Positions 1-30,739 of a stretch of DNA of 30,739 nucleotides are shown piece by piece. This stretch comes from Candidatus Eiseniibacteriota bacterium (GTDB lineage Bacteria > Eisenbacteria > RBG-16-71-46 > SZUA-252). Below the pieces are notes generated by a model, which was not told the origin of the DNA, did not search any database, and saw only the letters and a list, made by a program, of their open reading frames with translations. The stretch lies in the NCBI GenBank assembly GCA_031370645.1, contig JANMQV010000191.1:1-30739 (forward strand). The letters run 5' to 3'. How positions within the stretch are numbered: the stretch's first letter is position 1; each line of letters starts with the position of its first letter. A program made the translations under genes and the position numbers.

Positions 1-21
1 CGGCCGGCTACCGCCGTATCT

Positions 22-63
22 CGCCGGGCTCCGCGGGCAACCGCGGACCCGGCGCTTTTCTTT
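22..63 (+). terminator. Rho-independent terminator of a gene upstream of the window
   Basis: Stem CGCCGGG(C)TCCGCGG / CCGCGGACCCGGCG with a GCAA (GNRA) tetraloop at 37-40, followed by TTTTCTTT. Confidence 0.8.
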
Positions 64-69
64 GGGGTT

Positions 70-78
70 TGATATAAT
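70..78 (+). promoter_or_regulatory. Extended -10 sigma70 promoter element
   Basis: TG-a-TATAAT is a perfect TGn-TATAAT. It lies just after the terminator and about 60 nt before the ATG at 139. Confidence 0.7.
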
Positions 79-138
79 CAGTGCGGCTCCCAGGCTGGTC
101 TGCTGGCCGGGCGAACCCACCTCATAAGGAGCGACTCC

Positions 139-405
139 ATGAGCCCGAAAGACCCCGACAAGGACATCGTCGAACGGCTGATCGCCGAAACCAACCTCTC
201 CGCGAGGATGGACGCGCTGATCGGGGAAATTTGCGAGAAGCTGCGCGAGTACGGTGTCGCGAGTCCTCACAAAGCGTTCAACGACCTGGTCGATCCCTTC
301 CGCGAGTACTTCATGCTGGAGTACGAAGAAGAGAAGGGGCTCGAAGAGGCCGCGGCCAGCGAGGAAGAAGACGAGGAAGAAGAAGAAGAGGACAAGGGCT
401 ACTAG
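139..405 (+). CDS. Small, highly acidic hypothetical protein (88 aa)
   Basis: SD TAAGGAG at 126-132, ATG start, GC3-rich codons, 29/88 residues Asp/Glu with a poly-Glu tail. No family recognised. Confidence 0.8.
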   Translation: MSPKDPDKDIVERLIAETNLSARMDALIGEICEKLREYGVASPHKAFNDLVDPFREYFMLEYEEEKGLEEAAASEEEDEEEEEEDKGY

Positions 406-426
406 GCGCGTCCGAACCGCCGCGTG

Positions 427-1413
427 TTAGTGCGCGGCGCGACGAGGCTCGTTCGAACTTCCTCCAGGCGCTTCCGCCAGCCGGCGGAGGAGCGCCAAAT
501 TCCGGCGATCCATCACCACTCCGTCCGCTCCTTTCGGCGTTTCCAGAATTTTAGGCACCGCCGTGAAGCGCGCGTCGCGCATGAGCCGCGCGAACGCGGC
601 GACTCCGATTTTCCCTTTGCCGATATGTTCGTGACGATCGACGTGGCTTCCACGTTCGTTCTTCGAATCGTTCACGTGAAACGCGCGGAGCGACTCGAGG
701 CCAAGGATCGCGTCGAATTCGCGGAACGTCTCTTCGTAGCCCTGGTCGGTCGTGAGATCGTACCCGGCCGCGTGGACGTGGCAGGTGTCGAGGCAGAACT
801 GAACGAGATCGCGCCGGATCACGCCGCTTCGCATTCGCGCCAGCTCTTCGAACTTCCGCCCGAGCGTCGTCCCCTGGCCCGCCACCGTCTCGAGGAGGAG
901 CACGACCGAGGGCGTCGGCGCGAGGGCGCGGGCCTCGTTAATCGACTCGGCTGCGCGATCGCACCCCTCCAGCACTCCCGAGCCGACATGCGCTCCGGGA
1001 TGCGCCACCAGGAAGGCGACGCCGAGGGTCTCGCAGCGGAGAAGTTCGTCTGCCAGCGCCTCCACGGACTGCTTCCGAAGCGCGCGGTCGGGGGAGGCGA
1101 GGTTGATCAGGTAGGAGTCGTGGGCCACGACCGGCGAAAGCCCGCTCCCGGCCCAGGCGGCGCGAAAGGCGGCCGCTTCGGCGTCTGTGATCGGCTTTCC
1201 CTTCCACTGGCTCGCATTCTTCGTGAATATCTGGAGCGCCCGGGCCCGAACAGCCAAAGCCCGCTCGATGCCGGTGGTCGGACCGCCGGCGACGCTCATG
1301 TGCGCGCCGATGAGGGGGCCGTCCTCGGGGACGGGCGGGTAGGACTTTGGAGCCGATCGGGGGGCCGGCTTGGAAGCCGTTTGGGCCGTCCTTTTTTTCA
1401 CTGGAGGAACCAA
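427..1413 (-). CDS. nfo: Endonuclease IV (AP endonuclease family 2)
   Basis: Motifs GAHMS, QIFTKN, HDSYLINL, HPG, LETVAGQG, CLDTCH, HVNDSK, DRHEHIG, LETP. Start may instead be the GTG at 1401. Confidence 0.93.
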   Translation of the reverse strand: MVPPVKKRTAQTASKPAPRSAPKSYPPVPEDGPLIGAHMSVAGGPTTGIERALAVRARALQIFTKNASQWKGKPITDAEAAAFRAAWAGSGLSPVVAHDSYLINLASPDRALRKQSVEALADELLRCETLGVAFLVAHPGAHVGSGVLEGCDRAAESINEARALAPTPSVVLLLETVAGQGTTLGRKFEELARMRSGVIRRDLVQFCLDTCHVHAAGYDLTTDQGYEETFREFDAILGLESLRAFHVNDSKNERGSHVDRHEHIGKGKIGVAAFARLMRDARFTAVPKILETPKGADGVVMDRRNLALLRRLAEAPGGSSNEPRRAAH

Positions 1414-1487
1414 CCGTTGATGCCGATGGCAGATAGGACGGCGGACCGGGCTTCGGATCTTCGGACGGTGACCATGGAAGGGAGCCT

Positions 1488-2057
1488 ATGAAGAGCGGGA
1501 GCCGAGGGCAAGCACGGAAGGTAGTCGCCACGCGCCCGGAAGCAAGGCACTGTCCGCTCTGCGGCACGCGGACGCGCCCGATCGTGGAGCATGGCGTGAA
1601 GCGGCGCGGCTGCCCGAAGTGCGGATTCATCGCCTACCGGAATCCGGTCCCCGCGTGCGGCGTGGTGATCGAGCAGAAGGGTTCGGTTCTCCTGGCGCGT
1701 CGCGGTCACGAACCGCGGATCGGGTTCTGGGGGATTCCGGCGGGCTTCATGGAGTACGGGGAGCATCCCGAAACGACCGCCGTACGAGAGGCTCGGGAGG
1801 AAACGGGACTCCGAGTGCGGCTCACGGGGCTCTTCGGTGTTTACGCGGGGCGGGACGACCCGAGAACGCGCGCGGTGCTGATTCTCTATCACGCGCGGTC
1901 GGTCGGGGGGCGTCTCGAAGCAGGCGACGACGCGATGGAAGTGGAGTACTTTCCGTTGAATCGATTGCCGCGCCCCATCGCATTCGAATCGCACCGTGAA
2001 GCGCTGCGGGACCTGAAGCGGCACCTCAAGAACAGGGAGAAACGGACCGTTCGATGA
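1488..2057 (+). CDS. NUDIX hydrolase with N-terminal zinc ribbon
   Basis: CPLC...CPKC ribbon, YRNP, and NUDIX box GFMEYGEHPETTAVREAREETGL. SD GGGAG upstream. Confidence 0.9.
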   Translation: MKSGSRGQARKVVATRPEARHCPLCGTRTRPIVEHGVKRRGCPKCGFIAYRNPVPACGVVIEQKGSVLLARRGHEPRIGFWGIPAGFMEYGEHPETTAVREAREETGLRVRLTGLFGVYAGRDDPRTRAVLILYHARSVGGRLEAGDDAMEVEYFPLNRLPRPIAFESHREALRDLKRHLKNREKRTVR

Positions 2058-3199
2058 GCATTCGCCTCCTCCATCTCGCCGATCTCCATCTCGGCGCCTC
2101 GTTCCCCTCATTGGGGGAGCGCGGCGAGGAGCGGGCGCGTGATTTCCTGAGCGCGTTCCTTCGCGCCGTGGAATACGCGGCGGGGGAAGCGCGGCCGGTT
2201 GAATTCGTCGTGATCGCGGGAGACCTCTTCGACACGCACGACCCGGAAGAAGGGCTCGTCGCGCAGGTCGAGGCCGCCTTCGAGCGCCTGGAGAAGGCAA
2301 AGATCCCGGTCCTCATCGCGCCCGGCACGCACGACGCTCCGTCGTACCGCCGTTCTGTCTATCGCCGGCTTCGGCTCCCCCGTAACGTTCATCTCTTCCT
2401 TTCGCCAACCCTCGAAGCGGGACCTCGCGTTTCGGTCGGCAGCGTCACCGTGCAGACCTACGGCATCTCGTACGACGCGGCGGTGTGCGAACGGCCGCTC
2501 GGTGAATTTCGCCCGATGGGTCTCGCCGACTTCCATCTCGGCGTGCTTCACGCGGCGCTCGAAGACAGCCCGACCTGGAAGCGGCGGAGCAACGACCTTC
2601 CGATCAACCGGACCGAGATCGCGGCGTCGGGCCTTCACTATCTGGCGCTCGGCCATTACCACAACTTCTCGGAAGTTCGGGAAGGGGGAGCGGTAGCGGT
2701 CTACCCCGGCACGCTCGAGGGGAAGAAGTTCGGCGAGGACGGCCCGCGCTACCTGGTCACGGCGACGCTCGGCCGGGAATCAATCTCGGTGGAGCGGACC
2801 CCGTGGAATCAGCGGACCCTCACGCAATCGCTGATCGATTTCCAGGCTTCCGAGATGAACGACGAGGCCTCCCTCGAACAGCGAATCGTCGCCTTCGCCG
2901 GCGACCGGGAATTGGCGCGGCTCAGGCTCGAGGGCCCGAGCACGTTCGTCTTCGACACGGAGCGCCTCCTCGAGCGGCTCTCTCCGCGCTTCTTCCATCT
3001 CGAGATCGACGATCGCACGTACGTCGTGAACGCGCGTCTCCTCGACCAGTACCGGGAGGAAGCGACCGTCCGCGGCGTGTTCGTCCGAAACATGCTCGAG
3101 AAGATCGAGCAGGCGCCGGACGAATCGGCGCGCGGCACCGCCACCCTCGCGCTTCGGATCGGCCTCGCCGAATTCCAGAATCCCCGCCATGCGTCTTGA
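2054..3199 (+). CDS. Mre11/SbcD-like (YhaO-type) metallophosphoesterase DNA nuclease
   Basis: Motifs ADLHLG, AGDLFD, PGTHD (GNHD variant), LH, LALGHYH and YPG. ATGA overlap with the NUDIX gene. Confidence 0.88.
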   Translation: MSIRLLHLADLHLGASFPSLGERGEERARDFLSAFLRAVEYAAGEARPVEFVVIAGDLFDTHDPEEGLVAQVEAAFERLEKAKIPVLIAPGTHDAPSYRRSVYRRLRLPRNVHLFLSPTLEAGPRVSVGSVTVQTYGISYDAAVCERPLGEFRPMGLADFHLGVLHAALEDSPTWKRRSNDLPINRTEIAASGLHYLALGHYHNFSEVREGGAVAVYPGTLEGKKFGEDGPRYLVTATLGRESISVERTPWNQRTLTQSLIDFQASEMNDEASLEQRIVAFAGDRELARLRLEGPSTFVFDTERLLERLSPRFFHLEIDDRTYVVNARLLDQYREEATVRGVFVRNMLEKIEQAPDESARGTATLALRIGLAEFQNPRHAS

Positions 3200-5405
3200 A
3201 CGCGTCGTCATCGAGGGCTTCGGCCCCCTCACCGCGTACGAAGCGGTGTTCGAAGCGAAGAAGCTGAACCTCGTCATCGGTCCGAACGAGTCGGGAAAAT
3301 CGTCGTTCGCCTCGGCGGTCGTCTCGACCCTCTTCGGTTTCACCTCGCACGAGGCCGAGGCGCTCTCCCGTCCCTGGAGCGGCGCCCGCCACGCGGCCAC
3401 GGTCACCTTCCGCGCCGCCAACGACCGCTACCGCGTCTCGCGCCGATTCGACACGCACGACGTGGAAGTGGTTCGCCTCGGACCCGAGGGCGAGGAGCCG
3501 GTCGAAACCCTCTTCAAGGGATCGGCGAATCCGCGCGGTCGCAGCTCAGAACTCGAACGCTACGAAGAGATCCTCCGCGGCTGGCTCGGCTTCACCGACG
3601 AGCGTCTCTTCCGGGAGTCGGTCTTCGTCCACGAAAACGCGCTCGAAACGGAGGTCTCGCCCGAACTGAGGCACCTCGTTTCGGGAGCCGTGGAAGCCGA
3701 CTACCAGCAGATCCAGCAGGCGCTCCTCGCGCGGCTCGATCTCCTGACGAAGGAACATCCGTTCGATCCCCGTTCGCGGAAACGCACGAACCGCTCGATC
3801 GAGGCCCGCACCGTTCGCCTCGAGGAGCTCCGCACCCGCCGCGCGCGCGCGGAGGTCGTGCTGAGCGAGGTGAAGTCGCGGCAAAAGGAGCGGGAGGAGC
3901 TCGACTCGCGCATGCTGGAATTGGGCGCCGATCTCGCCGGCAAAGAGCAATTGCTGGTGGACCTCGACTCCTGGGTGGCGCTTCGGGAAGACCAGCGAAA
4001 GCTCCTCAAGCGCGCGCCTGCCATCGGCACCGAACTCGTGAACGCACGCCGCGCGCGGAATTCGGTGGAGGAAATCGACCGCCAGATCGCGCAGAGCCTC
4101 GGCTACCTGGCAAACGCCCCGGAAGAAGTGGAGCCCGATCTGGTTCGACTCGGGATGCTCCGCGCGCAGCGGGCTCGGCACCTCAAGTCGGTGGAGAACG
4201 AGCGGACAAAACTGGCCGCCACGCGCCCGGTATCCCGGATTGTGACGATGGGCATCACGATGATCCTCGCGGCGCTCGCCGCCGGAGTCACCTACGGCCT
4301 CTCGAAGCAACTCGCCCTCGCGGCGGGCGCCATGGCGCTCGGCGCCGTCCTCGGCTTGATCGTGAGCCGCGCCTTCGGACAAAGCACCGAGAAAGCGCGA
4401 GTCATGGGCGAGGGCCAGGTGAAGATGGTCGAAGAGAACATCCGGACGCTGAGTCAGGAGATCGATCAAATCGAGATCCGCGTGAACCCGTTCCTGGCCG
4501 GGCGGACGTTGGAAGTCGTGCTGGCCGACGTGAAGCAGTTCCGGTCCGCGAATCAGGAACGGCGCGAGCACGCCGCGGTCATGCACTCTCTGCCGATGCC
4601 CGACCGCCTGGAGAGCGAGGCGAGGGAGATCGACGAGGCCGTCGCTTCGCTCCGGTCGAAGGAGAAGCTCCTCCTCCAGCAGTCGCCCTTCCTCGCCCCG
4701 TTCAAGGAAGACCCCGTGAAGATCGCGGAGGCCTCCGAGCGGCTCAAGCGGGAGGTACTGGCGCTTCGGACCCGGCTCGACTCGGCGAAGGAAGCGCTCG
4801 ATGGAGTCGTCCGCCGTGGCGGACCGGACGGCGACGCGGAGAATCTGGAATCGCTCGACGAAACGGTCACGGTGGAAGAGGAATCGCTCCGCGACGAGGT
4901 CAAGCGCCGCGACGCGCTCCGCCTCGCCCTCGAGGGGCTCCGGGAAGCGGTCCACGAATACCAGGAACAGCACGTCGGGCGGATCGCCGAAAAGGCGGGG
5001 GCCACGCTCTCCCGCCTGACCTCGGGCCGATACGGCTCGGTGGCGCTCGATTCCGAATTCCACGCCACGCTCGCCATGGGTGGGCGCGGCGCCATCGGAA
5101 TCGATTCCCTGTCGCGCGGCGCCCGGGATGCCTTTTATCTGTCTCTCCGCGCCTCCCTGGCGCAGGAGCTGGCGGCTCGCGAGCCGCTGCCGCTTCTCCT
5201 GGACGATCCGGTCGCTCATCTCGACGAGGATCGCCGGGGCTCGCTCCTGGCCTTCCTGGAGGAGCTGGCGGAGGAGGTGCAGGTGATCCTCTTCACACAC
5301 GACCGCCGGACGATCGGCCAGATCCGGGACGCCCACGTGGTCGCCCTCGGGGTCCTCCCGAAGGGGAGCGATCCGATCCCCGCCAGGGTCCAGGTCCGCC
5401 GCTAA
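3189..5405 (+). CDS. YhaN/SbcE-like SMC/Rad50-type ATPase with central transmembrane hairpin
   Basis: Walker A GPNESGKS, long coiled coils, signature LSRG, Walker B LLLDD, H-loop FTH. Two hydrophobic helices at aa ~351-396. Overlaps the nuclease gene. Confidence 0.85.
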   Translation: MRLERVVIEGFGPLTAYEAVFEAKKLNLVIGPNESGKSSFASAVVSTLFGFTSHEAEALSRPWSGARHAATVTFRAANDRYRVSRRFDTHDVEVVRLGPEGEEPVETLFKGSANPRGRSSELERYEEILRGWLGFTDERLFRESVFVHENALETEVSPELRHLVSGAVEADYQQIQQALLARLDLLTKEHPFDPRSRKRTNRSIEARTVRLEELRTRRARAEVVLSEVKSRQKEREELDSRMLELGADLAGKEQLLVDLDSWVALREDQRKLLKRAPAIGTELVNARRARNSVEEIDRQIAQSLGYLANAPEEVEPDLVRLGMLRAQRARHLKSVENERTKLAATRPVSRIVTMGITMILAALAAGVTYGLSKQLALAAGAMALGAVLGLIVSRAFGQSTEKARVMGEGQVKMVEENIRTLSQEIDQIEIRVNPFLAGRTLEVVLADVKQFRSANQERREHAAVMHSLPMPDRLESEAREIDEAVASLRSKEKLLLQQSPFLAPFKEDPVKIAEASERLKREVLALRTRLDSAKEALDGVVRRGGPDGDAENLESLDETVTVEEESLRDEVKRRDALRLALEGLREAVHEYQEQHVGRIAEKAGATLSRLTSGRYGSVALDSEFHATLAMGGRGAIGIDSLSRGARDAFYLSLRASLAQELAAREPLPLLLDDPVAHLDEDRRGSLLAFLEELAEEVQVILFTHDRRTIGQIRDAHVVALGVLPKGSDPIPARVQVRR

Positions 5406-5470
5406 TTTCTTTTTTCGCACCCCCTGAAAACCCTCAAGGAGTGGCTGAATGCAGCCGAACCTTGACCCGT

Positions 5471-7390
5471 ATGAGCGCCCCAACGAAATCCAAGACGACG
5501 AATCCCGGGCCGAACGCGGATCAGAAAGTCGAAAAGATCCGCGATCAGGTTCTCGCGCTCGACGTGAAGCGCGTGGCCGACTGGCTCTCCACACTCGTGA
5601 AGACCGTGAAGGCGACGCGTCTCTACCTGCCGAACAATCCGCAGTTGGTGAAATTCCAGGCCGATCTCGAAGCGCGCACGTGGTCGTGCCTCAAGGAAAT
5701 CGGCGACGTTCCCCTCACGGTCCAGCAGTTCGATTTTCTTTTCGAGGGGTACTCCGTCTATCACAACGCCGATCGAAACGACTCGCTCGCCTTCCGTTTC
5801 TTCGCCGACGGGGTGCGCGGCATCACGATCAAGGAAGGATTGGAGGCGGGCGAACTCCGCTCCTTCCTCGAAGTGGTGCGAAAGGCGATCGACGCTCCGA
5901 ACGGCCAAGACGACGTCGTCACGCTTCTCTGGGAGCGCGACTTCCGCCACATCGAGTACATCTATCTCTCGCTCGACGAACTGAGCGACGCCGGTTCTGG
6001 GTCGGCCTTCGATAGCCGGGACGACGACGACGTCCAAGCGGCGGCGGGCGAGGCGATTCCCTGGCCGGTCGGTGTGGCCGAAGAGGAGCCCGCGGCGGAG
6101 AAAGTTTCAGGCGAGGCGGTGGGCGCCGAGCCCGTCGATGAATCGATCGCCGCCGAGCGTTCGGACGACTGGTCGGCGCACATTCAGCGCTCCCGCACGT
6201 GGGAACGTCCCGACGGCGTCCAGTTCCAGCTCTCCGAGAAGGAGCGCGACGAACTGGAGCACATGATTCGGCTGGAAGAGGTGCGGCCGCTACGCCAGGA
6301 GGTGCTCGACATCGTCGCCGCGATTCTTCGCTACGAAGCGGACGGCGCCGGGTTTATGGACTCCGCCATCGCGTTCCAGCGCTTCATCGAATTCGCGGTC
6401 GAGGAAGGCGACATCCGGCGGGCCCGGGAGCTCCTCAGCCTCCTCAAGGAAATCGCCGCCGAAAAGGTGTCCGAAGGCCCGGAGTTCAAGGGAATCGCAG
6501 ACCAGGTGATCCGAGCGATCGGCCGCCCGTCGTTCCTGGGGCAGCTCGGACCTACTCTGAACGCCCATCCCGAACTCGATCCCGAAGCGCTCACAGAATT
6601 CCTGGTTCAGCTCGGCTCGGGCGCGACGCCGGCCATTTGCGATCTCTTGGGGCAGGTGAACAACGTCCGCCATCGCCGCGCCCTCTGCGAAGGACTCGTC
6701 TCTTCCTGCCGGAACGACGTCGAGCCGCTGCTCCAACGCCTCGGCGACACTCGGTGGTACGTGATCCGAAACGTCGTCTACGTCCTGGGCCGGATCGCGC
6801 ACCACGGCGTGGAGCGCGCGCTCGATCGGGCACTGCACCATGAAGACGTGCGGGTTCGCAAGGAGGCGGTCCGTGCGCTAGGGAACATCGAGAGCCCGAC
6901 GGCGCGCGCTTTCCTCGTCTCAGCGTTCAAGGACTCGGATTCGGGGGTTCGGATGCAAGCGGCGACGACCCTCGCCGAGAGGCGGGAGGATCGCGCGGCT
7001 CAGAATCTCTGGGGCACGATTCAGGCGCCGGAGTTCCAGCGGCGCGATCTCCCCGAGAAGCAGGCCTTCTACGAGGCGCTAGGTCGTGCCGGCTCGGACG
7101 CGCTGGCGCCGAAGTTGGAGCCACTCCTCACCAAGGGGGGTATCTTCGGCGGTGGCGACGACGACGAGCGCTACCACGTGGCGCTGGCACTCGCCTGGCT
7201 CGGCACGCCGAAGGCGCTCGCCGTGCTCGAGCGGGAGCTGAAGAGCAAACGCGAGCCCGTTCGGCTCGCGGTGGAGAAGGCGCTCGCCACCGTTCGCCAC
7301 GCGGCGTCCGCGGCGAAAGCAGGCGACGAGGGCACGAACGACGCCGAACGCGGTGTGCTCGAGGCGTCGGTCGAGGAGGAGGCGTCATGA
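5471..7390 (+). CDS. HEAT/PBS-lyase repeat protein with N-terminal alpha/beta domain and acidic linker
   Basis: Repeats LGDTRWYVIRNVVYVLGRI, HEDVRVRKEAVRALGNI, DSDSGVRMQAATTLA. ATG at 5471 preferred; GTG at 5441 is the alternative. Confidence 0.85.
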   Translation: MSAPTKSKTTNPGPNADQKVEKIRDQVLALDVKRVADWLSTLVKTVKATRLYLPNNPQLVKFQADLEARTWSCLKEIGDVPLTVQQFDFLFEGYSVYHNADRNDSLAFRFFADGVRGITIKEGLEAGELRSFLEVVRKAIDAPNGQDDVVTLLWERDFRHIEYIYLSLDELSDAGSGSAFDSRDDDDVQAAAGEAIPWPVGVAEEEPAAEKVSGEAVGAEPVDESIAAERSDDWSAHIQRSRTWERPDGVQFQLSEKERDELEHMIRLEEVRPLRQEVLDIVAAILRYEADGAGFMDSAIAFQRFIEFAVEEGDIRRARELLSLLKEIAAEKVSEGPEFKGIADQVIRAIGRPSFLGQLGPTLNAHPELDPEALTEFLVQLGSGATPAICDLLGQVNNVRHRRALCEGLVSSCRNDVEPLLQRLGDTRWYVIRNVVYVLGRIAHHGVERALDRALHHEDVRVRKEAVRALGNIESPTARAFLVSAFKDSDSGVRMQAATTLAERREDRAAQNLWGTIQAPEFQRRDLPEKQAFYEALGRAGSDALAPKLEPLLTKGGIFGGGDDDERYHVALALAWLGTPKALAVLERELKSKREPVRLAVEKALATVRHAASAAKAGDEGTNDAERGVLEASVEEEAS

Positions 7391-8859
7391 CCGGCCCGAC
7401 GCGCTCCGGCACGGCCCCTCCGCTCCAGACGAACGACGATCCCTCGGCGCGCGTCCTGCAGCAGGGTCGGAATCTCGCGATTCAGCTCTGCGTGCTCTTG
7501 AAGACGGCGCGCGTCCACGACGTCGGCAACATCGCCTTCCAGGGGCCGCTCACGAATTTCATCGAGACGGTCACCACGCTCTATACGGCCGAGGGCGAAT
7601 TCAAGGTCCTCTCGGTCGGCGACTTCCTCTACGTGAATCAGCATCGCCTGCGGGTCGATGCGTCGTCCTACCCCAGTTATCAGTTCCTGAACGACGAGTT
7701 TCGCGTCCGCGGGCTCGGCGGTTTCTCGTTCGAAGGGAAACTGACGCCGCCCGAGGTGAAGAAGTTCGTCCGCCTCTTCCTCGATGTCGACATGAAGGCG
7801 GCCGAGCCGTTCGAGGAGTTCGTGTCGTCCCTCACGAAGCTCTCGGTCGAGAACATCGTGCCGCTCCGCGCGGTGCTGCCGATGGTGGGCCACGTCGGGA
7901 GCGAGGAAGTGCGCGACAGCCGGAAGGCCGCCAAGCGGACCTTCTATCGCGCCATTGAATCGGCGCGCACGGTGATGCTGAGCGCGCGCGACCGCCGTCC
8001 GATCGATATTCGTAAGGCGAAGCGCGCTGTGCAGGGGATCGTCGACTTGATTCTCGAGGAGGAGTATTCGGTCATCGGTCTCACGGCGCTGAAGAACCAC
8101 GACGAGTACACGTTTCAGCACTGCGTGAACGTCTCGATCCTAGCCATCGCGCTCGGGCAGCGGCTGGGGCTGAACAAGAAGCTGCTCGGCGACCTCGGCG
8201 TCGCGGCCATCCTCCACGATCTCGGCAAGGCCGCGGTTCCGTCGTGGGTGCTGAACAAGGCGGGCCGGCTCACGCCCGACGAGTGGAAGATCCTGAACGA
8301 CCACCCGATCCAGGGCGTGAAAATGATCGCGAAGATGCGGGGCCTGAACGAGCTCGCGCTCCGCGCGATGATTGTTTCGTTCCAGCACCACATGAACGCC
8401 GACAAGAGCGGCTACCCGCTGCTGAAAGGATGCCAAGATCAGTGTCTCTTCAGCCGCATCGTGGCCACCGTCGATTGCTTCGACGCCATGACGGCGCACC
8501 GCGCCTACCGCCGGAATGCCTTCACGCCGTACGAAGCGCTCCACATGATGATCACGGAGAACGTCGACAAGTTCGATCCGCTCATCCTGAAAGCCTTCAT
8601 CAACACGGTCGGCATGTATCCGGCCGGCACCGTGGTGCTTCTCGATACGAACGAGATCGGCGTGGTGGTCGAGCCGAGTCCTCACGACATCTTCCGGCCG
8701 AAGGTGAAGATCGTGCGCGATCGCGACCGGCAGGTGGTTCAGGGCGCCGTCCAGGATCTGAACATTCGCGACCAGGAGACCGGCGCCTACGTGGCGGGCA
8801 TCGTCTCCGCGCTCAATCCCGAGGAATACGACATCAACGTCGCCGACGCGCTCGTTTAG
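7387..8859 (+). CDS. HD-GYP domain protein (probable cyclic dinucleotide phosphodiesterase)
   Basis: HDEYTFQH, LHDLGK, HP, HHMNADKSGYP, VDCFDAMTAHRAYR, FDP, YPAGTVVLL. ATGA-coupled to the HEAT gene with SD GGAGG. Confidence 0.9.
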   Translation: MTGPTRSGTAPPLQTNDDPSARVLQQGRNLAIQLCVLLKTARVHDVGNIAFQGPLTNFIETVTTLYTAEGEFKVLSVGDFLYVNQHRLRVDASSYPSYQFLNDEFRVRGLGGFSFEGKLTPPEVKKFVRLFLDVDMKAAEPFEEFVSSLTKLSVENIVPLRAVLPMVGHVGSEEVRDSRKAAKRTFYRAIESARTVMLSARDRRPIDIRKAKRAVQGIVDLILEEEYSVIGLTALKNHDEYTFQHCVNVSILAIALGQRLGLNKKLLGDLGVAAILHDLGKAAVPSWVLNKAGRLTPDEWKILNDHPIQGVKMIAKMRGLNELALRAMIVSFQHHMNADKSGYPLLKGCQDQCLFSRIVATVDCFDAMTAHRAYRRNAFTPYEALHMMITENVDKFDPLILKAFINTVGMYPAGTVVLLDTNEIGVVVEPSPHDIFRPKVKIVRDRDRQVVQGAVQDLNIRDQETGAYVAGIVSALNPEEYDINVADALV

Positions 8860-8876
8860 GCTGTCCCGCCCCCCGC

Positions 8877-8905
8877 TTGACCCCGCAACCGCTCCTCCGT
8901 AAACT
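8877..8905 (+). promoter_or_regulatory. Sigma70-type promoter for the sigma54 activator gene
   Basis: TTGACC-17 bp-TAAACT in the 87-bp intergenic gap. Confidence 0.6.
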
Positions 8906-8946
8906 CCTCTGCTTACGGCACTTTCCCCCGAATTGAGGGCCCTCCG

Positions 8947-10338
8947 TTGTCGCTGCAGCGTCCCCGCGCCTTGGTCGTCGACAAGGACACCGCCGAAACC
9001 CAAGCCCTGCTGGGGTTTCTGGAGGCGAACGGATTCGACGTGCAGTGGGCCAAGGATGGGGAGCAGGCGTTCAACGTCCTCGACGCGCCGCCCCCCGACA
9101 AGGCGGGAGCCGTTCTCCTCGGACACGAAGTCCTCATCACCGAACTCCGGGCGCAGCGGATCGATGGACTCCGCCTGCTCGAGATCGCGCGGAAGCGAAA
9201 TCCCGAAGCGTGCGTCATCCTGATCGCCGACGCCGGCGGCATCGATCTCGCCACGGACGCCATGCGCGACGGGGCGTACGACTTCCAGCTCCGCCCCCTG
9301 AATCATCCGAAGATGCTCGCCGTCATCCAGCGCGCGCTCTCGCACCAGCAACTGGTGACGCGCGTCTCGGCATTGGCCGAGCGCCTCGACGAGCGGCTCC
9401 GTATTCCGACGCTCACCGGGAATTCGCGCGCCATGCAGACGCTCACCGAGCGGATCGCGCAGATCGCGCCCACGCGCGCGACGACGCTCATCCAGGGGGA
9501 GACCGGAAGCGGGAAGGAACTGATCGCGCAGGCGATCCACCAGTTCTCGCCGCGGAAGGACGAGCGTTTCGTGAAGCTCCATTGCGCGGAACTCTCCGAG
9601 AATCTGATCGAGAGCGAACTCTTCGGCCACGAGCGCGGCTCGTTTACCGGCGCCGAGCAGCAACGAAAGGGACGGTTCGAGCTGGCCGACGGCGGCACCC
9701 TCTTCATCGACGAGATCTCCGAAGTGCCGCTCAACGTTCAGACCAAATTGTTGCGCGTCCTCCAAGACCGCCAATTCGAGCGGGTTGGCGGGAGCGAGAC
9801 GGTAAAAGTCGACGTGCGCGTCATCGCGGCCACGAACAAGCCGCTCGACGTGCTCGTCTCGCGCGGGGAATTCCGCGAGGACCTCTACTACCGCCTCCGC
9901 GTCGTGCTGCTCGAAGTGCCGTCGCTTCGAGAGCGGAGCGACGATGTGCCGCTCCTTGTGGAGGCGTTCATCCGTGAATTCAATCGCGAGCACGGGCGAA
10001 AGGTCTCCGGCATCACCCGTGGCGCCATGGACCGGCTGATGCACTACGAGTGGCCGGGCAACGTGCGCGAACTGAAGAACACGATCGAGGAGCTGGTGAT
10101 CTTCACGGAGGGGAAGCGCGTGCTCGACGTCGCCGACCTGCCGCTCGCGCTTCGCCAACAACGGGGCGCCACGGCGCCCGATCTCCACCTCCACGTCGGC
10201 ATGACGATGCAGGAGATCGAACGAGCCGCCATCGAAGCGACGATGCGCACGGTGGCCTACGACAAGCAGAAGGCGGCGAAGATGCTCGGGATCGGGCTCC
10301 GGACGCTCTATCGAAAACTGAAGGAGTACGGGCTGTGA
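8947..10338 (+). CDS. Sigma54-dependent enhancer-binding protein (NtrC/AtoC family) with atypical receiver domain
   Basis: Walker A GETGSGKE, ESELFGHERGSFTGA, LFIDE, FREDLYYRL, WPGNVREL and a Fis-type HTH. The receiver has Glu in place of the phospho-Asp. TTG start. Confidence 0.93.
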   Translation: MSLQRPRALVVDKDTAETQALLGFLEANGFDVQWAKDGEQAFNVLDAPPPDKAGAVLLGHEVLITELRAQRIDGLRLLEIARKRNPEACVILIADAGGIDLATDAMRDGAYDFQLRPLNHPKMLAVIQRALSHQQLVTRVSALAERLDERLRIPTLTGNSRAMQTLTERIAQIAPTRATTLIQGETGSGKELIAQAIHQFSPRKDERFVKLHCAELSENLIESELFGHERGSFTGAEQQRKGRFELADGGTLFIDEISEVPLNVQTKLLRVLQDRQFERVGGSETVKVDVRVIAATNKPLDVLVSRGEFREDLYYRLRVVLLEVPSLRERSDDVPLLVEAFIREFNREHGRKVSGITRGAMDRLMHYEWPGNVRELKNTIEELVIFTEGKRVLDVADLPLALRQQRGATAPDLHLHVGMTMQEIERAAIEATMRTVAYDKQKAAKMLGIGLRTLYRKLKEYGL

Positions 10339-10787
10339 GCGGCGGCGTGTCACGCGAGAGCGCGGGCGCCCGTGGCGCGGCGCTGGGTGGCCGTCCGGCG
10401 CGCGGCATCTGCGAGATACTCCTCGTCGTACCGGATGTGGAGGCGGTCTTCGCCTTCTACCGCGACGTGGTCGGGCTCCCGGTGGACGACGATTCGAGTG
10501 CCAAGTTCAAGTGGCTCTGGGCGGGGACGCCGGGGCGGGCACAGCGAATCGGCATCACCGCGGGGCCGCTCTCGTTCGGCGCGGCGCACTGCGGTGGGCC
10601 CCAACACTTCGCCTTCGGCGTGGAGCGATCGCGGATTCCGGAACTGAAGTCGCGGCTCGAAGCGCACGGTATCGAGGTGGAGGGCCCGGTGGAGTTCCGC
10701 TTCTGGGACGCGGAGTCGATCTACTTCAGCGACCCGGCCGGAAATCGTGTCGAGTTCTGCGGATTCAGCGAAGCTCCATCTCCATGA
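10335..10787 (+). CDS. VOC (glyoxalase/bleomycin resistance) family protein
   Basis: EILLVVPD..AFYRDVVGL, HFAF, SIYFSDPAGNRVEF. GTG overlaps the upstream TGA, with SD AAGGAG at 10321-10326. Confidence 0.85.
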   Translation: MSGGVSRESAGARGAALGGRPARGICEILLVVPDVEAVFAFYRDVVGLPVDDDSSAKFKWLWAGTPGRAQRIGITAGPLSFGAAHCGGPQHFAFGVERSRIPELKSRLEAHGIEVEGPVEFRFWDAESIYFSDPAGNRVEFCGFSEAPSP

Positions 10788-11280
10788 AGATGACGATCGA
10801 CTTCAGCTCCTCCGGAAAATCGGGAGGCGGGGGCATCCGCCGAAATCCCGCCGCCTCGTAGAGCGCGTGCGCCTTCGTCATGGAGGCGTGGCTGTCGAGA
10901 AAGAGCCGACGGTACCCCGCAAGCCTGGCCTCCACGACCACCGCTGCGATCAGACGCTGGCCGATCGCAAGCCCCCGAAATCCGGGCCGCACGTAGACCC
11001 GCTTCACTTCCGCCATCGTGGAATCGTGCGGCTTGAGGGCGATACATCCCGCGGCCTCTCCGCCGTGTGTCGCCAAGAGGAGGCGTCCCGCCGGCGGCGC
11101 GTAGATCCCGGGTAGCGTGGCAAGCTCCTGCCGCAGCTTGTGAAACGTCGGAGCGAATTCGCTTTCGGCGGCGAGCGTGAAGACCCACGCCGTGTACTCC
11201 CGAAGCAACTCGCGCACCGCCTCGATCTCGTCCGGCGTGCGAACCTGCGAGATGAGGACTTCCCGCGCCGGCGCCGTCAT
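10765..11280 (-). CDS. GNAT family N-acetyltransferase
   Basis: AEVKRVYVRPGFRGLAIG acetyl-CoA motif and AHALYEAAGF. ATG at 11280 overlaps the stop of the glycosyltransferase gene (ATGA). Confidence 0.88.
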   Translation of the reverse strand: MTAPAREVLISQVRTPDEIEAVRELLREYTAWVFTLAAESEFAPTFHKLRQELATLPGIYAPPAGRLLLATHGGEAAGCIALKPHDSTMAEVKRVYVRPGFRGLAIGQRLIAAVVVEARLAGYRRLFLDSHASMTKAHALYEAAGFRRMPPPPDFPEELKSIVIFMEMELR

Positions 11281-13640
11281 CGTTTGTCCGGCCCCGATCC
11301 CGACTTCGCCCCCGCTCCCGATTCCGACTTCGCACCCGCCCTCGCTCCCGCTCCCATCCGTTCCAACCGCGCCACCTCGCCTTGCAGAAGTCTCGCGTCC
11401 CCGGGATTGCTCGTGAGCGAGGCCGCCTCGCGGAGCGCGGCGAGACCTTCCGACGGGCGGCCGAGTTGATTTAGCAAGATTACCGCCATGTCGCGCTGGG
11501 CCGCCGCGCGCTCCGGGAATCCGACCGGCACCTGCCCCAGTTCCGTGACCGCTTCCTCGTACCGACGGAGCGATGCCAGCACCTGGCCGATGTTCAGCCG
11601 GATGCGCGGATCGCCCGAAAGCGCGAGCGCCTCGCGGAGTTCGGCCAGCGATTCCGGAAGGCGACCCAACCGCTCGAGCGCCATGCCTCGGTAGAGCCGC
11701 AAGGCGTAGCCGCCCGGAGCCTCCGCGATGCCGCGGCGGGCGGCATCCTCCGCCCCGGCGAAGTCCGCCCGATTGAGCCGCGCCAGCGCCAGAGCCGCCT
11801 CGAGCCGCGCGTTCAGGGTCGTCGCTCCGATCGACAAGCCGCGAAGCGCCCATTCCTCCGCGCGCTCCTGATCGCCGGCGCGGGAGAAAAGGGCGCTCAT
11901 GTCGTGACACCAGAGCGCGAGCCGGTAGGTTCCGCTCGGCTTCGGCTGAATCGAGGCGAAGAGGCTGTCGCGCTCCGCGCGGGTGCTGATCGCGCCTGGA
12001 ATCGAACGCACCTCGATCGAAGGACCGGAGAGGCTCGCCGCGTCGGAACGCCAAAGGAGCGGCGCGTGGGCGCGGAGCCAGCGGTAATAGCCGGCCTCGC
12101 CCGGGTAGTGGAGCGAGTCGGCGTCGAAGCGGCGCGAGATCTCACCCGAGAGGACGATCGTTTCGAGTCCGTCGAGAAATTCCGAGCGATAGGCCGCGGC
12201 AACGAGAGGAGCCTGCGTGGCGAAGAAGGGCCAAATGACAAGGTTTCGTTCCTGCTCGGAGAAGACCGGTCCGTAGAGCTCGACGGCCAGCCGGCGGGTC
12301 GGGGCTACGTTCGTGTTGATCCATCGCCGCGCCTCGTGGCGCGAATCGGGACGGTGGAGCGCCGTTCGAACGTTCCAAAATTCGGGCAGGGGGGCGAGGA
12401 CGCAAACCGCCACGACGACCGGCAAGACAGCGCCGCCGCGCCGCGCGAGCGAGGGGAGGCGCGCCGCGAGGAGTCCCACGAGCCAGAGCGCGCCCACGGC
12501 CGCCGCGAGCATCATCACGGGGAACGCGACGAGGAGATAGCGCTCCTGTGCGGCGCGGAGGAGCCCGTTCGCGGCGACGATGAAGATGGCGACGTGCGCC
12601 GCCGCGCGCGCGCCGGCGCCTCGCCTCCAGAGGGAGATGAATCCGGCGATCGAGAGGAGATAGGCCGGCCACCCGAGCGATTTCGGCAGCGAGGAGATGA
12701 GATACGTCGGGAGCGAGATCGGAAACATCGACTGTCCGACCCAATCGCTGAAGAGGCTCTTTCGCTGGACCGAGAAAGCCTCGGCCGTCGTCTTCCAGTC
12801 GAGGAACGTGAAGGGCGTGACCACGAACATCGCGGCGAGCGCGAGTCCGGCGGCGATCGCCAATCCTTTCCAACGCGCGCCGCGAAGGTGCGCCAGCGCG
12901 AGCGGCACGAGGAGCACGAGCGGAACGTACTTGCAAGCCGCCGCGAGGCCGATCCAGACACCGGCCCAGGCGGAGTCGCGCGTGCCGCCCCCTTCCGCGA
13001 CGCGAGCCATCGCCCCGGTCGCGAGCGCCACGAAGACGAGCGCCAGGAGATTCGGATCGCTGATGTGCTGCGAGGTGAGGATGTGAAGCGGGTTCGCGGC
13101 TAAGAAGAGGGCCGCGAGAATGGCGGCCGTTCGCCCCGCGAGCGGGAGCGTCAGCCGCCACGTGAGCCAGACGCTCAACACACCGATCAGGGCGTTCAGG
13201 AGACGCGCCAAGAGAAAAAGCGCCGCCGAATCGCGTTGCACATGCTCGGCGAATTCCTGCGTGCTCACGCCGGAGTGGACCGCGCCGTACCATCCCTTGT
13301 AGACGAGCTGCACACCGAGCGTGACGTAGAACGAGAGCGCCGGCCAACCGCCCGTGTGGGGGTTCAGGTCGAACTCCCTGAGCCCTCCGCGCCACATGCC
13401 CCACGAACGCATGATCGTCGTGCGGTCGGTCTCCTCGATGGCGGTGTCGTCGATGACGTTGATCCGGAGCGACGCGTCGGGGAGCCGGTCGCCGATCCCC
13501 CAGAGGCGAAGCAGGGCCGAGGCGATCAGAATGAAAAGGAGCGCGCGGTCGATCGATGCGATCGAGAACCGGCTCGTCGGCGCGCGAGATTTCGCGGGAG
13601 ATGTCGCGCGTCGCTTCGACTTGGGGCGCGGTTTGGTCAC
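11277..13640 (-). CDS. GT-C fold (ArnT/PMT/GT39-like) membrane glycosyltransferase with C-terminal TPR repeats
   Basis: LLRLWGI in TM1, acidic loop (DDTAIEETD), GLAAACKY, RYLL, about 11 hydrophobic segments. TPR-like helices LYRGMALERLGRLPES and LNIGQVLASLRRYEEAV. Confidence 0.8.
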   Translation of the reverse strand: MTKPRPKSKRRATSPAKSRAPTSRFSIASIDRALLFILIASALLRLWGIGDRLPDASLRINVIDDTAIEETDRTTIMRSWGMWRGGLREFDLNPHTGGWPALSFYVTLGVQLVYKGWYGAVHSGVSTQEFAEHVQRDSAALFLLARLLNALIGVLSVWLTWRLTLPLAGRTAAILAALFLAANPLHILTSQHISDPNLLALVFVALATGAMARVAEGGGTRDSAWAGVWIGLAAACKYVPLVLLVPLALAHLRGARWKGLAIAAGLALAAMFVVTPFTFLDWKTTAEAFSVQRKSLFSDWVGQSMFPISLPTYLISSLPKSLGWPAYLLSIAGFISLWRRGAGARAAAHVAIFIVAANGLLRAAQERYLLVAFPVMMLAAAVGALWLVGLLAARLPSLARRGGAVLPVVVAVCVLAPLPEFWNVRTALHRPDSRHEARRWINTNVAPTRRLAVELYGPVFSEQERNLVIWPFFATQAPLVAAAYRSEFLDGLETIVLSGEISRRFDADSLHYPGEAGYYRWLRAHAPLLWRSDAASLSGPSIEVRSIPGAISTRAERDSLFASIQPKPSGTYRLALWCHDMSALFSRAGDQERAEEWALRGLSIGATTLNARLEAALALARLNRADFAGAEDAARRGIAEAPGGYALRLYRGMALERLGRLPESLAELREALALSGDPRIRLNIGQVLASLRRYEEAVTELGQVPVGFPERAAAQRDMAVILLNQLGRPSEGLAALREAASLTSNPGDARLLQGEVARLERMGAGARAGAKSESGAGAKSGSGPDKR
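11293..11340. repeat. 24-bp imperfect tandem duplication in the glycosyltransferase C-terminal tail
   Basis: CCCGATCCCGACTTCGCCCCCGCT followed by CCCGATTCCGACTTCGCACCCGCC; encodes AGAKS(E/G)SG twice. Confidence 0.7.
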
Positions 13641-13726
13641 CGGCGCCGCCTATGTTTCGCCCGAGGCGAAGGCGACAAATTGGCCGATCGGGCCTGCGGA
13701 TTTGGCGGAGGGGTGGGAAGGGTTCA

Positions 13727-13750
13727 TAAGTTGTTGTGGCATTATAGATA
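13727..13750. promoter_or_regulatory. IHF-like site (copy 1)
   Basis: TAAGTTGTTGTGGCATTATAGATA matches the YAA-N4-TTG core of the IHF consensus and sits in an AT-rich island. Confidence 0.4.
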
Positions 13751-13816
13751 GGCGCGCCGATTCTCCTCAACGCTTCTGCCGTTTGGACAACTTCGAGTCT
13801 TCAGAGGCGGTCGAAT

Positions 13817-13843
13817 TTAGCACTCCGAAGAGGCGAGTGCTAT
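13817..13843 (+). promoter_or_regulatory. CIRCE operator (HrcA binding site)
   Basis: TTAGCACTC-CGAAGAGGC-GAGTGCTAT is one mismatch from TTAGCACTC-N9-GAGTGCTAA and lies upstream of groES. Confidence 0.95.
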
Positions 13844-13846
13844 TTT

Positions 13847-13871
13847 TATCTCCAATTATGACAATCAGTTA
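13847..13871. promoter_or_regulatory. IHF-like site (copy 2, inverted)
   Basis: Reverse complement TAACTGATTGTCATAATTGGAGATA has the YAA-N4-TTG core and ends about 30 bp before the sigma54 box. Confidence 0.45.
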
Positions 13872-13901
13872 CGACCAACGAGACGCAACTGCGCCAAAAC
13901 A

Positions 13902-13916
13902 CGGCACGCCGATTGC
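13902..13916 (+). promoter_or_regulatory. Sigma54 (-24/-12) promoter upstream of groES
   Basis: CGGCACG-CCGA-TTGC versus consensus TGGCACG-N4-TTGC, with exact GG-N10-GC spacing. Confidence 0.7.
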
Positions 13917-14011
13917 GGTAGAGTAGGGGCTGGTCGCGGGGTGTGGCCTTTCCCGTGCCCATTTGTCAGCGAGTCACCATCCACGAATCCGAAACGAAGG
14001 AGCCTCATTAC

Positions 14012-14302
14012 ATGTCCGTCAATGTGAAGCCGCTGTCGGATCGCATCCTCGTTCGTCGCCTCGAGGACACTGAAGTGAAGCGCGGCGGGATCATCATCCC
14101 GGACACCGCCAAGGAGAAGCCGCAGCAGGGCGAGGTCATCGCCGTCGGCCCGGGTCGTTTCGAAGACGGCAAGCGCATTCCGCTCGACGTCAAGAAGGGC
14201 GACAAGGTTCTCATGGGCAAGTACTCGGGCAGCGAAGTGAAGATCGATGGCACGGACTACATCATCATCCGCGAGGACGAAGTTCTCGCCATCGTCTCCT
14301 AG
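14012..14302 (+). CDS. groS: Co-chaperonin GroES
   Basis: [50 protein letters not shown] at 13997-14002 supports ATG 14012 rather than 13943. Confidence 0.97.
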
Positions 14303-15991
<1,689 letters not shown>

Positions 15992-16058
15992 TCGACAATC
16001 GTCGCCTCGCGGGGAACCGCGTTGTGGGACTCGGTGAATCGTTGAGGTCGATGATGAT

Positions 16059-16103
16059 GAGGGGGTCGGAACCCATGAAGGGGACCGGCCCCCTCTAGTT
16101 TTT
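16059..16103 (+). terminator. Rho-independent terminator of groESL
   Basis: Stem GAGGGGGTCGG / CCGGCCCCCTC (one G-U pair) followed by TAGTTTTT. Confidence 0.75.
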
Positions 16104-16125
16104 GGGGCGGGCCGGACGCGGACTG

Positions 16126-17244
16126 CTACTTCGGTATCTGCTCGAACAGCGTCTTTACCAACCCGTCCATCGACTCCTGGAAGAATTCCAGATTCTCTTT
16201 GTCAGTCCCGGCGAACTCGGCGGCGTACGAGCGGACGTTGACCGCCTTCCGCACGTCCTCCAGTTTGGCGGTGAGCGGCCCGCGCTGCCGCGTTTCGCGG
16301 ACGACCTGATCGCGCACGTCCTTCATCACCTCGATGGTCCGGTTGAGGTACGTCTTGTCGAGCATCACCTCGCCGTGGCCGGGAATCACCACCTGTGCGT
16401 CGATGGCGGCGAGCGATTCGAGGGTAGCGATCTCGTCGTAGGGATAACCGGCGAAGAAGTAGGGAATGGGGGTGGCGACGAGGTCGCCGGTGACGAGGAT
16501 GTGTTCGCGAGGTAGGTAGAGCACCACGTCGCCGGCGGAATGCCCTTTTCCGTAGTAGCGAAGTTCGACCGTGCGGTTTCCAAGGTCGATCGTCATCGCG
16601 TCCGAAAAGGTGACGTTCGGATAGACGGGGACGTAGTTCTCGAATTCCTGGAACGCGGCCTGCCGCCCCGTGAGTTCCTCGCTCATCGACTTCCTCTCCG
16701 CTTCGCTCAGCTTCTTTCCGTCCTCACCCTTCCCTCGCTTCAATTGGTCCGCAAGGGTCGCGATCCGCGCCCGGTAGCGCGCGCGGTTCGGGACGTCGAA
16801 GCCCTCCTCGAGCCCTGGCGTGACCGTGTGGGCGAGGATCGTCAGACCCGGGAACGCCGCGGCATAGGTCGGGTTCCCGCGCATGTGGTCGGGGTGCCAA
16901 TGCGTGTTCACGAGGTAGCGCACCGGCTTGTCGGTCCACTGGCGGATCTGCGCGATGTCTTCCCGGGCGCTCGAGGGGAGGTAGCCCGAATCGACCACAA
17001 GCACGTCGCGGTCCCCGATGATCACGGTCGTGTTCCCCTGGGGATTGGTGTCGGGGCCGTCCTTGTGGAGGATCACGTAGACGCCGTCGGCCGCTTCGCC
17101 AACGCTTCGAGCATGCCGGGAGACGGAGTGCCCGCTCGATTTGGCCGGGGCGGCCGGGACGTCGGCTGCCGCGGCAGCGGGGGCGGCCGAAACGGGGAAG
17201 AGAAGGACGAGCGAGAGCGCGAAGGCAGGCCCCAATCGAGTCAT
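16126..17244 (-). CDS. Secreted metallo-beta-lactamase-fold hydrolase
   Basis: Signal peptide, VLVVDSG, NTHWHPDH (HxHxDH), GHSAGD, TGDL, IPGHG. ATGA-coupled to the YceI gene. Confidence 0.88.
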   Translation of the reverse strand: MTRLGPAFALSLVLLFPVSAAPAAAAADVPAAPAKSSGHSVSRHARSVGEAADGVYVILHKDGPDTNPQGNTTVIIGDRDVLVVDSGYLPSSAREDIAQIRQWTDKPVRYLVNTHWHPDHMRGNPTYAAAFPGLTILAHTVTPGLEEGFDVPNRARYRARIATLADQLKRGKGEDGKKLSEAERKSMSEELTGRQAAFQEFENYVPVYPNVTFSDAMTIDLGNRTVELRYYGKGHSAGDVVLYLPREHILVTGDLVATPIPYFFAGYPYDEIATLESLAAIDAQVVIPGHGEVMLDKTYLNRTIEVMKDVRDQVVRETRQRGPLTAKLEDVRKAVNVRSYAAEFAGTDKENLEFFQESMDGLVKTLFEQIPK

Positions 17245-17873
17245 TTTGTGATTTTCTCCGGCGCTTCCAGCGCCACGCCGCGGACTTTCACGGTTTGAAC
17301 GTCGGCGAGCTTCAAGAACAGAAATTGCGGCCGGGCGATGGCGTAATCCCCCAAGGCCACCGGGAACGTCGTGCTGAATTCGATTCGGGCGGGAGCGGGG
17401 GCGGGGTGATAGACGATCTCCACCGCGATCCGAATCCTCCGGCTCACGCCATGCAGCGTAAAAGTCCCCTCCACATCGAGCGATTCCGCGCGTCCTGCTT
17501 CAAGCGCTCGAGCCGACCGCCCCCGAAGGGCAGCGCCATCGAATACCGCCTTCGGAAACTTCGCGGTCTCGAGATGATTCTCGCGCATGTGCGTATTTCG
17601 CATCTTGAGCCCGGTGTCGAGGGTCGCGAGATCGACTTCGAAGCGCACGCTCGCCGAATCTCCGAGCGCCGCCGGGTCGATGTCGATCTCCCCTTCGAGC
17701 GAGTTCGTCTTCCCCTCGAACTGCTCCATGGCGGCCTTTGAGGCGAAAGTCACCCGTGAATCCTTTCCCGCGTGCACACGGAACGACGTCGCGCCCGCAG
17801 ACCCCGAGATCCCGAGTAGGGCGATCAAGCAGGTAAGCGGCGATACCACGAGGAAGCCGTTCAGCTTTCGCAC
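17241..17873 (-). CDS. YceI-family lipid/polyisoprenoid-binding periplasmic protein
   Basis: Signal peptide, SRVTF, LDTGLKMRNTHMR, LETAKFPKAVF, GTFTLHGVSR, DYAI. GTG at 17873 has GGAG 8 nt upstream; GTG 17882 is the alternative. Confidence 0.88.
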   Translation of the reverse strand: MRKLNGFLVVSPLTCLIALLGISGSAGATSFRVHAGKDSRVTFASKAAMEQFEGKTNSLEGEIDIDPAALGDSASVRFEVDLATLDTGLKMRNTHMRENHLETAKFPKAVFDGAALRGRSARALEAGRAESLDVEGTFTLHGVSRRIRIAVEIVYHPAPAPARIEFSTTFPVALGDYAIARPQFLFLKLADVQTVKVRGVALEAPEKITK

Positions 17874-17900
17874 AGGGCACACTCCGCGGCCACCGGGCCG

Positions 17901-19079
17901 TCAGTAGAGCAGATGCAATTGCAGCAACGTTTCGGTGAAGTCCTGGCCGCCGTAGGCGACGCCGTTGTCGTAGTCCACTTTCCGCACCAACGCTTCGAGG
18001 GCGAGGTAGGAGTACGGCATCGCGTACACGCCTCCGCCGAATCGCGACTTGGCGCCGAACTCGTGCTGACGATTTGGGTCGTAGAAGTCGTACGTCGCCT
18101 TGACCTCGAGACCCCGATGGACCAGGTAGCTCCATTCCTGCGACGTGACGACGCGGTTGACGGCCGGAGCGCCGGGGTCCTTCGAATGCTCCAGATCGAC
18201 CTCTCCGAGCCAGGTGAGCTTGTTCCAGGTGAGATAGCCGTAGAAACCATGGCGGTTGGTATCGCGTTGCCGCGTCGGATGGCGATAGCCGCTCGCGCCG
18301 AGCGCTGCGCCGACCGGCCCGAGGCGCCGCCGATAGACGGCGTTCACGACGCCGGCCACCTTCGTGTCGTTGTCGAGCGTGCTCCCCGGATTGCCGTTGA
18401 CGACGGCCGCCTGGATGTCGAACGAGCCGTGCGAGAACCCTGCCTCCAGCCCGACATCGCTGTTCGAGGGAGGCATGAAACCCAACTCGCTCCGGACGAA
18501 CATCGTGTGGTCGTCGAACTTCAGGCCGTAGGATGGGACGAAACGTCCGGCCTTCACGTAGAGCGTCGGCCGCAGATAGCCGAGCGCGAACGTCTCATAT
18601 CCCCCGGAAGCGGCGCGGTCGTAGTAAAGCGTCACTCGCGGGTCGGGCTGAAACGCGAGGTAGAGATCGGACTGCATCTGGAAGAAGTTGAGATGCGCCT
18701 CCTCGATGTTTCCCCCGACGTAGAACGTCCGGAAGTCGGCGCCGATCAGGATTTGCTTCGAGATCTTCGTCTCGATTTCCGCCAGCGCCTCCGGCTTGGA
18801 GCGGAGCCACGCGATCTCCTCGGGGATGAGTTTCTGCGCCGCGTACGAAGTGCGAAGGCCGCCGCCGGAGGGATTCACGTGGCAGAGCGCGCACTTCTGT
18901 TCGTAGCGCGCGGTATAGCGGGGAAGCGCCACCGCGGACGGGATCGCCGCGCCGCACGTGAGCCACAGGGCCGCGAGCAACAGGCACGCCTGCCACATGC
19001 ACGCGGACCACGGCCGCGCGGGCCAAGGGTGCGCCGCACGGCGCCTCTCGCCGCCCCTCGGCCCCGCCTCAGTTCTCAA
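17901..19079 (-). CDS. Monoheme cytochrome c fused to a predicted outer-membrane beta-barrel
   Basis: Signal peptide ending AVA-LP, CxxCH (CALCH, 18879-18893) near the mature N-terminus, amphipathic beta strands, and an aromatic C-terminal beta-signal (LQLHLLY). Start is TTG 19079 (GGAGG SD) or ATG 18998. Confidence 0.75.
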   Translation of the reverse strand: MRTEAGPRGGERRRAAHPWPARPWSACMWQACLLLAALWLTCGAAIPSAVALPRYTARYEQKCALCHVNPSGGGLRTSYAAQKLIPEEIAWLRSKPEALAEIETKISKQILIGADFRTFYVGGNIEEAHLNFFQMQSDLYLAFQPDPRVTLYYDRAASGGYETFALGYLRPTLYVKAGRFVPSYGLKFDDHTMFVRSELGFMPPSNSDVGLEAGFSHGSFDIQAAVVNGNPGSTLDNDTKVAGVVNAVYRRRLGPVGAALGASGYRHPTRQRDTNRHGFYGYLTWNKLTWLGEVDLEHSKDPGAPAVNRVVTSQEWSYLVHRGLEVKATYDFYDPNRQHEFGAKSRFGGGVYAMPYSYLALEALVRKVDYDNGVAYGGQDFTETLLQLHLLY

Positions 19080-20046
19080 GCGCGCCCTCCAGGATCCAGC
19101 GGTGGACCTTGTCGATCTCGGGCGCGGTGAAATAAGGACCGCCCTGTGGCATCCGCTCGCCGAAGCCCGGCGGCGAGATGATCTTCTGATAGATCCACGA
19201 ATTCGTGAGATCGAGCGGCTTGATGTATCCGAGCACAGACCCCGTGTAATCGGTCACGAGGCGATCGTACATCCGCGGGTCTCCGGGATTCGCGAAGTCG
19301 TGACAACTCGCACAGCGGCTTGTGAGCATGGGCTTGATGTCGGTCGCGAACGAGACGGAGGTTCCGAAGCCGACGACCTTGACCACCGGGCAGTCGGGAC
19401 CGACCTCGACCGTGCATGAGGTCGCACCTCCCGCGGTGGGACTGAACGCGACGGTCACCGTTGTCGAGACGCCGATGGGAAGCTCGGCCGGGCCGCCGCC
19501 GATGAGAACTTGGAATTCGGAGCAGGAGGGAACGATGTCGACAAGAAGCGGTGCGGTCCCCGCGCTGATGACTTCGAATGTGGCAAGTCTCGTCTGACCG
19601 ACCCGGAGCGATCCGAAGGAAATCGAATCTTGGAGCACGACGCAGCGGGCTCCCGGCGCCTGAAGCGCGGCCGTGCCGGCGAGCGGGACGGACGAAACGT
19701 TCGTCCCGAGTTCGAGCGTGCAGGGAAACGTCCCGGCGGAGCCCGGCGCGAACGCCACGACGACCGTTTGCGACTCGCCGGCGCCGAGCGCATAGCCGCC
19801 TCCGCCCGATTGGATCGTGTACTCGGAGCAGGAGAGTCCGGCGTTGCCGGTCAGCGTACCGGTCCCGACGTTCGTGATGGTGACGGCTCGCGTACTCGAC
19901 CGGCTCACGACGACGGTGCCGAAGTCGAGGGAAGTGACGGAGAGTTGGCTCCGCGGCTGCGGCTTGAACGGAGCGCCGAGATCGGAGCAGCCCGCTAGGA
20001 TGACCATCGATGTCAGCGCGAAGATGAAACGACGCAGAAAGGTCAT
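19069..20046 (-). CDS. Lipoprotein with two Ig-like (ASH/choice-of-anchor D-like) domains and a C-terminal monoheme cytochrome c
   Basis: Lipobox LAGC and two ~100-aa repeats (LDFGTV..TITNVGTGTL..VAFAP; ISFGSL..ISAGTAPL..VAFSP). SFATDIKPML..CASCH (19300-19314), distal MP, WILEGA. Confidence 0.8.
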   Translation of the reverse strand: MTFLRRFIFALTSMVILAGCSDLGAPFKPQPRSQLSVTSLDFGTVVVSRSSTRAVTITNVGTGTLTGNAGLSCSEYTIQSGGGGYALGAGESQTVVVAFAPGSAGTFPCTLELGTNVSSVPLAGTAALQAPGARCVVLQDSISFGSLRVGQTRLATFEVISAGTAPLLVDIVPSCSEFQVLIGGGPAELPIGVSTTVTVAFSPTAGGATSCTVEVGPDCPVVKVVGFGTSVSFATDIKPMLTSRCASCHDFANPGDPRMYDRLVTDYTGSVLGYIKPLDLTNSWIYQKIISPPGFGERMPQGGPYFTAPEIDKVHRWILEGALEN

Positions 20047-20211
20047 CCGCCCCCTAAACCGGTGATCCGACGCCGGGTGAGTCTAGACCGAACGGGGCTG
20101 TGTGGCCTCTCTGGAAATCGCGGCGGCGAGATTCGCGGACTCAAACACCGTATCCCCAGAATGCACGATTTGGTGCCCCGAGGCCGCTATTTCGCTATAG
20201 CATTTAGACCG

Positions 20212-20235
20212 TAACTTGTTGTAAGATAGAGACTA
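20212..20235. promoter_or_regulatory. IHF-like site (copy 3)
   Basis: TAACTTGTTGTAAGATAGAGACTA has the same core as the two sites upstream of groES. Confidence 0.4.
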
Positions 20236-20253
20236 AACAATACGTCCTCGCCG

Positions 20254-20268
20254 TGGTGTAGAACTTGC
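20254..20268 (+). promoter_or_regulatory. Putative sigma54 (-24/-12) promoter for the peptidase operon
   Basis: TGGTGTAGAACTTGC has TGG and TTGC at exact GG-N10-GC spacing, about 50 nt before ATG 20318. Confidence 0.5.
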
Positions 20269-20317
20269 CACTAGTCTTATGGCTCTTACTGTCTCGAAAT
20301 TCGCCTTGGAGGACACC

Positions 20318-20974
20318 ATGCGCCGCGCCCCTCGCAACGCCCCTCTCTGGATCCTCATCGGCGCGGCCGTCGTCATCGCGGCGGCTACCGTCAGCACGCG
20401 AGCGGGGGGAGTACGCCCCGCGAAGCCGGCGGTCGGCGAAGTCACCGCCCCGGCGACGCCTCGGTCGACCGACCCCGCCGACGAGAATGTTGCGCCGAGG
20501 CCGGCGCGCATCGAGCCGCTCAAGTTCTCCGACTCCCCGGCCACGGCCACGGCTCCGGTGACCGAATCGACCACCAACGCCGCCGCGACGTCACTCGCCT
20601 CGGAACCGGTCGGGGTCGCGGGCATGGTTGTCGGAATCGATCCCGAGACCGGAAAGCTCGGCATGCCGTCGCGCGAATTCCGCGACGCCATGCGCGACAA
20701 CCCGCGTGGCCCGGCGTTGAGCCGATCGATGGAGGGACTTCAGGTCATCCATCGGCCCGACGGATCGAAGATGGTCGACTTGAGGGATCGTTTCCAGGAC
20801 TACGCCATCGTCCGCATCGCGCCGGATGGGCGGAAGGAACAGACGTGTGTTCAAGGGCCGGAAGTAGAGGCCGCGCTCGTCGGGAAGCCGGCCGCCGTGG
20901 CGCCTGAGCCCGCGCCCGCCGATCCGAATTCGAACGCCGCTACCGACACCACGTCCGAACCGGCGGAGCGCTAA
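20318..20974 (+). CDS. Exported Pro/Ala/Thr-rich protein with a compact 'IDPETGKL...PDGS..VDL..RF...PDG....C' domain
   Basis: SD GGAGG before ATG 20318, N-terminal hydrophobic signal or anchor, low-complexity linkers and a single Cys. It resembles, from memory and unverified, the so-called post-PEP-CTERM-1 domain. Confidence 0.75.
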   Translation: MRRAPRNAPLWILIGAAVVIAAATVSTRAGGVRPAKPAVGEVTAPATPRSTDPADENVAPRPARIEPLKFSDSPATATAPVTESTTNAAATSLASEPVGVAGMVVGIDPETGKLGMPSREFRDAMRDNPRGPALSRSMEGLQVIHRPDGSKMVDLRDRFQDYAIVRIAPDGRKEQTCVQGPEVEAALVGKPAAVAPEPAPADPNSNAATDTTSEPAER

Positions 20975-20977
20975 CCG

Positions 20978-22681
20978 ATGTCGCGACTCCGGCCGTACCT
21001 CCAGGCGATCGCCGTGGCGTTCGCGCTCTTCCTCGGGATCGCCACCGCTGCCGGCGCCGCCACCATCGTGATCGTGAACAACGACGGTCCCGGCGAGGGA
21101 TTCAACGATCCCACGCCCGACCCGCCGTTCGGCGGAAACCCGGGCACGACGCTCGGCGAGAAGCGCCTCTTCATCTTCAATTACGCCGCGTCGATCTGGG
21201 GCGGCATTCTCCCGAGCGACGTCACCATCCGCGTGCTCGCCCAATTCAACTCGCAGACCTGCGACGCCACGAGTGGTGTTCTCGGAAGCGCCGGCGCCCG
21301 AAGCGCGCACGCCAACTTCCCCGGCGCACCGTTCGCGAACATGTATTACCACCAGGCGCTCGCGAACCGCCTCTCGGGTACTGATCTGAGTCCCACGCTC
21401 GAGGACATCAACGCGACGTTCAACTCCGACGTCGACAACGCGGTCTGCCTCGGCGACATCAGTTGGTATTACGGAACCGACGGCCAAGACGGCGCCGATA
21501 TCGAACTCCTTCCGGTCGTCCTCCACGAGCTCGGGCACGGTTTGGGGTTCAGCACCTTTGCCTCTTCAAGCACCGGGGCCTTCCTCGACGGCACGCCCGA
21601 CATCTTCGCCCACTTCCTGCTCAACACGTCGACCGGTCTCCACTGGGACCAAATGACCAACAACAACGCCCGGAAATCCTCGGCGGTCAACACGGGCAAT
21701 TTGGTGTGGGACGGCTCGTCGGTGAACCTGTGGGCGCCGTACGTTCTCCAGCACGAACCGGAATTGCTCGTCCTCTCGCCCGCGACGATCGACGGGTCGT
21801 ACGTCGCCAACTTGGCCGGCTTCGGCGGATCGATCGACGCGACCGGAATCACAAGCGGCATCGTGCTCGTGACCGACACCGTGGCCCCGGTGAACGACGG
21901 CTGCGAGTCGTTCGTCAACGGCCCGGCCCTGGCGGGAAAATTCGCCCTCATCGACCGCGGCCTCTGCACTTTCGTGGCGAAGGTGGCGGCGGCTCAGGCG
22001 AGCGGCGCCATCGGCGTCATCGTGGCGAACAACGTCGCGGGTGCGCCGACCACGATGGGGGGTACCGATCCCTCGATCACGATTCCGTCGATCATGATCT
22101 CGCAGGCCGACGGCACGACGATCAAGAACGCGCTCCTCTCCGGCCCGGTCACCGCGACGATCCGGCGGCATCCGACGCAGCTCGCGGGCGCCAACAGTGG
22201 CGGAAAGGTGAAGATGTACGCTCCGAACCCCGTGGAACCTGGCTCCTCGGTGTCGCACTTCGATGTGAGCGCGTTCCCCGACCTTCTCATGGAGCCCGGT
22301 ATCAACTCGGGGCTTCACGACGGCGTCGACCTTACGCGGAGACTCTTCGAGGACATCGGCTGGATGCCGGCGATCACCGGTGTCGAGCCGGTCGTGACGG
22401 CCCCGAAGTTCCGGGTCCGAAGCGCGCCGAATCCCTTCACGCCGGCGACGACGATCCTGCTCGCCCTTCCGACCGCGGGGCGCACGAGGGTCGCGGTCTA
22501 TGACGTGCAGGGCCGCTTGGTAAAACGACTCCTCGATACCTGGATGCCGGCGGGAACGCATGGAATCGCCTGGGACGGCAGCGACGAGCATGGCCGTCGC
22601 GCGGCCGCGGGCGTCTACTTCTCGCGCGTGGAATCAAACGGACGCCGCGCGGGAGAGAGGCTGGTCAAACTAGAGCGATGA
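20978..22681 (+). CDS. Secreted zinc metallopeptidase with inserted PA domain and C-terminal FlgD-Ig/T9SS-CTD-like domain (paralog 1)
   Basis: Signal peptide, HELGHGLG, PA domain (GKFALIDRGLCTFVAKVAAAQASGAIGVIVANN, TIPSIMIS), SSVSHFD..LLMEP, and APNPF..VYDVQGRLV..WDG..GVYF. Confidence 0.88.
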   Translation: MSRLRPYLQAIAVAFALFLGIATAAGAATIVIVNNDGPGEGFNDPTPDPPFGGNPGTTLGEKRLFIFNYAASIWGGILPSDVTIRVLAQFNSQTCDATSGVLGSAGARSAHANFPGAPFANMYYHQALANRLSGTDLSPTLEDINATFNSDVDNAVCLGDISWYYGTDGQDGADIELLPVVLHELGHGLGFSTFASSSTGAFLDGTPDIFAHFLLNTSTGLHWDQMTNNNARKSSAVNTGNLVWDGSSVNLWAPYVLQHEPELLVLSPATIDGSYVANLAGFGGSIDATGITSGIVLVTDTVAPVNDGCESFVNGPALAGKFALIDRGLCTFVAKVAAAQASGAIGVIVANNVAGAPTTMGGTDPSITIPSIMISQADGTTIKNALLSGPVTATIRRHPTQLAGANSGGKVKMYAPNPVEPGSSVSHFDVSAFPDLLMEPGINSGLHDGVDLTRRLFEDIGWMPAITGVEPVVTAPKFRVRSAPNPFTPATTILLALPTAGRTRVAVYDVQGRLVKRLLDTWMPAGTHGIAWDGSDEHGRRAAAGVYFSRVESNGRRAGERLVKLER

Positions 22682-24369
22682 AGAAGCTCGTCGCTTCACT
22701 CCTTGCCGTCGCCACGATTCTTAGTCCTGGGCTCTTCGGACCGCGGGCAACTTCCGCCGCCACGATCACGATCATCAACGCGGACGGTGCGGGCGAGGGC
22801 TTCAACGATCCGACCCCCGTCTCACCGGTCGGCGGAAACCCCGGAACCACGCGTGGCGAGCAGCGGCTGAACGTCTTCAGCCAAGCCGCCTCGATTTGGG
22901 GCGCGCTCCTCTCGAGCAGCGTCGTGATCCAGGTGGTCGCCCAATTCGATCCGCAGTTCTGCACGTCGAACAGCGCCGTCCTCGGAAGCGCCGGCGCTCT
23001 GACCGCCGACAGCGACTTTCCGGGCGCCGAATTTCCGAATACCTGGTACCCCCAAGCCCTCGCCAACAAACTCGCGGGCATGGATCGGGATCCGGGCGCC
23101 GATATCGCCGCGACCTTCAACTCCGATGTCGACAACAGCACCTGCCTCGGTTCCGTGAGCTGGTACTACGGCTACGACGGGAACGAAGGCAACGACGTGG
23201 AACTCCTTCCGGTGGTATTGCACGAACTGGGGCACGGGCTTGGATTCGCGACGTTCGCCAATCCGAATTCGGGCGGGCTCCTCCTGAATATGCCCGACAT
23301 CTACACTCGCTTCATGCTCGACAAGACGATCGGGCTCCATTGGAGCGAGATGACCGATGCGCAGCGGTTCGTCTCGAGGGGGAATTCAGGAAATCTCGTT
23401 TGGGACGGCGCCGCGACGACGTTTCGGGCAAGGACATACCTCTCGGCACGCACCGAAGTCGAGGCCTACGCCCCGGCCTTCTGGGCCGGTGTCTACGAGA
23501 CCCCGGCTGCGCTCTTTGGGCCGACGCTCAGCACGACGGGCGTCACCGCCGAGGTCGTGGAGGTCAACGACGGAACGTGGCCGCCGGATGCCTGCCAGCC
23601 GATCCTGAACGTGGCCGCGCTGAACGGGAAGATCGCCTACATCGACCGCGGCAGCTGCTCGTTCGAGTTCAAGGTGGCGGCCGCGCAGGCGGCCGGTGCC
23701 GTTGGAGTCATCGTGGTGAACAACGTCGCCGGGGGGGCGTTCCAGATGCCCGGCACGAATCCTTCGATCACGATCCCCTCGGTGATGATTTCCGGCGAAG
23801 AAGGGGAACCGCTCCGCGAGGACGTGGAGGCGGGCGGCACCATCGTGACCCTTCGGAGCAACAGCGCGATTCGCTCCGGCACGCACCCCGACGGCCAGGT
23901 TCGCCTCTACGCGCCGAACGCCGTGGAGCCCGGCTCGTCGCTTTCCCATTTCGACGTCAGCGCTATCCCCGACCTCCTCATGGAGCCGAACATCAACTAT
24001 GGACTTCACAACAGCGTCGACCTGACGCGGGAAGCCTTCGAGGACATGGGCTGGCTCCCGCGACTCACCGCCGTCGCGGAGGGGCAGCCCGCCCCCCGCT
24101 TCCGCGTGGCGAGCGCTCCGAATCCGTTCCGTCCCTCGACGGTCATCTCGCTCGAACTTCCTTCCGGAGGCACGACCCGCGTGGAGATCTACGATCCGCA
24201 GGGGAGGCTGGTGAAGCGGCTGGTGAACGGCTGGCTCCCGGCGGGGCACCACTCGGTCACGTGGGATGGGACGAATTCCTCGGGTAGCCGCACGGCCGCG
24301 GGAGTCTACTTCACGCGAATCACCGCGAACGGCGTGCATGCCGGGCAGCGGTTGGTGAAGCTCGACTAA
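22678..24369 (+). CDS. Secreted zinc metallopeptidase with PA and FlgD-Ig/T9SS-CTD-like domains (paralog 2)
   Basis: Same architecture and many identical blocks (GEGFNDPTP, GGNPGTT, ATFNSDVDN, ELLPVVLHELGHGLGF, VEPGSS.SHFDVSA.PDLLMEP). ATGA-coupled to paralog 1. Confidence 0.88.
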   Translation: MKKLVASLLAVATILSPGLFGPRATSAATITIINADGAGEGFNDPTPVSPVGGNPGTTRGEQRLNVFSQAASIWGALLSSSVVIQVVAQFDPQFCTSNSAVLGSAGALTADSDFPGAEFPNTWYPQALANKLAGMDRDPGADIAATFNSDVDNSTCLGSVSWYYGYDGNEGNDVELLPVVLHELGHGLGFATFANPNSGGLLLNMPDIYTRFMLDKTIGLHWSEMTDAQRFVSRGNSGNLVWDGAATTFRARTYLSARTEVEAYAPAFWAGVYETPAALFGPTLSTTGVTAEVVEVNDGTWPPDACQPILNVAALNGKIAYIDRGSCSFEFKVAAAQAAGAVGVIVVNNVAGGAFQMPGTNPSITIPSVMISGEEGEPLREDVEAGGTIVTLRSNSAIRSGTHPDGQVRLYAPNAVEPGSSLSHFDVSAIPDLLMEPNINYGLHNSVDLTREAFEDMGWLPRLTAVAEGQPAPRFRVASAPNPFRPSTVISLELPSGGTTRVEIYDPQGRLVKRLVNGWLPAGHHSVTWDGTNSSGSRTAAGVYFTRITANGVHAGQRLVKLD

Positions 24370-25310
24370 CTTCCCGCCCCGATCCGAAACCCCTCTTCGA
24401 TCATGTCCGCGTGGATGCCGACCGTGTCGTTCACATCCCGCGCGTAACCGCCGGCCAGCGTCGCGAAGACCGGAATTCCTCGTACCACGCACGCGTCGAA
24501 GACGAGCCTGTCGCGCGCGCGCAAATCTTCCCGAGTCAGTTTCAAATTCCCCAACTGATCGTCCTCGTAGGGATCCGCGCCCGCCACGTATGCCACTAAA
24601 TCCGGCTCCACGCGATCGAGAATGCGCGGCACGTTGTGGCGGAGCGAGGCGAGATAGCGCTCTCCGCCGGCGTACGTCTCGAGACCGATGTCGAGGTCGC
24701 TCGGTGGCTTCACGGCGGGGTAGTTGTCCTCCTCGTGAATTGAGAAGGTAAAGACGGTCGGATCGTCGTGGAAGATGGCGGCGGTGCCGTTTCCCTGATG
24801 CACGTCGACGTCGATGACCGCGGCGCGATGAATACGACTGTCGGCCTGCAGGTCGCGGATGGCGATCGCCACGTCGTGGAGCACGCAGAATCCTTCGCCA
24901 TGATCGGGGAACGCATGGTGAAGGCCGCCTCCGATGTGGAGGGCGATGCCGCGCTCCAGCGCGCGGCGCGCCGCCTCGATGCTCCCCCCGGCGCCGAGAA
25001 ACGAAGCCTCAACCAATTCCCGCGAGTAGGGCAGTTCCAGCAGCGCCTCATCCAGTGCGGTCAGGCGCCCCTGGAGGAGCTTGTCGATATAGAGCTGATC
25101 GTGAACGCGTCGGACCTGCTCGACCGTGGCGGGCGCGGGCGCGATGAATTCGTCATCGCGGACGAGACCCCTCCGCACCAGTTCGTCACGGATGAATTTG
25201 TATTTCCGCATCGGGAAGACGTGCGCGCCGATGTCGGCGTAGTAGCCGTCGTGATAGATGACCGCGGGTTTTCCGGAGGCGGGGCGAGAGATGGAGGGCT
25301 CGGGCGTCAT
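24366..25310 (-). CDS. Zn-dependent histone deacetylase family protein
   Basis: HVFPMRKY, GGLHHA, GFC, DVDVHQGNGT, SIH, AGADPYEDDQLG, GGY. Confidence 0.93.
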   Translation of the reverse strand: MTPEPSISRPASGKPAVIYHDGYYADIGAHVFPMRKYKFIRDELVRRGLVRDDEFIAPAPATVEQVRRVHDQLYIDKLLQGRLTALDEALLELPYSRELVEASFLGAGGSIEAARRALERGIALHIGGGLHHAFPDHGEGFCVLHDVAIAIRDLQADSRIHRAAVIDVDVHQGNGTAAIFHDDPTVFTFSIHEEDNYPAVKPPSDLDIGLETYAGGERYLASLRHNVPRILDRVEPDLVAYVAGADPYEDDQLGNLKLTREDLRARDRLVFDACVVRGIPVFATLAGGYARDVNDTVGIHADMIEEGFRIGAGS

Positions 25311-25326
25311 GCGCCGGATCTCCCGG

Positions 25327-26376
25327 TTACTCGAACGAGTAGGGGCTCGTGATCGTGACGGTTTCGCCCTTCGTGGGAACGGCCGCGACGTTCGGGTCCG
25401 CGCCGCCGCCGGAAGGTGTCACGGAGTGTGGTAGGGCCGCCTCCCCCGCGCCATCGCGAGAAGGAACGAGCGCGCGATAGAGCACGATCATCGCCGCCAC
25501 CGTGAAGGGGAAGGCGAGCGTGCCGACGGCGCTGTCCCAGATGAGGCGGGCGATGGCGACGCCGACCAACTTCTGCTTCGCGACACTCGACAAGACCGAC
25601 AGCATGGTCGAAGGGAACGACGCGACCACGATGACAAGTGTCAGAAGCGCCGCGGCGACCACGAACCGCCACAGGAGCCCGCCGAAATTTCGACGCACGA
25701 GCGAAAAGCTCTCGCGAATCGATTCCATCGGCCCGCGCCCGTCGAGTACGAGGAGAGGTGTGGCAAAGGCGAGGAGAAACATCGCGAAGGCGATCCAAAT
25801 TCCCGCGGGGACGATGGCCAGAAGCACGAGTATCGAGCGCATCTCGATCGGAATGGCGCCCATCGCCATCGTCACAGCCGCCGCGCCTAGAATGATGACC
25901 GTCGCCGGAATCGCGATGAAGACGATCTGATAAAAGGAGGAAATGCCGTAGGGCCAGAGTAACTCGAGGACGAGTTTCACCGAATCGAGGAACCCTCGCC
26001 GCTCGCCTCGGAAAATCGCGTCCTGGAACGGAAGAAAGGGCGTGTAGACGAGGACGAGGAGCGGGAGGTAAGCCGTGGCGGCTACAATCCAGGTCACCGC
26101 TCGGAGTTGGTAGTCGGGATAGCCCATCGGCGACGTGCTCCCGCCGGTGGCGATCATGTAGAGCCCCATCCCGAATCGATAGAAGTAGAGGACCACGAGC
26201 ACCGGCAGGGCCGGCGCGAGGGATCGTCTGCCGAGCGAGAGCGTGTCGCGGAGAAAGTCTCCCACCGGCGGCAGGGGAGGGACGAGAGTCGGCGCTGCGG
26301 GCGCCGGCGCTGCGGGCGCCGCTGGTGGGGCAGGTTCACCCGCCGAGGAGAGCGTGGGACGGTCGATCGATTCCAT
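25327..26376 (-). CDS. Multi-pass membrane protein (about 6 TM) of unknown function
   Basis: Hydrophobic segments and the pattern ATPLLVLDGRGPMESIRESFSLVRRNFG. ATG 26376 is preferred over the 26520 extension. Confidence 0.75.
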   Translation of the reverse strand: MESIDRPTLSSAGEPAPPAAPAAPAPAAPTLVPPLPPVGDFLRDTLSLGRRSLAPALPVLVVLYFYRFGMGLYMIATGGSTSPMGYPDYQLRAVTWIVAATAYLPLLVLVYTPFLPFQDAIFRGERRGFLDSVKLVLELLWPYGISSFYQIVFIAIPATVIILGAAAVTMAMGAIPIEMRSILVLLAIVPAGIWIAFAMFLLAFATPLLVLDGRGPMESIRESFSLVRRNFGGLLWRFVVAAALLTLVIVVASFPSTMLSVLSSVAKQKLVGVAIARLIWDSAVGTLAFPFTVAAMIVLYRALVPSRDGAGEAALPHSVTPSGGGADPNVAAVPTKGETVTITSPYSFE

Positions 26377-26383
26377 CCCGGGC

Positions 26384-26389
26384 AGAATA
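26384..26389 (-). promoter_or_regulatory. -10 element for a probable leaderless transcript of the membrane protein gene
   Basis: TATTCT lies exactly 7 nt before ATG 26376 and there is no SD. Confidence 0.5.
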
Positions 26390-26476
26390 CACCCCGCCCC
26401 GGGGCCTCCCAAGCCCGTTGTGTCTTCGCCGCGTCTCGCTTCCGCGGACCCGCTCGCCTTCCTCCGCTTCACGCGG

Positions 26477-26482
26477 TAGGCT
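26477..26482 (+). promoter_or_regulatory. -10 element for a probable leaderless transcript of the helicase gene
   Basis: TAGGCT lies exactly 7 nt before ATG 26490 and there is no SD. Confidence 0.5.
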
Positions 26483-26489
26483 TTCGAGC

Positions 26490-29435
26490 ATGGAAGCCCC
26501 GCCCGAAGTGCTCGAAACACCCGCCGTCGCGCTCGAACCGGACGACGATCAACGCGCCGCCATCGAGCATGGCGACGGCCCCCTCCTGATCGTCGCGGGA
26601 GCGGGAACGGGGAAGACCACCGTCATCGCGCGGCGGATCGCCCACCTCATCGCGTCGAAGCGGGCGCGCCCGTCCGAAATCCTGGCGCTCGCCTTCAACG
26701 ACAAGGCCGCGGCCGAGATGCAGGAGCGCGTCGATCTCCTCGTGCCGTACGGCTACGCCGACGTCACCATCCAAACCTTTCACGCCTTCGGCGAGAACGT
26801 CCTTGCGGGCTACGGACTCGAGATTGGCATCGCGCCCGGCTTCTCCGTGCTCGACACGACGTCGCAGGCGCTTTTCCTCGCCGAGCGGATCGACGAACTG
26901 GGGCTGAAGCACTACCGGCCGCTCTCGGATCCGACGAAGTTTGTCTCCGACTTGGCCGGTTTCTTCAGTCGCGCCAAGGACGATCCGCAGTGGCCGGAGG
27001 AAATTCGCCGCGCTGCGGCGGATCGCGGCGACCAGGCCGCGGCGGCCCGCGCGGCCGGCGGCGGGGACGACGCGCTGGTCGCCGCGCTCGAGGATCAAGC
27101 GAGCCGCCTGGCGGAACTGGCCGAGGCGTACGAGCGCTACAACGCGCTCCTTTGGAAGGCCGGCTTCCTCGACTTCGGCGACCTGCTCGCCCTCACGCAC
27201 CGTCTTCTCACGGATAGCCCGGCCGCGCTCCGGCGCCTGCAACAGCGATTTCGTTACGTCCTGGTGGACGAATTCCAGGATACGAATCCCGTGCAATTCA
27301 AGATCGTCCGCCTCCTCGTGGAAGCGCACCGGAACCTCGTGGTCGTGGGGGACGACGATCAGAGCATCTACCGCTTCCGCGGCGCTCACCTGAAGAACAT
27401 CCTCGAATTCCGCGAGCACTATCCGGAGACGAAGGAGATCGTGCTTCGCCGGAATTACCGAAGCACGCAACAGATCCTCGCGCGGTCACGCCGCCTCATC
27501 GTGCAGAACCAGGAGCGGCTGGAAGTGCGATACGGCATTTCGAAGGAGCTCCAGACCGAAAAGAACGGCACCGAGCCAGTCTGGAAGGAGTTCGAAGCCG
27601 AGGCGGACGAGGCCGCGTGGGTCGCGGACGAGATCGCCGCGGCGGTGAAGGAAAAGCGCCGGCGCCCACGCGACGTGGCCATTCTGGTCCGGAATAACCG
27701 CCACGCGGAGCCGTTCCTACGCGCGCTCGACGAGCGCGGCGTTCCCTACTATTTTTCGGGGAGCCGCGGGCTCTTCCAGCGTCCCGAGATCAAGGAGCTC
27801 GTGTCGCTGCTTCAGTCGCTCTTCCAAGACTCGCGTCCGGAATTCCTCTACCTCCTCGCGTCGGAGGCCTACGGCGTTCCGGAAGACGACCTCACCAAGT
27901 TGATGCACGCCCTGGCGCGCCAGCCGGCGCCGCTTCGCGCTCTCTTCCGTCGCGCCGTGGCGGGGCGCGACGCGCTCGAACTCTCCGACGAGGGGAGGGA
28001 GCGGCTCGCCCGCCTTCTCGACGACGTGGACGCCCTTCAAGAATTCGCTCGTGGCCGAAAGACCGGAGAGGTGCTCTACCACTACCTCGAGCGGCGCGGC
28101 ATCCTGAAGGACCTCATGGCCGCCCGCACCTTCGAGGATGAAGCGAAGGCGCGAAATATCGTGAAGTTCTTCGCGCTCATCCGCTCCTTCGAGAAGGTGG
28201 CGCTCGCGGATCGCGTCGCGCTCTTCCTTCGCCACTTCGAGGCGGTGCAGGAATTCGGCGAAGATCCCGCGGTGGCCGACCTCGACGAGACCTCCGACGT
28301 CGTTCAAGTCCTCACCATCCATCGCGCCAAGGGGCTCGAATTCCCCGTCGTCTACCTGGTGCAGATGGCGACGCATCGCTTCCCGACCGCCAACCGGGCG
28401 CGGGGGATCGAACTTCCGCGAGAGCGCGACGACGAAGACGCCTCGGCCGCGCACCGCGAGGAGGAGCGCCGGCTCTGCTACGTCGCCTTCACGCGGGCCC
28501 GGGAAGAACTGATCACGACCTACGCCCGCGACTACGGCGGGAAGCAGAAGCGAAAGGCGAGCCTCTTCCTCGCGGAGGCCTTCGACATCGGGAAGACCCC
28601 GCCCGCCCGGGCTCGGCGGCGCGTCATGGACGAAATTGCCGATCAAAAGGCGGCGGAAACGACACCGATCCCCACGACGCGCCCCGTGCCTCGGGAGCCG
28701 CTTCAGCTCTCTTACAAGCGGCTCGAGGACTACGAGACCTGCCCCTACAAGTACCGGCTCCTTCACGCGCTCGCGGTGAACCCGATCCTCACCGCCGACC
28801 ATCGCGTGAATTTCGGAAATGCCGTGCACCAAAGCGTCGCCTTCGCGCATAAGAAACGCCTCGAGGGCCAGGTGATTTCGGAAGACGAGTTGATCGAAGT
28901 CTTCCGCTCGGTCTGGCGGAGCGAGGGATACCGGAACGAAGAGCACGAGCGTCAGCGATTCGCGCAGGGTGTCGAGGCGCTTCGCGAATTCCGCGTCCGC
29001 GAAATCGTGTCGGGACCTGCCGCGAGCGCCGTGGAGCGGCACTTCCGCGTGAAGTTGGAGGACGTGGTCATCACCGGGAGCATGGATCGCGTGGACGAGG
29101 GCGCGGACGGTGTTGCGTTGATCGACTACAAGACTTCGGAAAAGGACGACGAGGAGAAGGCCGACGAGGCATCCCGAAAGAGCCTTCAGCTCTCGGTCTA
29201 CGCGCTCGCCTACCAGGAACTGAGCGGGCGGCTCCCCGAGCGCTTGGAACTCCGCTACGTCCTCACCGGCGTGAACGGCGTCTCCTCCTGTGACGAGGAG
29301 CGCGTGGCGAAGGCGCACGCAAAGATCGAAGAGATCGCTTCCGCCATCCGAGCCGAGAAGTTCGAAGCCCTTCCCGATGCCCGCAAGTGCTCCATCTGCG
29401 CCTGCCGGCCGATCTGCCGGGAGTCCGCGGTCTGA
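26490..29435 (+). CDS. UvrD/PcrA-family SF1A helicase fused to a RecB-like PD-(D/E)XK nuclease with 4-Cys Fe-S staple
   Basis: Helicase motifs AGAGTGKT, VDEFQD, VGDDDQSIYRFRGA, NYRS, TIHRAKGLEF, EERRLCYVAFTRA. Nuclease motifs GSMDRVD..IDYKT..QLSVY. Cysteines in CPYKY and CSICACRPIC. Confidence 0.92.
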   Translation: MEAPPEVLETPAVALEPDDDQRAAIEHGDGPLLIVAGAGTGKTTVIARRIAHLIASKRARPSEILALAFNDKAAAEMQERVDLLVPYGYADVTIQTFHAFGENVLAGYGLEIGIAPGFSVLDTTSQALFLAERIDELGLKHYRPLSDPTKFVSDLAGFFSRAKDDPQWPEEIRRAAADRGDQAAAARAAGGGDDALVAALEDQASRLAELAEAYERYNALLWKAGFLDFGDLLALTHRLLTDSPAALRRLQQRFRYVLVDEFQDTNPVQFKIVRLLVEAHRNLVVVGDDDQSIYRFRGAHLKNILEFREHYPETKEIVLRRNYRSTQQILARSRRLIVQNQERLEVRYGISKELQTEKNGTEPVWKEFEAEADEAAWVADEIAAAVKEKRRRPRDVAILVRNNRHAEPFLRALDERGVPYYFSGSRGLFQRPEIKELVSLLQSLFQDSRPEFLYLLASEAYGVPEDDLTKLMHALARQPAPLRALFRRAVAGRDALELSDEGRERLARLLDDVDALQEFARGRKTGEVLYHYLERRGILKDLMAARTFEDEAKARNIVKFFALIRSFEKVALADRVALFLRHFEAVQEFGEDPAVADLDETSDVVQVLTIHRAKGLEFPVVYLVQMATHRFPTANRARGIELPRERDDEDASAAHREEERRLCYVAFTRAREELITTYARDYGGKQKRKASLFLAEAFDIGKTPPARARRRVMDEIADQKAAETTPIPTTRPVPREPLQLSYKRLEDYETCPYKYRLLHALAVNPILTADHRVNFGNAVHQSVAFAHKKRLEGQVISEDELIEVFRSVWRSEGYRNEEHERQRFAQGVEALREFRVREIVSGPAASAVERHFRVKLEDVVITGSMDRVDEGADGVALIDYKTSEKDDEEKADEASRKSLQLSVYALAYQELSGRLPERLELRYVLTGVNGVSSCDEERVAKAHAKIEEIASAIRAEKFEALPDARKCSICACRPICRESAV

Positions 29436-29505
29436 GGGGAACGCTTCACCCTTCCTGTGCTACTGTCCCGGCGCTCCCCGCGCACACGGCCATCGTGAGA
29501 CTTCC

Positions 29506-30739
29506 ATGCCCCTCGAACCAGGCTCTCGGCTAGGAATCTACGAAATCATCTCTCCCCTCGGCGCCGGGGGAATGGGAGAGGTCTACCGTGCCCGCGATAC
29601 CCGCCTCGGCCGGGACGTGGCGGTCAAAGTGCTGCCGCCAGCGGTCGCGGCGAACTCCGAGCGCCTCGCCCGTTTCGAGCGCGAGGCGAAGACCGTCGCC
29701 TCGCTGAACCACCCCAACATCATCACGCTCCACTCCATCGAAGAGGCCGACGGAGTTCGGTTCCTGACGATGGAGCTCGTCGTGGGACAGAGTCTCGATC
29801 GGATTCTCGTCCCCGAAGGGCTCCCGGTTTCACGCCTCCTCGAACTTGCGATTCCCATCGCCGACGCGCTCGCGGCCGCGCACGAGAAGGGAATCGTCCA
29901 CCGCGACCTGAAACCGGGCAACGTGATGGTGACGCGAGAGGGACGCGTCAAGGTGCTCGATTTCGGTTTGGCCAAGCCGGCACCTCAAGACGAGCCTTCG
30001 AGGCATGACGCCGAAACGGTCACGGAGGAGCCGCCGCTCTCGGTGGAGGGGCAGGTCATGGGGACGGTGCCCTACATGGCGCCGGAGCAACTACGCGGCG
30101 AGCCGGTGGACGGGCGGACCGACCTCTTCTCGCTCGGCGCCATGCTGTATGAACTGACGACCGGAAAGCGTCCCTTCCAGGGGAGGAGCTCCGCCGACCT
30201 CGCTTCCTCGATCCTGCGTGACACCCCCGTGCCGATGACGTCGCTCCGCGGCGATCTCCCCGCCGACTTCGTTCGAATCGTCGAGTGGTGCCTGGAGAAG
30301 AATCCCGACGACCGCGTTCCATCCGCCAAGGAAGTCCGGAACGAGCTCCGACTCGTGGGGAAGGATTCGTCGGTGGAGCGCATCGCCGATCCGTCGTCTC
30401 GCGGAAGCGCCGTCGATGAACCCGCGGTGCAAAGTCGCCGAGGTGGGCGGTGGGTCCTACCGGCCCTCCTCGTGATCGCCGCGGCCGTGGCGATCGGCGG
30501 CTATCGCTTCTGGGAATCACGCCGAGCCGCGACGCACGCCGCGGCTCCCGCGGAATTCGCGTCCATCGCCGTCCTTCCATTCGTCGATTTGAGCCCCCAG
30601 CGCGACCAGGAATACTTCGCCGACGGAATCAGCGAAGAACTCCTGAACGTGCTCGCGAACCTGAAGGACGTCCATGTGGCGGCGAGAACCTCGTCGTTCA
30701 GTTTCAAAGGGAAAGAGGTGCAGGTCCCCGAGGTGGGGC
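29506..30739 (+). CDS. Hanks-type Ser/Thr kinase with TM helix and TolB-N-like domain (partial, runs off the window)
   Basis: Translated by hand because it is absent from the ORF track: LGAGGMGEVY, VAVK, HPNI, HRDLKPGN, DFG, YMAPE, TM segment WVLPALLVIAAAVAIGGY, then SIAVLPFVDLS..QEYFADGISEELLNVL..ARTSSF. Confidence 0.95.
   Translation, partial: MPLEPGSRLGIYEIISPLGAGGMGEVYRARDTRLGRDVAVKVLPPAVAANSERLARFEREAKTVASLNHPNIITLHSIEEADGVRFLTMELVVGQSLDRILVPEGLPVSRLLELAIPIADALAAAHEKGIVHRDLKPGNVMVTREGRVKVLDFGLAKPAPQDEPSRHDAETVTEEPPLSVEGQVMGTVPYMAPEQLRGEPVDGRTDLFSLGAMLYELTTGKRPFQGRSSADLASSILRDTPVPMTSLRGDLPADFVRIVEWCLEKNPDDRVPSAKEVRNELRLVGKDSSVERIADPSSRGSAVDEPAVQSRRGGRWVLPALLVIAAAVAIGGYRFWESRRAATHAAAPAEFASIAVLPFVDLSPQRDQEYFADGISEELLNVLANLKDVHVAARTSSFSFKGKEVQVPEVG

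Follow-up and report, generated by a model that had tools for sequence, protein, structure and literature searches.

The window, the whole 30,739-nucleotide stretch of Candidatus Eiseniibacteriota DNA that was analysed, contains three adjacent forward-strand genes encoding a small exported protein and two related peptidases. The first gene (20318..20974; ATG at 20318, TAA at 20972-20974) encodes a 218 amino acid protein with an NCBIfam NF047450 ('post-PEP-CTERM_1') domain, referred to here as the accessory protein. After a spacer of exactly 3 nt (CCG), the ATG at 20978 opens the gene for peptidase 1 (20978..22681, 567 amino acids), which combines a signal peptide, a predicted leishmanolysin-like metzincin domain split by a PA (protease-associated) domain and a T9SS C-terminal domain. 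Open reading frames, domain profiles and alignment identify peptidase 2 (22678..24369, 563 amino acids) as a paralog of the same architecture with 55% identity (311/566), and its start overlaps the peptidase 1 stop by 4 nt. A Shine-Dalgarno-like GGAG (20965..20968, forward strand) sits inside the last accessory codons, at a distance of 9 nt from the peptidase 1 ATG. Across 77 accessory-peptidase gene pairs, the spacer measures -4 to +6 nt in 58, and GGAG, GAGG or AGGA is found at most 20 nt ahead of the peptidase start in 53. The three window genes likely represent a single operon with translational coupling. Upstream of the accessory gene, a choice-of-anchor D lipoprotein is encoded in the divergent orientation. 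A promoter and terminator scan of 19900-24700 returned 0 and 0 sites, which is uninformative given the sigma-70-type consensus used.

Fold and motifs of the two peptidases

By their modeled fold, the peptidases are metzincins whose nearest structural relative is leishmanolysin. VIA-align matched the peptidase model to leishmanolysin (1lml_A) with a Z-score of 14.1 and an rmsd of 3.3 Å over 199 aligned residues, while MMP-12 (3ba0_A) and proMMP-9 (8k5v_A) both reached 8.6 with 137 residues aligned. The metzincin signature HExxHxxG is present as H183-E-L-G-H187-G-L-G190 within the motif HELGHGLGF (21524..21550), which provides the zinc-binding helix (H183, E184, H187) and the metzincin glycine (G190) and is invariant in 30 of 30 sequences. 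The position +11 after H183 is a threonine and the canonical HExxHxxGxxH is absent. A second conserved segment, GSSVSH427...LM438EP (22241..22297), contains the residues G422, S423, S424, S426, H427, L437, M438, E439 and P440, all invariant in the same alignment (n = 30). Based on the metzincin pattern and the leishmanolysin fold match, H427 is presumed to be the third zinc ligand and M438 the Met-turn. The PA domain (21881..22123; Pfam PF02225, 2.2e-21) is inserted into the catalytic domain between HELGHGLGF and H427/M438 and carries an RGxCxF loop (R327, G328, C330, F332). A natural 331 amino acid homologue at locus L024 lacks this domain.

In GP63 the spacing between histidine and methionine is 11 residues (H334 to M345), the same as for H427 and M438. 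The peptidases resemble leishmanolysin/GP63 (MEROPS M8) in a presumed split zinc site, in which HExxHxxG is followed by a long insertion and then by a histidine and the putative Met-turn; leishmanolysin is described with a Met-turn, an HExxHxLGFS-type motif and a large insertion that separates the glycine from the third histidine (PMC11957388). In contrast to leishmanolysin, they are bacterial, only 18% identical to it, contain a PA insertion and a T9SS C-terminal domain, and possess no cis pro-peptide. Pfam searches at E ≤ 0.01 detected nothing besides PA and FlgD_ig in either peptidase, and no M8 domain (PF01457). Foldseek with the whole peptidase model returned only matches to the PA domain, led by PA domains of VSR1, and to the C-terminal domain. 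The HExxH...LGF signature is shared with NCBIfam NF038122 (metallo_LGF), and a PA-less homologue at L079 covers positions 5-273 of the 274 in that profile. The window peptidases score 37.5 and 40.1 bits and PA-less relatives 42-56.9 bits, all under the curated cut-off of 80, which places them as relatives outside the family as defined.

The C-terminal sorting domain of peptidase 1 (22427..22669) is of T9SS type A (TIGR04183, 24.4 bits at a cut-off of 23) and is also matched by Pfam FlgD_ig. Sorting signals vary among homologues, with a T9SS domain in the window, JDVT-CTERM at L079 and none recognised at L018, L019 and L028.

Neither peptidase has an obvious place for a pro-domain. In both, the signal peptide is followed directly by the conserved block AATIxIxNxDGxGEGFNDPTP. 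AF2 modeling of peptidase 1 (overall pLDDT 84.3) gave a signal helix spanning residues 2-19 and a first catalytic strand spanning residues 30-34; over residues 31-40 the pLDDT is 96. All 31 homologues considered, from 29 loci, likewise start their catalytic block right after the signal peptide. The catalytic fold therefore leaves no room for a cis pro-domain, in line with the preliminary description of this locus, which saw no obvious pro-domain in either peptidase.

The accessory protein and its cysteine

The accessory protein consists of an export signal, a flexible linker and one conserved domain. Its N-terminus (MRRAPRNAPLWILIGAAVVIAAATVSTRA; residues 1-31, 20318..20410) reads by eye as a signal peptide or signal anchor, in which three arginines precede a 16-residue hydrophobic core and TRA/GG. 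A hydrophobic 15-mer is present near the N-terminus of 154 out of 172 Met-initiated relatives, and clear AxA sites or lipoboxes are found in some of them. The following low-complexity linker (residues 32-98, 20411..20611) is rich in alanine, proline and threonine (A14, P11 and T9 among 67 residues), and its columns are unconserved in the accessory alignment. The conserved beta-hairpin domain (20618..20863), whose second and third hairpin strands make up the predicted interface discussed below, was identified through NF047450: residues 101-182 match positions 1-81 of 82 (63.1 bits, E 3.3e-17, cut-off 28). In the genome search the protein scores 65.9 bits and is the sole copy in the genome. This agrees with the initial view of the gene 3 nt upstream of peptidase 1 as encoding an exported one-domain protein with a single cysteine.

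NF047450 is a domain family without a named function, and a literature search on the domain name post-PEP-CTERM found no papers. The name implies a location after a PEP-CTERM gene; in the window, the peptidases carry T9SS domains instead, and the accessory gene is placed after a peptidase gene at two loci only (L042 and L078). Pfam yielded no match for the accessory protein. Modeled alone with AF2, the domain reached a pLDDT of 76 and a pTM of 0.41, corresponding to moderate confidence, with strands at 45-47, 53-55, 63-69 and 75-81 in domain numbering (protein numbering minus 98, so that Cys177 is residue 79). No PDB chain matched this model in Foldseek at E ≤ 0.001, a weak negative in view of the small size and moderate confidence of the model, and the best Z-score in a VIA fold comparison was 2.5. 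ESM Atlas returned unnamed 'hypothetical protein' clusters at 0.93-0.90. A profile search identified 4465 cluster representatives at E ≤ 0.001; among the matches listed, those with names are all hypothetical proteins. Two candidate relatives were rejected: DUF411, an ESM Atlas lead at 0.83, under the reliable range, and Tcp10_C, a faint Pfam match at E ≤ 10 (7 of 29 domain sequences, best E 0.0058) ascribed to repeated PDG hairpins.

The C-terminus of the accessory protein is conserved as E-E/V-R/K (EER in 27, EEK in 17 and EVK in 15 of 141 sequences). The RGxCxF loop of PA domains is described as carboxylate-binding (PMC8740768). Docking of the C-terminal tail into this loop was considered and rejected because the final codons also spell Shine-Dalgarno sequences (GAGGAG, GAGGTGA) for the peptidase gene; in addition, residues past domain position 91 fall outside the predicted interface.

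The sole cysteine of the accessory protein, Cys177 (TGT, 20846..20848), is highly conserved, lies in the predicted interface and is the proposed zinc-capping residue. It is retained in 39 of 39 relatives in one alignment and in 138 of 141 database relatives, the remaining three being gaps, and is present at 58 of 70 distinct loci. The local motif reads C-[VT]-[DQE]. Divergent gammaproteobacterial relatives at 11 loci have Cys (1), His (5) or Glu (2) in the aligned position or cannot be aligned there (3), and the third hairpin is wholly missing in three divergent relatives. Two main-family accessory proteins lack the cysteine, with serine at L011 and glycine at L055, the latter having a cysteine six residues earlier. 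Cysteine, histidine and glutamate are all capable of zinc ligation. The peptidase alignment contains two invariant cysteines in the catalytic domain (C95, C157) and two more in the PA domain, and this even number leaves the accessory cysteine without an obvious disulfide partner.

Gene linkage and predicted complex

The linkage between accessory and peptidase genes is close to obligate. In a search of genome contigs, 28 of 28 loci had the accessory gene immediately in front of a peptidase homologue, with both genes in the same orientation. The same arrangement was observed at 36 of 37 loci of the phylum, at 12 of 12 further loci and at the one locus L084, and after discarding 13 duplicates at 69 of 70 distinct loci. 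These cover Eisenbacteria, Acidobacteriota, Krumholzibacteriia, Latescibacteria, Lysobacterales and other Gammaproteobacteria, and recurrence at so many distinct related loci puts the adjacency far beyond chance. Among 206 genomes of the phylum, NF047450 was found in 119 and the peptidase in 122, and all 119 fall within the 122. In two of the three peptidase-only genomes the match lies at a contig start, and in the third a divergent, Cys-bearing accessory gene is located directly upstream. Copy numbers match within genomes as well, with three of each gene in G072, G093, G095, G120 and G123. The adjacency to HExxH peptidases and the conservation of the cysteine anticipated in the preliminary description are thus both borne out.

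Fused homologues, in contrast, did not turn up. None was found among 187 candidates from a word-indexed search for longer proteins containing residues 96-190, nor among the best 150 of the 4465 profile matches, all of which are 98-226 amino acids long. Long stop-to-stop frames from the phylum search proved to be ordinary gene pairs, and a shared open frame at L060 leaves the peptidase's own methionine and signal peptide intact; both were rejected as fusions.

Complex prediction places the accessory domain, including the strand carrying the cysteine, on the active-site cleft of peptidase 1, in line with the complex originally suggested. With Zn included, the pair scored 0.83 (runs of 0.84, 0.83 and 0.83) while the best of three controls scored 0.00. 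In the calibration of the method, 116 of 157 solved complexes attained this mark, as did 2 of 215 mismatched pairs; these counts are only a rough guide here, as our own alignments were used and Zn was included. The runs share at least 64% of contacts, with a partner pLDDT of at least 57. On the peptidase side, the predicted interface comprises the edge strand 97-115, H183/E184, H187/G188, residues 420-424, 426-427 (including H427) and 440-443; on the accessory side it comprises residues 50-57, 61-69 and 77-81 in domain numbering, the last of which includes the cysteine (79). The Cys strand is predicted to contact the HExxH helix, H427 and the edge strand of the cleft. The output consists of interface residue lists without coordinates, so Cys177 could be merely buried in the interface. 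Predictors favor docking in which a beta-strand is added to an edge strand. A score derived from a memorised structure is unlikely because the accessory protein has no solved relative. The invariant Cys95 and Cys157 of the peptidase flank the predicted interface residues 94, 97 and 158. Peptidases 1 and 2 share 30/52 residues at the interface and 152/248 in the rest of the catalytic domain, giving no signal either way as to whether one accessory protein serves both.

A proposed latency partner and its alternatives

Metzincins are the textbook case of latency conferred by a cis pro-peptide, and the accessory protein probably does the job of the pro-peptide missing here. We assign a probability of about 0.55, a little better than even, to the reading in which the separately encoded accessory protein is a latency partner that caps the metzincin active site with Cys177 directed toward the zinc. 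The peptidases would be secreted, leishmanolysin-like metzincins that carry no pro-peptide themselves. The accessory protein would be exported to the periplasm and kept near the membrane by an uncleaved signal anchor and the long flexible linker, with a lipid anchor replacing the signal anchor in some relatives. As soon as the peptidase has been exported, the beta-hairpin domain of about 85 residues would bind across its active-site cleft. One strand of a hairpin would pair with the edge strand of the cleft in a substrate-like manner, and the following strand would place Cys177, which is nearly invariant, at the catalytic zinc (H183, H187, H427). The peptidase would then stay latent in the cell envelope, as other metzincins do under a cis pro-peptide, and activity would arise once export, through type IX sorting or a different sorting system, parts it from the accessory protein. 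The presence of one accessory protein for two window peptidases fits poorly with a stoichiometric inhibitor. For the preliminary reading of a trans-encoded propeptide with a cysteine switch, the outcome is mixed: Cys conservation, adjacency and predicted cleft docking speak for it, while no fused homologue and no likeness to known pro-peptides was found in our searches.

KLIKK peptidases retain pro-peptides, which the peptidases studied here lack. The KLIKK peptidases of Tannerella forsythia are inhibited by the potempins (PotA-E), small exported inhibitors that are membrane-tethered lipoproteins and whose genes are located at most 5 bp upstream of, or overlap, T9SS peptidase genes in co-transcribed, bicistronic arrangements; PotA blocks a metzincin cleft and caps the catalytic zinc via Asp64, and the same source describes potempins as unique to T. 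forsythia (PMC9890683). Similarly, the accessory protein is small, exported and encoded immediately upstream of, and coupled to, a T9SS peptidase gene, a membrane tether is proposed for it, and lipoboxes are recognisable by eye in some gammaproteobacterial relatives. The window protein differs in having no lipobox, as there is no N-terminal cysteine (a lipobox-like motif is present in 9 of 172 relatives), and in its proposed warhead, a cysteine (or His/Glu) instead of the aspartate of PotA. Its family is also broad, as the 4465 cluster representatives indicate. No sequence or fold similarity to potempins was detected in the Foldseek and VIA comparisons described above, which used a small model of moderate confidence.

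Ulilysin and mirolysin possess cysteine-switch pro-peptides, and the switch motif of MMPs, PRCGxPD, is absent from the accessory protein. A cysteine switch is also described for the leishmanolysin family (PMC11957388). As in such pro-peptides, a conserved unpaired cysteine is found in a segment that is here predicted to lie over a metzincin cleft with three histidine ligands, the third being presumed. Unlike them, the accessory protein is not an N-terminal extension but is encoded apart from the peptidase, with a start codon and an export signal of its own, so same-chain cleavage could not activate the capped peptidase, and it has neither sequence nor fold in common with known pro-peptides.

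A rather unlikely alternative is that the accessory protein acts as a membrane-tethered steric chaperone or foldase of the Lif/LipH kind, with any inhibition a by-product and a Cys-zinc contact unneeded. Lif is helical and its gene is located downstream of the lipase gene. The accessory protein is laid out like these foldases, pro-peptide surrogates that share an operon with a pro-domain-less secreted hydrolase and in which a flexible linker joins the N-terminal anchor to a periplasmic domain for client binding (PMC13381987, PMC3352829, PMC12096544); LipH is described as membrane-anchored and needed ahead of type II export, and Lif is counted, like the pro-peptides of proteases, among the steric chaperones (PMC13381987, PMC3352829). 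One accessory protein for two peptidases is also easier to reconcile with a chaperone that recycles than with an inhibitor acting 1:1, and linkage and co-occurrence fit equally well. However, the predicted interface covers the active-site cleft in its final form, together with the presumed zinc ligands, and not a broad folding surface, and the best-conserved accessory residue is a cysteine swapped for His or Glu, which points to metal contact. The client is a metallopeptidase and not a lipase, the domain is all-beta and, at about 85 residues, much smaller than Lif/LipH, and no homology to the Lif family was detected (no Pfam match). The foldase and inhibitor readings are compatible, as classical pro-peptides do both.

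A non-inhibitory role as subunit, anchor or escort, tethering the peptidase to the envelope or handing it over to the sorting machinery, with the cysteine structural or engaged in an intermolecular disulfide, appears improbable. Binding is predicted, Cys95 and Cys157 flank interface residues, and the tight linkage extends across lineages whose peptidases carry differing C-terminal sorting signals or none. The accessory gene is retained whatever the sorting signal, which links it with the catalytic domain and not with the secretion route. Binding would occlude H183, E184, H187 and H427, all within the predicted interface, and the even count of invariant peptidase cysteines and the Cys to His and Cys to Glu replacements argue against a disulfide role, the replacements being incompatible with it. 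It is very improbable that the accessory protein does not bind at all, having a regulatory or leader function or being an unrelated envelope protein, and that the complex is a false positive. Gene adjacency alone is weak evidence of binding, and the complex score is no measurement, its calibration having been made without user alignments or ligand. Against this stand the preservation of the pair at 69 of 70 distinct loci across phyla, copy numbers that track each other within genomes, and the contrast between 0.83 and 0.00 for all three controls at a mark that so few mismatched pairs reach.

We tentatively suggest, as a possible extension, a widespread two-gene zymogen in which a membrane-tethered mini-domain supplies in trans the pro-peptide that an entire branch of leishmanolysin-like metzincins lacks, a cysteine (His or Glu in some lineages) caps the zinc, and activation occurs without a proteolytic cut when the peptidase is pulled away at outer-membrane sorting by T9SS or other systems. 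Latency would then be encoded spatially and not chemically. If the accessory protein is indeed a latency partner, a large bacterial branch would outsource latency to a separate, obligately linked gene, a new solution to zymogen control, and the catalogued yet unexplained domain family NF047450 would gain a function. To our knowledge, it would also be the first natural protein scaffold directed against leishmanolysin-type active sites. For annotation, these 'PA domain / T9SS' proteins can be renamed leishmanolysin-like metzincins, and the 'hypothetical protein' encoded upstream can be named as their cognate partner.

Organization and co-occurrence of the accessory and peptidase genes

In an uncultured bacterium from sediment, the accessory gene (20318-20974, + strand, 218 aa) directly precedes two peptidase genes on the same strand, those of peptidase 1 (20978-22681, +, 567 aa) and peptidase 2 (22678-24369, +, 563 aa). 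The accessory stop codon (TAA, 20972-20974) is separated by 3 nt from the ATG of peptidase 1, and the two peptidase genes overlap by 4 nt and encode proteins with 55% identity (311/566). The sole Cys of the accessory is codon 177 (TGT, 20846-20848). The 3-nt gap, the single Cys codon and the paralogous nature of the peptidases thus agree in every particular with the preliminary description. The divergently oriented neighbors encode a choice-of-anchor D lipoprotein with Ig-like domains (19069-20046, - strand) and an unassigned 392-aa protein (17901-19079, - strand) whose gene overlaps the former by 11 nt. Both contain one CxxCH each (CASCH, CALCH), the signature of haem c attachment.

The accessory consists of a basic and hydrophobic N-terminus representing a signal peptide or anchor (signal peptides were assigned by eye throughout), a 67-residue Ala/Pro/Thr-rich linker and a conserved domain spanning residues ~99-190. 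This domain matches NCBIfam NF047450 'post-PEP-CTERM_1' (63.1 bits, cut-off 28), an already catalogued family for which no function is stated, while a Pfam search of the accessory returned no family and a literature search under the domain's name found nothing. A profile of 29 domains matched 4465 of 1.84 billion cluster representatives at E<=0.001, and 1562 of them reached E<=1e-10. The best 150 of the 4465 matches are 98-226 aa long, and 154 of 172 Met-initiated family members carry an N-terminal hydrophobic segment. Three hairpins, GIDPETG, HRPDGSK and IAPDGRK, make up the domain and follow the general pattern h-h-x-(P/A)-D-G-x, with the Cys located six residues after the DG of the last. 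When modeled alone with AF2 (pLDDT 76, pTM 0.41), it is composed of strands 45-47, 53-55, 63-69 and 75-81 and a helix at 82-90 (domain numbering, in which Cys177 is 79). Foldseek returned 0 solved structures for this model at E<=0.001, and the best VIA match reached a Z of only 2.5, with no resembling solved structure.

Accessory and peptidase genes are almost always found together in the sequences examined, all of which are from metagenome-assembled genomes. A search of contigs from one genome per species identified 28 related loci in Eisenbacteria, Acidobacteriota (Pyrinomonadaceae, Blastocatellia, Holophagae), Krumholzibacteriia, Latescibacteria, Lysobacterales and an unclassified proteobacterium, all 28 with a peptidase homologue just 3' of the accessory on the same strand. 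Within the window's phylum, this order is present in 36 of 37 loci (29 best family matches and 8 picked for long open frames). The exception, L042, encodes a divergent Cys-rich accessory paralog (764-1483) located 3' of a peptidase gene; it possesses 7 extra Cys in its N-terminal half and is followed by a multi-pass membrane-transporter-like ORF rather than a peptidase. Of 400 genomes sampled from the class of one Lysobacterales match, 10 encode the NF047450 domain, with a peptidase directly 3' in all 11 new loci, as is likewise the case for L072, a second copy in an acidobacterial genome. Overall, accessory is followed by peptidase in 69 of 70 distinct loci outside the window (distinct accessory sequences, with 13 duplicate entries removed and L084 added), a description rather than a statistic because related loci are not independent. 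In one genome (L060, 4100-5200), a single open frame without an intervening stop spans accessory and peptidase, although the latter retains a start Met and a signal peptide of its own. Loss of the stop codon, an error in sequencing or a read-through form may account for this arrangement.

Among 206 genomes of the phylum, including the unpublished G073 from which locus L038 derives, 119 encode the domain and 122 the peptidase, for which the catalytic region (27-260) served as the query at E<=1e-10. All 119 are contained within the 122, and the tallies agree family by family. In the three peptidase-only genomes, the matches of two (G178 and G122) sit at a contig start, and the third (G079) encodes a divergent Cys-containing accessory directly upstream (L084). 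Copy numbers are mostly equal, for example three and three in G072, G093, G095, G120 and G123, the exception being the window's genus, in which a single accessory accompanies two peptidases in tandem.

In 58 of 77 pairs, the peptidase starts -4 to +6 nt from the accessory stop, a count that is too low owing to wrong automatic start-codon choice in some pairs. GGAG, GAGG or AGGA is present within 20 nt before the peptidase start in 53/77 pairs, mostly within the last three accessory codons, and in the window GGAG (20965-20968, + strand) lies 9 nt before the peptidase 1 ATG. Accessory C-termini are conserved (E-E/V-R/K), with EER in 27, EEK in 17, EVK in 15, EEE in 9 and EDR in 9 of 141 sequences. 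We considered this C-terminus as a functional feature of the protein and dropped it, since the underlying codons (GAG-GAG, GAG-GTG-A) read as Shine-Dalgarno sequences, GAGGAG and GAGGTGA, that serve the peptidase gene. Conservation at the protein level (window 20960-20977; junctions of L002-L083) is therefore probably the footprint of translational coupling.

Leishmanolysin-like peptidases lacking a cis pro-domain

Pfam searches of the peptidases identified a PA domain (302-382, E 2.2e-21) together with an Ig-like domain at the C-terminus and nothing else, with NCBIfam adding a T9SS type A sorting domain. NF038122 'metallo_LGF' scored below threshold for the two proteins (37.5 and 40.1 bits, cut-off 80). 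In an alignment of 30 homologues, H183, E184, H187, G188, L189, G190 and F191 are invariant, as are G422, S423, S424, S426 and H427 followed by L437, M438, E439 and P440. Judged by sequence, this pattern is that of a metzincin, namely HExxHxxG, an insertion, and then His and Met. The PA domain is the insertion between the two halves; a 331-aa homologue without it (L024) joins them directly. Such PA-less peptidases occur naturally in L024 (7227-8219) and several gammaproteobacterial loci (L074-L083), where the accessories are shorter and some carry lipoboxes. Other C-terminal sorting signals are found on some of these peptidases, for example JDVT-CTERM in L079.

The AF2 model of peptidase 1 (pLDDT 84.3) was compared with 48,161 PDB representatives using VIA. 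Ranks 1-10 are PA domains, and the best match to the catalytic part is leishmanolysin (1lml_A; Z 14.1, rmsd 3.3 Å, 199 aligned residues, 18% identity, model range 24-485), followed by MMP-12 and proMMP-9, both at Z 8.6. What sets leishmanolysins apart within the metzincins is described as a large insertion separating the Gly from the third His, and their pro-segment has been described as containing a cysteine switch (PMC11957388). As the preliminary description had noted, the peptidases themselves possess no cis pro-domain. In the model, the first catalytic strand (30-34) follows the signal helix (2-19), and the conserved AATIxIxNxDGxGEGFNDPTP stretch is found directly after the signal peptide in 31/31 homologues from 29 loci.

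The PA domain contains an RGxCxF loop (window 21950-21975, R327-F332 of peptidase 1) with R327, G328, C330 and F332 nearly invariant, and the same loop is found in peptidase 2. In plant VSR1, this loop is reported to bind cargo by its free C-terminal carboxylate through the Arg (PMC8740768). Complexes of the VSR1 PA domain with peptides rank highest among the structural matches. By analogy with this loop function and given these matches, the PA insert may hold substrate C-termini, hinting at a cleavage preference near C-termini.

The accessory cysteine and the predicted complex

The accessory Cys is invariant in 39/39 close homologues, and a further 141 representatives comprise 138 with the Cys and 3 with a gap. 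Across distinct loci it is found in 58 of 70. Two of the 12 Cys-less loci belong to the main family, L011 (5219-5488) with Ser and L055 with Gly and a Cys six residues earlier, and may either serve as naturally occurring tests of whether the Cys is required or reflect errors of assembly. The other ten belong to the divergent gammaproteobacterial group. When residues are aligned without gaps from the DG motif of hairpin 3, the corresponding position (+6) is His in L075, L077, L079, L080 and L081 and Glu in L073, where it is preceded by His, and L076; L078, L082 and L083 have no alignable third hairpin, and L074, the eleventh locus of the group, retains Cys. Replacement only by His or Glu in alignable loci of this group would be expected of a metal ligand and not of a disulfide or packing residue. 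The invariant Cys of the peptidase alignment, two in the catalytic and two in the PA domain, include no evident unpaired partner.

Prediction of a complex between peptidase 1 (residues 27-470, 30-homologue alignment), zinc and the accessory (residue 99 to the end, 48-row alignment) yielded a score of 0.83 (runs 0.84, 0.83 and 0.83), and the best of three controls scored 0.00. In the calibration of the tool, 116 of 157 solved complexes reach that mark, as do 2 of 215 mismatched pairs; this calibration is only approximate here due to the use of our own alignments and a ligand. The runs share at least 64% of contacts with a partner pLDDT of at least 57. On the peptidase side, the confidently predicted interface comprises an edge strand and the following loop (97-115), H183/E184, H187/G188 and 192-198 as well as 420-427, including H427, and 440-443 just past the Met-turn. 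On the accessory side, it comprises 50-57, 61-69, 75, 77-81 (Cys = 79) and 83-91 in domain numbering, with the disordered tail outside. The lowest-error pairs connect accessory strand 63-67 with peptidase 100-104 and 180, and strand 52-57 with 107-113. These residues and pairs place the accessory domain, as predicted, in the cleft that binds substrate, its Cys strand directed toward the zinc site, which supports binding of the accessory to the peptidase. As the prediction yields interface lists, a Cys-zinc bond is something we infer from it. The proposal of the preliminary description, a trans-encoded cysteine-switch propeptide, thus finds the Cys and the gene adjacency conserved and the accessory domain placed by the model over the cleft.

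A proposed mode of action

The closest functional analogue is the potempin system of Tannerella forsythia. Potempins are described as small exported lipoproteins encoded at most 5 bp upstream of T9SS peptidases, co-transcribed with them and acting as specific inhibitors, with Asp64 of PotA capping the zinc of a metzincin (PMC9890683). In contrast to potempins, the accessory family appears to have another sequence and fold. It also has another proposed warhead and breadth, and its peptidases have no pro-peptide whatever. The accessory falls outside the cysteine-switch pro-peptides as well, being encoded in trans and without their motif, but may act in a comparable manner.

In the mode of action that we consider most likely, the accessory would be exported via its own signal and probably stay tethered. 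The tether would be a signal anchor for the window protein and lipoboxes, assigned by eye, for several gammaproteobacterial relatives. The accessory would capture the peptidase during periplasmic folding, obstruct the cleft with Cys177 capping the zinc, and stay behind once the T9SS exports the peptidase. The accessory may additionally assist folding, a role described for cis pro-peptides and lipase foldases (PMC13381987, PMC3352829), and one accessory per two peptidases would fit a recycling chaperone better. This kind of partner is also found with peptidases that end differently, namely with JDVT-CTERM in L079 and with no recognized C-terminal signal in L018, L019 and L028. Because the partner persists across these differing ends, the partnership appears to be a property of the catalytic domain and not of the secretion route.
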